DNA from: a bacterium
GTDB lineage: Bacteria > Bacteroidota > Rhodothermia > Rhodothermales > UBA10348
Assembly (NCBI GenBank): GCA_013204185.1
Contig: JABMOI010000025.1
Location: forward strand, 14,213 to 78,212
Length of the DNA stretch: 64,000 nt
Direction of reading: 5' to 3'
Shown here: positions 1-64,000 of the stretch, piece after piece
Layout: the number at the start of each line of letters is the position of its first letter
Numbering within the stretch: the first letter of the stretch is position 1
Translations under genes and position numbers: made by a program
The notes under the pieces: generated by a model
The model's input: only the letters and a program-made list of their open reading frames with translations
What the model was told of the DNA's origin: nothing
Databases searched by the model: none

Positions 1-665
1 TTTACCCAGATGCTCCCGCAACGTGGGCAACCGGTTTTGGATTTCAAATGGGCGTTCAGGCAAAAGTTAGTGAGGATCTCCACGCAGGATTGTCATACAA
101 AAGTCCTCAGCAGTTTAGTGATTTCGAATACAAACCGACCACCCCAGGGGCAGCCGATTATTCGTTTAGGATGGACTTCCCAATGATTATATCAGGGGGG
201 CTCGCTTATACCGGATTAGACAAATGGTTGGTTGTTGCCGATGTGAGGTACATCGACTACGCTAACGCGAAAGGATTCGACATAACTGGATTTGACTCCA
301 ACTTTGCCGTGCAAGGATTTGGTTGGGATGCAATTACGGTCGTGGCACTCGGGGCTCAATACGAAGTGTCTGATGGTTTCCCCGTTCGTTTTGGGTATTC
401 CTGGAATTCCAATCCGATTTCGGAAGACGTCGCGTTCTTTAATTCTCCGGCTCCGGCCATCATCACCCAACACGTCTCTGGCGGGTTCTCTTTCTCGGCA
501 ACGGATGCCATAACGATTTCGCTTGCAGGCCAGTATGGATTTGCGAACACGGTGGAAGGAATCTGGAAAAACCCAATGTTTCCAAACGGTGAAAATCCAG
601 CCACAAGTGTGAAACATGAATTGTCTACACTAACCCTGATTGGCGGCGTCCACTTTACGTTCTAG
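1..665 (+). CDS. Outer-membrane beta-barrel transport protein, FadL/OmpP1/TodX-like (5' end cut by the window edge)
   Basis: Frame 3 is open from nt 3; YPDAPATWATGFGFQ precedes the first Met at 48. The sequence has an alternating beta-strand pattern and ends in ...GGVHFTF, with the terminal Phe typical of OM barrels. The family is assigned by resemblance only. Confidence 0.55.
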   Translation, partial: YPDAPATWATGFGFQMGVQAKVSEDLHAGLSYKSPQQFSDFEYKPTTPGAADYSFRMDFPMIISGGLAYTGLDKWLVVADVRYIDYANAKGFDITGFDSNFAVQGFGWDAITVVALGAQYEVSDGFPVRFGYSWNSNPISEDVAFFNSPAPAIITQHVSGGFSFSATDAITISLAGQYGFANTVEGIWKNPMFPNGENPATSVKHELSTLTLIGGVHFTF

Positions 666-1786
666 GCGATTGGTAGATCGACCGTGACCAGTGTGCCCTG
701 AAGCGAAGAAGATTGAACTGAAATCACTCCGCCATGGGCCTCGGTCACGAGTCGGGCATAGGATGTGCCCAGGCCTGTGCCGCCTTGTTCGGCTTTCGTG
801 GTGTTGAACTTGTCAAAGAAGGTTGCTAGCCGCTCGGATGGGATGGCTTCGCCTCCATTGTGAACGGTTACTGCGATCCGGTTTTCACTCACAGAACAGT
901 ATACATCCACTCGCCTTGACGGCCCTGATAGCGAGCTAATGTGCTCTACAGCGTTTTTAATCAGGTTCTTGAACACGCCCGGTAAGAACGCCAAGTCAGC
1001 CCGAATCCTAATTGATTGGCACGGCGCGGGGTCAAAGTAGATGGGAACGGCTCCTTTGAAATAGGTTGCCACATCGCTTACCACATCGCTCAAAATCCCC
1101 TCAAGAGCCACCGGCATCATGTTTAGAGCATGCGCTCCGCGCTCAAAATCATGTAGCTTTTTAATTTGATCCAGCATCTGCTGCATCGAAACCGTTCCTT
1201 GTAAAATGGCGGCCAGCCATCGCTGCTGCCGCTCATCCAATTGGTGCCCAATCTGAGAGCGTAGCATCTCTGCATAGCCCGCGATGGGTCCAATTACGTT
1301 GTTGAGCTCGTGTCTCAGAAACAAGTCTTGTTCTCGGTGCAGTTGCTCAATTAAGGACAAGGCGCTGGTGAGCTCTGCTACGTTGGCAGCCAGTTCCGAT
1401 CTCAACTTGGATAAGGAAAGGTGCGTATCTACTCGCTTGAGCAGTTCAGAAGAATTGAACGGCTTGGTGATGTAATCGACCGCGCCCAGTTCGAATCCGG
1501 TGATGATGTCTTCCGCTTCTACTTTAGCCGTCAAGAATACTACGGGAATATGAGCGAGCGCAGGATTGGCCTTAATTCGTTTGCAGGTCTCAAAACCGTC
1601 CATGACGGGCATAATCACATCCAGCAAGATTAGATCTGGGACCACTCTGGCGAGCGCATCAAGAGCCTGTTGGCCATTGCTTGCCACGTTGATGGCATAA
1701 CCGGCCTCTCGCAACATGCTTCCTAGAACTTGGATGTTCTTTGGCGTGTCGTCTACAACCAAAATATGACCACGGGCTTCACTCAT
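662..1786 (-). CDS. Receiver-histidine kinase fusion (REC-HisKA-HATPase)
   Basis: N-terminal receiver (ILVVDDTPKN ... DLILLDVIMPVMDGFE ... ITKPF), H-box RHELNNVIGPI, and ATPase G-box GGTGLGTSYARLV. Its ATG overlaps the stop of the upstream kinase gene (ATGA at 1783-1786). Confidence 0.85.
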   Translation of the reverse strand: MSEARGHILVVDDTPKNIQVLGSMLREAGYAINVASNGQQALDALARVVPDLILLDVIMPVMDGFETCKRIKANPALAHIPVVFLTAKVEAEDIITGFELGAVDYITKPFNSSELLKRVDTHLSLSKLRSELAANVAELTSALSLIEQLHREQDLFLRHELNNVIGPIAGYAEMLRSQIGHQLDERQQRWLAAILQGTVSMQQMLDQIKKLHDFERGAHALNMMPVALEGILSDVVSDVATYFKGAVPIYFDPAPCQSIRIRADLAFLPGVFKNLIKNAVEHISSLSGPSRRVDVYCSVSENRIAVTVHNGGEAIPSERLATFFDKFNTTKAEQGGTGLGTSYARLVTEAHGGVISVQSSSLQGTLVTVDLPIA

Positions 1787-4700
1787 GACTGTTGAATCGA
1801 TTTTTCTGATATGAAGTCAGGGTATTGTGCAAAAACGATCATGAGGTCTTGTAGTTCAAAATGGCGCGCATGGCCAGAAACAAGGCCTCCCCATTGCTCT
1901 AGAGGAGCGAACGAAAACTGCTTTCCGTACGCCGCCATTTCTTCCCCGAAGGATTCCATTTCGTTAACCGTTTGTCGGTAGGTCAGGTCCTGCCAGCGTT
2001 CACGTTCTCCCTCCAGAACCTCAATAAGCGCGGCATCGATAGGCCTGGAAGGTGCGATTGCCGCAGTCGCTTGCTGCTCTGCGGCGGCGTCAATCTCTAG
2101 CGTGTCGAAAGGCAGGAACGCTGACAGCGCGGAAACCAACGCATCTTGAGTGATGGGCTTTGGCACAAAAGCGTCCGTCAGTTTCATGAATTGGGTTGCC
2201 TCTTCTCCCATTACAGAGGCCGAAAATCCAATGACAGGAAACGCATTTCGGCGGCCGGATTGAACTAATTCTTGTATCACACCGAGCCCGTTAAGAATGG
2301 GCATGTGCAAGTCGAGAAGCAGCAGATCAATCTGTTCGCGCGCGATGATGTTCAACACATCTTTTCCCGTTTCAGCTTCGACCACCCTAAGCCCGCAAGC
2401 AGTTAGCATTTCCTTTACCAACTCCCTGTTCAATGTAATATCGTCCGCAATCAGAACGGAAGAACCCTGGAATTGAATGCGTCCAGCGGCAATAGAAGCT
2501 TTTGGCTTTTGAATGGCTTCTGAAATAAACTCAACCCGGGGTATTCGGACAATGAAAACAGATCCCTTTCCTGGGGTGCTGTCTAAATAGATGCGTCCCC
2601 CCATCAGCTCAACAAGCTTACTGGTAATAGCCAGGCCGAGACCGGTACCGCCATAGGACTGTTGAGACTGGCCTTTTACCTGATCGAAAGCCCCAAAAAT
2701 GTGCGCTTTTTGATCCTCAGGGATTCCAATACCCGAATCTTCAACCCGAAATAATACCGTTGTCTGCCCAGGTCCATCCGATCCAAAGCGTTCGGCACGA
2801 ACTTCCACTCGAACCCCACCTTGATCCGTAAACTTAAGGGCGTTTCCAATCAGATTGATCAGGATTTGGCGAATCCGCGTTTCGTCCATAACCAGCGTCG
2901 GAGGAATCGAAGAAGGGGCAAAACATTCAAATGATATGTGCTTGGCTTCGGCCCGTTGGTTAAACATGAGCGGCATTTCTTCGACAAGCCCCCTCAGGTT
3001 CATGGCCTGCGGAACGATGTCCATTTTGCCAGCTTCGACCTTTGATAGATCCAAAATGTCGTTGATTAGGGTCAATAGAGACCGGCTCGATGCCTGAATG
3101 TGCTGAACATACTTTTTCGTTTCAGCGTCGGTGCTTTTGCGCGCAAGGAGGTCCGTGAACCCGATAATTGCGTTCATTGGCGTCCGGATCTCATGGCTCA
3201 TATTGGCCAAGAACCGGCTTTTAGCATGCGTAGCCTCTTCGGCCTGGACCGCAAAAGAAGAAGCTTGTTCGCTACTGGCCTCCAGGGCCTCATTGGTTTT
3301 TGCCAAGAGCCGCTTCTGCCGATCGACCTCCCGTTGCTGGATTTCAAGGTTTCGGTTTTGAGAAGCCATTAGCTCCGCCTGCTCCTCGGACCGCATTTTG
3401 CTCTTTCTAAGCTCTTCGTGCCGAATTTCCAGCTGGCGCCGCTGGAGCATAATTTCTTGATTAGAAGCTTCCAGCTGCTCGTTATGGGTCTGCAGCAACA
3501 TGCGCTGCTCTTCGACAGCGCGGGTTTGAGCGTTTAGGTTAGATGCGAGGCGGTCGTTGCTTTCTTCGAGCTGTCCAATATGATATTTGGCGAGGCTTTT
3601 ACCCGCTAAAAAGACTGAAACAGCAAAAAGAATAGCATAAATGGCAAATGCCCAGAGCGTTCTAAACCAAGGCGGTCGAATAATGACTAGCGCCTTTGAA
3701 ACAGGGCCAACCCGCCCCGTGCCTGACATGGCCCTCACCTCGAACGCATAAGATCCCTCTTGAAGTCCTGAAAAGCGTGCGGACGTGTTAAGGGACCAGT
3801 CAGACCAATCTGGACTGAGTCCGGCCAACCTAAATTGATGACGAATGTCCGCAATTTCCTCGAAAAAAGGTGTCGCAAAGACCATAAACAGGCTGTTTTC
3901 GTCGATTTCCAACTCAAATACTGGGGGCTCAACCTTTCCCGAGGTGCCGCCGCCAAATAACATCCGCTTGGGGGTCTCAATCGAGCGAATCAGGGTCAGA
4001 CTGGGTTCAGAAAGGACTTCTGAAATCGAAGACGTATATCGAAAGAGACCGCGATCGGTCGCGATCCAGCACCCATCTCCTTTTGTATCGCACTCGATTT
4101 GAGCGATGCGTGAATCTGAAAGCTGGTGGAGTGACTCAATCACTTCAAGACGTCTTCCAGTTCCTTCCTCGGGAGGAATAACACCCGCGTAATCTCCGGT
4201 AAACAACCAGACCCGATTGTCTGGCGTCTCGTGTATGTAGCGAATATCCGAGACGCTCATGGCTCCGGTCAGTCCAAGACTATTTCCTGGGCTAAACCGG
4301 TTCGTTTCCGGCTGATACGCATACATTCCAGATCGGGCAGCAAATACGACACGCTCGCCCATGCGAAGGGGCCTTGTAAGACCCACTGGAAGCCCCGCTC
4401 GTTCGTCGTAGATCGTTACGTGACCGGAAAGCGAATCCGCCTCAGGTTTTGCGATGCGCGCCACTCCAGTAGGGGCCAAGCTTGCCCACAATTCACCGCC
4501 TAGCGTTTCAGCTAGGCTAACCACGTGAGAAATATCTTGTTGTTGACGGGCTCCAACAGCCCATCGATTGGTCACAGGATTCAGTTCTAGCTCCGAAAGA
4601 CCGCCAGCATGGCCCACGTAGACTACGTTTTCCCGAGTTTGTGACGCGAGCAGCGTCCGGATTGGAAATCCGATGGAGAGGGTGTAGCGAGTGCCAGCGC

Positions 4701-6072
4701 CTTGGTTCATTAGAACAAGAATATCATCCCCGCTGCCAACCAGCAAGCCGCCCGGAACCTGAAGTAAGGCCCGAACGGGTACGTCGAGCCCTGGAAGTGC
4801 CGAGAATGAAGAGGGGAGCTCTCCGGCAGGCGTGTTAGACAGGAAGAGGCCTCTATCGGTACCCACGTAAAGCCCCGTTGGGGTTTGGGCTAACGCAGAA
4901 ATAGCTCCCGAAATCCCAGCGGATGCAGGCGGAGCAGAAACAGAATTATTGAGTCCAACGCGCGCCACTCCGTCTTCTGTGGCTAGCCACACACGGCCCC
5001 TGGAGTCCTCCGTGATGCCGTTGATCGTGCCGAAAGGAATGCCATCTCGGTACGTTAAAAAGCGGGCAGGCTGCCCTGGTGATACGAGAGCCAATCCTCC
5101 TGACTCAAGACCTAAGGCCAGTATGCCCGAGGAGAGCAATTGGGTAGATCGGACTTTTTTGCCTTGAAGCGAAGCAACACTGAGGGAATCCCAGGATGCA
5201 AGTCTGTTTCTTCGGTACGTATAGTATCCACCCGCATCGGTTATGAGCAGCGCAGTACTATCGTTTAGTGAGGTTGCGTGAATCAACTCATCTCTGGCTA
5301 ACTGGGCCCCAGAGGACACGTCCAAAAATCGTCCAGATACAAACCGAGTCAGGCCACGTCCCCAAAGACTAACGAACAGAGTGTCTTCATTCGAAAAGGA
5401 AGCCTGGATGGGAGCCCCTGGGATGTGAGTTAAAACCGTGTCCTTTGTAGCTTCGTAAATGCGACTTGACGTCGTGAAAAAAGAAGATGCACCTGTTCTG
5501 AGCACCTGCCCCACTTCGTTAAATCGATTTCGTTCTAACGATTGCTCCGGCAAAAACGAAGAAAATGTAGGTCGATACAAGGAGTCGGTAGCCACGTATC
5601 CGATATCTCCGGAGGCACCAACTAAGATTCGGTTGGACGAATCGAGCGCAAGCTGAGTTGGAGTACGACGCCCAGGGAGCGTGATGAGCCGCCACGTAAC
5701 GCCATCAAACTCAAGGATGCCCTCTTGGTTGGCGACATACATCAAGCCGTCAGCCGACTGCACAATTCCAAGGTTGTTTGGGTTCTGGCCGTATTCAACC
5801 GGGCTGTACCGATGGACGATGGGGTATCCACCAGATTGGGCCCATGCCACATGTGTGCCCGCGGTGCTAAATGCGCCAAGGACTAAAGCCAACAAAATGA
5901 CACCAGGGAGGTACACACCTCTTCGGGCCGCCGTAAAAACGGCGGCTGAAGGAGACGCAAACCAAGGTCTATTTTGTAAATGGATCAAATCTGATATCAA
6001 TTGGCGAGGGTTTGAACTATTGGGAACGAAAAAAACGCTGAAAATGGTGTAAAACGCGCCAATTTCTGCCAA
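1783..6072 (-). CDS. Large hybrid sensor histidine kinase: periplasmic beta-propeller/Y_Y_Y-type sensor, TM, coiled coil, HisKA, HATPase, REC, HPt
   Basis: An N-terminal hydrophobic anchor is followed by about 700 aa of propeller-like repeats and a Y_Y_Y-like module as in Bacteroidetes hybrid sensors. Then come a TM helix (WAFAIYAILFAVSVFLAG), a long coiled coil, H-box SHEIRTPMNAIIGF, GGTGLGLAITSKLVELMGG, a receiver (VLIADDITLN ... DLLLLDLHMPILNG) and a C-terminal helical HPt-like tail. The exact start is uncertain. Confidence 0.85.
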   Translation of the reverse strand: MAEIGAFYTIFSVFFVPNSSNPRQLISDLIHLQNRPWFASPSAAVFTAARRGVYLPGVILLALVLGAFSTAGTHVAWAQSGGYPIVHRYSPVEYGQNPNNLGIVQSADGLMYVANQEGILEFDGVTWRLITLPGRRTPTQLALDSSNRILVGASGDIGYVATDSLYRPTFSSFLPEQSLERNRFNEVGQVLRTGASSFFTTSSRIYEATKDTVLTHIPGAPIQASFSNEDTLFVSLWGRGLTRFVSGRFLDVSSGAQLARDELIHATSLNDSTALLITDAGGYYTYRRNRLASWDSLSVASLQGKKVRSTQLLSSGILALGLESGGLALVSPGQPARFLTYRDGIPFGTINGITEDSRGRVWLATEDGVARVGLNNSVSAPPASAGISGAISALAQTPTGLYVGTDRGLFLSNTPAGELPSSFSALPGLDVPVRALLQVPGGLLVGSGDDILVLMNQGAGTRYTLSIGFPIRTLLASQTRENVVYVGHAGGLSELELNPVTNRWAVGARQQQDISHVVSLAETLGGELWASLAPTGVARIAKPEADSLSGHVTIYDERAGLPVGLTRPLRMGERVVFAARSGMYAYQPETNRFSPGNSLGLTGAMSVSDIRYIHETPDNRVWLFTGDYAGVIPPEEGTGRRLEVIESLHQLSDSRIAQIECDTKGDGCWIATDRGLFRYTSSISEVLSEPSLTLIRSIETPKRMLFGGGTSGKVEPPVFELEIDENSLFMVFATPFFEEIADIRHQFRLAGLSPDWSDWSLNTSARFSGLQEGSYAFEVRAMSGTGRVGPVSKALVIIRPPWFRTLWAFAIYAILFAVSVFLAGKSLAKYHIGQLEESNDRLASNLNAQTRAVEEQRMLLQTHNEQLEASNQEIMLQRRQLEIRHEELRKSKMRSEEQAELMASQNRNLEIQQREVDRQKRLLAKTNEALEASSEQASSFAVQAEEATHAKSRFLANMSHEIRTPMNAIIGFTDLLARKSTDAETKKYVQHIQASSRSLLTLINDILDLSKVEAGKMDIVPQAMNLRGLVEEMPLMFNQRAEAKHISFECFAPSSIPPTLVMDETRIRQILINLIGNALKFTDQGGVRVEVRAERFGSDGPGQTTVLFRVEDSGIGIPEDQKAHIFGAFDQVKGQSQQSYGGTGLGLAITSKLVELMGGRIYLDSTPGKGSVFIVRIPRVEFISEAIQKPKASIAAGRIQFQGSSVLIADDITLNRELVKEMLTACGLRVVEAETGKDVLNIIAREQIDLLLLDLHMPILNGLGVIQELVQSGRRNAFPVIGFSASVMGEEATQFMKLTDAFVPKPITQDALVSALSAFLPFDTLEIDAAAEQQATAAIAPSRPIDAALIEVLEGERERWQDLTYRQTVNEMESFGEEMAAYGKQFSFAPLEQWGGLVSGHARHFELQDLMIVFAQYPDFISEKSIQQS

Positions 6073-6221
6073 AGGTACAGTACAGTAGTTACTTATTCAG
6101 TCCAATTAGGTGCTTGGAATCCCTAGGTTCTATATTTGGTTGAACGGATCGTTTCGTTTCCAGGTCCAGAATGGAACGACAAACCTTGTTGTTATCGGCT
6201 TAAAAAGCTTTTGGAATAATC

Positions 6222-7592
6222 ATGCCACGCCTTCTCATAGTTGACGATGAAGCCGGAATTCGCCGGACACTAAAAGATTTAATGACCATGCAGGGCTATG
6301 AGGTCGAAGAGGCCGAAAATGGCGCTGAGGGGCTCGAGAAAATCAAGTCTGGCCAGTTCGACCTGGTTCTATCTGATATTCAGATGCCTAAAATGGATGG
6401 AATGGAGCTTTTGCGGGCCTCCAAGGAATCGAATCCCGATCTGCCCTTCATCATGCTTACGGCCCACGCTACCATTGAGCGAGCGGTGGAGGCTATCAAG
6501 ATAGGCGCATACGATTTCGTGCCAAAACCGCCGAATCTACAGCACTTTTTGGTGACAATTCGGAATGCGTTGGATACGAAAGTGCTCAAGCAAGAGCATA
6601 CCCGGATGAAGGCTCGATTGGAAAAGATCGACGCGAATATTCCTCCGTTGCTTGGCGAAAGTAAGGCTATGCTGCGAATCAAGAAGCTGCTAGAGCGGGC
6701 CGCCCCCTCTGTTGCGCGGGTCATGGTTACGGGAGAAGCGGGCTCGGGAAAAGAATTGATCGCCCAGTGGGTGCACCAACTGTCGGACCGCAACACGGGC
6801 CCCTTCGTGGCCGTGAACTGCGCTGCCATTCCGGGAGAGTTGATTGAAAGCGAATTGTTTGGGCATGAAAAGGGCTCGTTCACAGGGGCCCACAAACAGC
6901 ACATCGGATCGTTTGAGCAAGCAGATGGCGGTACCCTCTTTTTGGATGAAGTGGGGGACATGAGTCCAACAGCTCAAGCCAAAGTGCTGCGGGTTCTTCA
7001 GGAGAATCAGGTCCGACGCGTTGGCGGCGACCGCTCCATTCCTGTTGATGTTCGGGTTGTATGCGCGACCAACAAAGACCTAGAACTTGCTATTCAGAAT
7101 GGAGAGTTCAGAGACGATTTGTTTCATCGGTTGGCGGTCATTCAAATTGTATCGCCACCGCTCAGAGAGCGCTCAGAAGATATTTCTGAACTCGCCGAGT
7201 TCTTTTGCGACAAGCTAAGCAAGCGGAATGCGCGACCCGAGAAGCATTTTTCTAAAAAAGCGCTGTCCTTGTTGGCGACCTACCCCTGGAGAGGAAACGT
7301 CCGCGAGTTACACAATGCGGTTGAACGGCTTATTGTGCTCAGTGAAGGGGATGAAATCACGGAAGATGATGTGGATCTCTTCACGAATCCAGGCTCGGCG
7401 CCCCAAGACTCGATTTCATATCTCGTTGAGCAGCACGCCACCATCAACGATTTCCGTGATGCCGCCGAAGAAGCCTTTTTGCGCCGCAAATTGACCGAGT
7501 TTGAGGGCAATATTAGCCGCATGTCTGATTCAATTGAACTGCAACGCTCAAACATTTACGCGAAACTCAAAAAACTCGGCATCAAAGAATAA
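6222..7592 (+). CDS. Sigma-54-dependent transcriptional activator, NtrC family (REC-AAA+-Fis HTH)
   Basis: Receiver LLIVDDEAGIRR ... DLVLSDIQMPKMDG, Walker A GEAGSGKE, sigma-54 contact loop ESELFGHEKGSFTGA, arginine-finger region, and a C-terminal HTH (LQRSNIYAKLKKLGI). Confidence 0.9.
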   Translation: MPRLLIVDDEAGIRRTLKDLMTMQGYEVEEAENGAEGLEKIKSGQFDLVLSDIQMPKMDGMELLRASKESNPDLPFIMLTAHATIERAVEAIKIGAYDFVPKPPNLQHFLVTIRNALDTKVLKQEHTRMKARLEKIDANIPPLLGESKAMLRIKKLLERAAPSVARVMVTGEAGSGKELIAQWVHQLSDRNTGPFVAVNCAAIPGELIESELFGHEKGSFTGAHKQHIGSFEQADGGTLFLDEVGDMSPTAQAKVLRVLQENQVRRVGGDRSIPVDVRVVCATNKDLELAIQNGEFRDDLFHRLAVIQIVSPPLRERSEDISELAEFFCDKLSKRNARPEKHFSKKALSLLATYPWRGNVRELHNAVERLIVLSEGDEITEDDVDLFTNPGSAPQDSISYLVEQHATINDFRDAAEEAFLRRKLTEFEGNISRMSDSIELQRSNIYAKLKKLGIKE

Positions 7593-7624
7593 GGGGTGCC
7601 GGCCGCGTCCCCCAACCTACCGCT

Positions 7625-8779
7625 CTACTCCAGCGGCAGCGAAATCACAAAACGTGATCCGTGAGGAAGGGCTGTTTCCACTTGGATATCACCCCCCATT
7701 ACCCGGGTAGCCATTTTGCAAAAGGCCAGCCCCAGGCCCACACCCGCCTTGACACCGTCTGGATGGGCTTCTGTTTGAAAAAACTTGTCAAAAATACGCG
7801 TGTGAAGTTCGGGCGGGATTCCCTCCCCGTTGTCTTCAACCGCAATGTGGATCTGCTCTCCATGGGCGGTCGCAGCGAGCCGCAAGGCGGTTGCCGATGT
7901 TGCGTACTTGAAGGCATTTGAAAGCAGATTTACGATGATGCGCTCCAACAAGGTGCGATCAGTTACGCAGGTTAAACCCTCCGGCGCCACGCTCACTTCA
8001 ATAGCTATAGACCGGTCTGCCGCGGCCATCCGGTACTGGTCCGAGATGGAACTCAAAAAGGATGCAACATCGACTGATTCTGGAGAGGGGGTAAGCAGCC
8101 CATCTTCGAGTTTCGAGACGTCTAAGATTCCCTGAATCATGAGTCCCATGGTATTGGAAGCCGTAGCAATTCGGCCCAGCCGCTCCTTGAGAGCATCGGG
8201 TGTTACCTCCATGCCCATTTTCGCAGCCATGTCTAACATTTCAGTATTCATGGTCACAACGGCGAGCGGATTGCCCAAATCGTGAACAATCATGTGGGTG
8301 AGGTTATCTCTACTTTCTTCGGCTGCCCTCAAATCGGCATAGCTCTTTTCTAATGAATGCAGCAACTCGCGCTCTCGATCTCGCAGGTCTTTTTTTTCAA
8401 GGCTGGACTTTAGGCGGGCTTCCAGAATGGTCGGGTTAAAAGGTTTGCTCAAGAAATCGGTGGCTCCGAGCCCAATGGCCTTCACCACATGCTCCATATC
8501 GTCGTGACCAGAAATCACGATAATGGGGACGTGTTTGAGTTCTTCGTCTTGAGAAACGTGCTCTAGCACTTCGATCCCTGTCATTACGGGCATGTCAATA
8601 TCGAGCAGTACCGTGTCTACTGGATGGGACCTCAAATACTCCAAACCAATTTGTCCGTTTGGGGCAGTTGCGACCTCGTGGCCGAGCAAGTCGATGAAGT
8701 CGGTCAACATGTTTCGGTTCAGAGAACTGTCGTCGACTACCAGAATGCGTCGCGCCGATGTTGTTTCAGGTTCTGGCAT
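7625..8779 (-). CDS. Receiver-histidine kinase fusion (REC-HisKA-HATPase)
   Basis: Receiver ILVVDDSSLNRN ... DTVLLDIDMPVMTG ... LSKPF, H-box VHDLGNPLAVV, N-box NLLSNAFKY, and G-box GVGLGLAFCKMATRVMGG. Confidence 0.85.
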   Translation of the reverse strand: MPEPETTSARRILVVDDSSLNRNMLTDFIDLLGHEVATAPNGQIGLEYLRSHPVDTVLLDIDMPVMTGIEVLEHVSQDEELKHVPIIVISGHDDMEHVVKAIGLGATDFLSKPFNPTILEARLKSSLEKKDLRDRERELLHSLEKSYADLRAAEESRDNLTHMIVHDLGNPLAVVTMNTEMLDMAAKMGMEVTPDALKERLGRIATASNTMGLMIQGILDVSKLEDGLLTPSPESVDVASFLSSISDQYRMAAADRSIAIEVSVAPEGLTCVTDRTLLERIIVNLLSNAFKYATSATALRLAATAHGEQIHIAVEDNGEGIPPELHTRIFDKFFQTEAHPDGVKAGVGLGLAFCKMATRVMGGDIQVETALPHGSRFVISLPLE

Positions 8780-9066
8780 GGGGCCTAGCTAGGGGTAAGC
8801 GGAGAGATACGCTCTGAAAATAGGCTAGAAGGACATCATTCTCATCATAAATCGTTGCGTTTTGAGGCCTGGTGTGTTTCGGCAGCGATACATAAAGGTC
8901 GCAGGCTGCCCGTTCAGTCACAGGCCTCAATCGGAATTAAACGACTATTTAAGCACCCTGAGCCAACATTCTTCCAGATCAGGTTTTTTTTGTGGGTGGT
9001 TGGAATGTCCTTTGTACTCCTCTGGTCAACCAATCACAGCACGTTGAGTTGAAAAGAGGTACCAAC

Positions 9067-9282
9067 ATGCAACCATATAAGAGTCTGTACGCCATAACCG
9101 AATGGAGTCCAGAAAAAGAACCGCTCAGTTTTGTTTCTGATTTAAGCGAGCTGGGGCTGAATACAGCCTACCACGCGCATGAAGTATACAAAGCTGCTCA
9201 GTGTCCAGTTTATATTCTGGCCGGACCTGAAATTCATAACCCCCAAACCCGAAAAAAAGAGCAAGCAGCCTGGGTCCTTTGA
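9067..9282 (+). CDS. Possible small protein (71 aa), no recognised family
   Basis: An ATG is preceded by AAGAGG 8 nt upstream. The ORF ends exactly where the downstream operon begins. It has no recognisable motifs and lies in an otherwise empty 530-bp intergenic region. Confidence 0.25.
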   Translation: MQPYKSLYAITEWSPEKEPLSFVSDLSELGLNTAYHAHEVYKAAQCPVYILAGPEIHNPQTRKKEQAAWVL

Positions 9283-9311
9283 TTAATGTATTCGTTCAAT
9301 GTCCAAGCTAT

Positions 9312-9785
9312 ATGAGGCGACGTATGATCATATCAAGCATAATGGTGTCTTTCTGGCTCCTTTTGAGCCCAGCGGGCACCGCGCATGCACAGAACAATGG
9401 GTTAACCATTTTCGGTGCTCCGTCAATCCGATTGACGCCCGTTTTTCACTCACTGAGTGAATCGGTGGCAACGGCCGAGGACGAGTCGTCCATCATTAGT
9501 TGGGGCAGAACCAGTTCCAAATCAAAGGTAACAGTAACCACCTTTAGTCCCGGTCAGCGATTTGCATTATTCGTAGAGGCGAAAAATGCAACCAATGGCA
9601 AGTCAAAGGGTCGAATAGGCTTAGTTGATGGGATGAAGGCAACCGACTTTATTGTCAATATTGCCAATAAAAGGCCGGGTTCGGCAACACTATTTTATTT
9701 GGCTGAAGTGCGCATTGAAGAGGGTAGCACAGAAACCGAACCTACCGATATCCATTCAGTCACCTATACACTAACGGATCAGTAA
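9312..9785 (+). CDS. Small exported beta-rich protein (157 aa), pilin-like in size and position; family unknown
   Basis: The internal ATG at 9312 gives a clean signal peptide, MRRRMIISSIMVSFWLLLSPAGTAHA/Q. The mature part is beta-strand-like and ends in ...HSVTYTLTDQ. It is the first gene of a three-gene operon. Confidence 0.65.
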   Translation: MRRRMIISSIMVSFWLLLSPAGTAHAQNNGLTIFGAPSIRLTPVFHSLSESVATAEDESSIISWGRTSSKSKVTVTTFSPGQRFALFVEAKNATNGKSKGRIGLVDGMKATDFIVNIANKRPGSATLFYLAEVRIEEGSTETEPTDIHSVTYTLTDQ

Positions 9786-9794
9786 CGAATTCGC

Positions 9795-10643
9795 ATGAAG
9801 CAATCTGTATCACAAACGTGGTTTGAGCTCGCACCCAGATGGGTGGGATTAGGCCTCCTTTCTGCGATTCTGCTGCTGCTTTCGGTTCGTGACGTGTCGG
9901 CGCAAATTATTGTTCGTGGCAAGCTGGCGCACGATATCGATGTGTTTGCAGGCCAACAGGTTACCGGCACCATTACAGTTGACAATGAAAGCGATACCCT
10001 GCAAGAAGCCAAGGTTTACCTGACCGACTACATGTTTCATGCAGACGGCACGAACGACTACGACGAGGCCGGAACTGGCGCCCGCTCGAATGCAAACTGG
10101 ATCCGCTTTTCGCCCGAAACAATGACGGTGCCTCCTAAAAGCACGGTCGTTGTTAACTACGAAATTACGATTCCAGCCGATGCAAAAGCAGGTTCATATT
10201 GGAGTATGATGATGGTCGAAGGTGTGGACGCATCCTCGGCAGAGTCTTCTACTGCCCCGGAAACGGAGCGACAAGTTGGGTTTCGGCAGGTAACTCGGTA
10301 TGGAGTGCAAGTCGCAGTTCATATTCAGCAGGATGCCGAAAAGAATGTTTCCTTTGATGAGATTCAACTGCTCGTGGACGAGGACGGAAATACATTTTTC
10401 CAAGTAGATGTGACCAATACCGGTGCGCTTATGCTGCGCCCGACGGTTTACATGCGGATTTTTGCTGCCGATGGAACAGAATATGGGCCGTTTGACGGGA
10501 CCCAGTATCGAATGTACCCGGACACGTCCGTTCGGCAACGCATTGAATTGAGCAGCCTACCAGCAGGCACCTATCAGGCCCTCTTGGTGGTTGACAATGG
10601 AGAAGATGCGGTCTTCGGCGGTCAATATGAATTGACGCTTTAG
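9795..10643 (+). CDS. Exported two-domain beta-sandwich protein (282 aa), chaperone-like in size and position; family unknown
   Basis: Signal peptide ...LLSAILLLLSVRDVSA/Q. There are two roughly 110-aa segments with the NEW3/CARDB-type pattern (PPKSTVVVNYEITIPADAKAGSYWSMMMVE; FFQVDVTNTGALMLRPTVYMRIF). It starts 9 nt after the previous gene and ends 2 nt before the next. Confidence 0.7.
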   Translation: MKQSVSQTWFELAPRWVGLGLLSAILLLLSVRDVSAQIIVRGKLAHDIDVFAGQQVTGTITVDNESDTLQEAKVYLTDYMFHADGTNDYDEAGTGARSNANWIRFSPETMTVPPKSTVVVNYEITIPADAKAGSYWSMMMVEGVDASSAESSTAPETERQVGFRQVTRYGVQVAVHIQQDAEKNVSFDEIQLLVDEDGNTFFQVDVTNTGALMLRPTVYMRIFAADGTEYGPFDGTQYRMYPDTSVRQRIELSSLPAGTYQALLVVDNGEDAVFGGQYELTL

Positions 10644-10645
10644 TC

Positions 10646-13600
10646 ATGTTTAGAGCCCGGCTTCAACAGCTGATGATGTTGACCGTTTGGCTGTGCTCGG
10701 CTGCCTCTCCGGTGCTTGCTCAAGAGGGAGTGCGAGTTATTGCTTGGGGCGAAAAGGTCATTAGCATCGAAGCCGGAGGGGTTGGAACGCGCCTTGTTCA
10801 ACTGGTTAATGAAGGAGCGGCAACGGTATCCACCCGTCTAGTGGTCAAAATGCCCGCGGGCTGGACGGTGTTAATACCGCCTCCCGTTGTGTCCATTGAT
10901 GCGGGCCGCACGGTCTCCCAATTGGTTTCCTTCCAAGTTCCTGTTTCAACAGCCGCTGGATCCTACGAAATTGAATTGGCCACAGAGGGCCACTCTGACC
11001 TGGGAACGACGCTTCCCGTGATCATTGAGCCCTCGTTTTCAATTCGTCAAGAATGGATTGAAACCCAGCAATTTGTACGAGCAGGAGGCCGAATTTCAGC
11101 CATTTTATCAGTATTGAATACGGGAAACGCTCCCGCTACCGTAGATATTTCTGGTCGTAGCTCTCTTGGTTATGGCGTTTCGGTTTCGCCTGAAAACGTT
11201 CGCCTATCCGTTGGAGAAACCAAGCAGGTCGAAGTCCAGGTTACGACAGGGGAAGACATATCGAGCCGGCTGGCTCATTCCATTATTGTTGAGCTAAAGA
11301 TTAGAGATTCGGAAGAACAAACGCTGCGAACCCTGTCTTTCAACTCGGACATCCTGCCAACCAAGAAGGCCCTTGGTAGTAATCGCGAGGGTGTTCTTCC
11401 GCTGCGAATCGGTTTTTCTGGAAGCACGGAAGAAGGTCGAAGATCGGGACAAGTAGAAATCGATCTGCCAGAAACGAAGGTTGGAAATCGGCTCTATGAA
11501 GCGTTAGTCAGAATTCCAGACGTTCGCGATGCCTCGGTGTTCGCGTTTTCGGACCAATACTCATTCAAAATGACGTCTCCGCGAACGCGCATACGCATTG
11601 GAGATCACCAATTTCAGTCCACCGATTTACTCGAGAGTGGAACGCTTGGATTTGGCGCTGGCATTGAGATTGATCGTGTTAAAGTGAGTACGGGGGTATT
11701 TGCCCAGCGTAGTCGGAAAGTGTTTCCCGAGCGTGAGCAGGCAGGTGCTTTTGTTCATTATAGACCCATGCCGGGCATCCAACTTGAGGCCAATACGCTC
11801 GTTAAGCGATCCTATGAGGAAGGAACGGCCATCTCAGTAGCCGCTGAACTAAGTCCCGGCTTGAGTTTGCTGCGCGCAGAATATGCAACGGGCTGGTTTG
11901 GCGCAGACGGGACCGGTGGGAAACAACGGGGAGAGGCAGTAGAAATATCGGCAAGCACCAGCGTTAAAAACTCAACGTTTTCAGCAGATTATGATTGGGC
12001 AAACAACGCCTTCTTGGGCAGCCTTCAGAACACCAGGAGCGCTTCTGGAGCCTTCACCATCACGCTTCGGGAATGGTTTCGTCTTCATGGCCAAGCAAGC
12101 CTCTTAAGTCGTTTTTATGAAATTACGGGCGCTCCCCAGGCCGAACAAACGGCTGGAAACGCGAAGGCAGGGTTTACGCTTACCAGCACGGGCGTAAATC
12201 GAGCCTTTATCTCTGTTTCGACCATCAAGCAGATCAATGAAAACACCCTTTCGGCCCTTAAGAGGGACGACATTGCCTTCGAGATCCGGACCGGTTATAA
12301 CCAGCGAAAACTAGGTCTTAGCACGACCTTTATCCGAGGTCAAGCCGAAGACGGGCTTCGGCCTAACCTGAACCCATACTACTCGGGCGCGGCAACGGTG
12401 TCTTCGTCCGTTGGGCAGTTTTCCTTCAACGTTTTTGGCTCCTATCTTCAAGGCCCCACGTTTTACAATCCTGTCGATCAAGAACGCATCATGGTGGGGT
12501 CGAGTCTCGGATGGGATTCTGGAAAAGGCACGCAGGTCCACGGAAGTGTGTTCAAAAGCATCGATCTAGCTTTCGAGCAGCAGGAGTTCCTTCTGAGCGA
12601 TATTCGAATATTGCACCGCTTTTCGTTTGGTCACGACCTAATCCTTCGCGCAAGGGTGGCTCAGACGTCCTCAGATGCCTCTATTCGAAACGGGACGTTT
12701 GGAGTAACCTATCGAATGCCTCTCTACGTTCCAGCGCCTGGCATGCGCGGCAAGCGCGATATCATTGAAGGTCAGGTGGTAGACGCAGTAACGGGTAAAC
12801 CGATTCAGGATGTCATTCTTTCGCTCGATGCCAAAACGTTTGTTACGGATTCCGAAGGTCGGTTCTCGGTCCTAGCCCCCGAATCGGAAAGCGTCTATCT
12901 CTCTATTGATCGCCTGTCCATTGGGCTGGACCGCAGGCCACTACAAGATTTTCCGATTCAGATTTCCTCGGAACAGCGGCAACCGTTGCTTATAAACGTG
13001 GTCCGGTCTGCTAAAATCATTGCCCAGGTTACGTTTGATGGCGATATATCTGCAGGCAGAACGGCGGCTCTTGCCCAGGACATCGGCAAAGATGCTGTCG
13101 CGGGCATTGTTGTTGAAGCACGGCTCGGTAAAACGCGCGTGCGCCGCTTAACATCGGCCTCTGGCGAAGCCCAATTCACAGATCTCGTACCTGGGGAGTG
13201 GAAAATATTCGCGATTGGTAGCACCATTCCAAACGGATACACGACGAGTCCAGATAGCGCCCTGGTGACTGCTACGCCGGGGTCCACCAACGAGACAACA
13301 TTTGAAATAAAGCCGGTATCCAGAGGAATTCAGATGGTATCCTCAGGTTCGGCGTCGCTTGGAAAGGGAATTCGAGTGGGGGGCGCCGTTCCGGTAAAAG
13401 TGGTTCGAGACACGGCAGATCCGAAAACGGATTCAGCCGGGGCCCCAAACGTTGTCCGGCCACCCAGAGAGCCTGTTTCTCCGCCCGAATCAAATCAGGG
13501 TACTCCCAATGGAGAGCTACCTCGAACGCACATCGTTAAGCAGGGTGAAACCCTCGCTCAATTGGCCAGGCAATATTATCAGTCGACGTTGCATTGGGTG

Positions 13601-13741
13601 AGATTGTGGCAGGCCAATACCCGTCTGATTCCGAACCCGGACATAATCAGAGCAGGTACCGAACTAGTCATTCCAGAAATCGGAAAGCTAACAGGAAAAG
13701 AGAAGGCAGCGCTCCGGGAGTACGCAAAGGGCCTCCAATAA
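10646..13741 (+). CDS. Large exported protein: two NEW3/CARDB-like domains, putative beta-barrel core, two carboxypeptidase-regulatory-like domains, Pro-rich linker, C-terminal LysM
   Basis: Signal peptide MLTVWLCSAASPVLA/Q. NEW3-type pattern VQLVNEGAATVSTRLVVKMPAGWTV ... AAGSYEIEL, present twice. About 470 aa of alternating-polarity strands end in GTFGVTYRMPLYV. CarboxypepD_reg-like segment IEGQVVDAVTGKPIQDVILSLDAKTFVTDSEGRF. LysM segment HIVKQGETLAQLARQYYQSTLHWVRLWQANTRLIPNPDIIRAGTELVIPE. Confidence 0.75.
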   Translation: MFRARLQQLMMLTVWLCSAASPVLAQEGVRVIAWGEKVISIEAGGVGTRLVQLVNEGAATVSTRLVVKMPAGWTVLIPPPVVSIDAGRTVSQLVSFQVPVSTAAGSYEIELATEGHSDLGTTLPVIIEPSFSIRQEWIETQQFVRAGGRISAILSVLNTGNAPATVDISGRSSLGYGVSVSPENVRLSVGETKQVEVQVTTGEDISSRLAHSIIVELKIRDSEEQTLRTLSFNSDILPTKKALGSNREGVLPLRIGFSGSTEEGRRSGQVEIDLPETKVGNRLYEALVRIPDVRDASVFAFSDQYSFKMTSPRTRIRIGDHQFQSTDLLESGTLGFGAGIEIDRVKVSTGVFAQRSRKVFPEREQAGAFVHYRPMPGIQLEANTLVKRSYEEGTAISVAAELSPGLSLLRAEYATGWFGADGTGGKQRGEAVEISASTSVKNSTFSADYDWANNAFLGSLQNTRSASGAFTITLREWFRLHGQASLLSRFYEITGAPQAEQTAGNAKAGFTLTSTGVNRAFISVSTIKQINENTLSALKRDDIAFEIRTGYNQRKLGLSTTFIRGQAEDGLRPNLNPYYSGAATVSSSVGQFSFNVFGSYLQGPTFYNPVDQERIMVGSSLGWDSGKGTQVHGSVFKSIDLAFEQQEFLLSDIRILHRFSFGHDLILRARVAQTSSDASIRNGTFGVTYRMPLYVPAPGMRGKRDIIEGQVVDAVTGKPIQDVILSLDAKTFVTDSEGRFSVLAPESESVYLSIDRLSIGLDRRPLQDFPIQISSEQRQPLLINVVRSAKIIAQVTFDGDISAGRTAALAQDIGKDAVAGIVVEARLGKTRVRRLTSASGEAQFTDLVPGEWKIFAIGSTIPNGYTTSPDSALVTATPGSTNETTFEIKPVSRGIQMVSSGSASLGKGIRVGGAVPVKVVRDTADPKTDSAGAPNVVRPPREPVSPPESNQGTPNGELPRTHIVKQGETLAQLARQYYQSTLHWVRLWQANTRLIPNPDIIRAGTELVIPEIGKLTGKEKAALREYAKGLQ

Positions 13742-13765
13742 AACCGATTCGTCTTCGGTCCATAG

Positions 13766-13796
13766 GTGTTTCGCCATCGAAACACATTTTCTTTTC
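13766..13796 (+). terminator. Rho-independent terminator after the LysM gene
   Basis: Perfect 8-bp stem GTGTTTCG / CGAAACAC with a 4-nt loop (13766-13785), followed by TTTTCTTTT. Confidence 0.7.
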
Positions 13797-13910
13797 AAAT
13801 ACGTCTTCTCCCAATCGCGATTCTATAAAAACAGGCATAATTAGGCCATTAGGGCCTACTTCGAAAAACTGCGTCCTTCTCTGGCGCTAGCGGCATCATC
13901 CTTGAACTCC

Positions 13911-14732
13911 ATGACAGTACGCCTGAAGCGCCCGGCTTCAGGTCCCACTAAAAACCGTCATGTTATGTCTGAACTCGAAGGCGCCGAGCATTTTGCCACT
14001 GCCTACTATACGCACAAGACCCAGGAAAACAGGGACCGCCTAGTTTTTGCAACTGAACCTGTTCTCCGTTCCATCATTTCCAAAATTCGCACCCCCGGCG
14101 ATGATTTGGCTAGACCAGAAGAACTCTACCAGGTTGGTGTTATTGCCGTCCTGCAGGCCCTGGATCAATACGATCCATCGACCGGTGTTCGATTTGTCAC
14201 GTTTGCGTACCCACGCATCAGAGGCGAGATCGTGGATTATCTGCGTCGGCTTGACCCGTTGCCTCGGCGTAGACGCGTCAAAGTTGCGCACGCCCGCTAC
14301 ACATTCGACCGATTGGCTCAGCAGATGGGTGGGGAACCAACGGAATCCGATATCGCCACAGCCATGGGAGTTGACGTGCCAGCCTACCGTGTCATCAAGT
14401 CGGATACAGTCAGGAGACAGATGGACTACCTTTTTGACGACCGAGGTGAGGAAGAGGGTCTTCGATTGGTTGACCTCATGCCTGACTCAACGGCCGTTGC
14501 TCGATTCGAGTCCATGGAATGGCAGGACATCCGAACCTACTTGGACAACCTATCCATGACTCTTTCCGAACGGGATCGTACCATCATCGAGTTAAACTAT
14601 GGCGAGGATCTTACGTTGAGCGAGATTGGCATGCTGCTTGGGGTTTCCGAGGCGCGTGTGTCTCAACTGCGCAAGAGCATTCTGTCCAAACTGGCTCGCT
14701 GTGTGGAGCCTTCCCTTCGTACAGCGGCTTAA
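13911..14732 (+). CDS. Sigma-70 family sigma factor, group 3 (FliA/WhiG/SigB-like)
   Basis: Region 2 (YQVGVIAVLQALDQYDPSTGVRFVTFAYPRIRGEIVDYLRR), a region 3 segment, and the region 4.2 HTH (LSERDRTIIELNYGEDLTLSEIGMLLGVSEARVSQLRKSILSKLA). The start could be 13902, 13911 or 13962. Confidence 0.8.
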   Translation: MTVRLKRPASGPTKNRHVMSELEGAEHFATAYYTHKTQENRDRLVFATEPVLRSIISKIRTPGDDLARPEELYQVGVIAVLQALDQYDPSTGVRFVTFAYPRIRGEIVDYLRRLDPLPRRRRVKVAHARYTFDRLAQQMGGEPTESDIATAMGVDVPAYRVIKSDTVRRQMDYLFDDRGEEEGLRLVDLMPDSTAVARFESMEWQDIRTYLDNLSMTLSERDRTIIELNYGEDLTLSEIGMLLGVSEARVSQLRKSILSKLARCVEPSLRTAA

Positions 14733-15307
14733 CGCTTTGAGCTTTTGAAGGACTGTGTGCTGAAGTAGACTGTTTGGGTGTGCTGTTCCTGGCGACCGTT
14801 AGCGCGGTCTACAATGGTCAGCGTAACACTACGGCTTTGAAGTGGAATGTCTTCAGCATCAGGGCTCGCGATAAATGCATATTCAATGGCTTGGCCGTTT
14901 TCGTAACCACGGTTAATGCCGGAGATCAATTGAAGGGGGCTGCCGCCTTTGAGTTGCACTTTGCCGTGCGTCATTCCAAGGCTTGAAAGACCAGAAATCC
15001 AGAGCTCGCTTCCGTCCGGCATGGGAAGGTCGAGTTCGGCTTGGATGAAAACGCCTTCGATGTTTGTCGTCAAATTGTAAAACGTTGAGGCATCGGTCGC
15101 TACAATCCGGTCTGTAGCCGTGCTTTTGTCGACAATAAAGGGAAGGGGATCGCCAGAAACAGACATGACGGTAATGGGCGATACACCGATGTGGACGGTA
15201 TGACTTGCAGATTCTTGAGCGGCTACGTTGGCGGTACTAACTGCGAGCATCAATAGCGCGACAAAGGCAAATCTGAATATGTTCTTTTTGTTGAACACGG
15301 TAGTCAT
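14729..15307 (-). CDS. Small exported beta-rich protein (192 aa), family unknown, possibly related to the 9312-9785 product
   Basis: The internal ATG at 15307 gives the signal peptide MTTVFNKKNIFRFAFVALLMLAVSTANVAA/Q. The longer ORF (to 15409) would run through a terminator hairpin. Its C-terminal ...RSVTLTIVD resembles ...HSVTYTLTD of the 157-aa protein. Confidence 0.6.
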   Translation of the reverse strand: MTTVFNKKNIFRFAFVALLMLAVSTANVAAQESASHTVHIGVSPITVMSVSGDPLPFIVDKSTATDRIVATDASTFYNLTTNIEGVFIQAELDLPMPDGSELWISGLSSLGMTHGKVQLKGGSPLQLISGINRGYENGQAIEYAFIASPDAEDIPLQSRSVTLTIVDRANGRQEQHTQTVYFSTQSFKSSKR

Positions 15308-15364
15308 TCGTGGTGTAATTCCGGATCTGATCCAGAGTAGTGATATCCCTGTAAAGAGACTACG

Positions 15365-15421
15365 AATGAAAACTAAATTTTGGTCTTCATATTTAGGTTT
15401 CGACCGCAAAGAAGACCAAAA
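15365..15421 (-). terminator. Rho-independent terminator after the CBM-repeat gene
   Basis: Perfect 11-bp inverted repeat TTTTGGTCTTC (15378-15388) / GAAGACCAAAA (15411-15421). On the minus strand it is followed by TTTAGTTTTC. Confidence 0.6.
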
Positions 15422-15509
15422 TAATGCGTACTTGAGCCCCTATGCCTACGTAGATATACGTATAAGCCGGGGTATTTCTACGTAATAAATTTAAGTCGTT
15501 TCACGCAGG

Positions 15510-17363
15510 CTATTTCTGGAGAATAACCTTCTGCGTTTGCATGCTTCCCGACTCGGTTATGAGCCGCACGAAGTACATGCCGGAAGCCAAATTCGACCCA
15601 TCAATTTGAACGCGTGTCTGTTGTCCTGCATATCCATTCCCCGAATACAGGGTTTCTCTCAAACGGCCTAACGTGTCCCACAACTCGACCCTCACTTGCT
15701 GGGTCTTTTCCACTTCAAACGATATGGTGGATTGCGGATTGAAGGGGTTTGGGTACGCAGAATGAAGGGTGGCCTCGTTCACCGGCGTAAACTCTTCTTC
15801 CGAGTCGGTCGAAAAAGTCCGCTGTTGCAAAACGATCGTGCAAATTTGCCCACCCCAATTGCACCCAATGGGCTTGTCAAAGTTACCATTGTGACTTCCC
15901 GATACCGTAAGTCGCAGCGTGGCATCCGGCAGAATACAATTACTTGCGGCCGTGGGAAGAATTTTATAGATCCCACCGACCAGTGACCAAGTAACGGGAG
16001 TACTACTGTTTATACTGGTTATCCCCATCCCGTCGATCAATTTGTACTCCAAGCTCCATCCGCTAATGGCTGCTGTCCCGATGTTCTTGATGTCAATGAA
16101 TGCGATGTATGAAGATACCTGACCGCTCAGCAATCGGAATTCGATATAAGGCAGGACGCTGGTCGTGGAGGTACCCGTATCACACGAAACCGTGCTTCCG
16201 CCTCCTGTGCCTCCTCCACCCGTGGAGCCGCCGCCAGTCGTTCCGCCAGTCGTGGTCGTGTCGGATGCAACGTCCTGTTGGACCTCGATTTTCAAGCGAC
16301 ACGGCATACCGTTCACGCTGCAATTCTCGGGTTCCTTAATAGATCCATTCCACGTACCAGCCATCGCGAACGTGTATTCAGACTGTTCAAGTATTCGGCC
16401 TCGTCCAAAATCTGGATGGACGGTATACTGATTTCCAGACCGAGTCCACGTCATTCCTTCCATATGTGTTATGGTCATAGGAAGGTCAAAGCGAAGCGTC
16501 CAAGACGCAAGCTCGTTGTGAGTTGGATTTTCGATTCGGATGTAGCCTTCCCACGTGGTATCCGAGTCCTCAGCAAATTTCATGTAGACAGGCAGTCGAG
16601 GGGTTTCCGTTAGGTAGTCCGGTGGGCTAAATGTGCAGGCCGCGCCGTTTAGGCGGCAATTCGTTGGGAGAGAAGGCGTTCCGGTGTGCACTCCGCGAAA
16701 CGGAATGAGGGCAAAATCACTGGGTCCAATTGAATCGGTGTGGGCATGCCCATAAACTTGATAGTCTGATCCGGAACGTGTCCAGATCACCTCTTCCATT
16801 TCAACAATCAGCGATGCGGTTGAAAATTTTAAATCCCACAACGGAGGGAAGCTCAATTCGGTTGGATTCTGAACAACAATAAAGCCGGTGTATGTGGTAG
16901 GGTCTGAATCCTCAATCCATGCAGACACAATCATGTCTGCAGGTGTGGCAGTCTTAACAACTGGAATTGGAGCGCCTTCTATCGTGCAGGCCGTGCCATT
17001 AAAAAAGCAGTTTCTTGGAAATTCAACGGTGCCATTGTAGGCGAGTCCACTAATGGTAAACCAAACCACATCTCCGGGCAGAATTTCCTTCGTCCAGCCT
17101 CGGCCGTCTACGGTAAACGCGTCCTGAAACTCACTCCATCCGGCGTGTTCGATATTCTCCACGTGAGAATCGAGACGAAAGGTCATCGTCCAATTGTTAA
17201 TGGTCACGGGAGTCATATTGGTTATCATGACATGAGCCGTATACCGGCCGTCACGATTTTGATCAACCGTGTGCAGGATACGCACATCTTGTGCCAGGCT
17301 CGTCGAAACGAACGGGACACAAAAAACCAATACGAAGAAATAAATGGCCTTGTTTAGGCTCAT
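15510..17363 (-). CDS. T9SS-secreted protein with four tandem CBM2-like modules and no catalytic domain
   Basis: Signal peptide, then four roughly 105-aa repeats. Each ends in a conserved N-C-x2-N-G-x2-C motif (NCFFNGTACTIE, NCRLNGAACTF, NCSVNGMPCRL, GCNWGGQICTI) and has Trp-rich cores. There is a Gly/Thr linker (TTTGGTTGGGSTGGGGTGGGST). The C-terminal T9SS sorting domain is AYPNPFNPQSTISFEV ... GMYFVRLITESGSMQTQKVILQK. Confidence 0.75.
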   Translation of the reverse strand: MSLNKAIYFFVLVFCVPFVSTSLAQDVRILHTVDQNRDGRYTAHVMITNMTPVTINNWTMTFRLDSHVENIEHAGWSEFQDAFTVDGRGWTKEILPGDVVWFTISGLAYNGTVEFPRNCFFNGTACTIEGAPIPVVKTATPADMIVSAWIEDSDPTTYTGFIVVQNPTELSFPPLWDLKFSTASLIVEMEEVIWTRSGSDYQVYGHAHTDSIGPSDFALIPFRGVHTGTPSLPTNCRLNGAACTFSPPDYLTETPRLPVYMKFAEDSDTTWEGYIRIENPTHNELASWTLRFDLPMTITHMEGMTWTRSGNQYTVHPDFGRGRILEQSEYTFAMAGTWNGSIKEPENCSVNGMPCRLKIEVQQDVASDTTTTGGTTGGGSTGGGGTGGGSTVSCDTGTSTTSVLPYIEFRLLSGQVSSYIAFIDIKNIGTAAISGWSLEYKLIDGMGITSINSSTPVTWSLVGGIYKILPTAASNCILPDATLRLTVSGSHNGNFDKPIGCNWGGQICTIVLQQRTFSTDSEEEFTPVNEATLHSAYPNPFNPQSTISFEVEKTQQVRVELWDTLGRLRETLYSGNGYAGQQTRVQIDGSNLASGMYFVRLITESGSMQTQKVILQK

Positions 17364-17463
17364 TGAAGTGTGTGAAGCGATGTTGCTTCAAATAGATCGG
17401 GGACGAATGTGAGGGCGGCGGCTCGTCCATAGTTTGAGTACGACAGAAAATCCAATTTTTGCG

Positions 17464-20400
17464 TTAGTTCGTTTTGACGAAAGACTTGGTGAGAATGGAG
17501 CCCTGTTGCTCTATCTGAATGAAATACGGACCTGCTGCCAATCCGTTTGACCCAATTGGCAATTGCTGCGCCCCTGCAGAAACAACCCCAGAGAATATCG
17601 TGCTTACGACACGGCCTTGAAGGTCAATAATCCGAATGGTTGCTTGCCCGCCTTGGCCGCTGTTCCACGCCAATGTGGCTGTTGTTTGGAATGGATTGGG
17701 ATACACAGATTCCAGATAAGCACCCTGCGGAAGAACGGGGTTTTCAACGGCGGTACCAACAAAGGGTATCAGAGGAACCTGTGACAGTGGTAACGACCAG
17801 ATACCTCTACCATGGGTCGCAGCAACAATTTGACCATCTACCAAACGAAGTTGCCAGACTGCTACAGCGGGAAGGCCGCCCTCTGAAATAGACCACGTAG
17901 CTCCATTGTCTACTGACTCAACAATCCCAATTTCAGTAGCAGCCCAAAGGCGGGCAGAATTCGGGAAATCCAACAAATCAAACACGGTTACGTCTGGAAA
18001 TCCATTTTGACTGATCAGCCCATTGGGTCCAGGGTCAAAACCAGAGAGGTCTTCCCATTGCTGCCCCATGTCAGTGCTTCGGATAATTTTTGCCCTGTTC
18101 GAGGCTGAAAACATGACATACACGACCTCCGAATCGTCAAAACTAGTTGAAAGCCCACTGATTGGGCCCGGCGCAATAGATGGAGTTGGAACGGGAGAAA
18201 ACGCTCCTCCTCGGTTTGAGGATACAAGCAGTTTGCCGCTCGGATCTCCTGAGGTGGGGACGGCATCCATTTCGGAGCCAGCCCACACAATAGCGGGATC
18301 CTTTTGAGAAACGCGAACGATAGCCCGGCGATAAAACCCCCAGTCCTCATCGGGGATGGCGGTAAGGCGCCACGTTTCAGCAAAGTCGATGCTTTTCCAA
18401 ACACCCGACTTCCCGACCGTATACAGATTGTCTGAGTTAGTGGGGTCTTGATCGACTACCGTTAGAAACTGGGCTAATTCACTGGCTTCACCGGTGTCGG
18501 TGAGTCCACCTAATGCACTTTGCCAGTCTGTACCGCCGTTTAAGGAACGCTGGAAAAAATTCCATTGGGAGGTAACCAGCATCTTCTGGCTGTTTTGTTT
18601 GTGCCAAACCGCTTCAAAGCCGTCACCTCCGGACCGGCTAAACCAAAAATCATCGGGCTGCGAGTTCGTGATTGAAGTCCACGAGCCGTTGTCTTGTGTC
18701 CCGCCAACGAAGGTGTTAGAGCCGGGCTTTTTATCGACCCCATAAAACTGAGACGTGTTATACCCTCGGTCTCGCGCTACCCAGCTCGTCCCTTGATTTC
18801 CTGAATAGTATATCCCTCCGTCGTTTCCGAGGACGATTTGAAATCCAGTACCCGAAGTTGGCGTGGCAACCATCACGTGTTGATCCGCGTGGACACCCGC
18901 GCCAATCTGAGAAATAGTTGCCGAGGGGGCTATCGCATCTTCCCAAAAGAACCGTAGCTGGGATTCGGGTAAGTTTTGTGCGTTCCACGTTGCGCCAGGA
19001 GTCAGGGTAGGCCACAAGAAATAGGCGAGATCCTTCGTTACTCCCCCCGTCTGGGCGATTTCGGGATCAGGAGATGAGTTGTTGTAGGGCCTAGCATGGA
19101 TGAAGAGGTATTCTCTTCCTAGGTCGGTAGGTGATTGTTCAATTAGGTCGAATACGCCGTTATTCACTCCATCTCGAAACGAGACCGCTAGCTGCCTGTT
19201 GTTCTCGGTATCCCAGACCTCAAACGGTACCGTCACATAGCCGGCATACGGATAAGCCACCAAATCGATACCCGCTTGGTTCGGAGGAATAAACCGATGC
19301 GCGAACTGGCTTTTGCCTGGTCCAAAACGAATTTCAACGGGCACCATTTTGTCGGGAGTGATGGTAGACTCAGGTTCGTCAATACCGAGACGCAGGGACC
19401 CATTCAAATACTTGGCGCCAAAATTGATATACGACAAGAAGGAAGCCGTATTGGTTTGGCTTGTGGTAAATAGATTCACCGTGACAGTTGAGCTCAGTGT
19501 GGCCTTGTAAAGCCAGACTCCACCTAAGTAAACTTGGTCTTTGTCAAAGGGATGGGCCAACACTGCGAGGTCATACCAACCCTGTTTGCCGGCAATATCA
19601 ACAGGATTGAGCGTGTTTGTGTCGACAAACTGAGTCCATGTCGAGGCGCCGTTGTCAGATAGATAGACGGGGTCGATGCCACTCGTGCTTTCTACAAGAG
19701 CAAACAGTCGATCGACCTTCACGGGAGAGATATCCAATTCCAACCGGGCTCCCGAGGACGCTTCCGTGAGCCCTGAGTTCATCCGAAACCAATTGGCTCC
19801 GGTGTCTGTGGATTTCCAGACTCCTCTTCCGGCCTCTACCGCATATTGGACCTTGAAATTTCCCGGCTCGTGTAGGATTTGATAAAACCCAAGCGATGTT
19901 GCAGCCGCCTTTAACTCCCTCCACGTAGACCCTCCGTCGCGCGTTTCGTGGATTCCGGTGGACGTGGCCACAATGACGTGGTTTTCGTCGGTCGGCGAAA
20001 CGATGATCCGATTTACAAACAGAAAGTCGTAGTTCGACTGGGTGGATGGAAGGGGTAGCCACGTGATTCCACCATCAATGGATTTGAACATGCCATCTCC
20101 GATCAGGGCGTCGCCGTTACGATACCCTTCTCCTGTTCCTGCATACATGACGCCCGGGTTTGAAGGGGTCTGGGCGAGCGCACCTATGGCTAGCCGGGGA
20201 AGGTGGTCTGTAAGCGGCGTCCACGAGTTCCCTTTATTCGTGGTTCTCCAGATTCCACCACCCACCGAACCCACAATCCAAGTGGAGTGTGTGGGGTCTG
20301 CTGCGTCCACAATGATGGCGCGCGTTCTGCCGCCTACATTTCCCGGACCGCGTTCAGTCCAAGGAAAAGACGCCTGACTGCCTTTGGCCGCGGCCCGCAT

Positions 20401-20613
20401 CTGATTGAAAGCCTCAAGGCGGTACCCGGGTCGGTATCCGGGCTCAACTTCTCCTTCCGCCGTGCGGATGGAGTGAAAGTAGGCGGAAAATTGGTCCGGT
20501 GAATCTTGGGCCAGAACAGCTTGATAGTCTTCCGCGGGCGAAGAGGTGTCAAGCAGGATGAGTGCAAACAGGGCCAGAAAGCCGAAAAAAGCGATACGAA
20601 GCGGTTTGATCAT
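17464..20613 (-). CDS. BNR/Asp-box repeat (sortilin/VPS10-like) protein with a T9SS C-terminal sorting domain
   Basis: At least eight SxDxGxTW-type boxes (SIDGGITWLP, TRDGGSTWRE, STDTGANWF, SDNGASTWTQ, SGNQGTSWVA, SLNGGTDWQS, SVDNGATWS). Signal peptide present. C-terminal domain VYPNPFQTTATLAW ... GPYFIQIEQQGSILTKSFVKTN. Confidence 0.8.
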   Translation of the reverse strand: MIKPLRIAFFGFLALFALILLDTSSPAEDYQAVLAQDSPDQFSAYFHSIRTAEGEVEPGYRPGYRLEAFNQMRAAAKGSQASFPWTERGPGNVGGRTRAIIVDAADPTHSTWIVGSVGGGIWRTTNKGNSWTPLTDHLPRLAIGALAQTPSNPGVMYAGTGEGYRNGDALIGDGMFKSIDGGITWLPLPSTQSNYDFLFVNRIIVSPTDENHVIVATSTGIHETRDGGSTWRELKAAATSLGFYQILHEPGNFKVQYAVEAGRGVWKSTDTGANWFRMNSGLTEASSGARLELDISPVKVDRLFALVESTSGIDPVYLSDNGASTWTQFVDTNTLNPVDIAGKQGWYDLAVLAHPFDKDQVYLGGVWLYKATLSSTVTVNLFTTSQTNTASFLSYINFGAKYLNGSLRLGIDEPESTITPDKMVPVEIRFGPGKSQFAHRFIPPNQAGIDLVAYPYAGYVTVPFEVWDTENNRQLAVSFRDGVNNGVFDLIEQSPTDLGREYLFIHARPYNNSSPDPEIAQTGGVTKDLAYFLWPTLTPGATWNAQNLPESQLRFFWEDAIAPSATISQIGAGVHADQHVMVATPTSGTGFQIVLGNDGGIYYSGNQGTSWVARDRGYNTSQFYGVDKKPGSNTFVGGTQDNGSWTSITNSQPDDFWFSRSGGDGFEAVWHKQNSQKMLVTSQWNFFQRSLNGGTDWQSALGGLTDTGEASELAQFLTVVDQDPTNSDNLYTVGKSGVWKSIDFAETWRLTAIPDEDWGFYRRAIVRVSQKDPAIVWAGSEMDAVPTSGDPSGKLLVSSNRGGAFSPVPTPSIAPGPISGLSTSFDDSEVVYVMFSASNRAKIIRSTDMGQQWEDLSGFDPGPNGLISQNGFPDVTVFDLLDFPNSARLWAATEIGIVESVDNGATWSISEGGLPAVAVWQLRLVDGQIVAATHGRGIWSLPLSQVPLIPFVGTAVENPVLPQGAYLESVYPNPFQTTATLAWNSGQGGQATIRIIDLQGRVVSTIFSGVVSAGAQQLPIGSNGLAAGPYFIQIEQQGSILTKSFVKTN

Positions 20614-20729
20614 AAGGGGAATGCACGCGTCATCGGAAATAATAGAGCCAATATTGCGACTAGTTCGTTAAACAGCCTAACTTGTGACTTCGCCGATTGG
20701 TTCTTGAGCTCCAAACTACCACTTTTGAT

Positions 20730-23273
20730 ATGTCTTTTCGTAACGCCCTTTTGCTTGTTTGTTTGATGATGTTTTGCGTTTTGACTGTTCCAGGCTCCGC
20801 GCTAGGTCAAACCACGCTTCAGGATCCGAGCAGTTTTCTGGGGTACGAACTCGGCTCTAGGTTTTCGAGACACCACGCTGTGGTCGAATACTTTGAACAC
20901 GTTGCAGCCCAAAGCGATCGGGTGGAAATGGTGACGTACGGCCAGACCAACGAAGGGCGCCCGCTCACGCTAGCCTTTGTGAGTTCGCCTTCCAATTTGG
21001 CCCGCCTCGAAGAAATCCGAACTGACAATTTAAAGAAGGCCAAGCTAGAACCGGGCACTCCGACCGGAGCCCCTGTTTCTATTGTCTGGCTTAGTTATAA
21101 CGTACACGGAAACGAGTCAAACAGCACGGAAGCATCGATGGCTACCCTGTTTGCACTCGCCGATCCAAACAATGAAACCTCGACCAAATGGCTAAAGAAC
21201 ACATTGGTTGTGTTGGACCCAGCCATTAATCCAGACGGCCGCGACCGGTACGCCAACTGGTTCAATATGATGGTTGGCATGGATATGAATGTGAGCGAAG
21301 ACGCCATTGAGCACGACGAACCATGGCCGGGTGGCAGAACAAACCACTACTACTTTGACCTAAATCGGGACTGGGCTTGGCAGACTCAAGTAGAAACCAA
21401 GCAGCGCATGGTTGTCTACAAAAAGTGGATGCCTCATGTCCATGTAGACTTTCACGAGCAAGGCGTCAACAATCCGTATTACTTCGCTCCCGCTTCTGAA
21501 CCCGTCCACAGAGAAGTGACCCCATGGCAGCGGAAATTTGAGGAAGTCATCGGACGAAATCACGCTCGTTACTTTGATGAAGCGGGATGGCTCTACTTTA
21601 CCAAGCAGTCCTTCGATATTTATTATCCAGGGTATGGGGACAGCTTTCCTATGTTTAACGGCGCTATTGGGATGACGTATGAACAAGCTGGCGGCGGCGG
21701 CGCAGGTCTTGGTGTGTTAACGGCCGAAGGAGATACGCTTACGCTACTTGACCGGCTCACTCATCATACCACAACCGGGCTTTCGACCGTGGAGATGGCC
21801 TCGGCCAACAGCGAGCAGCTCGTTAACGAGTTTGCGTCATACTTTGACAAAGCAACGTCAGGATCTGGCTCAGAATATGCTTCGTACGTAATAAAGCAGG
21901 ATACGCCCGGAAACCGAATTGCCGCGCTCACCGCGCACCTGGACCGATTGGGCATTCAATACGGAAGCGCCTCTGCTTCGTCGAAAGTTGAGGGATACGA
22001 CTATAGAAGCGCTAAAAAAGGCCGTTATGAGGTCTCTGAAGGGGATTTGGTTATTCCAAGCGCCCAGCCACGAGCTGTCTTGACGCGCGTATTGTTTAAT
22101 CCCGTAACGCCCATATCGGATTCATTGACCTACGATATTACGGCGTGGGCCCTGCCCTACGCGTACGATCTAAACGCCATTGCAACGCCTACAAAGCTGT
22201 CCGCCACGACCTGGGTGGCTCCGATCGCTGCAAATGTAGCACACTCGAGCCTACCAGTAGCTTACGTTTCTGCTTGGGACGACGCCGGTGATGCAGCCTT
22301 TTTGGCTTCCCTACTCAAGGCGGATATAAAGGTGCGTTACGCAACCAAGGCTTTTGCAGTCGATGGGAGTACGTTTGAGCCGGGGTCCTTGATCATTACT
22401 TGGTCATCGAACCAGAAATTTGGGTCGAAATTCCAGCAGCTTGTTTACGGCATCGCCGCCGACCATGGTCAAAGTCTAACCGGAATTTCTACTGGTTTTG
22501 TGGATTCTGGATCTGATTTGGGCTCTTCGGATGTTCGCTTCATTGATGCACCACGTGTAGGAATGCCTTTTGGAGATGGAGTGAGTTCATCAGGCGTTGG
22601 AGAAGTGTGGTACTGGTTTGACCAAGTGATCGATTATCCTATCACTCGGTTTTCTGCCGATCGATTTTCTTCGCTGGACTTGGATGAATATGACGTCCTG
22701 ATTCTGCCATCCTTCGCCACCGACATGCTGTCCGAGACCGGGTTGGAAAAATTGACTGGCTGGATCCGGGCAGGTGGGCGCCTTGTCGCAACGGGAAGTG
22801 GGGCCTCGTCGCTGGCGGACAAAAAAGGGTTTTCGCTCACGTTCAAGGCGGCAGAAAAAACGCCAGACAGCACGGCGGTTAGCCTAGCGAAGAAAAAAAG
22901 ATATGAGGATCGGTCCAGGGACCGCGCTCCGACGGACAATCCAGGTGCCATCTACCGGGTTCAAGTGGACAACAGCCACCCACTAGGATTTGGGTTTGGC
23001 AATGAATCCTTCGTCTTGCGCTCTAGATCAGACCATCCAGCCGTATTGCAAGGTGGAAGCGATTGGAACGTGGGCGTAGTAGAGAAAAACGGCAGAGTGA
23101 GTGGTCACACGGGCTACGTTGCCGAAAAACGAATCGAGGAATCGCTTGCCTTTGGCGTACAATCCATGGGTCGTGGTTCAGTCGTGTATATGCTCGACAA
23201 TCCGCTATATCGCGGCTTCTGGATCAGTGGGCAACTGCTTTTTGCCAACGCCGTCTTCCTAGTTGGCCAGTAG
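20730..23273 (+). CDS. M14 family zinc carboxypeptidase, large secreted form
   Basis: The ATG at 20730 gives the signal peptide MSFRNALLLVCLMMFCVLTVPGSALG/Q. M14 zinc site YNVHGNESNSTEA, plus INPDGRDRY and FHEQG segments. Confidence 0.8.
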   Translation: MSFRNALLLVCLMMFCVLTVPGSALGQTTLQDPSSFLGYELGSRFSRHHAVVEYFEHVAAQSDRVEMVTYGQTNEGRPLTLAFVSSPSNLARLEEIRTDNLKKAKLEPGTPTGAPVSIVWLSYNVHGNESNSTEASMATLFALADPNNETSTKWLKNTLVVLDPAINPDGRDRYANWFNMMVGMDMNVSEDAIEHDEPWPGGRTNHYYFDLNRDWAWQTQVETKQRMVVYKKWMPHVHVDFHEQGVNNPYYFAPASEPVHREVTPWQRKFEEVIGRNHARYFDEAGWLYFTKQSFDIYYPGYGDSFPMFNGAIGMTYEQAGGGGAGLGVLTAEGDTLTLLDRLTHHTTTGLSTVEMASANSEQLVNEFASYFDKATSGSGSEYASYVIKQDTPGNRIAALTAHLDRLGIQYGSASASSKVEGYDYRSAKKGRYEVSEGDLVIPSAQPRAVLTRVLFNPVTPISDSLTYDITAWALPYAYDLNAIATPTKLSATTWVAPIAANVAHSSLPVAYVSAWDDAGDAAFLASLLKADIKVRYATKAFAVDGSTFEPGSLIITWSSNQKFGSKFQQLVYGIAADHGQSLTGISTGFVDSGSDLGSSDVRFIDAPRVGMPFGDGVSSSGVGEVWYWFDQVIDYPITRFSADRFSSLDLDEYDVLILPSFATDMLSETGLEKLTGWIRAGGRLVATGSGASSLADKKGFSLTFKAAEKTPDSTAVSLAKKKRYEDRSRDRAPTDNPGAIYRVQVDNSHPLGFGFGNESFVLRSRSDHPAVLQGGSDWNVGVVEKNGRVSGHTGYVAEKRIEESLAFGVQSMGRGSVVYMLDNPLYRGFWISGQLLFANAVFLVGQ

Positions 23274-23314
23274 GCGTCGATCCGCAGTAGGCCACGATCC
23301 GTTTTCGCAGCGGA

Positions 23315-23710
23315 TCAGGGCGCAGCTGCCATCAAGAGTGCGTAGGCTGCGGCCAACATATCTGCCATGATGAGCAGAAACAGAATGATGGTCTCTAGAA
23401 TGGAGAAGTGACGACGGGCCTCGTATGCCCTGCGCATTTCGCGTGAGCGGATAAACCCTTTCCGATCGTTAATAAGCAGCATCCAAATCTGCAAAGCGAT
23501 GGCAAATGCCGTTAGCCAGACCCATTGGACATCTATTACAACGGGTAGACCGATTCCGGCAACTCCAAAAGGAGCGACAAGCCAAAAAACTACGATGGCA
23601 GGCAACCCACGCTTTTTCTCAGAGCGTCTCTTTTTACCAGAGGAGGAGGACTTCTTTGCTCTGCGGGCAAGCTTTGTATCTAGATCGACTTCGGCCATGT
23701 GTGCTAACAC
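23315..23710 (-). CDS. Small membrane protein, unknown function
   Basis: Lys/Arg/Ser-rich N-terminus followed by three hydrophobic helices (LPAIVVFWLVAPFGVAGIGLPVV, WLTAFAIALQIWMLLI, ILETIILFLLIMADMLAAAYALLMAA). Confidence 0.5.
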   Translation of the reverse strand: MLAHMAEVDLDTKLARRAKKSSSSGKKRRSEKKRGLPAIVVFWLVAPFGVAGIGLPVVIDVQWVWLTAFAIALQIWMLLINDRKGFIRSREMRRAYEARRHFSILETIILFLLIMADMLAAAYALLMAAAP

Positions 23711-23875
23711 AATTCAGTTGAATGAGTGCGGAATATATGAACTCGAGACCTTTCCCGAGTTAAGTGTCCCCGAATTTTTTTAGGCTACGTATTTCTTTTA
23801 GAGTACCTATTTCTTTTGGACTACGTCGAAAACTGCAAAAAGCGTGGAATCGCACTCCGGGTAACGCCCGAAGGG

Positions 23876-24526
23876 CTAAGATGAGTGATGACTCGTGTAG
23901 TGGATTTTATGTTCTATACGATTCAATAAGCGTATCAGGGTTTCATGCCCTAGCGCGTCAATTGCGGCATGAACCGAAAACCATTTCACGTCGGTAATAT
24001 GCTCCTTTTTTTGCGGATGAAACTGTTCTGTATCCACCTTCATGTGGTACCAGTGGGTTGTTTTTACCATGAAATACCCACGATTCTCATACCCGTGAAT
24101 AGTGGTATCTAGAAAATCTAAGACGGTCACGGAATCAATTCCCAGCTCTTCTCTCACTTCCCTTCCAGCACATTCCTTTATGGTTTCGCCCTTGTCTAAT
24201 TTGCCCTTTGGAAGATCCCAAAGCTTTTTCCGATAGATTAAAAGGACTTTCAGATTCTTCTTTCCTTCCTTCGTCACAATGCCGCCGCCCGCTGAAACTT
24301 CTTTGGGTTTTCTGTACGGATTCGCATTTAGAATGGCTTTAGGGGGAATTTTCTTAACCAGGCCGTTTAATGTGGCGGGTGTTTTTGCGCCGTCCACAAC
24401 AAAGACAACTCCTCGTTTGTCTTTTTTTGCCAGTTTGAGATCTCGATACAGCCTGCTTTCGTCAAAATCCGTCTTTGAAATACCCGATTCGGCTTTTTCC
24501 TCAGACTCGACGTAAAAATAAAGCAT
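23876..24526 (-). CDS. NUDIX hydrolase
   Basis: Canonical Nudix box GKLDKGETIKECAGREVREELGI (GX5EX7REUXEEXGU) after an ~80-aa N-terminal extension. Confidence 0.85.
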   Translation of the reverse strand: MLYFYVESEEKAESGISKTDFDESRLYRDLKLAKKDKRGVVFVVDGAKTPATLNGLVKKIPPKAILNANPYRKPKEVSAGGGIVTKEGKKNLKVLLIYRKKLWDLPKGKLDKGETIKECAGREVREELGIDSVTVLDFLDTTIHGYENRGYFMVKTTHWYHMKVDTEQFHPQKKEHITDVKWFSVHAAIDALGHETLIRLLNRIEHKIHYTSHHSS

Positions 24527-24643
24527 ACATTTATGGGCAAGGAGAAGACATGGCTGAAACTACAGCCATAAAATCGCTCATTTGGTAGAAGATAGAACCA
24601 TAAAAGTTGCCCCGGCAACAAAAATATTGGCGTAACCGATAGT

Positions 24644-25252
24644 ATGAACGGATCTAAAGCTTTGGGGCGAAGCATTGTAGGAGTTGTACTATGCGGTGGA
24701 AAAAGCACTCGATTCGGTTCTAACAAGGCCCTTGCCCTGTATCAGGGACGTTCGCTCGTCTCCTCGGCAGCTTCCCTGCTGTCGCAATGCGTAGACCAAG
24801 TGGTCATATCTGTTGGGCAAACGGACGTGGAGTACGTCGCGGGTTGTGTTCACATTCAGGACACCATTCAAGACAAGGCTCAGGGCGCTGGGCCACTTGC
24901 TGGAATTGCAGCCGCCTTTGCCTCTACTTCTTGTGATAGCCTTCTCGTTTTGGCTACCGACTTGCCTTTGGTCGAAGAGGCAGATTTGAACGCGCTCCTG
25001 TTCGCGGAGCCTATAGCAGGCAAGCAAGCTCCGCTTACGCTCGGCCGAGATGCCCAAACCCAAAGAGTCCAGCCGTTATGTGGACTATGGGATCGGAGTG
25101 TCCACGCCTCGCTGGAGGGCTATTTAGCTAGCGGAAAGAGGGCCGTCATGGGCTTTATTGAGCAGTTTCAAGTACACTGGATTGACATCGAAGCGGGCCA
25201 TTTGACAAACATCAACAAAAAAGACGATTTAGGAGAAATCACCGACCGATAA
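24644..25252 (+). CDS. mobA: Molybdenum cofactor guanylyltransferase
   Basis: N-terminal nucleotide-binding motif GVVLCGGKSTRFGSNKAL. The size is about 200 aa. It sits directly upstream of a bis-MGD enzyme operon. Confidence 0.75.
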   Translation: MNGSKALGRSIVGVVLCGGKSTRFGSNKALALYQGRSLVSSAASLLSQCVDQVVISVGQTDVEYVAGCVHIQDTIQDKAQGAGPLAGIAAAFASTSCDSLLVLATDLPLVEEADLNALLFAEPIAGKQAPLTLGRDAQTQRVQPLCGLWDRSVHASLEGYLASGKRAVMGFIEQFQVHWIDIEAGHLTNINKKDDLGEITDR

Positions 25253-25274
25253 TGGTTGATCTTTGATTCTCCAT

Positions 25275-25290
25275 ACTTGATATTACAAGT
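25275..25290. promoter_or_regulatory. Candidate operator ACTTG-N6-CAAGT upstream of the FeS/NrfD-molybdoenzyme operon
   Basis: ACTTGATATTACAAGT lies 45 nt before the ATG at 25335. It has the same arms and spacing as the site at 30076-30091. Confidence 0.5.
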
Positions 25291-25334
25291 TACCATTTGA
25301 GGCCCTCCCCTCCGAGTAACACGCGCGCACGTCT

Positions 25335-27011
25335 ATGAATTATGGCTTTGTAATTAATAACGATAACTGCATTGGCTGCCACGCGTGTTCGACCGCGTGT
25401 AAGAGTGAAAATGAAGTTCCTTTGGGCGTTCAGCGCACATGGGTAAAGAGTGTAGAGACGGGTCTATACCCCAACGTTACGCGTAATTTTCAAGTCACCA
25501 GGTGTAATCACTGCGCGAATCCACCATGCGTTAGGATTTGCCCAGTAACGGCTATGTATCAGCGGGACGACGGGATCGTAGAATTTGACCCGGACGTGTG
25601 CATTGGGTGCAAAGCGTGCATGCAGGCCTGTCCGTACGACGCTATTTATATTGACCCAGAGTCAGGTACAGCGGCTAAGTGCCATTATTGCGCACACAAA
25701 GTAGACATCGGATTGGAGCCTGCCTGTGTTGTGGTTTGCCCTGAGCACGCCATTATTGCCGGCGATTTAGACGATCCGGAGTCAGAAATTTCCAAAATAG
25801 TTGCCAAAAACAAGGTAACGGTTCGAAAACCAGAACAAGGAACGGCGCCGAAGCTGTACTACATCGGTGGCGACGACGTGGCCATGCATCCAACGGCTAC
25901 CGATCGAACCCCAGATTCGTTTGCTTGGGCAGACGTTCTATCGCTACACGAGGGGGGCGGACGCACAGGAGATGGACACGCGGGCTCTGCTCCTCGCCCA
26001 GAAATTCCCTATTTGAAAAAATCTGCTTCTGGCGCTTCGCTTCGGCAGCCCCAGTCTCAGGGAGAGCCAACGGGTGGCCCCATTCAGATTGGAGAAGGCC
26101 GTATGGCCGAACAAATGACCCAGGTCGTTTGGAATGCGCAGCATAAAGTGCCTTGGCATTGGCCAGTGCCCGCCTATCTCGTTACGAAAGGCATCGCATC
26201 TGGACTGTTTATGATTCTTGGCTCGGCCTTTTTGTTTGGCCTGATTGGCGCAGATAACACCGTATTTATGGCCTCTGCGTTCATCTCTACGGTCTTTTTA
26301 GTGCTGACCACGGCATTGCTTGTGTTTGACCTAGAGCGGCCTGAAAGATTTCTGCGCATTATTACACGGCCCCAGTGGAAGAGCTGGCTGGTTCGGGGTG
26401 CATTCATCCTGATTGGGTTTAGTACACTTGTGGGCCTTTGGTGGGCTGGCGAGTTCGCCGTTTGGATGGGCTGGCTTGCAGAATCAGACATTGCCGGACT
26501 TCGAGCGCCCATCATGTGGGTAGGGTTGCCGCTCGCTTTGGGTACGGCAGTCTATACCGCTTTCTTGTTCGGACAGGCTGAAGGCCGAGACTTGTGGCAA
26601 AGCCCTTTGCTTCCTGTGCACCTGGTGGTACAAGCCATTATGGCTGGTAGCGCGATGTTGCTCATTTCGGATTCATTCCTCGAATTTGATGCTGCCTTGA
26701 GCGGCTTGGTCAGAGCCTGCTTCCTAGGAAGCCTAGGGGTCGATTTGGCCGTGACGCTTATGGGAGAATTCGGTATGCCCCACGCCTCGGAAGCAGCGGT
26801 TAAAGCCGCGCACATGATCACAAAAGGCCGATATGCCCGATCATTTTGGGGCGGAAGTGTCCTGCTTGGTCACATCATCCCGTTTATTCTGGTGCTTTCA
26901 GTAGCCGGAAATACGCTCGTCGGTGTTCTTGCCGGGGTGTTTGCACTCCTCGGGTTGTACTTGTTCGAACGCGCGTTTGTAAACGCCCCTCAAGAAATTC
27001 CAAATAGCTAG
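25335..27011 (+). CDS. Fusion of a 4x[4Fe-4S] ferredoxin subunit (PsrB/SoeB-like) with an NrfD/PsrC-like membrane quinone-interacting subunit
   Basis: The N-terminal ~190 aa carry four Cys clusters (CIGCHACSTACK, CNHCANPPCVRICP, CIGCKACMQACP, CHYCAHKV ... CVVVCP). A ~80-aa Gly/Pro-rich linker follows, then about eight hydrophobic helices. Confidence 0.85.
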   Translation: MNYGFVINNDNCIGCHACSTACKSENEVPLGVQRTWVKSVETGLYPNVTRNFQVTRCNHCANPPCVRICPVTAMYQRDDGIVEFDPDVCIGCKACMQACPYDAIYIDPESGTAAKCHYCAHKVDIGLEPACVVVCPEHAIIAGDLDDPESEISKIVAKNKVTVRKPEQGTAPKLYYIGGDDVAMHPTATDRTPDSFAWADVLSLHEGGGRTGDGHAGSAPRPEIPYLKKSASGASLRQPQSQGEPTGGPIQIGEGRMAEQMTQVVWNAQHKVPWHWPVPAYLVTKGIASGLFMILGSAFLFGLIGADNTVFMASAFISTVFLVLTTALLVFDLERPERFLRIITRPQWKSWLVRGAFILIGFSTLVGLWWAGEFAVWMGWLAESDIAGLRAPIMWVGLPLALGTAVYTAFLFGQAEGRDLWQSPLLPVHLVVQAIMAGSAMLLISDSFLEFDAALSGLVRACFLGSLGVDLAVTLMGEFGMPHASEAAVKAAHMITKGRYARSFWGGSVLLGHIIPFILVLSVAGNTLVGVLAGVFALLGLYLFERAFVNAPQEIPNS

Positions 27012-27015
27012 AGTT

Positions 27016-30003
27016 ATGGCACGCAAGAAGTCAGATCGAACCGAAGGAATTGGGGATGGACAGGCGTTTGGCCTGCCAACGTTTTCAACTCCGAATCGCA
27101 CGCCTACAAAAATTGAGATGACAGCGGTCACCCATCCAGATGGTCGGATGAGTCAGTACCCGCCCACAGACATGTGGGATGATTGGGTTGAATGGGATGG
27201 CAAGCAGTGGCCCAAGAAAGTGGCCAGGCACTACACGCTCGTTCCTACGGTGTGCTTCAACTGCGAGAGCGCGTGTGGCCTATTGGCCTATGTGGACCGA
27301 GACACGTTGGAGATCAAGAAGTTTGAAGGGAACCCCAAACATCCCGGAAGTCGTGGCAGAAACTGTGCTAAAGGACCAGCCACCATCAACCAGATTTACG
27401 ATCCCGAGCGAATTCTGTATCCGTTGAAGCGGGTTGGCAAGCGCGGCGAGGGCAAGTGGAAGCGAATATCGTGGGAGGACGCCCTTTCTGAGATTGGTGA
27501 AAAAATGAATGCGTCCCGGAAAAAACGCCGAGATGGAATCATGTATCACGTGGGGAGACCGGGAGAGGATGGCTTCACCAACCGTTGTATTGAAGCATGG
27601 GGAGTAGACGGACATAACTCCCACACAAATATTTGCTCGGCAGGCGCCAGGGCAGGATACTACTTATGGTCAGGATTTGACCGGCCTAGCCCAGATCACG
27701 CCAAAGCCAATGTGATTTTGCTCATTTCCAGCCATTTGGAAACGGGTCACTACTTCAATCCGCATGCTCAGCGGATTATGGAGGCCAAAAATAACGGCGC
27801 TAAGCTCATCACGTTTGACCCGCGCCTGTCCAATACCGCTTCTAAATCGGACACGTGGCTGCCTACATGGCCCGGGTCCGAGCAGACCGTTCTGCTGGCC
27901 ATTGCCAACCACATGATTCAGAACGACCTGTACGACAAGGAATTCGTTCGCAAATGGGTCAATTGGAGGGAAGCACTTCAGATGATTAAAGACCAGAACT
28001 ACGAAGGCGTCGATATTGACCTGCCGGGCGAGGGCATCTGGGATCGACTCAAAGGACTTCTGGATGGAGGGTCGTTTGACGCATTGGAAGACCGGGAGGA
28101 CTTTGAAACCTTCGACCGTTTACTCAAGCAGCTTTATTCAGAGTTTACCTTTGAGCGGGCAGCCGAGGAATCACAAGTACCGATTGAGCGAATTATTGAG
28201 GCCGCGGAATCCGTAGCTGGTTGTCAAGGCCGCCTTGCCACTCACACCTGGAGAAGCGCTTCTATTGGAAATCTGGGCGGATGGCAAGTCGCGAGATGCC
28301 TTTTGTTTTTGAACGTCCTAACTGGAAGCATCGGTACGGAAGGTGGTACGTCTGGAAATAGCTGGAATAAGTTCGTGCCAAAACCGTTCGACGTTCCCCC
28401 TCCATTTAACGCATGGAACGAGCTTCATTTGCCGCATGAATGGCCGCTGGCATTTTATGAAATGAGCTTTTTGCTTCCTCACTTTTTGGAAGAAGGTCGC
28501 GGCGATATCGACGTCTACTTTACGCGCGTCTACAATCCTTTGTGGATTAACCCCGATGGGTTTATGTGGATGCGAGCGCTTCAGGACGAGGAAAAAATGA
28601 AGTGCCATGTGGCGCTCACGCCGACGTGGAATGAATCTGCATGGTTTGCCGATTATGTCCTTCCCATGGGGCACGCCGGCGAACGGCACGATTTGATGAG
28701 CCAGGAAACGCACGCAGGACAATGGATCGCGTTTCGGCAACCGGTTCGCCGAGTCGCGATGGAGCGCTTGGGCAAGAAGGTAGATTATACGTGGCAAGCG
28801 AATCCCGGGGAAGTCTGGGAAGAAAATGAGTTTTGGATTGAGCTTTCTGTTCGGATGGATCCGGATGGGTCGCTCGGCATCCGGAAACACTTCAACAGTC
28901 CTTACCGTGAAGGTGAGGTTGTTACGACGGAAGAGTACTACAGGTGGATCTTTGAGAATTCCGTTCCTGGATTGCCCGAAACCGCTGCTGCAGAAGGACT
29001 TACGCCGCTCGAGTACATGCGGAAATACGCTGCATTCGAGGTCACTAAGGATCACTATGTACCCTACGAAAAAGGGATTTCCACGGATGGCACAACCGTC
29101 GATAGCTCGGGTCGTTTAGTTAAAAACGGGGCAGTGGTTGGCGTCATGATTGACGGCGTAGCCAAAACTGGTTTTACAACGCCCAGCCGAAAAATGGAGT
29201 TCTTTAGCCCCACCATGAAGGATTGGGGCTGGCCCGAGAAAGAATACACGCTCCCTTGGACGCTCAAAAGCCATGTTCACCCGGACAACATTGACCGGAC
29301 AAAAGGTGAAATGTTGTTGTTGCCAAACTTTAGGTTGCCCACTCTTATTCACACCAGAAGCGCGAATGCAAAATGGTTGTACGAGTTGAGTCACAAAAAT
29401 CCGGTTTGGATGCACCCTTCTGACGCCAAACGTTTAGGTGTTGAAACAGGTGGGCTTATCCGTGTCACAACGCGAATCGGATATTTTGTAGATAAAATCT
29501 GGGTAACCGAAGGAATCAAACCGGGTGTCATTGCCATGAGTCACCACTTGGGTCGTTGGCGACTCAAGGAAGATGAAGGAGTGAGTAAGGGAGCCTCCAA
29601 TATGGTTACGATCTCTGAAAGCCGCGAAGAGGGATCAAGGCTTCGAGTAAATCACGGCGCCGGCCCTTGGAAATCGTTTGACCCAGACACATCCCGCATT
29701 TGGTGGGAAGACGTAGGAGTCCACCAAAACCTAACTCATGCTGTTCAACCTGATCCTGTTTCCGGGCATCATTGTTGGCTTCAAAAAGCCTACAACGTTG
29801 AAAAAGCACGCCCTGAAGATCGACATGGCGACGTGTATGTGGACACGAAAGCATCCATGGAGAATTACTACGAGTGGGTTGCTTTAGCGCGTTCGGCCGT
29901 AGATCATTCTCCCGATGGAATGCGCAGGCCTTGGTGGTTTAAGCGGCCGTTAAAACCGGTTAAAGAAGCCTACAAGCTACCTGAGAAACCGTTTGGGAGA
30001 TAA
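27016..30003 (+). CDS. Molybdopterin (bis-MGD) oxidoreductase catalytic subunit, Psr/Phs/Soe-type, without a Tat signal
   Basis: N-terminal FeS motif CFNCESACGLLAYV ... GRNCAKG, at 995 aa. The N-terminus MARKKSDRTEGIGDG has no RRxFLK twin-arginine motif or hydrophobic h-region. It starts 4 nt after the FeS/NrfD gene. Confidence 0.88.
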   Translation: MARKKSDRTEGIGDGQAFGLPTFSTPNRTPTKIEMTAVTHPDGRMSQYPPTDMWDDWVEWDGKQWPKKVARHYTLVPTVCFNCESACGLLAYVDRDTLEIKKFEGNPKHPGSRGRNCAKGPATINQIYDPERILYPLKRVGKRGEGKWKRISWEDALSEIGEKMNASRKKRRDGIMYHVGRPGEDGFTNRCIEAWGVDGHNSHTNICSAGARAGYYLWSGFDRPSPDHAKANVILLISSHLETGHYFNPHAQRIMEAKNNGAKLITFDPRLSNTASKSDTWLPTWPGSEQTVLLAIANHMIQNDLYDKEFVRKWVNWREALQMIKDQNYEGVDIDLPGEGIWDRLKGLLDGGSFDALEDREDFETFDRLLKQLYSEFTFERAAEESQVPIERIIEAAESVAGCQGRLATHTWRSASIGNLGGWQVARCLLFLNVLTGSIGTEGGTSGNSWNKFVPKPFDVPPPFNAWNELHLPHEWPLAFYEMSFLLPHFLEEGRGDIDVYFTRVYNPLWINPDGFMWMRALQDEEKMKCHVALTPTWNESAWFADYVLPMGHAGERHDLMSQETHAGQWIAFRQPVRRVAMERLGKKVDYTWQANPGEVWEENEFWIELSVRMDPDGSLGIRKHFNSPYREGEVVTTEEYYRWIFENSVPGLPETAAAEGLTPLEYMRKYAAFEVTKDHYVPYEKGISTDGTTVDSSGRLVKNGAVVGVMIDGVAKTGFTTPSRKMEFFSPTMKDWGWPEKEYTLPWTLKSHVHPDNIDRTKGEMLLLPNFRLPTLIHTRSANAKWLYELSHKNPVWMHPSDAKRLGVETGGLIRVTTRIGYFVDKIWVTEGIKPGVIAMSHHLGRWRLKEDEGVSKGASNMVTISESREEGSRLRVNHGAGPWKSFDPDTSRIWWEDVGVHQNLTHAVQPDPVSGHHCWLQKAYNVEKARPEDRHGDVYVDTKASMENYYEWVALARSAVDHSPDGMRRPWWFKRPLKPVKEAYKLPEKPFGR

Positions 30004-30075
30004 ACGGCAGTGTCTGACAAATGCGGGACCCACACGAATACCACTGAAGACAGGCTTGTGATAAATTTCGTGTTA

Positions 30076-30091
30076 ACTTGTTATAACAAGT
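30076..30091. promoter_or_regulatory. Candidate operator: perfect 16-bp palindrome ACTTGTTATAACAAGT upstream of sqr
   Basis: The perfect palindrome lies 76 nt before the sqr ATG. It has the ACTTG-N6-CAAGT architecture also found at 25275-25290. Confidence 0.55.
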
Positions 30092-30166
30092 AAATACGAG
30101 TGGTATATTGAAAATGCTTTTTAGATAAAGAACAGATTTTATTGCTCACAAGCATTTAGGTGCACC

Positions 30167-31369
30167 ATGGAACGTCGTCATACTGTAGTTATTGTAGGTG
30201 GTGGTACCGCCGGTATCACCGTAGCCGCTCAACTCAAGCGCAAAGATAAATCACTCGACGTGGCCATTATTGAGCCGTCAGAAGATCATTTCTACCAGCC
30301 CATCTGGACATTGATTGGCGGGGGTGTTTTCGAAAAAGAAATCTCGAAGCGCAAAACGGCGGACTATATACCTAAGGGTGTGACCTGGATTAAAGACTGG
30401 GTCACTGGTTTCTCGCCCGAGTCGAATACCGTCTCGTTAAAATCCGGAAAGGAGATTGGTTACGACTTCTTAGTTGTGGCGCCGGGAATTCAACTTGACT
30501 GGCACAAAATTAAGGGTTTGCCTGAGGCCTTAGGCAAAGGAGGCGTGTGCTCAAACTATGGATATGAGCATTCCGAGTATACGTGGGAAGTCCTGCGCAA
30601 TCTGAAAAAAGGAAACGCCATCTTTACGCAACCTGCTACGCTTGTTAAGTGCGGCGGAGCTCCTCAGAAGATCATGTATCTAACGGCCGATTATTTGCGT
30701 CGTAACGGGAGTTTGGACAAAGTAGATATCAATTTTATGTCTCCCGGACTCGTGGTTTTTGGGGTTCCAGAATTCGCAGCCACCTTGAAGAAAGTGATCG
30801 AGCGATATGGTATCACGTTCAACTTCCAGAAAGAATTGGTCGCGATTAAAGGGAAAGAAAATCTAGCCACATTTAAAGTGACTGAGCCCGATGGAACGGT
30901 GCATGAAAAGGACTATCCATATGATATGATCCACGTCGTGCCGCCACAATCCGCTCCTGATTTTATAAAAAGTAGCCCTCTCGTCAATGCCGATGGATGG
31001 GTGGAAGTCGATCCAGGTACGCTTCAGCACACTCGTTATGCCAACGTGTTCTCTTTAGGCGACGTTTCGAACACTCCAAATGCGAAAACGGGAGCGGCCG
31101 TTCGCAAACAAGCACCGTTTGTTGTTCAGAATCTGCTCGACGTTAAAAACACAGGCAAAATTCAGACCTCAAAACGTTACAATGGATATACGTCGTGCCC
31201 ACTGATTACTGGATATGGTAAGTTGGTGTTGGCTGAGTTTGATTACAATAACAAACCCGATCCGTCCTTCCCGTTCGATACCACAAAAGAGCGCTGGTCC
31301 ATGTACTTTATGAAAACGACCTTGCTACCTTTGTTGTATTGGAACGGCATGCTCAGAGGACGGGCTTAA
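30167..31369 (+). CDS. sqr: Sulfide:quinone oxidoreductase, type II (SQOR-like)
   Basis: FAD fold VVIVGGGTAGITVAAQL, FYQPIWTLIGGG, and the two redox-Cys contexts KCGGAPQK and YTSCPLITGYGK, which mirror eukaryotic and type II SQR. Confidence 0.9.
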   Translation: MERRHTVVIVGGGTAGITVAAQLKRKDKSLDVAIIEPSEDHFYQPIWTLIGGGVFEKEISKRKTADYIPKGVTWIKDWVTGFSPESNTVSLKSGKEIGYDFLVVAPGIQLDWHKIKGLPEALGKGGVCSNYGYEHSEYTWEVLRNLKKGNAIFTQPATLVKCGGAPQKIMYLTADYLRRNGSLDKVDINFMSPGLVVFGVPEFAATLKKVIERYGITFNFQKELVAIKGKENLATFKVTEPDGTVHEKDYPYDMIHVVPPQSAPDFIKSSPLVNADGWVEVDPGTLQHTRYANVFSLGDVSNTPNAKTGAAVRKQAPFVVQNLLDVKNTGKIQTSKRYNGYTSCPLITGYGKLVLAEFDYNNKPDPSFPFDTTKERWSMYFMKTTLLPLLYWNGMLRGRA

Positions 31370-31430
31370 GCCGAGCAAGTGCAGCTTACTCTGCATAATT
31401 AGAATTCGAAAAGACCGACTTCCGAAAAGC

Positions 31431-32342
31431 GTGAATAAATCTGAACGTTTAGTCCGCTTAGAAAAGCTGGCATCCATACTGGAACGGCCCCAGAATTCTG
31501 AGGTGGTTTTTGCCCCCCTAAAAGATGGTGGGGCGAGCCTCTCAATTGAGCCAACAGATGAGTTCGCATCCGAACACTATCGAGTGTTTTGTCATGAGCT
31601 CATGCCTGCCGCTTCCGTTTTTCTAGAGCCGCGATCTATGCTAGGCGGTGAGGTATCAGCCGAGTCTTGGTCGGAAATGAAGGCAGCTGGATATGACCCC
31701 GATACGTCTTCCATCACTGCAGATCATTTAGTCAACCAGCTTCGCTTTCTGGTTCATTTGGTAGAACAAGACCAAACGCAGCGTGCTTCCAGTTTTGTGC
31801 AGCGGCATATGCTCGGCTGGATTCCGGCATTTTTGGCTACTCTCCGTCGTCTTGATTCCGGGGCGGTAAGCCCGTTGGCGGCCTACATTGAAGAGGCGGT
31901 ACTGCACCTGGCGTTACCTAGAAAAAGTGAGGATCTCTCTAGAAGCACCCTCATTCCTACGCTTTTTAGCCTTGAAAACGAAAAAACAGGCCTCGTTTCT
32001 ATCGGCATTTTCCTTTCCACACACGCTGAGAGTGGGCTTGCCATTCCCAAGTCTACCCTGCTGCATATCGCTCGCGAGCTGAGACTTCCTCCCGGATTTG
32101 GTTCTAAATCTCAAACAATCGAAGGTCTGTTTAGAGCCGCGGGTGGGTACGATTCGCTTCCTGCGTTGTGTGACTTTTTTGATGACCAAGTTGAGCTGCA
32201 CACCCAGGTATGGAGCGATTGGTCTAGTCGTGTGGGAGTCCCGGGAATAGCCCACTGGTCAGTCCGATGGAAAGAAAAGCTGCTCCACACCTCAAAAGTC
32301 GTGAAAACACTCCGCCGCTCCGCTACGCAGGCTGCTAGCTGA
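31431..32342 (+). CDS. TorD/DmsD-family-like redox enzyme maturation chaperone (tentative)
   Basis: All-helical protein with a TorD-like core (EHYRVFCHELMPAASVFLE ... ITADHLVNQLRFLVHLVE). It uses a GTG start and, at 303 aa, is longer than typical. The position next to a bis-MGD enzyme fits the call. Confidence 0.45.
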   Translation: MNKSERLVRLEKLASILERPQNSEVVFAPLKDGGASLSIEPTDEFASEHYRVFCHELMPAASVFLEPRSMLGGEVSAESWSEMKAAGYDPDTSSITADHLVNQLRFLVHLVEQDQTQRASSFVQRHMLGWIPAFLATLRRLDSGAVSPLAAYIEEAVLHLALPRKSEDLSRSTLIPTLFSLENEKTGLVSIGIFLSTHAESGLAIPKSTLLHIARELRLPPGFGSKSQTIEGLFRAAGGYDSLPALCDFFDDQVELHTQVWSDWSSRVGVPGIAHWSVRWKEKLLHTSKVVKTLRRSATQAAS

Positions 32343-34053
32343 GGCGGTCTAGGTATTCTTGTTGTCTATCCCATCTTGTGAGCACCTCGAGTAGCGCCCT
32401 GTGCGTATCTAACAGGAAGTGATCCCTGCCAATATCATCCATCGCTCCGCATGACGCCAGCATGTCCAGTGATTTTTGCCGTAGGCTGGAAATGTAAAAG
32501 AGGACGTTCTTTTCCCGTGCGATTCGATTTACCTCTATCAACGTGGCAAGGCCCGTCGTGTCTAGGTCATTTACACTTGATGCGTCCAATATGACGGCCC
32601 GAGCTCCGCTCGACATCGCGTGATCTAGAATGGCGTCCTGCAACCGATCTGCATTGGCAAAAGAAAAGGAAGCATCAATACGGATTATAGTGACGCCTTC
32701 AAACTGGTGTGCCTGTTCGTGGTTGTTAATTGATCTGAACGACCTCGAATGAGGGAGATGACCCAAAATGGCAATGTTGGGACGGCCAATTCGATACATG
32801 ATCGCGATCACAGACAACCCAATACCAGTCAATATGCCCTGTTCAATTCCGAGCGTAAGTGTGGCAAAAAAGGTGAGTAGCGCAATGATTCCATCAATCG
32901 CTTTGGTTTTTAACAGGAACCTGACCTCCGTTACATTTACCAGGCCAAACGCCGAAACCATAATGATGGATGCAAAAATGGGAATCGGCAAATAGTAAAA
33001 GAGGGGCGTCAAGAACAGCAGCGTACACAAGATGAGGAGCGCTGCAATCGCATTAGAAAACGGGGTCTGAGCACCTGCCCGATCGTTCACCGCACTGCGG
33101 GAATAACTTACAGAAACAGGAAGGCTCTGGAAGGCCGATCCCGTAATGTTCATGGCGCCCAGAGCAACCAATTCTCGGTTGGGCTGGACGCGATATCCGT
33201 GCTTGGAGGCGAACATCTTTCCAAGAGAAACCACGCCCATAAACTGAATCAGTGACAGCGTAACGGCCGTTGGGAAGAGTTCTTGAACGGCCTCATAGGA
33301 CCAAACGGGAAAGGACGGACGAGGCAGTCCTGCAGGAATTTCGCCCACGATGGCCACGCCTTGCAGGTCCAATCGAGTAAAAAAGACGACCAACGCAGAG
33401 GCTACCACAACCACTAAAGGCGCCGGGATTCGTGGCGCCCATTTCGTTATTGCCAACAGTAGAACAATTCCTCCTATCCCCATCGCAAGCGTGATGGCGT
33501 GTAGTTCCGCAAGCCGGCTAAAGGCCTCAGACAAAAGCAGAAAGACATTCATATTCCTGCCCAGTGGCACTCCCATGAGATGTTGCAGCTGGCTCATCCC
33601 AATAATGAGGGCTGCTCCTGCCGTGAAACCCGTAATTACAGGTCTTGAGAGCAAGTTTACCACGAAACCGAATCGCAATAACCCCATCGCCAGCTGAATA
33701 CAGCCAACCATGAGGGCCAACAACAGCGCATATCCGAGATAGTCTTGGGAACCAGCGGGTGCCAACATGGCAACGGATGCCGCCACGATCAGGGAGTCAA
33801 TGGCTACAATTCCAACAGCGAGCTGCTTCGTCGATCCCAAGAGTGCGTACATCACCAAGGGAATTAGGGAAGCATACAGGCCATATACCGGAGGTGCTCC
33901 GGCCAGCAATGCATACGCCATTCCTTGAGGAATGAGTACAATTCCAACGGTTAGGCCTGCAAGCAGGTCTCCTTTGAATAACGTTCGGTTGTACCCGTTA
34001 CGCCAAGACAAGAAAAACGATGGGGCCGTTTCTTCTTGGTTCATCGACCTCAA
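32335..34053 (-). CDS. SulP family anion permease with a C-terminal STAS domain
   Basis: SulP signature region GDLLAGLTVGIVLIPQGMAYALLAGAPPVYGLYASLIPLVMYALLGS, about 11 TM helices, and a STAS tail (VTIIRIDASFSFANADRL ... VILDASSVNDLDTTG). Confidence 0.9.
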   Translation of the reverse strand: MRSMNQEETAPSFFLSWRNGYNRTLFKGDLLAGLTVGIVLIPQGMAYALLAGAPPVYGLYASLIPLVMYALLGSTKQLAVGIVAIDSLIVAASVAMLAPAGSQDYLGYALLLALMVGCIQLAMGLLRFGFVVNLLSRPVITGFTAGAALIIGMSQLQHLMGVPLGRNMNVFLLLSEAFSRLAELHAITLAMGIGGIVLLLAITKWAPRIPAPLVVVVASALVVFFTRLDLQGVAIVGEIPAGLPRPSFPVWSYEAVQELFPTAVTLSLIQFMGVVSLGKMFASKHGYRVQPNRELVALGAMNITGSAFQSLPVSVSYSRSAVNDRAGAQTPFSNAIAALLILCTLLFLTPLFYYLPIPIFASIIMVSAFGLVNVTEVRFLLKTKAIDGIIALLTFFATLTLGIEQGILTGIGLSVIAIMYRIGRPNIAILGHLPHSRSFRSINNHEQAHQFEGVTIIRIDASFSFANADRLQDAILDHAMSSGARAVILDASSVNDLDTTGLATLIEVNRIAREKNVLFYISSLRQKSLDMLASCGAMDDIGRDHFLLDTHRALLEVLTRWDRQQEYLDRLS

Positions 34054-34080
34054 TGGCTCGTGGGGTTAGGAAAACGGATA

Positions 34081-35778
34081 TTAGGAGGCTGGCGCTTCAA
34101 GATAGGCATTTTGGCCTCCTTTTGAAGACTCAGAAGCATCAAATATGCGATTGTAAAAATGGTCTCGACCCACCTGTTCAGCTAATCCTGAACGATTCAT
34201 GGCGTCCAAGACAGGTCCTTTGACTCCAGAAAACAAGAGCTGAATCTGTTTTTCCTTGAGATTACGATGCAAATCTGACAGAGCGTGTAGAGCAGAGGAG
34301 TCAATTCTGTTTACTGGATACAAGTCTAATATTAGGGTTGAAATGGCTTCTGGCCTTAGAAGGACCTCATTCAACGCATCTTTTACGACTTCAACGTTCC
34401 CGAAGAATAGAGACGCATCGATTCTAAAAATCACAACACCAGGCGTTACCTCGGCGTCGGGATAACGATTTAAGTTTTTAAATATCTCTTGGCCAGGTAG
34501 TTTTCCGAGCTGAGCCATGTGGGGCTGTGATGCTTGCTGAACGAAGGACAACAGCGAGAGCCCAACACCAATTAAGATGCCCTCTTCAATACCCAAGAAG
34601 AGCGTACAGAAAAACGTTACCACAAGCAGAAACATGTCCGTTTTGTTCACTTTCCACAAATAGGTCACTTCGGCTAGGTCCATGAGCCCGGCCACCGCCA
34701 CAATCACAATGCTGGCCAAAAGCGCCTTGGGCAGAAACGTAAAGAGGGGCGTGAAGAGTAGCAGCGTGAGACCAACTACCACCGCACTTACCACGCTTGA
34801 GAGCCCGGTTTTTGAACCAGCCTGGTGGTTTACCGCAGACCGCGAAAATCCACCGGTGGTCGGAAACGCTCTGAAAAACGAACCCGCAATATTGGCGAGT
34901 CCCAGGGCAACCAATTCACGGCTGGGGTCGATGGTGTAGCGATGTTTGGAGGCAAAGGCCTTAGCCACGGCAATCGACTCCATGTATCCAACCAAAGCAA
35001 TGGCCAAGGCGGTAGGCAGGAGCGCTTTTACCGATGTCAGATCGATGAATGAAACAGACGGCACGGGAAGACCGGCTGGAACAGACCCAACAATTGCAAC
35101 GCCTGAAGCGTCCAGCCCAGCAGCGTATACCAATAACGTAGCCAAAGCCACTGCAATCAGCCCGCCGGGAATCCTTGGATTCACCTTTTTTACTGCCAAG
35201 ATCAAGGCGATACCACCCAGCCCAATTGCAAACGTAACCCCGTTGATTTCTGCGAGGTGACTAACCGCATAATAGCCCATCTGAAATACATTCTGATCTC
35301 CTGGGATGGGAATGCCGATCAGGTGTTTGAGCTGCGCCATCCCAATGATCAGGGCCGCCGCGCTGGTAAAACCGCTGAGCACGGGGTGGGACAGGAAGTT
35401 GGTTATAAAACCAAACTTCAGCAGCCCGAGTACTAACTGAATGACACCTACAATGAGCGCCAGCATCAGGGCTAGCTGGATGTATTGATCCGTTCCGCCA
35501 TCCGCCAGGTTCCCAACTCCGGCGGCAACCAGGAGCGAAACCATGGCCACTGGACCTACGGCAAGCTGACCTGAAGAGCCAAAAACGGCATAAACAATCA
35601 GTGGAATAAGCGCAGCATACAACCCATAGATGGGCGGCAGGCCCGCGATCAGTGCATAGGCTAATCCCTGAGGGATGAGCATAACGCCGACCGTGAACCC
35701 TGCGTTCAGATCCCCGGACAGATTATCTCGGTTATACGACTTAAGCCACCCAGCTAGCCCCAACGGGAAACGCGTCAT
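34081..35778 (-). CDS. SulP family anion permease with a C-terminal STAS domain (tandem paralogue)
   Basis: GDLNAGFTVGVMLIPQGLAYALIAGLPPIYGLYAALIPLIVYAVFGS and STAS tail VVIFRIDASLFFGNVEVV ... LILDLYPVNRIDSSAL. It lies 27 nt from the neighbouring paralogue. Confidence 0.9.
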   Translation of the reverse strand: MTRFPLGLAGWLKSYNRDNLSGDLNAGFTVGVMLIPQGLAYALIAGLPPIYGLYAALIPLIVYAVFGSSGQLAVGPVAMVSLLVAAGVGNLADGGTDQYIQLALMLALIVGVIQLVLGLLKFGFITNFLSHPVLSGFTSAAALIIGMAQLKHLIGIPIPGDQNVFQMGYYAVSHLAEINGVTFAIGLGGIALILAVKKVNPRIPGGLIAVALATLLVYAAGLDASGVAIVGSVPAGLPVPSVSFIDLTSVKALLPTALAIALVGYMESIAVAKAFASKHRYTIDPSRELVALGLANIAGSFFRAFPTTGGFSRSAVNHQAGSKTGLSSVVSAVVVGLTLLLFTPLFTFLPKALLASIVIVAVAGLMDLAEVTYLWKVNKTDMFLLVVTFFCTLFLGIEEGILIGVGLSLLSFVQQASQPHMAQLGKLPGQEIFKNLNRYPDAEVTPGVVIFRIDASLFFGNVEVVKDALNEVLLRPEAISTLILDLYPVNRIDSSALHALSDLHRNLKEKQIQLLFSGVKGPVLDAMNRSGLAEQVGRDHFYNRIFDASESSKGGQNAYLEAPAS

Positions 35779-35786
35779 TGTGGTAC

Positions 35787-37241
35787 CTAGAGGGAAGCGA
35801 GCTGAGGAGATTTGCTGGCCGCCATGTTTTCAGGCTTGGCGTTCCAGGCAGCAAACTCACCGTTTATATAGATGACATCATGGCCGAGCCGGGCTAGTAG
35901 CGCGGATGACACCGCGGAGCGTCCACCGGATACACAGTGAATGGCTTTTGTGCCTGCAGGGACTTCGTCGCGGCGTAACCAAAGACGGGTGTATGCAATG
36001 TTGGCCGATCCGGGCACGTGGGCTGGATCGTGTTCGGCTTTATTGCGCACGTCAAGCACAACGACGTCTTCTTTCGCCATTACGCCGTTGAGTTCATCAA
36101 TATGGATTTCTCGAATGCTTGCCATCTCGTACCCGTGATCAGCATATGCTTCGAGGGTAGCCGGCGTAGCGTATCCCTCAATTTGGTCTAATCCAATACG
36201 AACTAGGTCCCGAACGGCCTCTTCCAAATGCTCTTCCTCAACGATGAGGTAGATGGGCACATTCTCTTCAATAACGGATCCTGCCGCTGTATTAAATGAT
36301 TTGTTGAAACCAGCATAGAGCGATCCGGGCAAATGACGCGCCATGAAGGCTGATCGGTCAAGCCGGGTATCCAACACAACCACGTCCATATTTCCGGAAA
36401 GCTTTTTGAGATCTTCCAAGAAAAGGTGTTTTGGTTGTGGCATGGTTCCTAAAACCTTGGGCCCCAACTTGTTGTCTCGCTTCATTCTAGCGAAATACAT
36501 CGGTGGCTCAGGCTGACCGTCCAAAATGGTTTCGACGAATTCGTCTTCGCCACGTATTGCAGCGCCAATGGCGGAGTTGAATACGCGTTCGTACCCTACA
36601 GTAGACTGGGGAATGGCACCCAAGGCTTTTCCACAAGCACTACCAGCTCCGTGAGCAGGCCAAATCTGAATAAAGTCGTCAAGCTTGAGGAATTCCTGAA
36701 CTGAAGCATAAAGCATCCGAGCAGAAGGCTCCATGACGCCCTGAACTCCAGCTGCAGATTCTAAGAGGTCTGGGCGGCCTAAGTCTCCCACGAATACAAA
36801 GTCTCCACTCAACAGTCCCATAGGGCGATCTGCGCCGCCGCCCATGTCGGTAACGAGAAACGCAACGTGTTCAGGTGTATGTCCCGGTGAGTGTACTACG
36901 GTAAACTTGATGTTTCCCATCTTGAACTCATCCGCATGTTTCACCAACTGGTAGTTGTACGATGAGCCAATCAACCACTCGTATTTCCAGTCTGCATCAC
37001 CTTCGTCAGACGCATACACTTTTACGCCTCGCTCGGCAAATTCCCGCAATCCAGACAGATAGTCTGCATGAATATGAGTGTCTACAGCGGCCGTTATTAC
37101 GAGGCCTTCCTGTTCTGCGATTTCGAGGTAGGTATCAATATCTCTCTCTGGATCCACAATGATGGCTTCGCCCGTTGCCTGGCATCCAATTAAATAAGCA
37201 TACTGAGCGAGTCTGGTGTCCCAAATTTGTCTGAATAGCAT
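35787..37241 (-). CDS. CstB-like persulfide dioxygenase (MBL fold) fused to rhodanese domains
   Basis: Metallo-beta-lactamase motif DTHIHADYLSG and HSPGHTPEH. The C-terminal rhodanese has the active-site loop IHCVSGGRSAVS. It lies 8 nt upstream of the SulP gene. Confidence 0.85.
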   Translation of the reverse strand: MLFRQIWDTRLAQYAYLIGCQATGEAIIVDPERDIDTYLEIAEQEGLVITAAVDTHIHADYLSGLREFAERGVKVYASDEGDADWKYEWLIGSSYNYQLVKHADEFKMGNIKFTVVHSPGHTPEHVAFLVTDMGGGADRPMGLLSGDFVFVGDLGRPDLLESAAGVQGVMEPSARMLYASVQEFLKLDDFIQIWPAHGAGSACGKALGAIPQSTVGYERVFNSAIGAAIRGEDEFVETILDGQPEPPMYFARMKRDNKLGPKVLGTMPQPKHLFLEDLKKLSGNMDVVVLDTRLDRSAFMARHLPGSLYAGFNKSFNTAAGSVIEENVPIYLIVEEEHLEEAVRDLVRIGLDQIEGYATPATLEAYADHGYEMASIREIHIDELNGVMAKEDVVVLDVRNKAEHDPAHVPGSANIAYTRLWLRRDEVPAGTKAIHCVSGGRSAVSSALLARLGHDVIYINGEFAAWNAKPENMAASKSPQLASL

Positions 37242-37340
37242 GGTTTATAGTGGTCTAAATGGTCAGATTTTGTTTAATGCGGGGTGCACGGATGGTTAGT
37301 GAAAGCGAACCTTCAGTGGTTTATTCGCTTCCAGCCAATA

Positions 37341-37784
37341 CTAGTGCGGTAATTTTGGGCGAAGCACTCCGTAGGTAAACGTTCCAGCAAGGGCTGCTAA
37401 GATGGTCACCAGCATGACGGTGACCCCGTTTCCTACAAGGGCAAACATGGGTCCAGGGCAAGCACCAGTTAAGGCCCAGCCGAGGCCGAAAATGGTCCCA
37501 CCAAGCCAGTACCTCGTTCCGGAGCCCATTTCCTTGGGAGGAATAACAATGTCGTCCCCGTCCATATCTTTCAGCTTGAAACGCTTGATGACCTGGACAG
37601 AAATCATGGCAACCACAACGGCGCTACCAATGATGCCGTACATGTGGAAGGATTGAAATCGAAACATTTCCTGGATGCGAAACCATGAAATGACTTCCGA
37701 TTTGGTAAATACGATGCCGAAATACACGCCTATGAGGAGGTAGGGTAGCAGCCGGCCGAAACTGTTCTGTTGATTCGTTTTCAT
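37341..37784 (-). CDS. YeeE/YedE-family sulfur-compound transport protein, half-size subunit
   Basis: Four-TM protein with the conserved LTGACPG motif. It is paired with the adjacent half-size gene. Confidence 0.8.
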   Translation of the reverse strand: MKTNQQNSFGRLLPYLLIGVYFGIVFTKSEVISWFRIQEMFRFQSFHMYGIIGSAVVVAMISVQVIKRFKLKDMDGDDIVIPPKEMGSGTRYWLGGTIFGLGWALTGACPGPMFALVGNGVTVMLVTILAALAGTFTYGVLRPKLPH

Positions 37785-37791
37785 GTGCAGC

Positions 37792-38346
37792 CTACAGGAT
37801 CATGGGGAGAAGGAAAAATGTCGCGATCAGGCCGCCAGCAAAGAATCCCAGCACTGCAATGAGTGACGGAAGTTGCAAATCTGCTAGGCCAGAAATCGCA
37901 TGTCCCGAGGTACATCCGCCGGCATATCGGCTTCCGAATCCAACTAGGAATCCACCGACTACTATTAAGATGATCCCAGGGCCGGATAAAAGGTTATCCC
38001 ATGAAAACAACTCAGATGGCACGAGGCCATTAAAATTCGTAACGCCAAGCGCGGTGAGATCTGCGCGTGTAGCGTCGGAAATGGCGACGGGATCTGGATT
38101 GCCAAGCAACGTGAAGCCTATCCATCCACCAATTACAACACCCAGGATGAGCGTCATATTCCAAAGTCCATTTTTCCAGTTGTACTGGAAAAACGCAACC
38201 TTATTAGGGATGATGGCACAGACGTGCCTGAGATTTTCTGAGATTCCGAACTGTTTCCCGCCTAGCAGGAACAGCGCAGGTACGACAATCCCAATTAAGG
38301 GGCCGGCCACGTACCACGGCCATGGTTGGGAAATGAACTCAATCAT
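37792..38346 (-). CDS. YeeE/YedE-family sulfur-compound transport protein, half-size subunit
   Basis: Hydrophobic protein with the conserved YAGGCTSGHAISG motif. It lies 7 nt upstream of its partner. Confidence 0.8.
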   Translation of the reverse strand: MIEFISQPWPWYVAGPLIGIVVPALFLLGGKQFGISENLRHVCAIIPNKVAFFQYNWKNGLWNMTLILGVVIGGWIGFTLLGNPDPVAISDATRADLTALGVTNFNGLVPSELFSWDNLLSGPGIILIVVGGFLVGFGSRYAGGCTSGHAISGLADLQLPSLIAVLGFFAGGLIATFFLLPMIL

Positions 38347-38436
38347 GAGAGTATCTGTTTAAATTTCGGCTTGTACTAACCTGTAATGACAAGTGTTTCC
38401 GGTGTGTTTATGAAGAGTCTGTAAGCACTAAAAAGG

Positions 38437-40176
38437 CTAACCCTGGTTCAATCGTACATCCTTGGCTAGGAGCTGCAATTTAGTGCGACCATTGAACGTA
38501 TTCTCCTGAATTGAAAACAGCAAGTCTAACGACTTTCCGCGTTCCTGGCTTTCTGCAACTTGAGATAAGTGCTTACCTAACCCAAATCCAATCACATCTC
38601 GGGCTGGCTGTCCTGCTGCGCGTTCTCTCACAGAAAACTTTAGATGAGACCTATCTTTTCCAACCGTGGCAACGGGCCCTACCACTTCTAACTGGCTGGA
38701 CCAGAAAATGGGCGATGGATTGTCTGCGCCGAAGGGTTCAAACTGCTTTAGAACGGCCCAAAACCGCGTGTCCAGGTCTGAAAGGGTCATTTCAGAATCA
38801 ACTTCCACAACGGGCTCAAGGATGTCAGGCGTTACCGAAGCCGCAACCGCTTTATCGAAACGCTCAATAAAGGCTTCCACGTTCTCTGGTCGTAAGCTGA
38901 CCCCAGCTGCATAGTCATGGCCTCCAAATTCTTCCAACAATTCAGAGCACGATTGGAGCGCGTTGTAAATATTGATTCCATTGATGGACCGGGCGCTGCC
39001 TTTAACCATGTCGCCGGAGTTGGCTAACATCACAGCCGGTCTGAAATGTCTGTCTACTAGACGGCTTGCCACGATGCCAATCACACCCAAGTGCCATTCT
39101 GGGTGATGCAGGACAACGGTGTGCCGTTGTCCTTTCGCCAACAAAAGATCCGCCATTTTGAACGCTTCAATCTGGGTTTGGCGATCTAGCGCGCGCCGTT
39201 CCTCGTTGAGCCGTTCGAGCTGTCTGGCGCGGGCTGTACCTTCCAATTCCGTCTCGGATAACAAGAGCGTAACGGCGCGCGCTGCATCACCCAGCCTGCC
39301 GGCCGCGTTAATGCGGGGACCCAAATTAAATACGATGGACCTGGTGTCACATTCGCTCAGCCTAACATTGGCTTGTTCGGCAAGCATTTTTAGACCTACA
39401 CGAGGATTTTCTTTGAGCTGTTTGATCCCCTCTCGAAGCAAGATTCGGTTTTCTCCCGTGAGAGAAACGACGTCGCTGGCGGTCGCTATTCCGACTAAAT
39501 CCAGATAGGAATAAACGTGTTGCGGATCTTTACCTAATTTAATTTGAATGGCTTGGGCCAACTTCATGGTAACAGCGCACCCGCAGAGTTCTTTGAACGG
39601 ATACGGGCAATCCGCTTGTTTTGCATCTAAAACGGCAATTGCGTCAGGAATTATGTCCCCCGGAGTATGGTGGTCGCAAATAATGAGGTCCATACCAAGC
39701 GTGCGAGCAAACTCAGCTTCGTGAACAGATGTGATGCCACAGTCCAGGGAAACGACAAGCTTTGTCCCCATTTCGGCCACTTCTTTCAGTCCCAATTCAC
39801 TAAGGCCGTATCCATGTTTGAAACGGTCTGGCACAAAAAAGGCAACGTCTGCCCCAAGGGAAGTGAGGTAGTGCGTAAGTAAGGCAGTAGAAGTTGTCCC
39901 ATCCACGTCATAATCGCCGTAAACACAGATCGATTCCTTTTTGTCAAGGGCCAAGACAATTCTGTCAACTGCTTTGGTCATGTCCTTCATCAAATAAGGA
40001 TCATGAAGCTCTTCTGTGCCCGAGCGAAAGAATGCTTTGGCAAGGTTCGTCGAGTCCACGCCGCGCAAGGCAAGCGCCCGCGCCAAGGGGAATGGCAGGT
40101 TGTTCAAGGACACCTGAAGCTCTCCTACTACCGTCTCTTCTTCCAGTGGCTTTAGTTGCCAGCGCTTATTGCTCAT
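38437..40176 (-). CDS. recJ: Single-stranded-DNA-specific exonuclease RecJ
   Basis: DHH family motifs VYGDYDVDGTTS, SLDCG and ICDHHTP, DHHA1 region GGHDYAAG, and typical length (579 aa). Confidence 0.9.
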   Translation of the reverse strand: MSNKRWQLKPLEEETVVGELQVSLNNLPFPLARALALRGVDSTNLAKAFFRSGTEELHDPYLMKDMTKAVDRIVLALDKKESICVYGDYDVDGTTSTALLTHYLTSLGADVAFFVPDRFKHGYGLSELGLKEVAEMGTKLVVSLDCGITSVHEAEFARTLGMDLIICDHHTPGDIIPDAIAVLDAKQADCPYPFKELCGCAVTMKLAQAIQIKLGKDPQHVYSYLDLVGIATASDVVSLTGENRILLREGIKQLKENPRVGLKMLAEQANVRLSECDTRSIVFNLGPRINAAGRLGDAARAVTLLLSETELEGTARARQLERLNEERRALDRQTQIEAFKMADLLLAKGQRHTVVLHHPEWHLGVIGIVASRLVDRHFRPAVMLANSGDMVKGSARSINGINIYNALQSCSELLEEFGGHDYAAGVSLRPENVEAFIERFDKAVAASVTPDILEPVVEVDSEMTLSDLDTRFWAVLKQFEPFGADNPSPIFWSSQLEVVGPVATVGKDRSHLKFSVRERAAGQPARDVIGFGLGKHLSQVAESQERGKSLDLLFSIQENTFNGRTKLQLLAKDVRLNQG

Positions 40177-40304
40177 TCTTTCTTGGTTTTAGATCCTCAA
40201 TATAGTCGTCATTTAGTTGGTCATCTTACTTACGCTTTTGCAACAATAACCGATACCGCTTAAACAGTACCGATTTCCACAATGGTTTCGCAATTAGTTT
40301 CGAA

Positions 40305-42461
40305 GTGAGATTGATTTCAAAAATATTTGGCCCATCATGGACCCTGATAGGTATCGGGGTCTGCTTATTCGTAGGTGCATTTGCATCTATGGTATTGGGA
40401 CCGTCTTATTTGGCCAATCGGGAAACGGACCACTTGGAAATGTCCGCCGAAATGATGGCCGAATTGGTCACCGGCATTATTGAGGACTCAGGCTGGGATG
40501 CAAATAGCGACTCGCTTCAAGTCTTGTTTGATTCAATGCGCGACCTGCACGACCTCTCGTATTTCGTTCTAACTGACGAACAAGGTCGCATTTTGGGCAG
40601 CATTAACGAGGCTGGGGCACGCCGACTCAATTATAGCCGTCCCAAAGAGTTAGTTCTGAATTTGAAAGAAGCAGGCATGGTGCGCGCGTCTCGTGAAGTA
40701 ACCTTTCATGACTCCAAAAAAACCATTTTATACCTCGGGCTTTCTGACCCACAATTTGCCGAAACACGGCGTGGATTTCGGAACGATTCCGTTATAGCTG
40801 GCCTTACTTTGTTACTTCTATCCGTTGGTCTCTTCTATTCTCTGAGGACTGTAACGGTGATGGAGTCTCATATTTACAGTCTTCGTCGGGCCCAAAAAGA
40901 TCTGTCTCTGCAAAAAGGTACCCTGCAGTCTAAAGTTGATGAGCATCAAAAAACGGCCGCCGAGCTAAAAGAAAGCGAACAGCGATATCGATACCTGTTG
41001 GAAAATGCCATGACATCGGCCTTCTCCGATCTAGAGGCATTGAACAAGAATTTGGAACGTCAGAAGGCTGAATTGGAAGTTGAGGTCGACCAAAAAACGA
41101 AGGCTCAGTCCGAATTGGCAACGTATGCAGATAGGCTTTCATCCCTGAACGCCATTGAGCGACTTCTCGTATCAGAGGAATCGCTAAAAATTATTGTAGA
41201 CAATGCGCTGCAGCAGATTCAGAAATTAATTCGCTGCAATTACGCCACTATTCTGCAAGTTGGCGCGGATTCCGGTGGGGTACTTACGCTTGGTTCGTGT
41301 GGAAATGGATTGCAAGATCTGCCCCTAAATGATTCCTTTGAGCCCGAAGCAATGCGCCAACCAGGCGATTCGTGGCTTTACATTCCAGATTTGAGCAAAC
41401 AGTCACCTCGCTCCGAAGTCGAACAAAAATTAGTCGACAACAACCTGCTTAGTTACGGCAGAGCCACCCTCACCATCGGCGATGCACTTGTTGGTGCGCT
41501 CATCGTTTGTGGCGAACATCGAGACGCGTTTAGCGCCAGTGATATTACAGCCGTTCGGGACATTGCCGATCTAATTTCGCTCGGTTTAAGTCAGCAACAA
41601 CACCGCATGGAGCGGGAGAGGTACGAACAAGACCTGATCACGGAACGCGACAGGGCTGAGGAAATGGCTAGGCTCAAAACAGCCTTCTTGGCTAATATGA
41701 GTCATGAAATAAGAACCCCTCTCAGTGGCATAATTGGGTTTGCCCAAGTTCTGCATGAAGAGGTCGGTTTGGATCAACAAGAATTTACGGGCTTAATACA
41801 AGATGCAGCTAAACGGCTTTTGAATACCATTAACTCGGTGCTTGACCTTTCAAAACTTGAAGCCCTAAAAGTGCCGATGCAAATAGACCTTGCCGACTTC
41901 ACCGAAGTCGTAGAAGAATCGCTGGTCCTTTTGAAGCCGCTTGCTGTCAAAAAGAACATCGGCTTCCACATTCAAGTTCAGAGTGGTCTCAGTTGCCGAT
42001 TGGATCGCGGTGCGGTTCAAAGTATTGTAAATAACGTGGTCGGAAACGCCATTAAATTTACGGCAGAGGGTGGGGTTAAGATTGAAATAGGTCACACCGA
42101 AGAAGGCGCCTATTTGAAGGTGGAGGACACCGGAGTGGGTATCTCAAGTGACTTTATCCCATACTTGTTTGATGAGTTTAGGCAGGAACACATGGGCTCG
42201 GACCGTCCGCACGAAGGTTCTGGACTCGGCTTGGCCATTACCCACAAACTGGTAAATAGGTTGGGAGGTCGGATTGAAGTGGCTAGTGAACCAGAAAAAG
42301 GCACGAGGTTCGAAGTGTTTCTTCCGAGTGATCCTGCGAATATGCCCGTCGTGGAAGCGCCAAAAAAGAACAAAAAAGCCAAAACGGCCGAGGATCGGAG
42401 TTCGTTAAAATCCGAACCGGTTTGGGAATCAGGTTCTGCTAGATCCAGCGTCTCGTCTTAG
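40305..42461 (+). CDS. Membrane sensor histidine kinase with coiled-coil and GAF domains
   Basis: GTG start. Two TM helices flank a ~130-aa periplasmic segment, followed by a coiled coil and a GAF-like region. H-box SHEIRTPLSGIIGF, N-box VGNAIKFT, and G-boxes DTGVGI / GSGLGLAITHKLV. Confidence 0.85.
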   Translation: MRLISKIFGPSWTLIGIGVCLFVGAFASMVLGPSYLANRETDHLEMSAEMMAELVTGIIEDSGWDANSDSLQVLFDSMRDLHDLSYFVLTDEQGRILGSINEAGARRLNYSRPKELVLNLKEAGMVRASREVTFHDSKKTILYLGLSDPQFAETRRGFRNDSVIAGLTLLLLSVGLFYSLRTVTVMESHIYSLRRAQKDLSLQKGTLQSKVDEHQKTAAELKESEQRYRYLLENAMTSAFSDLEALNKNLERQKAELEVEVDQKTKAQSELATYADRLSSLNAIERLLVSEESLKIIVDNALQQIQKLIRCNYATILQVGADSGGVLTLGSCGNGLQDLPLNDSFEPEAMRQPGDSWLYIPDLSKQSPRSEVEQKLVDNNLLSYGRATLTIGDALVGALIVCGEHRDAFSASDITAVRDIADLISLGLSQQQHRMERERYEQDLITERDRAEEMARLKTAFLANMSHEIRTPLSGIIGFAQVLHEEVGLDQQEFTGLIQDAAKRLLNTINSVLDLSKLEALKVPMQIDLADFTEVVEESLVLLKPLAVKKNIGFHIQVQSGLSCRLDRGAVQSIVNNVVGNAIKFTAEGGVKIEIGHTEEGAYLKVEDTGVGISSDFIPYLFDEFRQEHMGSDRPHEGSGLGLAITHKLVNRLGGRIEVASEPEKGTRFEVFLPSDPANMPVVEAPKKNKKAKTAEDRSSLKSEPVWESGSARSSVSS

Positions 42462-42942
42462 CCAAGTAGGAGTCAAAATCGTTTGGAAACCGCTCTCTGA
42501 GATGGCGTTCTTCCGGCTTGATTTGAAAGGCGTTCATGTAGGCAATAAACAGGGGAATGCACCCAAATCCCACAGGATTAGCTAAGTAGACAGCCCATCC
42601 CGAGAGCACGAGTGCCATTCCCAGGTACATTGGATTTCTGGTTCGACTATACAGTCCAGAACACACCAAGGCCGAGGTCTTATGCGGAGTATGTGGGTTG
42701 ACGGTGGTCGAGGCCAAGCGAAATGATAGGACCCCATAGAGAGCGACGCACACGCCCAGCGCAACATAAAAAGCAGCGAAAAACCGTCCCATGGGAATGG
42801 ATAGATTCCAGGATGGTACCATTTCGGCCAACAGCCATTGAAGCGCGAACACAACCGCCCCCACAAGGACCGGAGGAAGTTTTAATTCCAAGAAAGCCGC
42901 TTTTGGGCGATGATCGGTTTGGTTGGCAGGTTGTTCGCTCAT
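42439..42942 (-). CDS. Isoprenylcysteine carboxyl methyltransferase (ICMT)-family membrane methyltransferase
   Basis: Four to five TM helices and the family motif GLYSRTRNPMYLGMALVLSGWA ... EERHLRERFPNDFDSY. Its 3' end overlaps the convergent kinase gene by 23 nt. Confidence 0.7.
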   Translation of the reverse strand: MSEQPANQTDHRPKAAFLELKLPPVLVGAVVFALQWLLAEMVPSWNLSIPMGRFFAAFYVALGVCVALYGVLSFRLASTTVNPHTPHKTSALVCSGLYSRTRNPMYLGMALVLSGWAVYLANPVGFGCIPLFIAYMNAFQIKPEERHLRERFPNDFDSYLAKTRRWI

Positions 42943-42948
42943 CCTGGG

Positions 42949-43623
42949 TTACCACATGTGTTGAGATAGCACCGTTCGATGCCCAGGCTTTGCCGCGATG
43001 GCTCCCGAAACCATGGCCCGTGCAATGGTTGCCGCAGGAATGGTTCTAAGCGACTTGGGCGCGAAACGAAGCACGAACTGCATGATTCGCTCAGCCGGTC
43101 TGGCATCATCCTTTCGTGACCCTCCGATAACCGAAGGACGAAAAATGTCGACCGATTCAAATCCTAGGCGCAGCAATTCCACTTCTAACTCACCTTTTAT
43201 CCGAGGATAAAACGAGCGGGATGAAGGATTTGCTCCGATGGAAGAAACCAAGGACGCATGTTTTGCACCCAATTTTTTCATGCGACGAAAGAATGCAAGC
43301 GGTATGTCCACATCTACCCGTTGCATGGCCTCTTGAGATCCAGCCCGCGAAAGGGTAGTCCCGAAGGCACAAAACACGTGATCTATTGCGACCTCAGGTG
43401 TGTAGGTTGCGAGCTCATCGTAGTGGATGATGGATTCAAGCAGGGTGGCATTGCCCCCGCGCCGAGAATCCCCTTCTAGCGGCCGCCTAGTGAGCGCCAC
43501 GACATTTGAATACTGTGGCGTGTTGAGTAGCTGGTCAAGGCACTTTCCACCAACTAGACCCGTGCTTCCCAAAATGATAGCGTTCAATTTTTCTGTTCCG
43601 ATTTTTTCTGTCCCGAGCGTCAT
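42949..43623 (-). CDS. NAD(P)H-binding Rossmann-fold protein (HTATIP2/YbjT-like)
   Basis: Gly-rich dinucleotide motif AIILGSTGLVGG near the N-terminus when started at the ATG at 43623. The longer ORF start at 43665 is also possible. Confidence 0.6.
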   Translation of the reverse strand: MTLGTEKIGTEKLNAIILGSTGLVGGKCLDQLLNTPQYSNVVALTRRPLEGDSRRGGNATLLESIIHYDELATYTPEVAIDHVFCAFGTTLSRAGSQEAMQRVDVDIPLAFFRRMKKLGAKHASLVSSIGANPSSRSFYPRIKGELEVELLRLGFESVDIFRPSVIGGSRKDDARPAERIMQFVLRFAPKSLRTIPAATIARAMVSGAIAAKPGHRTVLSQHMW

Positions 43624-43669
43624 TTTGTCTTGAAAGGTATAGATTACGGGCACGCCTCCCATCAACCAA

Positions 43670-45115
43670 ATGCCAATGCAACGAATAGTGCGTCTCCCGC
43701 TCCTCCTCCTTTCCTTCGTTCTTTTCCTCGCTGGGTGTGGAGAGGCCTCAGCCCCCGAGCCCTTCGGGGCGCTACCGTCCGCGCGCCAACAAGAATGGCA
43801 TACGATGCAGTATTACGCCTTCATCCACTTTGGACCGAACACATTCACGGATATGGAATGGGGGCATGGGGACGAAAACCCAGAGGTGTTCAACCCCTCT
43901 GAACTCGATGCCAGGCAATGGGTTCGGACGTTTAAAGAAGCGGGTATGCAGGGCGTGGTTATTACCGCCAAGCACCACGATGGGTTTGCATTATGGCCTT
44001 CGGCCTTCTCTGATTACACGGTTCGCGAAAGCGAATGGAAAGATGGCCAGGGAGACGTCCTGCGCGAACTTTCAGACGCGTGCAAAGAGTACGGCTTAAA
44101 GTTTGGAGTGTATCTGTCTCCGTGGGACCGTAACCACCCCCAATATGGCACGGACGAGTATAACGACGTGTTTAAGTCGATGCTCACCGAAGTGCTGACC
44201 TCCTACGGGGATGTGTTCGAGGTGTGGTTTGACGGCGCGAATGGGGAAGGGCCAAATGGCAAAAAACAGGTGTACGATTTTCCAGGGTTTGCTGAGGTTG
44301 TTCGGACCCATCAACCAGGCGCGGTCATTTTTAGCGACGCGGGACCAGACATCCGTTGGGTTGGAAACGAGCAGGGCTATTCGGATACAACGAGCTGGTC
44401 AACCCTCAATATCGAAGACTTCTATCCTGGAATAGGAGGCAAAAACGACGAGTTATTACACGGACAGCAAGGTGGCAGCGCGTGGCTTCCTCCCGAGGTT
44501 GACACTTCTATTCGACCCGGTTGGTTTTACCACAAAGATCAGGATGATCAGGTAAAAAGCCTCGACCGCCTTATCGACACGTGGTACAGATCGGTTGGGA
44601 TGAACGCGAATTTGCTACTCAATATTCCGGTTGATTCGCGCGGCCTAGTGCATGAGAATGACGCAGCTCGGCTCTTGGAGCTGAAGGCGTACTTGGATGA
44701 TGCTTTTGATACCAACTTGGCTAATAACGTGGAAATGGGCGCAACTGCCGATGCGGGATCTAGCCGAGGACGAGGGTTTGAAGAGGAGCGTGCCATTGAC
44801 GGCGACCTAGAAACGTATTGGGCCACGCCCGACGGCGAAAACAGTGGCGCAATCACGGTTCAGTTTGATGAACTAACAGAGGTCAACGCTATTTTACTTC
44901 AAGAGTATATCCCTCTGGGACAACGAGTTACAGATTTTACCGTTCAAGTCATGAAAGACGGTTTGTGGCAGGAGGTGGCCAGCGGGACTACCATTGGCAA
45001 CCGCCGAATTGTTCAGTTTCCGAGAGAATCCACGCTCAGTGTAAGTGTCAAAATCAATGCGCTGGCCCCGATTACGCTTGCCAACCTGGAGGTGTACAAC
45101 ACCCCTGATCGATGA
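43670..45115 (+). CDS. Alpha-L-fucosidase, GH29 (subfamily B-like) with a C-terminal F5/8 type C (discoidin) domain; lipoprotein
   Basis: Lipobox LFLAGC. GH29 core QQEWHTMQYYAFIHFGPNTFTDMEWGHGDE ... ITAKHHDGFALWPS ... GVYLSPWDRN. The C-terminal ~130 aa resemble a discoidin/CBM32 module (AIDGDLETYWAT). Confidence 0.85.
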   Translation: MPMQRIVRLPLLLLSFVLFLAGCGEASAPEPFGALPSARQQEWHTMQYYAFIHFGPNTFTDMEWGHGDENPEVFNPSELDARQWVRTFKEAGMQGVVITAKHHDGFALWPSAFSDYTVRESEWKDGQGDVLRELSDACKEYGLKFGVYLSPWDRNHPQYGTDEYNDVFKSMLTEVLTSYGDVFEVWFDGANGEGPNGKKQVYDFPGFAEVVRTHQPGAVIFSDAGPDIRWVGNEQGYSDTTSWSTLNIEDFYPGIGGKNDELLHGQQGGSAWLPPEVDTSIRPGWFYHKDQDDQVKSLDRLIDTWYRSVGMNANLLLNIPVDSRGLVHENDAARLLELKAYLDDAFDTNLANNVEMGATADAGSSRGRGFEEERAIDGDLETYWATPDGENSGAITVQFDELTEVNAILLQEYIPLGQRVTDFTVQVMKDGLWQEVASGTTIGNRRIVQFPRESTLSVSVKINALAPITLANLEVYNTPDR

Positions 45116-45152
45116 GCTGAGCCTCGCAATCGGGCCCCGCAATTAGTTCGCG

Positions 45153-48059
45153 CTATTGGCTCTCTTCCTTGATTCGAATGTTTCGCCACTGAACCATCTT
45201 GCCTTCTAGCGAGACATCCGGGATGCTGTGAACCTGGAGCGCAATGAACCCTTTGGCTGTCATCGTATCAATGAGATCAGCCGCGAGCACTCCATTGAGC
45301 CACGTTCTCAAGTGTAAACCATGAGCCTCAATTCGGATATGATTCCATTCGTCTTGTTTAAATGCTTTTTGAGCAGCGCTTCGGCCGCGGAGGTCGAAGA
45401 GCCACCCCCTTCTTCCTTCTTCGTAAATACCCGCCGTCCAAGCTCGCTCCGAAGGGTCGATTTCAACCTGATAGCCATGAACCCGCCCGTTGTTGTAGTC
45501 CGGCCGGCTCTCACTTCTGATCTGGATTCCTGAGTTCAGTTTTGGATCAACCTTGAACTCAAGCTCCAAAATGAAATCTCCGTACTCTTTATCAGTAGCT
45601 AGGAAGGAGTTCGGCGTTTTTAGGACCGTTTTACCGGTAACCACTCCGTTCTTAATGGAATACGTCGCCGTTCCTCCTCGTTGCGTCCACCCGTTCAAAT
45701 CGGAACCGTCAAGCAACGGGGTCCACCCCGTTTCGCTGTTTCGAAGGGTTTCTGCTGTTGAAACGGTCGGTTTCGTGTTCTTACGGACCTCATTTACGAG
45801 CTTTTCAGTTACTCCCCCCGATTGATTACCCCACGCATTTCGAACAAAAGTGAGCGCATCGGCAATTTCACGATCAGTAAAAGCCATGTCCCGAATACCC
45901 GGCATTTCATTTACCATTTCGGGCGCGGAATACGTTACGCCATTCACAGAAATAGGCCCTTTAACTCCGTCCAGAACAAGTTTTATGAGCCGGGCCTCGT
46001 CTTGAAGTACCCACTGCGATGCTAAGAGCGGCGGCGCAGTTGAGGGTAGACCTTCGCCTTTTGCGCCATGGCACGTCGCACAAAAGTTCGTAAACACGGT
46101 ACGTCCTCGCTCAAACGATTCATCAAAGGAAGCATCCAGCAACCGCACTGAATCCAAGGTTTTGACGAGCGCCATACCTGCAGCCTGAGCGAGGGCTCGG
46201 GTAAGTCGTTCGGAGCCAGCCGGGCCGCCGGCGGAAGCGTCGGCAAAAGTTTGTTCTTTGTCTTCAAGCGATCCCACAATGGCGTCCACCAACAGCGCTG
46301 ACTCGGGGAATCGAGTTGTTAAGTGGCGCTGAGCAGCAAAGGCCCGTTTGGGATGAGTGGTATAGAAATGAGGAAGCGCTACTGCTAGCCCCAGCGCGAC
46401 TTCTTCGCTGGCGTTCTCTCCCATTTTTTCTAGCAGGGACAGCATTCGGTCCCCGCCTTGAAGGCCAGCTAGTTGAGCTACCGCTCCTTTCACTTTCGGA
46501 TCGGTCGAGCGCGAAGCCAACTCCAGCGTGGTCGCGGTCAGCTTCCCGAGACCCTCAAGTGTCCAGAGCGCTTGCACGCGCGTTCTTGGATCACTCGCCC
46601 CTGTAGCCAACGCCGCCAACGCCGTTTCCGAGCGAACGGCTTTCCGCTCAATTAAGAGGCGTTGAGCCGTATCTCGCCACCAACCGTTCGGATGGCCCAG
46701 ATGCCGAACCAAGGTTTCGTTGCTGGCGCTCGAAAGGCGGGGCATGGGACCCAAAGGCGCACTGGCCCACTTAATCCGATAAATACGACCAAGACCCAGT
46801 GGGAGCGCCAGCCCGCGCATTTCAATTTGCCGCTTGAGATAGTCCGTCAAGTAGGTGGAGTGCTGGATGATGCCGCGGTACATGTCCAGTATATACAGAC
46901 TTCCATCGGGAGCTGTGTACCCATTCACTGGGCGAAATCGTTCGTCGGTGGCGGTAAGGAATTCTTGCCCCAAATGAGGCTCACTGCCGCTTACTTTGCC
47001 CTGATTATCCGTCAAAACGACTCGTTTTACCAGGTTTACACTCGTTTCTTGAACAAAGGCATTGCCTTGGTACTCGCTAGGAAATTGGTCTCCGCGGTAA
47101 ATCACAGGGCCTGAGGCGGAGGTTACATCAATCAATTTCCCCGTTGAATCGAGCGTGCCCGGCCTGTAAGCTCGGTTCACACCAGGCGTCACACGGCGGG
47201 GAAACGTTTTGTTGCTGGCTCTAGATGGCCCGTAGACTCGGCGATCCCCGATGTCATGATGTGAACTAACTTGAACAAGGTTCGGCCTCGCGTCATCTCC
47301 AAGCAGGGTCTGGCTGTTGTTGTTATAAAAAAGCCGCCCCCAATCGTCCTGGGTTATGCCCCACTGACCTCGGAACTCGGTAGCTTCTTTGAGCCATTTC
47401 CCGTTTTGGAATCGATACCGCTGATCGGACTTGGCGCTATAAATCCAGTTGTCCAAGGCAACGAGCAAGCCGTTTGGCTGGTGCTCTGGGTTGCCACCTA
47501 CGGCATACATGGAATCAACGAGCGTCATGCGGCCCGCCTGATATCCAGACCGCTCAACAAAGTAGAGATTCGGTGGGACGGCTAGGAGAACGCCTCTATT
47601 ATAGAGTGCGATGGCCCTGGGTAGGTACAGACCGTCCAAGAAAACCGAGGATGTTTCGTAAGCGCCATCTCCGTCTTCGTCTCGAACGACCACAATCCGT
47701 CCCTGTGGCTCTCCGGTTTGATCGCCTTCGGGGGTCACCATGTAATCGCGCATTTCCACGACCCACATGGCTCCGTCCTCATCAAAGGCTAGGGCGACCG
47801 GATCCACAATGTCCGGCTCAGAGGCGACCAATTGGACTTCAAATCCGGTTTCGACCTCGAAATCCAACAGGGCTTCGCCGGCCGTTCGGACAGGGGCTGC
47901 AGGAATGGAATCGGGGTGGACCATGTCCACGTCCATTGGGGCATCGCCCGTGGCCGAACCATCGTTGCTCGAACTATCAGGTTCGGGCGAACCACAACTA
48001 GCCAGTCCGAAAAGTGAAAACCAGAGAACGAGGACAACAAGAGAGCGGGACGCCTTCAT
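45153..48059 (-). CDS. PVC-type membrane-bound dehydrogenase-like lipoprotein: beta-propeller, HEAT repeats, c-type haem domain, C-terminal DUF1080 (3-keto-disaccharide hydrolase-like)
   Basis: Lipobox FGLASC, haem motif CATCHG, and a HEAT-like helical repeat region. The C-terminal jelly-roll has GWTQRGG ... DFILELEFKV ... NSGIQIRS ... GYQVEID, typical of DUF1080. Confidence 0.8.
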   Translation of the reverse strand: MKASRSLVVLVLWFSLFGLASCGSPEPDSSSNDGSATGDAPMDVDMVHPDSIPAAPVRTAGEALLDFEVETGFEVQLVASEPDIVDPVALAFDEDGAMWVVEMRDYMVTPEGDQTGEPQGRIVVVRDEDGDGAYETSSVFLDGLYLPRAIALYNRGVLLAVPPNLYFVERSGYQAGRMTLVDSMYAVGGNPEHQPNGLLVALDNWIYSAKSDQRYRFQNGKWLKEATEFRGQWGITQDDWGRLFYNNNSQTLLGDDARPNLVQVSSHHDIGDRRVYGPSRASNKTFPRRVTPGVNRAYRPGTLDSTGKLIDVTSASGPVIYRGDQFPSEYQGNAFVQETSVNLVKRVVLTDNQGKVSGSEPHLGQEFLTATDERFRPVNGYTAPDGSLYILDMYRGIIQHSTYLTDYLKRQIEMRGLALPLGLGRIYRIKWASAPLGPMPRLSSASNETLVRHLGHPNGWWRDTAQRLLIERKAVRSETALAALATGASDPRTRVQALWTLEGLGKLTATTLELASRSTDPKVKGAVAQLAGLQGGDRMLSLLEKMGENASEEVALGLAVALPHFYTTHPKRAFAAQRHLTTRFPESALLVDAIVGSLEDKEQTFADASAGGPAGSERLTRALAQAAGMALVKTLDSVRLLDASFDESFERGRTVFTNFCATCHGAKGEGLPSTAPPLLASQWVLQDEARLIKLVLDGVKGPISVNGVTYSAPEMVNEMPGIRDMAFTDREIADALTFVRNAWGNQSGGVTEKLVNEVRKNTKPTVSTAETLRNSETGWTPLLDGSDLNGWTQRGGTATYSIKNGVVTGKTVLKTPNSFLATDKEYGDFILELEFKVDPKLNSGIQIRSESRPDYNNGRVHGYQVEIDPSERAWTAGIYEEGRRGWLFDLRGRSAAQKAFKQDEWNHIRIEAHGLHLRTWLNGVLAADLIDTMTAKGFIALQVHSIPDVSLEGKMVQWRNIRIKEESQ

Positions 48060-48139
48060 GGGAATACGGGAGATGGGTTAAGGAAACCAATCTACGATAT
48101 TCAGAGGAATGCACTCTACCCCACGAGAGCCAAGACCGA

Positions 48140-48580
48140 CTACTTGTCTACCCGGATCAAATACAAGCTTTCTTTGCGTTCGAGCTTTCCCCGTTTGTAT
48201 TCAAACGGAATCAGGCGATCTCCATCCCGCATAAACACGGTATCGTCGGCTTCAAACGAATCCGTGTCGCCCAAGGATAACTGACCTTCATCGTTAATGG
48301 CCCAGTTCGAATATTCGTCGTCGTCTTCCTCATTGAACGCGTTGACACGCACTCTAAGGGCCCGATCTTTCCGGAAATCAAATTGAATGTCGATTTCGTC
48401 CATAAAACCAGTTACGGCCTTCAGGGCAATCCTCTCAAAAGCATTGTCTGCTTCTTTCTCAAGGTCAAATACGAGCTGCCATGTGGTCCCTTCTAGATCC
48501 TTTGGATGGACCCGCTGTTGTGCCACGGCGGTAGAGGTTACGACAGCAGTAAGTAGTAGGAGAGCTAGAAAATATTTCAT
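48140..48580 (-). CDS. Small exported protein, unknown function
   Basis: Signal peptide MKYFLALLLLTAVVTSTAVA/Q. The mature part is beta-rich and acidic, with no recognised motif. Confidence 0.5.
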   Translation of the reverse strand: MKYFLALLLLTAVVTSTAVAQQRVHPKDLEGTTWQLVFDLEKEADNAFERIALKAVTGFMDEIDIQFDFRKDRALRVRVNAFNEEDDDEYSNWAINDEGQLSLGDTDSFEADDTVFMRDGDRLIPFEYKRGKLERKESLYLIRVDK

Positions 48581-48784
48581 CGATTGAACCGAGGGGTTGA
48601 CCCGAAAATTGTATGCACTTTTGCACGTGTTCTGAAACAGTGTAGCGTATCAATTGAAAATTGGTTACAGTTTCTCTTCAATCCGCCTGCAGATTGCTAG
48701 ATTGTTACTGATTATTATCAGGGAAGGTGCCCTTAGCGCATCACCCTATTCATCAGAACAAGCTGTACTTAGTCGGGTGTCCCT

Positions 48785-49939
48785 ATGAAACGCTTTCAAA
48801 CCGGCGCGATTCTCATTATTAGCCTTCTTTTTGCAGGCTGCCAATCCTCTCCCCAAACGCAAGAACCCATGGAGCACGGAATCTACGTTTCTGATTTTGG
48901 CACGATGCCAGACGGTAAAGCGGTGTCCTTGTACACCATTCAAAGCCCATCTGGGATGAAGATGACGGTCACCAATTATGGCGCGACAATCGTCTCACTG
49001 ACGGCTCCTGACCGCGATGGCGTGCAGGAGGATGTCGTATTAGGATTCGATACCCTTGATGAGTACATCGCAGGAAGTCCCTATTTTGGCGCAATCGTAG
49101 GCCGGTATGGCAACCGAATTGCTGGAGGATCCTTTGAACTGAATGGAGAAACGTACTCGCTCGCCAAAAATGACGGCGAGAACCATTTACACGGTGGTAT
49201 CAAAGGGTTTGACAAAGTGTACTGGGAGGCTTCTCCTTTTTCGATGGGCTCTGAGCACGGTTTAATTTTGACCTATACGAGCCCAGATGGGGACGAAGGC
49301 TACCCTGGATCGCTTCAAGCTAAGGTGACCTACATGGTTACCGCCGACAATCGGGTGATGGTCAGTTATCAGGCTGTTACCGATAAGGAAACCCCGGTAA
49401 ACCTGACACAGCACTCCTATTTCAATTTGGCAGGGCCGGATTCAGACACCATTTTGGACCATGAACTCACCATTCCTGCGGATCACTTTACTCCCATCGA
49501 TTCCGGCTTTATACCAACGGGTGAGATTCTTTCAGTGGAAGGAACCCCGTTTGACTTCAGGACACCGACCGCGATTGGCGCTCGCATTGACTCGCCAGAC
49601 GAGCAACTAAAAAACGGCCTCGGATACGATCACAACTTCGTGCTTTCAGATATGAGCGATGGGTTAAAGTTGGCGGCCAAAGTATATGACCGGTCGAGTG
49701 GACGGATTTTGGAAATCACGACGAACGAACCCGGAGTTCAGTTTTATTCCGGCAACTTTTTGGATGGTACGCTCACGGGAAAAGGAGGCCACGTGGCTGG
49801 GTATCGGTCGGGCTTCTGCCTAGAGACGCAGCATTTCCCTGACTCGCCGAATCAGCCAACCTTTCCGAGCACCATTCTCGAGCCCGGTGGCTTGTACGCA
49901 ACGCAGACCGTGTTTGCGTTTTCTACCGACGCGCAGTAG
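48785..49939 (+). CDS. galM: Aldose 1-epimerase (mutarotase), lipoprotein form
   Basis: Lipobox LLFAGC. Family motifs GRYGNRIAGG, NHLHGG, YTSPDGDEGYPG, LTQHSYFNL and GYDHNFVL, plus the catalytic-region FCLETQHFPDSPN. Confidence 0.85.
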   Translation: MKRFQTGAILIISLLFAGCQSSPQTQEPMEHGIYVSDFGTMPDGKAVSLYTIQSPSGMKMTVTNYGATIVSLTAPDRDGVQEDVVLGFDTLDEYIAGSPYFGAIVGRYGNRIAGGSFELNGETYSLAKNDGENHLHGGIKGFDKVYWEASPFSMGSEHGLILTYTSPDGDEGYPGSLQAKVTYMVTADNRVMVSYQAVTDKETPVNLTQHSYFNLAGPDSDTILDHELTIPADHFTPIDSGFIPTGEILSVEGTPFDFRTPTAIGARIDSPDEQLKNGLGYDHNFVLSDMSDGLKLAAKVYDRSSGRILEITTNEPGVQFYSGNFLDGTLTGKGGHVAGYRSGFCLETQHFPDSPNQPTFPSTILEPGGLYATQTVFAFSTDAQ

Positions 49940-50062
49940 GAGCAGCAGCCAGTTTTGTGGCCCGATGGTCTCTTGGCCATCTTGCGACGATGTTTGGTCG
50001 TTTGGATTACTTTGGTTTTATTTGCCCACCCAATCAATCAATTTTTTCCAACCTCTTCTGCT

Positions 50063-50578
50063 ATGAATTACCTAAAGTACGTGTTTCTTGGAGTCACGCT
50101 TTGTGCCCTAACAGCTTGCTCCAGCACGCAACCGGCCGGATCATTCCAGAAGGTGAATGAACTTGGCAAGTCCAAAACCGCTACAGTTCGGTTGAAGTCA
50201 GGTGAGAAGTTTAAAGCCGATTTACTTCGGGTAATGCCAGACTCGGCGTATTTTGTTCATCCGGTCACTTTATTTCCAACCGCCGTACCAACCTCCGAAA
50301 TCGATGACGTTACGTTTATCAAGCGAAGAAAGGGTGCGTTCAGAGGCGTTGTAGGCGTGTTAGCTGCTTCTGCTGCTTCCATTATGCTGGGTGCCATCTT
50401 ACCGTGTAATTCTGGTTCTAATGCAGGAGGCTTCGGTATTCCTGACTGCTTCGCCGCTGCAATGGTGATCGTTCCCATTTTCACTGCTCCTTTTACGCTC
50501 CCTGGCGGCTTAGCAGTCGGCGCGATCGTTGGTTTCAAGGACAGGTATCAGGCTGAACAGCCTTTGGATGAGAAATAA
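50063..50578 (+). CDS. Lipoprotein with a C-terminal hydrophobic Gly/Ala-rich region, unknown function
   Basis: The internal ATG at 50063 gives MNYLKYVFLGVTLCALTAC/S (lipobox). Its stop overlaps the next start (TAATG). Confidence 0.5.
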   Translation: MNYLKYVFLGVTLCALTACSSTQPAGSFQKVNELGKSKTATVRLKSGEKFKADLLRVMPDSAYFVHPVTLFPTAVPTSEIDDVTFIKRRKGAFRGVVGVLAASAASIMLGAILPCNSGSNAGGFGIPDCFAAAMVIVPIFTAPFTLPGGLAVGAIVGFKDRYQAEQPLDEK

Positions 50579-52110
50579 TGTCTGGACAAAAAGCCGCTTT
50601 TTTCAAAAAGGGAGGAGGTAGCGTTCATAAACCTCGACTCTCATTCTGGCAAATTTGGAACATCAGTTTCGGATTTTTAGGTATTCAGTTTGGTTGGGGG
50701 CTGCAGCTGGCCAATTTAAGCCGGATTTTTCAGACGCTGGGTGCTGAAGTCGATGGCATTGCTATTCTTTGGATTGCGGCTCCGGTCACCGGCTTGATTG
50801 TTCAGCCCATTATTGGCCACATGAGCGACCGAACGTGGGGCCGCTTGGGGCGCCGCCGGCCGTATTTTTTGTGGGGCGCCCTGCTTGCGTCTTTTTCTCT
50901 TCTCTTGATGCCCAATTCCTCCGCTTTGTGGATGGCGGCAGGGCTACTTTGGATCCTCGATGCTTCCATTAACGTGTCCATGGAGCCGTTTCGGGCCTTC
51001 GTAGGCGACATGTTACCCAGTGAACAGCGTACGCAAGGGTTTGCCATGCAAAGCTTTTTCATTGGGTTTGGGTCGGTCGTTGCCTCCCTGTTTCCGTGGA
51101 TGCTAACCAACTGGATGGGAATCGCTAACACGGCGCCGGAAGGCGAGATTCCTCCGTCGGTGGTCTATTCGTTTTACGTAGGTGGACTGGTCTTTCTTTC
51201 GGCCGTGGCATGGACCGTGTTTCGGGTTAAGGAATACTCGCCTGAAGAAATGGCGTCCTTTACGGATGAGTCACAAGAAGCCCAACAGGCGGAAACAAGT
51301 CTATATCCAGCCGAAAGCTACCGAAAAGCGGCGCTTCGCTGGCTTGGGGCAGGCGTCGTCCTAACCTCAATGGCTGCAATTCCCGGCTTGTTTGAGAAGG
51401 AAATGGGCATCCTTGGCGTGGGCCTGATTGCCTTTGCCTTTCTATTGTATTTCGCTGCAGACCGTACGCAGGCTGGCAAAAAGTCTGGACTGGTTGAGGT
51501 CTGTAGCGACCTCATGCAAATGCCACCCACCATGAAAAAGCTGGCCTGGGTTCAATTTTTCTCTTGGTTTGGCCTGTTTTCTATGTTCATTTACATGACT
51601 CCAGCCATTACGAGCCATGTGTACGGCACATCGGACACAACGTCACAGCTGTATAATGATGGGGCGGATTGGGTTGGCGTTTTGTTTGGAGCTTATAACG
51701 GGGTGGCGGCCCTCTTTGCCTTTGCGCTTCCCATGCTTGCGCGCCGTTTGGGCCCAGCGCGAACGCACATCATTGGGCTTGTCGCAGGAGGCCTGGGTTT
51801 GATGAGTATCTATTTGGTGAGTAGCCCCATGCTGTTACTTCTGTCCATGACGGGTATTGGCGTGGCGTGGGCCAGCATCCTAGCCATGCCGTACGTCGTG
51901 CTAACGGACGCCCTGCCTGCGGGCAAGTTTGGTATCTACATGGGTATCTTCAACTTTTTTATTGTGCTTCCTCAGATCATGGCCTCCACGATCTACGGTG
52001 GGCTGCTCCACGGCATTTTCGGCGGCGAGCCCATTTTTGTGTTGGTGACCGGCGGTGTTTCTTTTCTGATTGCGGCCGCACTGATGACCAGGCTCAATAA
52101 AACGGCCTAA
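50578..52110 (+). CDS. MFS sugar transporter (GPH/SLC45-like cation symporter)
   Basis: Twelve predicted TM helices, with the loop motif SDRTWGRLGRRRPYFLWGA characteristic of the glycoside-pentoside-hexuronide/SLC45 group. Confidence 0.8.
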   Translation: MSGQKAAFFKKGGGSVHKPRLSFWQIWNISFGFLGIQFGWGLQLANLSRIFQTLGAEVDGIAILWIAAPVTGLIVQPIIGHMSDRTWGRLGRRRPYFLWGALLASFSLLLMPNSSALWMAAGLLWILDASINVSMEPFRAFVGDMLPSEQRTQGFAMQSFFIGFGSVVASLFPWMLTNWMGIANTAPEGEIPPSVVYSFYVGGLVFLSAVAWTVFRVKEYSPEEMASFTDESQEAQQAETSLYPAESYRKAALRWLGAGVVLTSMAAIPGLFEKEMGILGVGLIAFAFLLYFAADRTQAGKKSGLVEVCSDLMQMPPTMKKLAWVQFFSWFGLFSMFIYMTPAITSHVYGTSDTTSQLYNDGADWVGVLFGAYNGVAALFAFALPMLARRLGPARTHIIGLVAGGLGLMSIYLVSSPMLLLLSMTGIGVAWASILAMPYVVLTDALPAGKFGIYMGIFNFFIVLPQIMASTIYGGLLHGIFGGEPIFVLVTGGVSFLIAAALMTRLNKTA

Positions 52111-52159
52111 CGATAGGATGTACTGATCGTAAAGTTCAGTAATAAAACAATTACTACAT

Positions 52160-53608
52160 ATGAAGCTCTCACCTCATACCAATTCGGGCCGCGAAATAAC
52201 TCTTGGAGTGATCGTAGGCAACCGTGGCTTTTTCCCAAAACATCTCTGCGTTGCGGGTCGTGACGGGGTCCTGAAAACGTTGCATGAACTGGGAATAAAA
52301 ACCGTGATCGTTCCCGAGGAGAGTACCTCTCATGGAGCTATCGAGAGCTTGGATGAATCACGCCTTTGCGCTGATTTGTTCAAAGCTCATCGAGATGAGA
52401 TCGATGGAATCTTAATTACACTTCCCAACTTCGGAGACGAGCGGGCTATTGCTAACACCATCAGGTTTTCTGGACTTGATGTACCAGTTTTGGTCCACGC
52501 ATTCAAAGACGCCATTTCGGAAATGTCTATCGCCTATCGGCGAGATAGCTTCTGTGGAAAAATGTCCGCATGCAACAATCTTAGGCAGTATGGCATTCCG
52601 TTTTCGCTTACTTCGGAGCACACGATGGATCCCACAAGTCCGGAGTTTAAACAGGACGTGGCTAATTTCGCTTCAGTGTGTCGGGTAGTCCGATCCATTC
52701 GAGGAGCCCGATTTGGACAGATTGGTGCTCGTCCTGCGGCTTTTAATACGGTACGTTATAGCGAAAAACTGCTGGAACGGTCCGGGATTAGCGTAGAAAC
52801 GTTGGATTTGTCGGAGCTCTTGGGTTGGATCAAGCCCATGACGGAATCCGATGCCAATGTGAAGGCCAAATTAGAAGAAATACGAGCATACACCGACACG
52901 ACTCGGGTTCCTGAAGACAGGCTACTCATGCAGGCCAAGCTTGCGGTTGCCATCGACCGATTTGTGACCGATCAGCAACTCGATGCCACCGCCATTCAAT
53001 GCTGGACAGCGCTTCAAGAATTTTATGGTGTGGTTCCTTGTACATGCATGAGTATGATGAGCAATGATCTCATGGCGAGCGCGTGTGAAGCAGATATTGC
53101 TGGCGTTCTGAGCATGTTCGCGTTGCAACAAGCTGCGCTAAAACCTGCCGCCCTACTGGACTGGAATAACAACTACGGCGACGATCCTAACAAAGGCGTG
53201 GTTTTCCATTGTTCAAACTTGCCCAAAGCATTTTTCGCTGACCATCAAATGGATTATCAGGAGATTATTGCCGGCTCTGTTGGTAAGGAAAATACGTATG
53301 GCACGATGGTCGGGCGTGTTGCAGCAGGTCCGTTCTCCTATGCGCGAGTAACGACGGATGACCTTAGTGGCCGAATTCGGGCTTACGTTGGCGAGGCACA
53401 GTTCACCGAGGACACGCTAAAAACGTTTGGCGGATATGGTGTTTTCCACGTCGACAATCTTCAGACACTACTTCGATACATCTGCAACGAAGGATTTGAA
53501 CATCACGTGGCCGCCACGAGAGCAAATGTGGCCAGTGTCCTGAAAGAGGCGTTTGAGAAGTATCTGGGCTGGGAAGTCTACCATCATGCTTCGGCAGACT
53601 CCCGTTGA
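52160..53608 (+). CDS. L-fucose/L-arabinose isomerase family protein
   Basis: Length is about 480 aa. The N-terminal Rossmann-like swivel region (GVIVGNRGFFPKHL), the conserved Cys/Glu/Asp-rich central part (CTCMSMMSNDLMASACEADIAG) and the C-terminal barrel resemble the COG2407 family. The fucosidase, mutarotase and transporter context agrees. Confidence 0.7.
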   Translation: MKLSPHTNSGREITLGVIVGNRGFFPKHLCVAGRDGVLKTLHELGIKTVIVPEESTSHGAIESLDESRLCADLFKAHRDEIDGILITLPNFGDERAIANTIRFSGLDVPVLVHAFKDAISEMSIAYRRDSFCGKMSACNNLRQYGIPFSLTSEHTMDPTSPEFKQDVANFASVCRVVRSIRGARFGQIGARPAAFNTVRYSEKLLERSGISVETLDLSELLGWIKPMTESDANVKAKLEEIRAYTDTTRVPEDRLLMQAKLAVAIDRFVTDQQLDATAIQCWTALQEFYGVVPCTCMSMMSNDLMASACEADIAGVLSMFALQQAALKPAALLDWNNNYGDDPNKGVVFHCSNLPKAFFADHQMDYQEIIAGSVGKENTYGTMVGRVAAGPFSYARVTTDDLSGRIRAYVGEAQFTEDTLKTFGGYGVFHVDNLQTLLRYICNEGFEHHVAATRANVASVLKEAFEKYLGWEVYHHASADSR

Positions 53609-53652
53609 CCGAGGAGGCGAGTCAACGTTCAAAGCGCTGGATGCAGCAGAGT

Positions 53653-53832
53653 TTAGACTTCGTCGTCTGTGAACATACTTCCTACGAATGCAGAAACGAG
53701 TGCAATTGCCACAGCAACGACTAAAATTAGGGGTACGCTTGGCTCTGCAACTATAGTTGCCATGAGGGGCATAGCAGGAATAGTAATCATTGGGAGGGCC
53801 CAGCCGAATAGGGCTTTGGTATTGTAGTTCAC
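53653..53832 (-). CDS. Possible 59-aa two-TM membrane peptide (below the ORF-track cut-off)
   Basis: My own translation from the GTG start: MNYNTKALFGWALPMITIPAMPLMATIVAEPSVPLILVVAVAIALVSAFVGSMFTDDEV. It has two hydrophobic segments and an acidic tail. There is no supporting homology. Confidence 0.25.
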   Translation of the reverse strand: MNYNTKALFGWALPMITIPAMPLMATIVAEPSVPLILVVAVAIALVSAFVGSMFTDDEV

Positions 53833-54050
53833 AGTGGTTGGCGTGTGTGACGTGAGAGGCTTAGATGATAAAAGCTGGGGGAAAATAGGAACGCCAAGCC
53901 GAGAAACACACTACTCCTGTGTTGAAGTTTTGCGTATTCGATTGCGATTTGATTCCGATGCGCGATTCGCCTTCAGCCTCCATCGACCGGAAGGCCAGCC
54001 GCATATCCACTGCTCACTATTTTTTCTTCGCCTGTTGACTTCTGTCTGTT

Positions 54051-54093
54051 ATGATGTTACTATTATGATGTTACTATTATGATAGTACTATCA
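54051..54093. promoter_or_regulatory. BlaI/MecI-type operator: three tandem 14-bp units, the last forming a perfect 14-bp palindrome
   Basis: ATGATGTTACTATT (54051-54064), ATGATGTTACTATT (54065-54078) and ATGATAGTACTATC (54079-54092). TGATAGTACTATCA (54080-54093) is a perfect palindrome lying 27 nt before the repressor ATG. Confidence 0.65.
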
Positions 54094-54119
54094 CAGTAGT
54101 AGACAAAAACAGGCTGAAA

Positions 54120-54515
54120 ATGGCAAAGAAGAGCTATAAAAGACTCGGCGAACGAGAATTGGAAGTGTTGAGCACCGTTTGGGAGCTCGGCGAAGCGAGC
54201 GTTTCTGACGTTCGGACCGTTCTTCTAACTCGTGGCCCTATCGCGTATACCACCGTCATGACCACCATGCGGAAACTAGCGGACAAAGGGTACCTCGCAT
54301 TTTCCGAAGACGAGAAGCAGTATGTGTATCGTCCCCTGAAAAGTCGGACCGAAGTCCGAATGGGGCTGCTTTCAGACCTCATTTCGTCGGCGTTTAAAGG
54401 CTCCTCCCTTTCTCTGGTTCAAACCCTCGTGAGCGAGGCAGACATCTCAGAGGATGAGTTGCGAGAAATCAAAAAGGTGATTGACCAGCTAGACGAGTCG
54501 GAGGCGCAATCATGA
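54120..54515 (+). CDS. BlaI/MecI/CopY family transcriptional repressor
   Basis: Winged-helix N-terminus LGERELEVLSTVWELGEASVSDVR ... YTTVMTTMRKLADKGYL, 131 aa. The stop overlaps the start of the M56 sensor gene (ATGA). Confidence 0.85.
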   Translation: MAKKSYKRLGERELEVLSTVWELGEASVSDVRTVLLTRGPIAYTTVMTTMRKLADKGYLAFSEDEKQYVYRPLKSRTEVRMGLLSDLISSAFKGSSLSLVQTLVSEADISEDELREIKKVIDQLDESEAQS

Positions 54516-56185
54516 GTACGTTATCAGACCTAGGAATCTTGGCGTGGGAGGCTCTTTGGCTTCCTGTGTTTGTGTGGACCGTCTGCATGGGAACGCTGCT
54601 GCTCGTGCTAAAAGCCGTGCCATCTAAGTGGATTCAAATTCAACTGGATCTTCGGTTAGCGGGCTTAATGGCGCTCTTGGTGGGCGTTGTGACCTCATGG
54701 ATTTTTCCGCTCACACCGGAATCCGCTGTGCCCTTTTTCAACGTGCCATTTTTCACGGTGGCTAATCCGCTCATTTCGTCTGCGCCTGTTGCAGTATCCA
54801 CTCCTGAAGTTGCCGCGCTCGAAACCGTCTTTTCAGCCTTTACCGCAATCGGGCTTTTGACCCTATTCGCCGGATTAGTAGCCGTTTGGGGAGTATTTCA
54901 GCTCCTATTGGGTGGCTATCGTCTAAATGACGTGCTCCGCCGCTCAGGAAAAGTGGAAGGAATCGCTTCGATTCATTCATCCGTGGAAGTCATGGTGTCT
55001 TCGGAAACCGAAGTCGCCTTTTCTGCTGGGATTTTCCGCAGACGGATTGTTCTTCCATCGAATGTTTCTGCAGAGGATCTGCCGGCTGTTTTAGCACACG
55101 AACTGAGCCATCATACCAACGGCGACATTGTCCGCACCTGGATAAGCCACTGCGTACGCGCCTTGTTTTTCTTTCATCCGTTGGTCCACTTTATCCACTC
55201 GGAGTGCCAGCTTCTAACTGAGATTGCCTGCGATCGTCGGATTTTAGACAGCTCGGCCCTCGAACCGCGTGCCTACGCCGACCTCTTAGTTCGAAGCACC
55301 CCCCAATCTAATCGGAACGCGCCCATTTTGGCGCTCGCACACTCCCCATCACAGCTTAGAAAACGAATTACAGCTATGAAAAACACGTTTGAACTGCCCT
55401 TCTCAGGGTCTCAACTCACGCTTCTTGGAGCGCTCTTTGTCTTCCTCATTGGAGGACTTGTTGGATGTACCGACTTCCAAGTGGGCCCTACAGAAACTGA
55501 TGTAGCTATGGAAGGCTACGATCTGATCATGGAACTGCCTGAAGCGCCCGCTTCCCCTGAAGGTCCGTTTGTGATTGTTGAACAAAGCCCCACGCTTATA
55601 GGTGGTCTTGACGGACTCCAGTCTAAAATTCAGTACCCAGCAACCGCCAAGAGAGCTGGCGTAGAAGGTCGTGTGTTTCTTCAGTTTGTTGTTCAGCCAG
55701 ACGGCAGCGTAACGGATGCCATTATTACTCGAGGAATCGGCGCTGGGTGCGACGAAGAGGCCCTCAGAATGGTGCAAAATGCCAAGTTCATCCCGGGCGT
55801 TCAAACTGGAATGCGCGTTCCCGTTAAAATGAGCCTTCCCGTCACGTTCAAGTTGGATGAAAACGGAGAACCCATCACAGACCCTGCATTGTTAAAAGCG
55901 GCGACCAAGCCGCCTACTTCTCGCTTTCCGGCAGTCGATGTAAGTGAAGTTCGGATGCTCGAGAGCATCGAGGATGTTGACTTTGATTTTGACATTGTGA
56001 TGGTAACAACGAGTGTTACTGGGTCAATGAGTATGGAAGGCATAGAGGCTTCGGGAGCGAGCTTAGGTGCAGATTACATTATCAAGCCGAGTCCTAAAAA
56101 CGTTTCATTTCTTAAAGAGAAAGGAGTAAAGTATGGAGGGCTTCAAGCTGAAAATTCAGTGATCTTGATTCGCCGCAAACGCTAA
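54512..56185 (+). CDS. BlaR1-like M56 metallopeptidase signal transducer fused to a TonB C-terminal domain
   Basis: Four TM helices and the zinc motif LAHELSHHTNGD. The C-terminal domain EQSPTLIGGLDGLQSKIQYPATAKRAGVEGRVFLQFVVQPDGSVTDAIITRGIGAGCDEEALRMV is typical of TonB_C. Confidence 0.85.
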   Translation: MSTLSDLGILAWEALWLPVFVWTVCMGTLLLVLKAVPSKWIQIQLDLRLAGLMALLVGVVTSWIFPLTPESAVPFFNVPFFTVANPLISSAPVAVSTPEVAALETVFSAFTAIGLLTLFAGLVAVWGVFQLLLGGYRLNDVLRRSGKVEGIASIHSSVEVMVSSETEVAFSAGIFRRRIVLPSNVSAEDLPAVLAHELSHHTNGDIVRTWISHCVRALFFFHPLVHFIHSECQLLTEIACDRRILDSSALEPRAYADLLVRSTPQSNRNAPILALAHSPSQLRKRITAMKNTFELPFSGSQLTLLGALFVFLIGGLVGCTDFQVGPTETDVAMEGYDLIMELPEAPASPEGPFVIVEQSPTLIGGLDGLQSKIQYPATAKRAGVEGRVFLQFVVQPDGSVTDAIITRGIGAGCDEEALRMVQNAKFIPGVQTGMRVPVKMSLPVTFKLDENGEPITDPALLKAATKPPTSRFPAVDVSEVRMLESIEDVDFDFDIVMVTTSVTGSMSMEGIEASGASLGADYIIKPSPKNVSFLKEKGVKYGGLQAENSVILIRRKR

Positions 56186-56213
56186 CTCCAAGTAGCCAAA
56201 TGATTTATGCTGA

Positions 56214-56253
56214 AGAGGCGGTTGTGCGAAAGCGCAACCGCCTCTCTTCATTT
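56214..56253 (+). terminator. Strong stem-loop between convergent genes (terminator, possibly bidirectional)
   Basis: The stem has 13-14 bp, AGAGGCGGTTGTGC / GCGCAACCGCCTCT with one G-U pair, and a GAAA loop (56214-56245), followed by CTTCATTT. Confidence 0.7.
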
Positions 56254-56280
56254 AACATCTACAATCGGACATGTCCCGAA

Positions 56281-56799
56281 CTAAGGAGCTCCAAAAAGAT
56301 TCTTAACCGTCTTCATGGACAGGTACAGATGAAGGCTGTCGTCTAAAAGAGCTGAAAAACCATACTGCAAGTAGAACTGCTTGGCCGCTTCTGTCTTTGC
56401 ATCGACTTCAACAGCGTAAACACCCACTTTTACGGATACCTTGAGAGACTTCTTGAGGGCATCAATCAGCAACAAGCCTCCGATTCCCTGCCCTCGCGCT
56501 TCCAAACTTGTTGCAAGCCGACCAATTCGCACAACTGGTACGGGATAGCGAGGGAGACGACCTGCTTCTTCGTCCGGCAAATCGTGGCGCGCCACCTGGC
56601 CGTTTGAAATGCAATAATATCCAAGAATGGTGGACTCACCTGGGCGAACCGCCACGTAGGTAACGCTCAGGCCTTTCTTAAAATTCTGCTTTGCGTGCTT
56701 GTGTAAAAACTGATTTAAGGCTGCGTCGCCGCAATCAAACTCTGACCTGATATGTTTGTCAGATAGTTGAACGATTTCAATGCGTTCCCTCTCAGTCAT
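56281..56799 (-). CDS. GNAT-family acetyltransferase toxin (TacT/KacT-like) of a type II toxin-antitoxin pair
   Basis: FDCGDAALNQFLHKHAKQN, LPRYPVPVVRIGRLATSLEARGQGIGGLLLIDAL and AKQFYLQYGF are the hallmarks of DUF1778-associated GNAT toxins. It overlaps the antitoxin gene by 8 nt. Confidence 0.85.
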   Translation of the reverse strand: MTERERIEIVQLSDKHIRSEFDCGDAALNQFLHKHAKQNFKKGLSVTYVAVRPGESTILGYYCISNGQVARHDLPDEEAGRLPRYPVPVVRIGRLATSLEARGQGIGGLLLIDALKKSLKVSVKVGVYAVEVDAKTEAAKQFYLQYGFSALLDDSLHLYLSMKTVKNLFGAP

Positions 56800-57115
56800 G
56801 CGATCCAGAGACCTGTTCTTGGTACTGCTCTAACGCTTTGGTCAACTTTGAGTTGGGTGCAGAATCCGAGGTTAGAATTGCATTAAACGTTTCCCAGTCA
56901 CGGAGCGTGAGTTCAGTTGCGTTATGCTCTTGGATCACTTTTAGCGATTCGCTCATAAGTGTAGAAAGGACAAATGAGGAAACGGATTCGCCCATCAAGG
57001 CGGCTGCCTTCTCAATAATTGATTTTTGAGAAGCCGTAGATCGTAGGTCTAGACGAGCGTCTTTTGGGGCGTCGTCAGTCGGTAAGGAGCTGCTTTTATT
57101 GGCTATGGAAGACAT
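56792..57115 (-). CDS. DUF1778 (TacA/KacA-like) ribbon-helix-helix antitoxin
   Basis: ARLDLRSTASQKSIIEKAAALMGESVSSFVLSTLMSESLKVIQE matches the RHH and helical pattern of DUF1778 antitoxins. It is 107 aa and lies upstream of, and overlapping, the GNAT gene. Confidence 0.8.
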   Translation of the reverse strand: MSSIANKSSSLPTDDAPKDARLDLRSTASQKSIIEKAAALMGESVSSFVLSTLMSESLKVIQEHNATELTLRDWETFNAILTSDSAPNSKLTKALEQYQEQVSGSHD

Positions 57116-57267
57116 CTATCACCTATTGAGGCCGGAATCAATCAGTGTGTACGGTAAAAATACGTACAAATAAATGATCGGCGAAAACCTTTGTTTCCAT
57201 AGCTCGGGAAAGATGCCCAACCATACTAGAGGAATACCGAGCGCGGGTGTAACGTGAAAAAGCTTTC

Positions 57268-59841
57268 TTATTCCGACTTGAGCACTTCTGCTGCGTTGAT
57301 ATTGGCAATCTTACGAGATTGAGCAAATACAGCGCTTGCAGCGGTTGAGAATAACAAAATAAAGGCAACGGCAATCGGTAGCGGTCCAAGTGGCATATTC
57401 TGGGTATCGAACATAGAAAGAAGCCCATTTATGGCTGCAACACAAAGGACGGATGAGATGGCTGCCGCTACTCCCAGCAGCAGGATAAATTTCTTGTTGA
57501 GTTCGAAGGTTAGGTGAGATGCGCTGGCCCCGAGTGATTTCCTCACGGCCATTTCTTTCATTCGTGTCACAGCATTTTGGGACGCCAAGCCGAATAACCC
57601 CATGCACGCAATGAGAAGCGACAGAAAGGCAATGGTCATGAACATGGCGTTCATCTTCCCAAGCGATTCGTAGCTGATATCGAACACTTCGTTTTGGTAG
57701 AAATAGGTGAGCACGGCTCCTGGAAATACCTTTTCCCAGCCAGCTTTTACAATGTCTATATCAAAACGTGAAGGCACTTTGAGCGTCGCAACGGCGTAGT
57801 TTGCCGGATCCGATTTCGTGTAAACGATGGGAAAGTCAGCCCCCACAGGATTAGTAAGGACATTGTCTATTAATCCAATCACGGTCACGGACCGGTTGTC
57901 AAGCCGAAAAGATTGACCGATGGCTTCTTCCCAGCCTGACTCCTCAGCAAAGACCTTGTTCACCAGAACGGATGTACTGTCTAGTCCGGCAAGTTCAGGG
58001 ACAAATTCTCTGCCCTCAAGGGTGGGAATATTCATGGATTCGAAATAGCGATCTCCAACCGATATGAGACGCACAGTCTGTTCGGTGCCGTCCACATTTA
58101 CTCTGCCCGAGGAGCCACCTTGTCCAATATGGTGTGCTGCACCGGCAATCAATTCGATCTGCGGGTATTGGCCGAGCTCCCCTTCAAGCAATTTGAATTG
58201 ATCGTTTCCGGTCAAATTGACAACTAATGTGTTTTCTGCCTGATAGCCCCAATCGACATTGAGCAAATGTTGATTGTTCATCCCCATGTAAACCGAAACC
58301 ACAACCGTTATGAAGGCGATCGCGAACTGAACGGTCATGAGGCTCCTAGTAAGCCACGCCGACCGGCTGATTTTGCTCTGCCCCCGCAAGATGGCGGAGG
58401 GCTCAAAGGACGAAATGTAAAAAGCAGGATATGCACCTGAAATGAAGGCAACGCCGACCAGCATGGCAAAGAGAAAGACAAACAGAGGAAGGTCGACGGA
58501 CTTGGCGATATCAATTTGTTCAACAAACAGGTTGTTGAAAAGAGGCACGAGCACGGTGTAGGCTAAGGCTACCCCAACTAATAAGGAGAGCCCACACAGG
58601 ATGATGTTCTCTGCCAAGAATTGAGTAGCCAATTGTTTTCGACTTCCACCCACCACTTTGCGGATACCAATTTCTTTCAATCTGCGGAGCGCGCTGGCGA
58701 GCGTGATGTTCACATAGTTGATGCATGAAAGAGCCAGCATGAAGAGCGGTATTAGAATAAATACCGCCATAAAGGGCCATTCTGTAGCATGAAAGCTTCG
58801 ATTTCGGACTAAAAAAGCCGTTACTCCTTTGTGGCGAAGGTTTTCTAAGTCAAAAGAAGTGATTTGCCATCCCTCGTTGGCTGCATTTTGAACTGGAATA
58901 AAGCTCGCCATTCCTTCCAGAATGGGTTCTATTTCCGAGCCGGGGGTTAGCATAAGAAACGTCCCGTCCACGAACTGCCCCCAATCGTTTCGGGCGGTAT
59001 TCGACATGGCGTTCGGGTTGTTCGCCGATATCATCACATCAAATCGGAAGCCAGAATTGGTAGGAAATTTCTCGGCGATTCCCGCTACTACGAACGCCTG
59101 ACGGTCCGTACCATCAAAGGAAAGGGTGATGACTTCGCCCAAGGGATCGCTTTTGCCAAAATACTTTTCGGCAGTCCGCTCACTAATGATGACGTTGGAC
59201 TCATTGTCCAGAGCTGATTTTTGTCCCAACCGGAGCGGAAACGTGAACATGTTGAAAAAACCTGGATCAGCAAACACGATGGATTCTGAAATGGTTTTAC
59301 TTCCGTATTCGAATAGGGCGCGGCGTTGGATAATGCGAACAGACTCTTCAACCTGAGGGAAGGTCTCTTTCAAAACGGGTCCCAGAGGAGTGGGCGATGT
59401 CCCCCATTTCGGAAGGCCACCTGCTTCTGGCACTTCATGGGTAACCATGTAGATCCGGTTCCCATTTTCATGAAATCGGTCGACGGTTGCGAAGTCTTTG
59501 ACGAATAAGAAAACAGCGATACATGCCGCTAAAGCGACTGACAATCCAAATAGGTTGATGGCTGAGGAGACTTTGTTTTTTAGCAAGTTGCGCCGGCCGA
59601 CCAGCAAATAATTTTTCCACATAACAAAGCTCCAGTACAGTTTGGCAAGGATAATTTCAGGGATTAAGCGCAGGAGTTGCATCGCGTACCAACGCTTGGC
59701 AGCAAAACGCCCGTGGTCGCGTGCAATGGAACTGAAGTACTCTTCGTAGTCCCCAGCAGGAGTTTGGGAATCGTCGGGCAGCAACTGATTCAAAAGAAAC
59801 GAGGCCCAACGCGGCGGTGGAGTGTGTTTCGGTTGACTCAT
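57268..59841 (-). CDS. FtsX/MacB-like ABC transporter permease with duplicated permease domains (ADOP-type)
   Basis: The N-terminal cytoplasmic segment (PPRWASFLLNQLLPDD ... RWYAMQLLRL) is followed by two copies of TM + large periplasmic domain + 3 TM. FtsX motifs are RRLKEIGIRKVVGGSRKQL and TRMKEMAVRKSLGASASHL. Confidence 0.85.
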   Translation of the reverse strand: MSQPKHTPPPRWASFLLNQLLPDDSQTPAGDYEEYFSSIARDHGRFAAKRWYAMQLLRLIPEIILAKLYWSFVMWKNYLLVGRRNLLKNKVSSAINLFGLSVALAACIAVFLFVKDFATVDRFHENGNRIYMVTHEVPEAGGLPKWGTSPTPLGPVLKETFPQVEESVRIIQRRALFEYGSKTISESIVFADPGFFNMFTFPLRLGQKSALDNESNVIISERTAEKYFGKSDPLGEVITLSFDGTDRQAFVVAGIAEKFPTNSGFRFDVMISANNPNAMSNTARNDWGQFVDGTFLMLTPGSEIEPILEGMASFIPVQNAANEGWQITSFDLENLRHKGVTAFLVRNRSFHATEWPFMAVFILIPLFMLALSCINYVNITLASALRRLKEIGIRKVVGGSRKQLATQFLAENIILCGLSLLVGVALAYTVLVPLFNNLFVEQIDIAKSVDLPLFVFLFAMLVGVAFISGAYPAFYISSFEPSAILRGQSKISRSAWLTRSLMTVQFAIAFITVVVSVYMGMNNQHLLNVDWGYQAENTLVVNLTGNDQFKLLEGELGQYPQIELIAGAAHHIGQGGSSGRVNVDGTEQTVRLISVGDRYFESMNIPTLEGREFVPELAGLDSTSVLVNKVFAEESGWEEAIGQSFRLDNRSVTVIGLIDNVLTNPVGADFPIVYTKSDPANYAVATLKVPSRFDIDIVKAGWEKVFPGAVLTYFYQNEVFDISYESLGKMNAMFMTIAFLSLLIACMGLFGLASQNAVTRMKEMAVRKSLGASASHLTFELNKKFILLLGVAAAISSVLCVAAINGLLSMFDTQNMPLGPLPIAVAFILLFSTAASAVFAQSRKIANINAAEVLKSE

Positions 59842-60170
59842 TTTAAGCCTCGCTCCAACGCGTTAACTGAAATGCCGTCCCACATGGACTGCCCGACCGC
59901 ATTAATTTCTAGTAGCGCCCGTCTGCCACCCGAAGTCAGGGAATAAATTCGTTTGGGCCTACCGCCCCGTTCCGGAATTGGTTCGGATAATTCCGATTTG
60001 ATCAGGTTCTGTTTTACCAGCCGCTCTAGCGGAGCATACACTGAACTCAAGGACCAATCTCTTCCCGTGATCTCTTGAAGGCGCCCTTGAATGGGCAACG
60101 TGTAGGCTTCCTCTTGCAATTTCCAGATCGCAAGTAGGATGTATTCTTCGCTTCGAGTTAGGTGATTCAT
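59838..60170 (-). CDS. PadR family transcriptional regulator
   Basis: Winged-helix sequence EEYILLAIWKLQEEAYTLPIQGRLQEITGRDWSLSSVYAPLERLVKQNLIKSE ... RPKRIYSLTSGGRRAL. The stop overlaps the permease start (ATGA). Confidence 0.85.
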   Translation of the reverse strand: MNHLTRSEEYILLAIWKLQEEAYTLPIQGRLQEITGRDWSLSSVYAPLERLVKQNLIKSELSEPIPERGGRPKRIYSLTSGGRRALLEINAVGQSMWDGISVNALERGLK

Positions 60171-60284
60171 GTCTTCGTTTCGCAGTTCATGTCTGGCGGG
60201 CGCCGTTTTCTGCGCGCAAAAACACCTTTACGGGCCGTACAGGGATTGTTTCACTTCTGGTAAAAACCAACGAAGATATGTTTT

Positions 60285-60300
60285 ACTTTTTGTAAAAAGT
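60285..60300. promoter_or_regulatory. Inverted repeat ACTTTTT-GT-AAAAAGT upstream of the PadR operon (candidate operator)
   Basis: Seven-bp perfect arms lie 115 nt upstream of the PadR start. The repeat is AT-only and has a 2-nt spacer, so it is not a terminator hairpin. Confidence 0.3.
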
Positions 60301-60333
60301 GACCCTAGCAAATACGCAACCACCGAACGCTCC

Positions 60334-61938
60334 TTAAGAGCCTTTCTTCCGACCACCACCAGCGAAAAAGTCACCACCCACATTTATGTTACCGGTTGCT
60401 GTAAACGTATGTCCTGTGCCGGTAACGTTTAACTCAATAGATGACGTTCCTGGTTCGAAACCGGTAACAGCCTCACTCAGCGCCTCTGCTGCTTGTTGGA
60501 CTGCAGCTGAACTCAGCGGCTGGAGTTTTTTTAGATCACCCATAAAGAGCTTCAGATAAGCCTCGCTATTGGGTTTCTCTTCCAAATCCTCCAGACTATA
60601 CATCACAGAAGTAGCACCCTCAAGGCCTTTAATGGAGTCCTTGAGCTTCTCGAACGCGTCCGTGATATCTGGCTTTTTGTCTCCTGAAAGAGCTAACGCC
60701 ATAAGCATTCCGAGGTCCTCTTCTTTGCCAGGCGCCCACACTTGGTCCGATACGGTGTTCGAGGACCCACTGGAAGGCGGATTTTTAGGCTCTTCCAAAT
60801 TAGAATTAGCTTCCGTAACTGGAAGCCGCTCTATCCCAAATAATCTACCATTGGGAGTCCGCATGAACAGAACGGGAGTAGCCCACTCTACATCTCTTGA
60901 GTTTCCGTGGAAAATTTCAATCCTTCCGGCAGAGGCTGCCTTGTCCACTTTGCCGGACCGGAAAAGCTCGGAGTAGAATCCTTTCGAAAATTGAACCGCA
61001 GCATCGACCGAAATCACATATTGCATCGCAATAACGGCTGGAAGTCCGCTTTTTACGAGGGCTGTAGCAACGCCTTGGAACGGATCATAGTCTGTATTGA
61101 AGGTGGTCTCTGCCGTTTTGCAAGCATTTAGAACTACCATTCGCATCGTGGCGTGGTTACGAAGCAACGTCCCCAGTTCTAACCCATCAATCTTTCGGAC
61201 TGCGTGTGATCCATCGTCACCTTCCAGATAAAGAAACCCCTTTCCTGAGCCGCGCATGAATGAACCATGCCCTAAATAGTGGAACGAGTGATAGTCCTTC
61301 TGACTCAACACTTCGCGAATAGAGGAGACGCTGGCGTTGCTGACAAAGGTGACTTCAATATCCTTCCGCTCCGCGAAAAGGGAATGAAACTGGCCTAGTT
61401 CTTTTTCAACGAGCGAATGGTCAATGTCGAATGTCCCTGTGGGATTGGCCACCGCAACCAAGATGCGCAATGGAGAATGAATCTGATTCACCACGGTCGG
61501 GGCGTCCACATCAACATGTCTTACAATCCAACACCTAGCCTGAGTAGATAAAGGACGATTTTTATGCTTGGCCAGCAATTCCCACGGGATGGCAGAAAGT
61601 CTCGCAGTGTTCTCGTCATCCAAATTCATAACGAGTCTAATTCTGACCCCGTCCACATCTGGCTGATCGTCAATATCCAATGTGCGGTCGAACAAACTCA
61701 CCAAATCGTCCCGAACCAATGCGTCAAAGAGAATTTCCCCTATATGTTCTTCGCTACGCAACGAACTATCATCTGAAAGAAGACTTTTGGTTCGTCGGAG
61801 TAATTTGCCAGCTTCTTCCGGCTCAAATGGCAGCGAAAACGTACTTCTGCTTACGCCTCGTTCCGAATTGGCATCAACAGAAAACACTCCTGGGGACTCC
61901 AATCGAAATTCAATTCGGAGTTCGCGTTCCTTTACCAT
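60334..61938 (-). CDS. CHAT-domain (caspase-like) protease with a C-terminal helical module and a Gly/Asn/Thr-rich terminal motif
   Basis: The CHAT core has catalytic contexts YHSFHYLGHGSF (His) and MRMVVLNACKTAE (Cys). There is no signal peptide or TM. The C-terminal ~120 aa is paralogous to the upstream 138-aa protein. The ATG at 61938 lies 19 nt after the upstream stop (the alternative TTG at 61950 lies 7 nt after). Confidence 0.85.
   Translation of the reverse strand: MVKERELRIEFRLESPGVFSVDANSERGVSRSTFSLPFEPEEAGKLLRRTKSLLSDDSSLRSEEHIGEILFDALVRDDLVSLFDRTLDIDDQPDVDGVRIRLVMNLDDENTARLSAIPWELLAKHKNRPLSTQARCWIVRHVDVDAPTVVNQIHSPLRILVAVANPTGTFDIDHSLVEKELGQFHSLFAERKDIEVTFVSNASVSSIREVLSQKDYHSFHYLGHGSFMRGSGKGFLYLEGDDGSHAVRKIDGLELGTLLRNHATMRMVVLNACKTAETTFNTDYDPFQGVATALVKSGLPAVIAMQYVISVDAAVQFSKGFYSELFRSGKVDKAASAGRIEIFHGNSRDVEWATPVLFMRTPNGRLFGIERLPVTEANSNLEEPKNPPSSGSSNTVSDQVWAPGKEEDLGMLMALALSGDKKPDITDAFEKLKDSIKGLEGATSVMYSLEDLEEKPNSEAYLKLFMGDLKKLQPLSSAAVQQAAEALSEAVTGFEPGTSSIELNVTGTGHTFTATGNINVGGDFFAGGGRKKGS
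60358..60438 (-). other. Coding segment for the shared terminal motif IELNVTGTGHTFTATGNINVGGDFFAG (CHAT protein)
   Basis: A hand alignment to the motif at 61978-62058 gives 18 of 27 identical residues. The DNA differs at many synonymous positions. Confidence 0.8.
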
Positions 61939-61956
61939 GGTGTTTAACAAGGTGTG

Positions 61957-62373
61957 CTAATCCGAAGAGTTTGAGTTGCCGCCGTGAAAGTCGCCCCCAA
62001 TATTTATGTCGCCGGTGGCGGTAAACATGTGATTCGAACCAGAGACATTGAGTTTAATGTTGGTAGGTGCCCCTTCACTGAATCCGCCTGGCTGTTTCTT
62101 CAATTCGGCAATCAACTCGGCTAAGGCCGTCAATATTTCTGGGTCCTGGTCCATGTCACTGTCCCGGACGTTTTCTGCCAGCACTGCCTTCAAGTCCTCA
62201 TTTTCCGGTTCTGCCTCTAAGCGTTCCAACTTCCTGCCGGCGCTACCAAATCTCTTCGTAATCATCTCTTTTACTTTCGAGTAGGCAGCCTTCAGAGTGG
62301 CCGTGGTAGCGTCCGCCGTAACGGTGACGGCGGCCTTTACCAAGGCATCAATGATTTGTTGTTGAGGATCCAT
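61957..62373 (-). CDS. Small helical protein (138 aa) ending in the same terminal motif as the CHAT protease; family unknown
   Basis: Ala/Thr-rich amphipathic N-terminus (IIDALVKAAVTVTADATTATLKAAY), an acidic helical middle, a Gly/Pro linker, then IKLNVSGSNHMFTATGDINIGGDFHGG. It lies immediately upstream of the CHAT gene on the same strand. Confidence 0.7.
   Translation of the reverse strand: MDPQQQIIDALVKAAVTVTADATTATLKAAYSKVKEMITKRFGSAGRKLERLEAEPENEDLKAVLAENVRDSDMDQDPEILTALAELIAELKKQPGGFSEGAPTNIKLNVSGSNHMFTATGDINIGGDFHGGNSNSSD
61978..62058 (-). other. Coding segment for the shared terminal motif IKLNVSGSNHMFTATGDINIGGDFHGG (small protein)
   Basis: See the partner segment at 60358-60438. 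Confidence 0.8.
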
Positions 62374-62553
62374 AGTTGAAGATTGGCTCGTCTTTGGAGG
62401 AGGTTAAGGCATCGGGCCGAGGGGAAGATCAGGAAGAGTTGTGTTGCTGTCTTTCACATTTCGTTGTTATTGTCGCTAAAACCGCCGACATTTCCAATTA
62501 AGTGACTATCGCGTGATCTTCCCAGACCCATTCTTTCAACTTCGTCCAGACCA

Positions 62554-64000
62554 TTGACCGGAAAAACCTTATTGCACTACGAGATACTCGATGAGATCGG
62601 TAGGGGAGGTATGGGCGTGGTCTATCGAGCAAAAGACGTTCGATTGGGTAGAATTGTCGCTTTAAAGCTGCTAAAAGAGCACAAAACCCGCGATGAGCGA
62701 GGTAAAAAGAGACTTCTTCAAGAGGCGCAATCGGCCTCATCGCTTAATCATCCCAACATTCTAACCATCTATGACATAGGTCAGGCCAATGATCTGGATT
62801 TCATAGTCATGGAATTTGTGGATGGCGAAACGCTTGAAGAGCGGTTGGAAAAGGGGCCTCTTTCGGAAGAAGCGGCGGTTTCCATTGCATTGCAACTCAC
62901 TCAAGGTCTCGGTGCAGCGCATGACATCGGGGTGTTTCACCGCGACATTAAGCCAGCCAACATTATGCTGACCGATCGCGGTCGGGTCAAAATAATGGAT
63001 TTTGGTTTAGCCCAAATTTCTGACACCTCTTCGATTACGGTCGAAAATGGCGTGGTGGGCACGGCGGCTTACATGAGTCCGGAGCAAGCCCGCGGAGAGA
63101 AAATTGACGCGAGAACCGATGTGTGGAGCCTGGGTGTAGTCCTGTATCAAATGATTTCGGGGACGCGCCCGTTTCACGGTGCTTATATGCCCGCACTCAT
63201 TTATTCGGTGCTAAACGAGGATCCGGCTCCGCTAAGTGCAACCGAAAAGCCCCCTTCTTCGCGTTACGTTGAATTGGTAGAAGCGTGTCTAACGAAACAG
63301 GTGGATCACAGAATATCGACGATGCGCGATGTAGAGGCAGTCTTAAACGGCTCGTCGACCGAGTATGGAGGGGCGCCCGTTTCGCGTTTTTCTTCTGTAA
63401 AAGCGAAACGCATGACCTGGGGTGTTTTAGCCATCCTGTTCTTGGCAGCCATTTTTATGATTGGGCGACCTGCGTTTTGGCCCGGACCAGCAAAAAGCGA
63501 CACGATCAAGCGTGTTGCTTTGCTACCTATTCGATCTATTGGAGAGAATAAGGTAACCGACCAACTGATTGAAGGCTTGTACTACAGTATCGCGAGTCAA
63601 TTAACGAGCCTTCATGCGTATCAGAAATCCTTTTCCGTGATTCCGGCTGCAGAAATTCTGTCTCAAATTAAGCTTACGGACACCGCGTCCGATTTGCCAT
63701 TTGATGCAGACATCGTCGTAACCGGTTCCATTCAGCGATTCGACAACATAGTTCAACTCCGTTTTGAACTGACAGACCCGAGCGGTAAAACTTCGCTTAA
63801 CGCTATTCGCCTAGATGCGGACATCGAGAACTTGTTGGTTTTTCAGGACGAAGCCGCTTTGGAGCTTGCGAAGGTCTTAGAGCCTTCGGTTAGTTTGGCC
63901 TCTTCCCAACCAATCGCGCCGGGCTCAACGCTGGAGCCGGGAGCCTACGACTTCTATTTACGAGGCGAGGGGTATTTGCAGCGGTTTACGTCTGAATCCG
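62554..64000 (+). CDS. Membrane Ser/Thr protein kinase (Hanks type) with an extracytoplasmic C-terminal region; 3' end cut by the window edge
   Basis: This ORF is not in the ORF track because it has no stop in the window. My own translation gives YEILDEIGRGGMGVVYRAKD, VALKLL, HRDIKPANIML, DFGLAQ and TAAYMSPEQ, then the TM helix WGVLAILFLAAIFMI. The frame opens after the TGA at 62503-62505. There is no ATG before the P-loop, so a TTG at 62554 or 62572 is the likely start. Confidence 0.88.
   Translation, partial: MTGKTLLHYEILDEIGRGGMGVVYRAKDVRLGRIVALKLLKEHKTRDERGKKRLLQEAQSASSLNHPNILTIYDIGQANDLDFIVMEFVDGETLEERLEKGPLSEEAAVSIALQLTQGLGAAHDIGVFHRDIKPANIMLTDRGRVKIMDFGLAQISDTSSITVENGVVGTAAYMSPEQARGEKIDARTDVWSLGVVLYQMISGTRPFHGAYMPALIYSVLNEDPAPLSATEKPPSSRYVELVEACLTKQVDHRISTMRDVEAVLNGSSTEYGGAPVSRFSSVKAKRMTWGVLAILFLAAIFMIGRPAFWPGPAKSDTIKRVALLPIRSIGENKVTDQLIEGLYYSIASQLTSLHAYQKSFSVIPAAEILSQIKLTDTASDLPFDADIVVTGSIQRFDNIVQLRFELTDPSGKTSLNAIRLDADIENLLVFQDEAALELAKVLEPSVSLASSQPIAPGSTLEPGAYDFYLRGEGYLQRFTSES

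Follow-up and report, generated by a model that had tools for sequence, protein, structure and literature searches.

In fungi and animals, amyloid signalling from sensors to effectors of cell death is an established mechanism. In the fungal HET-S/NWD2 and PNT1/HELLP/SBP systems a pore-forming effector of the HeLo/Hell type is controlled by a C-terminal prion-like motif, as may also be the case at the locus described here, and the three-gene cluster additionally encodes a lipase, a second and enzymatic effector with the motif likewise at the C-terminus. These fungal clusters always include an NLR and, to our knowledge, every described case of amyloid signalling includes an NTPase or another sensor with an N-terminal motif. 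In bacteria, gene pairs of a Bell-domain protein and an NLR sharing BASS motifs were described by Dyrka et al. 2020, who already noted C-terminal BASS motifs on CHAT proteins (10.1101/2020.01.06.895854). Ibarlosa et al. 2024 showed experimentally that Bab/Agp of E. coli is an antiphage, abortive-infection amyloid-signalling pair, in which Bab consists of a Bell-like head and a C-terminal BASS11, a motif reported also with CHAT, TIR, and EAD7 (10.1101/2024.11.07.622273). For conflict systems with NTPases, Kaur et al. 2020/2021 described EADs and Death-like adaptors of bacteria, and HetE-N was first noted there as an "uncharacterized effector domain" (PMC7159879, PMC8195603).

We analysed a stretch of DNA of 64,000 nucleotides (the window), in which a small protein and a CHAT protease are encoded by adjacent genes and end in a similar motif. 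The pair can be read as a rare variant, without the usual NLR sensor, of an already described bacterial cell-suicide and immune signalling system. The initial annotation, which did not recognise the pairing as a described system, was overstated in this respect, since CHAT proteins with a C-terminal BASS motif are on record (10.1101/2020.01.06.895854, 10.1101/2024.11.07.622273) and Bab/Agp is known. The pair comprises the following features:

60334..61950, minus strand: CHAT protease gene, 538 aa from TTG 61950 or 534 aa from ATG 61938 (ORF)
60367..60438, minus strand: CHAT tail motif IELNVTGTGHTFTATGNINVGGDF, aa 505-528 (BLASTP, tblastn, codon comparison)
60439..60717, minus strand: partial Bell/HetE-N-like helical module in CHAT, aa 412 to ~504 (family HMM; N-terminal helix degenerate)
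60877..61692, minus strand: CHAT caspase-like protease domain, aa 87-358 (PF12770)
61120-61122, minus strand: codon of catalytic Cys277 of CHAT (LNACK)
61267-61269, minus strand: codon of catalytic His228 of CHAT (HYLGHGSF)
61957..62373, minus strand: small-protein gene, 138 aa, Bell/HetE-N head and C-terminal BASS-type tail (ORF)
61987..62058, minus strand: small-protein tail motif IKLNVSGSNHMFTATGDINIGGDF, aa 106-129 (tblastn; aligns with class (a) family tails)
62083..62373, minus strand: Bell/HetE-N helical head of the small protein, aa 1 to ~97 (family HMM, AF2)

The intergenic gap is 6 nt if the protease starts at the TTG and 18 nt if it starts at the ATG at 61938, which is the start that gene callers pick; both genes lie on the minus strand, and the values are close enough to the 7-19 nt first given for this co-directional pair. 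The small-protein gene was called on two independent contigs. The cassette is compact (~2 kb), and no obvious defence island was seen in its surroundings.

The head of the small protein was assigned to HetE-N (PF20701), which we equated with the "Bell" cell-death domain. A family HMM of 91 relatives, from which the window sequences had been excluded, matched the small protein over its full length with 92 bits, and the CHAT C-terminus with 55 bits (aa 419-522 onto profile positions 18-122). PF20701 was matched by 71 of the 92 family members (best E=4.6e-13), some of them above the 25-bit cut-off, and among the matches listed it was present in all but the small protein of the window and its closest orthologue P0375, which is 56% identical and belongs to a fourth locus (L090). 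In direct Pfam and NCBIfam scans the helical module of the window proteins stayed below the Pfam HetE-N reporting level, and the small protein, used on its own in a word-based homology search, matched nothing but itself. Because neither protein reaches the Pfam threshold directly, HetE-N membership is transitive for both. Matches to Herpes_Helicase and SpoIIIAB in the module scans were below threshold and were treated as noise. A profile seeded with the window module collected 554 representative proteins, nearly all of them 115-145 aa long, which share the head and vary in their G/N/Q tails. The N-terminus of the small protein, MDPQQQIIDALVKAAV, fits the conserved family start M-[DE]-P... (the "MEPIS" region) with its hydrophobic/amphipathic helix, and the best 17-residue hydropathy window scored 1.26 (family 5-95% range 1.05-1.99). 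AF2 placed five helices within aa 3-93 (pLDDT ~90 for aa 1-95), and the head is predicted to be an all-alpha domain of ~100 aa. Foldseek of this model against the PDB yielded no solved relative (best E=3), nor did a profile search of PDB sequences recover a relative of the module. As the helical module is a Bell/HetE-N domain, the small protein is, by its predicted architecture, an ordinary Bell+BASS protein, with a putative membrane-targeting, cell-death-inducing function.

In the neighbouring gene product, PF12770 matched aa 87-358 in a Pfam scan (E=2.4e-28), which confirmed the CHAT assignment made at the outset. His228 and Cys277 were invariant in an alignment of 43 relatives, and the predicted catalytic dyad is intact. 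The AF2 model had pLDDT >90 over aa 1-370, and the C-terminal module, tail included, was of low confidence in the full-length monomer model. PADLOC returned SAVED_CHAT, on the protease domain, as its sole match. Relatives of this CHAT protein are often fused to STAND NTPases or encoded beside them.

BLASTP aligned aa 30-132 of the small protein with aa 432-531 of CHAT at 37% identity over 107 aa (E=1e-12), in line with the paralogous helical module first annotated in both, and the small protein and the CHAT C-terminus are paralogous. Within the window pair the helical parts are just 27% identical, versus 71% for the tails. The remnant of the N-terminal helix in CHAT, DLGMLMALALSG, is internal and degenerate, with a hydropathy of 0.54 against a family median of 1.56, and the conserved hydrophobic N-terminal feature of Bell domains is absent from this copy. 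The small protein had been taken for a free-standing copy of the C-terminal module of the protease; this view was reversed, as the module is itself Bell/HetE-N (PF20701). It is rather CHAT that carries part of a Bell+BASS module, just the tail in one lineage.

The tails IKLNVSGSNHMFTATGDINIGGDF and IELNVTGTGHTFTATGNINVGGDF share 17 of 24 residues, or 18 of 29 over a longer stretch, close enough to an earlier count of 18/27. The 28-residue stretch that holds the small-protein tail contains 6 G, 4 N, 2 T, 2 S, and no P, and this tail is disordered in the AF2 monomer model (pLDDT <50). Among the 17 identical residues, 10 are encoded by different codons, and nucleotide identity is 48/72. The likeness has therefore been kept at the protein level, as the initial annotation held, and neither recent gene conversion nor an artefact of assembly is compatible with the codon usage.

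The motif class of these tails was [IV]xQxVxGxxNxFxxTGD[IV]x[IV], and it was also found in canonical gene pairs. At L091 a Bell protein with the tail HIQQNVTGNQNIFSGTGDIHIGG is followed by the gene of a NACHT protein starting with MATPEIRQTVTGDHNIFTATGDIRISY, and Bell and NACHT genes are arranged in the same way at L094. The C-termini of Bell proteins and the N-termini of NACHT proteins encoded next to them thus have the motif class in common, which matches the definition of BASS motifs, and the composition and length of the window tails also fit BASS motifs. Since the motif also stands at the N-termini of NACHT proteins, which are cytoplasmic, a T9SS or other sorting signal was rejected, and the tail had rightly been regarded as something other than a classical sorting signal. 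Compared with the Bell/NLR pairs of Dyrka et al. (10.1101/2020.01.06.895854), the window has in common a small helical Bell-type protein with a G/N-rich C-terminal motif of ~25 aa, an adjacent gene product with the same, pair-specific motif, and one head family combined with several tail classes. There, however, the partner is an NB-ARC or NACHT protein with an N-terminal motif, whereas the window partner is a CHAT protein with a C-terminal one. Bab/Agp is likewise a two-gene unit in which the neighbour's product carries the same motif, but Agp is a TPR-GreA/B-C-PIN sensor with an N-terminal motif, while in the protease of the window pair no sensor domain is recognisable; the motif sequences also differ.

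The canonical pairs bear on the hypothesis that the shared tail is not an amyloid motif but a homotypic docking peptide, which brings the Bell protein to CHAT as its substrate. Cleavage could then activate the Bell protein in a gasdermin-like manner, or constant degradation could restrain it, as in toxin-antitoxin logic. A protease beside a small putative pore-former follows the logic of bacterial gasdermin operons, as is generally known and as discussed in 10.1101/2024.11.07.622273, the catalytic dyad is intact, and co-variation of the tails would be expected for a docking peptide too. The same motif class, however, joins Bell proteins to NACHT N-termini where a protease is absent, and in general it therefore does not serve as a protease site. 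The BASS-like composition and length count in the same direction, and no cleavage site is evident. Gasdermin operons also differ from the pair: the small protein belongs to HetE-N and has no gasdermin fold, and the coupling apparently relies on a shared terminal motif instead of a cleavable inhibitory peptide. We consider docking of a substrate decidedly unlikely.

The pairing of CHAT and Bell genes with matching tails recurs in two further divergent lineages, L003/L007 (CHAT 38% identical) and L004/L005/L008 (CHAT 40% identical), which answers positively the question, raised with the first annotation, of whether such adjacent pairs recur in other genomes. In L004 the gene order is reversed and CHAT lacks the helical module and carries the tail only; the partial Bell module is present in CHAT of two lineages. 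Tail identity within the three pairs was 61%, 81%, and 71%, compared to at most 50% between loci. For each of the six tails the best match was that of its own partner, and the observed pairing ranked 1 of 120 permutations. A comparison within pairs gave 27% identity for the heads and 71-91% for the tails. In each of the three pairs, codons differed for the majority of the identical tail residues (10/17, 12/20, and 12/20). The pair is rare: in a scan of representative genomes none of 80 CHAT loci had a Bell neighbour or a G/N tail, and the CHAT subfamily, when metagenomes were scanned for it, turned up nothing beyond the known contigs and an unrelated CHAT-SIR2/STAND locus.

This rarity would fit a decaying remnant, a former NLR/Bell/CHAT cluster that lost its sensor and whose two remaining genes no longer function, and so would the missing sensor in the neighbourhood and the degenerate Bell-like module within CHAT. 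Yet both ORFs are intact and the catalytic dyad is conserved, the pair has been kept across lineages with CHAT domains only 38-40% identical, and the tails stay similar through many synonymous changes. Decay is in our view highly improbable.

No third copy of the motif was found by tblastn in the 64-kb window and 5 kb beyond it (69 kb in total, L001 included), the next best match having an E of ~0.2 or worse, and no NLR bearing the motif was found in the same 69 kb, in agreement with the initial annotation of a CHAT-coupled motif with no visible NLR or STAND NTPase. The unusual point is thus the partner: in place of an NLR it is a CHAT protease whose motif is C-terminal. A divergent Ser/Thr kinase-TPR protein was considered as the sensor and rejected; it has no motif, and its presence also in L090 is explained by close relatedness. 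The pair differs from the fungal clusters in lacking an NLR, and in that the enzymatic effector is a caspase-like protease, with a partial Bell module in two lineages, in place of a lipase. A homotypic adaptor logic linking CHAT-type effectors to partners is also found in the EAD and Death-like systems. In those, however, an NTPase is present and the adaptor is helical, while here no NTPase accompanies the pair and a short beta-type tail is conserved in all CHAT/Bell pairs. An EAD/EACC-type adaptor had been put forward as an alternative and was not supported: EAD, EACC, trypco, and bDLD models gave no match to either protein in Pfam and NCBIfam at E<=1.

The position of the motif is a point against a pair that acts alone. 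Both motifs are C-terminal, which is the position typical of effectors, and the described upstream partners carry an N-terminal motif. At L096, P0207, a TIR-HetE-N-tail protein with a layout like that of CHAT, is followed by a gene starting with MPDIEQRVSGQGNIFSATGDVQVN, an N-terminal motif; the analogous TIR protein does have a partner of the expected kind. A sensor elsewhere in the genome is therefore possible, and under this hypothesis the pore-former and the protease would both be effectors of an unlinked NLR, TGP, or similar sensor with an N-terminal motif, an arrangement reminiscent of the three-gene NLR/HELLP/SBP clusters of fungi, but with the gene of the sensor at another place. The effector position of the C-terminal motif in all described systems (10.1101/2020.01.06.895854), the layout at L096, and the STAND NTPases of the CHAT relatives favour such a sensor. 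Canonical partners are, however, almost always adjacent, the 69 kb hold only the two motif copies, and unrelated genes on the opposite strand flank the L004 pair on either side. The strong pair-specific matching of the tails of linked genes suggests instead a mutual interaction, and we judge an unlinked sensor unlikely. CHAT occupies the place beside the Bell/BASS gene that is usually taken by the NLR or sensor, and the module therefore apparently functions with no NTPase sensor next to it.

We favour the hypothesis that the Bell/HetE-N small protein and the catalytically intact CHAT protease form a two-gene cell-death or conflict module. The putative executioner, targeting the membrane, would be the small protein, a relative of Bab and of fungal HeLo/Hell. 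The two proteins would be coupled through the same G/N/T-rich C-terminal BASS-type motif of ~24 residues. In the resting monomers the tail would be unstructured. Upon a trigger it would stack with the partner tail into a templated cross-beta (amyloid-like) assembly, by which the Bell protein would be converted and activated, and the CHAT protease would be concentrated and activated by proximity. To this reading as a whole, a Bell/CHAT module coupled by a BASS-type tail with templated amyloid-like activation of both proteins, we assign a probability of roughly 50%. The BASS/Bell-type amyloid motif pair proposed at the start was upheld with respect to homology, gene context, canonical pairs, and recurrence; amyloid formation itself, the direction of activation, membrane damage, and a function in defence against phages or in abortive infection are what we infer for this pair. 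It is a tentative and somewhat doubtful proposition that the amyloid module is NLR-free, with CHAT and the Bell pore-former templating each other via the C-terminal prion-like motif and the protease acting as the trigger or being activated by proximity. If true, bacteria would have an equivalent of the prion-like activation of caspases (ASC/caspase-1, RHIM/caspase-8), and with it a minimal switch for cell suicide made of two proteins. A pair that works alone would mean that an amyloid motif is able to couple two effectors directly, or that a protease is able to be the input, and that caspase-type proteolysis and HeLo/MLKL-type membrane attack are joined by a prion-like switch in bacteria.

The genome that holds the locus bears T9SS and is Bacteroidota- or Rhodothermota-like, and the Bell/BASS toolkit is thereby seen to extend past the filamentous "multicellular" phyla. 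In the portion of the published BASS1-10 material considered here, the window tail class had no clear counterpart, and only one similar entry (C06_s022) came out of string searches through the published sets of BASS motifs. Family member P0188 has a tail very similar to that of A0A1E2WYC2 in the published Bell-derived BASS set, and the general pattern of the window tails resembles cluster C02 (N-x-[IV]-S-G...G/R-D).

The small gene and the CHAT gene are adjacent and co-directional, with an intergenic gap of 6 or 18 nt, and the surrounding features are:

56281-57115, minus strand, overlapping genes for a TacA1-like antitoxin (PF08681, E=3.3e-20) and a GNAT acetyltransferase toxin, forming a type II toxin-antitoxin pair
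57268-60170, minus strand, PadR regulator and, after it, an 857-aa MacB_PCD/FtsX permease, immediately downstream of the CHAT gene
60334-61950, minus strand, CHAT gene, 538 aa from TTG, or 534 aa when read from the gene callers' ATG start at 61938
61957-62373, minus strand, small gene, 138 aa
about 62611 to the window end and running off it, plus strand, 827-aa Ser/Thr kinase with a TM segment and TPR repeats, complete in contig L001 at 2249-4732

The CHAT domain was located by Pfam at aa 87-358 of the protease (E=2.4e-28), and the catalytic His228 and Cys277 showed no variation across 43 aligned relatives. The C-terminal regions found in relatives of this protein are SAVED, FGE-sulfatase, TPR, beta-propeller or STAND. 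The initial annotation held that the two products share a helical module and a C-terminal motif, and BLASTP bore this out, with 37% identity over 107 aa (E=1e-12) spanning both the helical part and the tail, a likeness far above chance. The two tails, IKLNVSGSNHMFTATGDINIGGDF and IELNVTGTGHTFTATGNINVGGDF, are identical at 17 of 24 residues, with different codons used at 10 of these 17, and tail identity is 71% whereas that of the helical parts is only 27%. These data demonstrate that the likeness is real and that, as had also been claimed, it is maintained at the protein level. The PadR and permease genes are probably a separate operon, and they are absent beside the related pair in locus L004. 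About 3 kb separate the CHAT gene from the toxin-antitoxin pair further downstream.

Neither the helical module nor the tail gave a direct match in Pfam, NCBIfam or PADLOC, and the small protein retrieved nothing but itself in a word-based search. For an exhaustive HMM search, the small protein, the CHAT C-terminus and the C-terminal part of P0003 (a CHAT homologue, 38% identical) were combined into one profile, which retrieved 554 representative proteins at an E of 1e-3 or better. Nearly all are stand-alone proteins of 115-145 aa with a common head, MDPITTAIVAAL...DAYxxLKxLIxRKFG...LExKPDSxxRxxxLxEEV...DPE...PGG, followed by G/N/Q/T-rich C-terminal tails of about 20-25 aa in several distinct classes. 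The Pfam domain HetE-N (PF20701; treated in PMC8195603) was matched by 71 of 92 family proteins (best E=4.6e-13, several over the gathering score), and in a second search it was present in every match listed except two, the small protein and the orthologue closest to it, P0375. With a family HMM from which the window sequences had been left out, the small protein scored 92 bits along its whole length and the CHAT C-terminus 55 bits (profile positions 18-122). The HetE-N head corresponds to the head of the Bell cell-death domain and of Bab, from the E. coli abortive-infection pair Bab/Agp (BASS11; Ibarlosa et al.), and the tail of A0A1E2WYC2, from the published Bell-derived data set of bacterial amyloid signalling sequences (BASS), closely resembles that of family member P0188. 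In an AF2 model of the small protein the head is predicted to form five helices (pLDDT about 90) and the tail to be disordered; no solved structure resembling it was found. The small protein is thus an ordinary Bell+BASS protein. Among the matches of the second search, several of the small HetE-N proteins bear the JGI names 'disulfide oxidoreductase YuzD' or 'phage terminase small subunit', which look like annotation errors; one is called 'HetE-like protein'.

A motif common to the Bell C-terminus and the adjoining NLR-type N-terminus is the operational definition of BASS (10.1101/2020.01.06.895854). The window tails fall in one family class, [IV]xQxVxGxxN[IV]FxxTGD[IV]x[IV], which is used in this way in canonical loci. 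The class is not clearly one of the named BASS families, and a single similar entry (C06_s022) was seen in the published BASS data. In L091 a NACHT protein beginning MATPEIRQTVTGDHNIFTATGDIRISY starts 13 nt after the gene for a Bell protein with the tail HIQQNVTGNQNIFSGTGDIHIGG, and L094 has the same layout. The unusual feature of the window pair is the partner, a CHAT protease with a C-terminal motif where a sensor with an N-terminal motif is expected. No NLR and no third copy of the motif occurs in the 64-kb window or the 5 kb beyond it, the divergent kinase included. Since the sensor with an N-terminal motif that defines the canonical BASS pair was not found, the window pair is placed outside that type. 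On a rival reading, such a sensor may be encoded, unlinked, elsewhere in the genome: a C-terminal motif is the effector position, and P0207, a TIR_2-HetE-N-tail protein laid out like the CHAT protein (L096, 31-1063), is followed after 31 nt by a gene beginning with an N-terminal motif of the window class, MPDIEQRVSGQGNIFSATGDVQVN, where the contig stops. Enzyme-Bell-BASS fusions can therefore have canonical partners.

The CHAT/Bell pair is conserved yet rare: 80 loci encoding a CHAT relative were surveyed in representative genomes, and none has a Bell neighbour. In L003/L007 a CHAT protein 38% identical to that of the window has the same C-terminal module and ends ...NINVEGTGNLFSGGDMNIGGDVTMG, and the gene fragment before it ends ...ALIAALKDAPGGFEGNMNINVKGDGNLFSGGDMNIGGDVNM. 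In L004/L005/L008 the CHAT protein (40% identical) lacks the helical module, a linker and the tail LQQNVQGNKNIIIGQGDLNAGNISFD being all that is present in its place. The next gene encodes a 139-aa HetE-N protein that ends IRQNVSGDKNIIIGQGDLNAGDISFG, and unrelated opposite-strand genes lie on either side of the pair. L090 has an orthologue of the small protein (56% identical) beside the same divergent kinase. Tail identity was 61%, 81% and 71% within the three pairs and 50% or less between loci, the best match of each of the six tails was its own partner (6/6), and different codons were used for over half of the conserved tail residues. What all pairs have in common is therefore the tail, which co-varies within each; the helical module of the protease is optional.

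The pair is best explained as a two-gene cell-death or conflict module in which a membrane-targeting executioner, the Bell protein, and the caspase-like CHAT protease would co-assemble through the shared tail in a templated (amyloid-like) and pair-specific manner. The data establish the homology, the gene context and the co-variation of the tails; amyloid formation, protease activation by proximity, the direction of signalling and a role in defence are inferred. The same tails could instead dock the substrate to the protease, in a gasdermin-like or antitoxin-like arrangement, or the pair could be the decaying remnant of a larger cluster. The closest known systems to the proposed module are Bell/NLR BASS pairs, Bab/Agp and the fungal HET-S/NWD2 and HELLP/SBP/PNT1 clusters, and CHAT with a C-terminal BASS is already mentioned in both BASS papers (10.1101/2020.01.06.895854; 10.1101/2024.11.07.622273). 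The window pair is neither a member of the canonical type nor categorically new, and the class of mechanism proposed for it is known. A sensor-less protease/pore-former amyloid pair would, if true, be a notable and easily testable extension of that class.

Other architectures were also seen. Among the 554 proteins, P0263 (518 aa) runs from a HetE-N head through a short G-rich stretch straight into a NACHT NTPase, an 'all-in-one' architecture. P0242 (144 aa) carries the motif at both ends, with an N-terminal IIQNVSIQGEGNIVVGKGDVIIN and an NLR-like WIKGVLEKSVHEAALLE stretch preceding a Bell head reduced to its C-terminal half and then another tail. It may be a chimera produced by gene fusion or by assembly, or else a real adaptor. 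The CHAT relative P0042 (L006, 4894-7926) ends in a short G/N tail of another kind, SIGGIQAANVNIAQRDLHI, with no matching motif in its neighbours, a zinc-ribbon/TM protein and a >371-aa protein of unknown function. In L009 (5665-11805) a 701-aa CHAT relative with a fused SIR2-like C-terminal region is followed by a 1313-aa STAND-WD40 protein, a different conflict-system layout in the same CHAT family.
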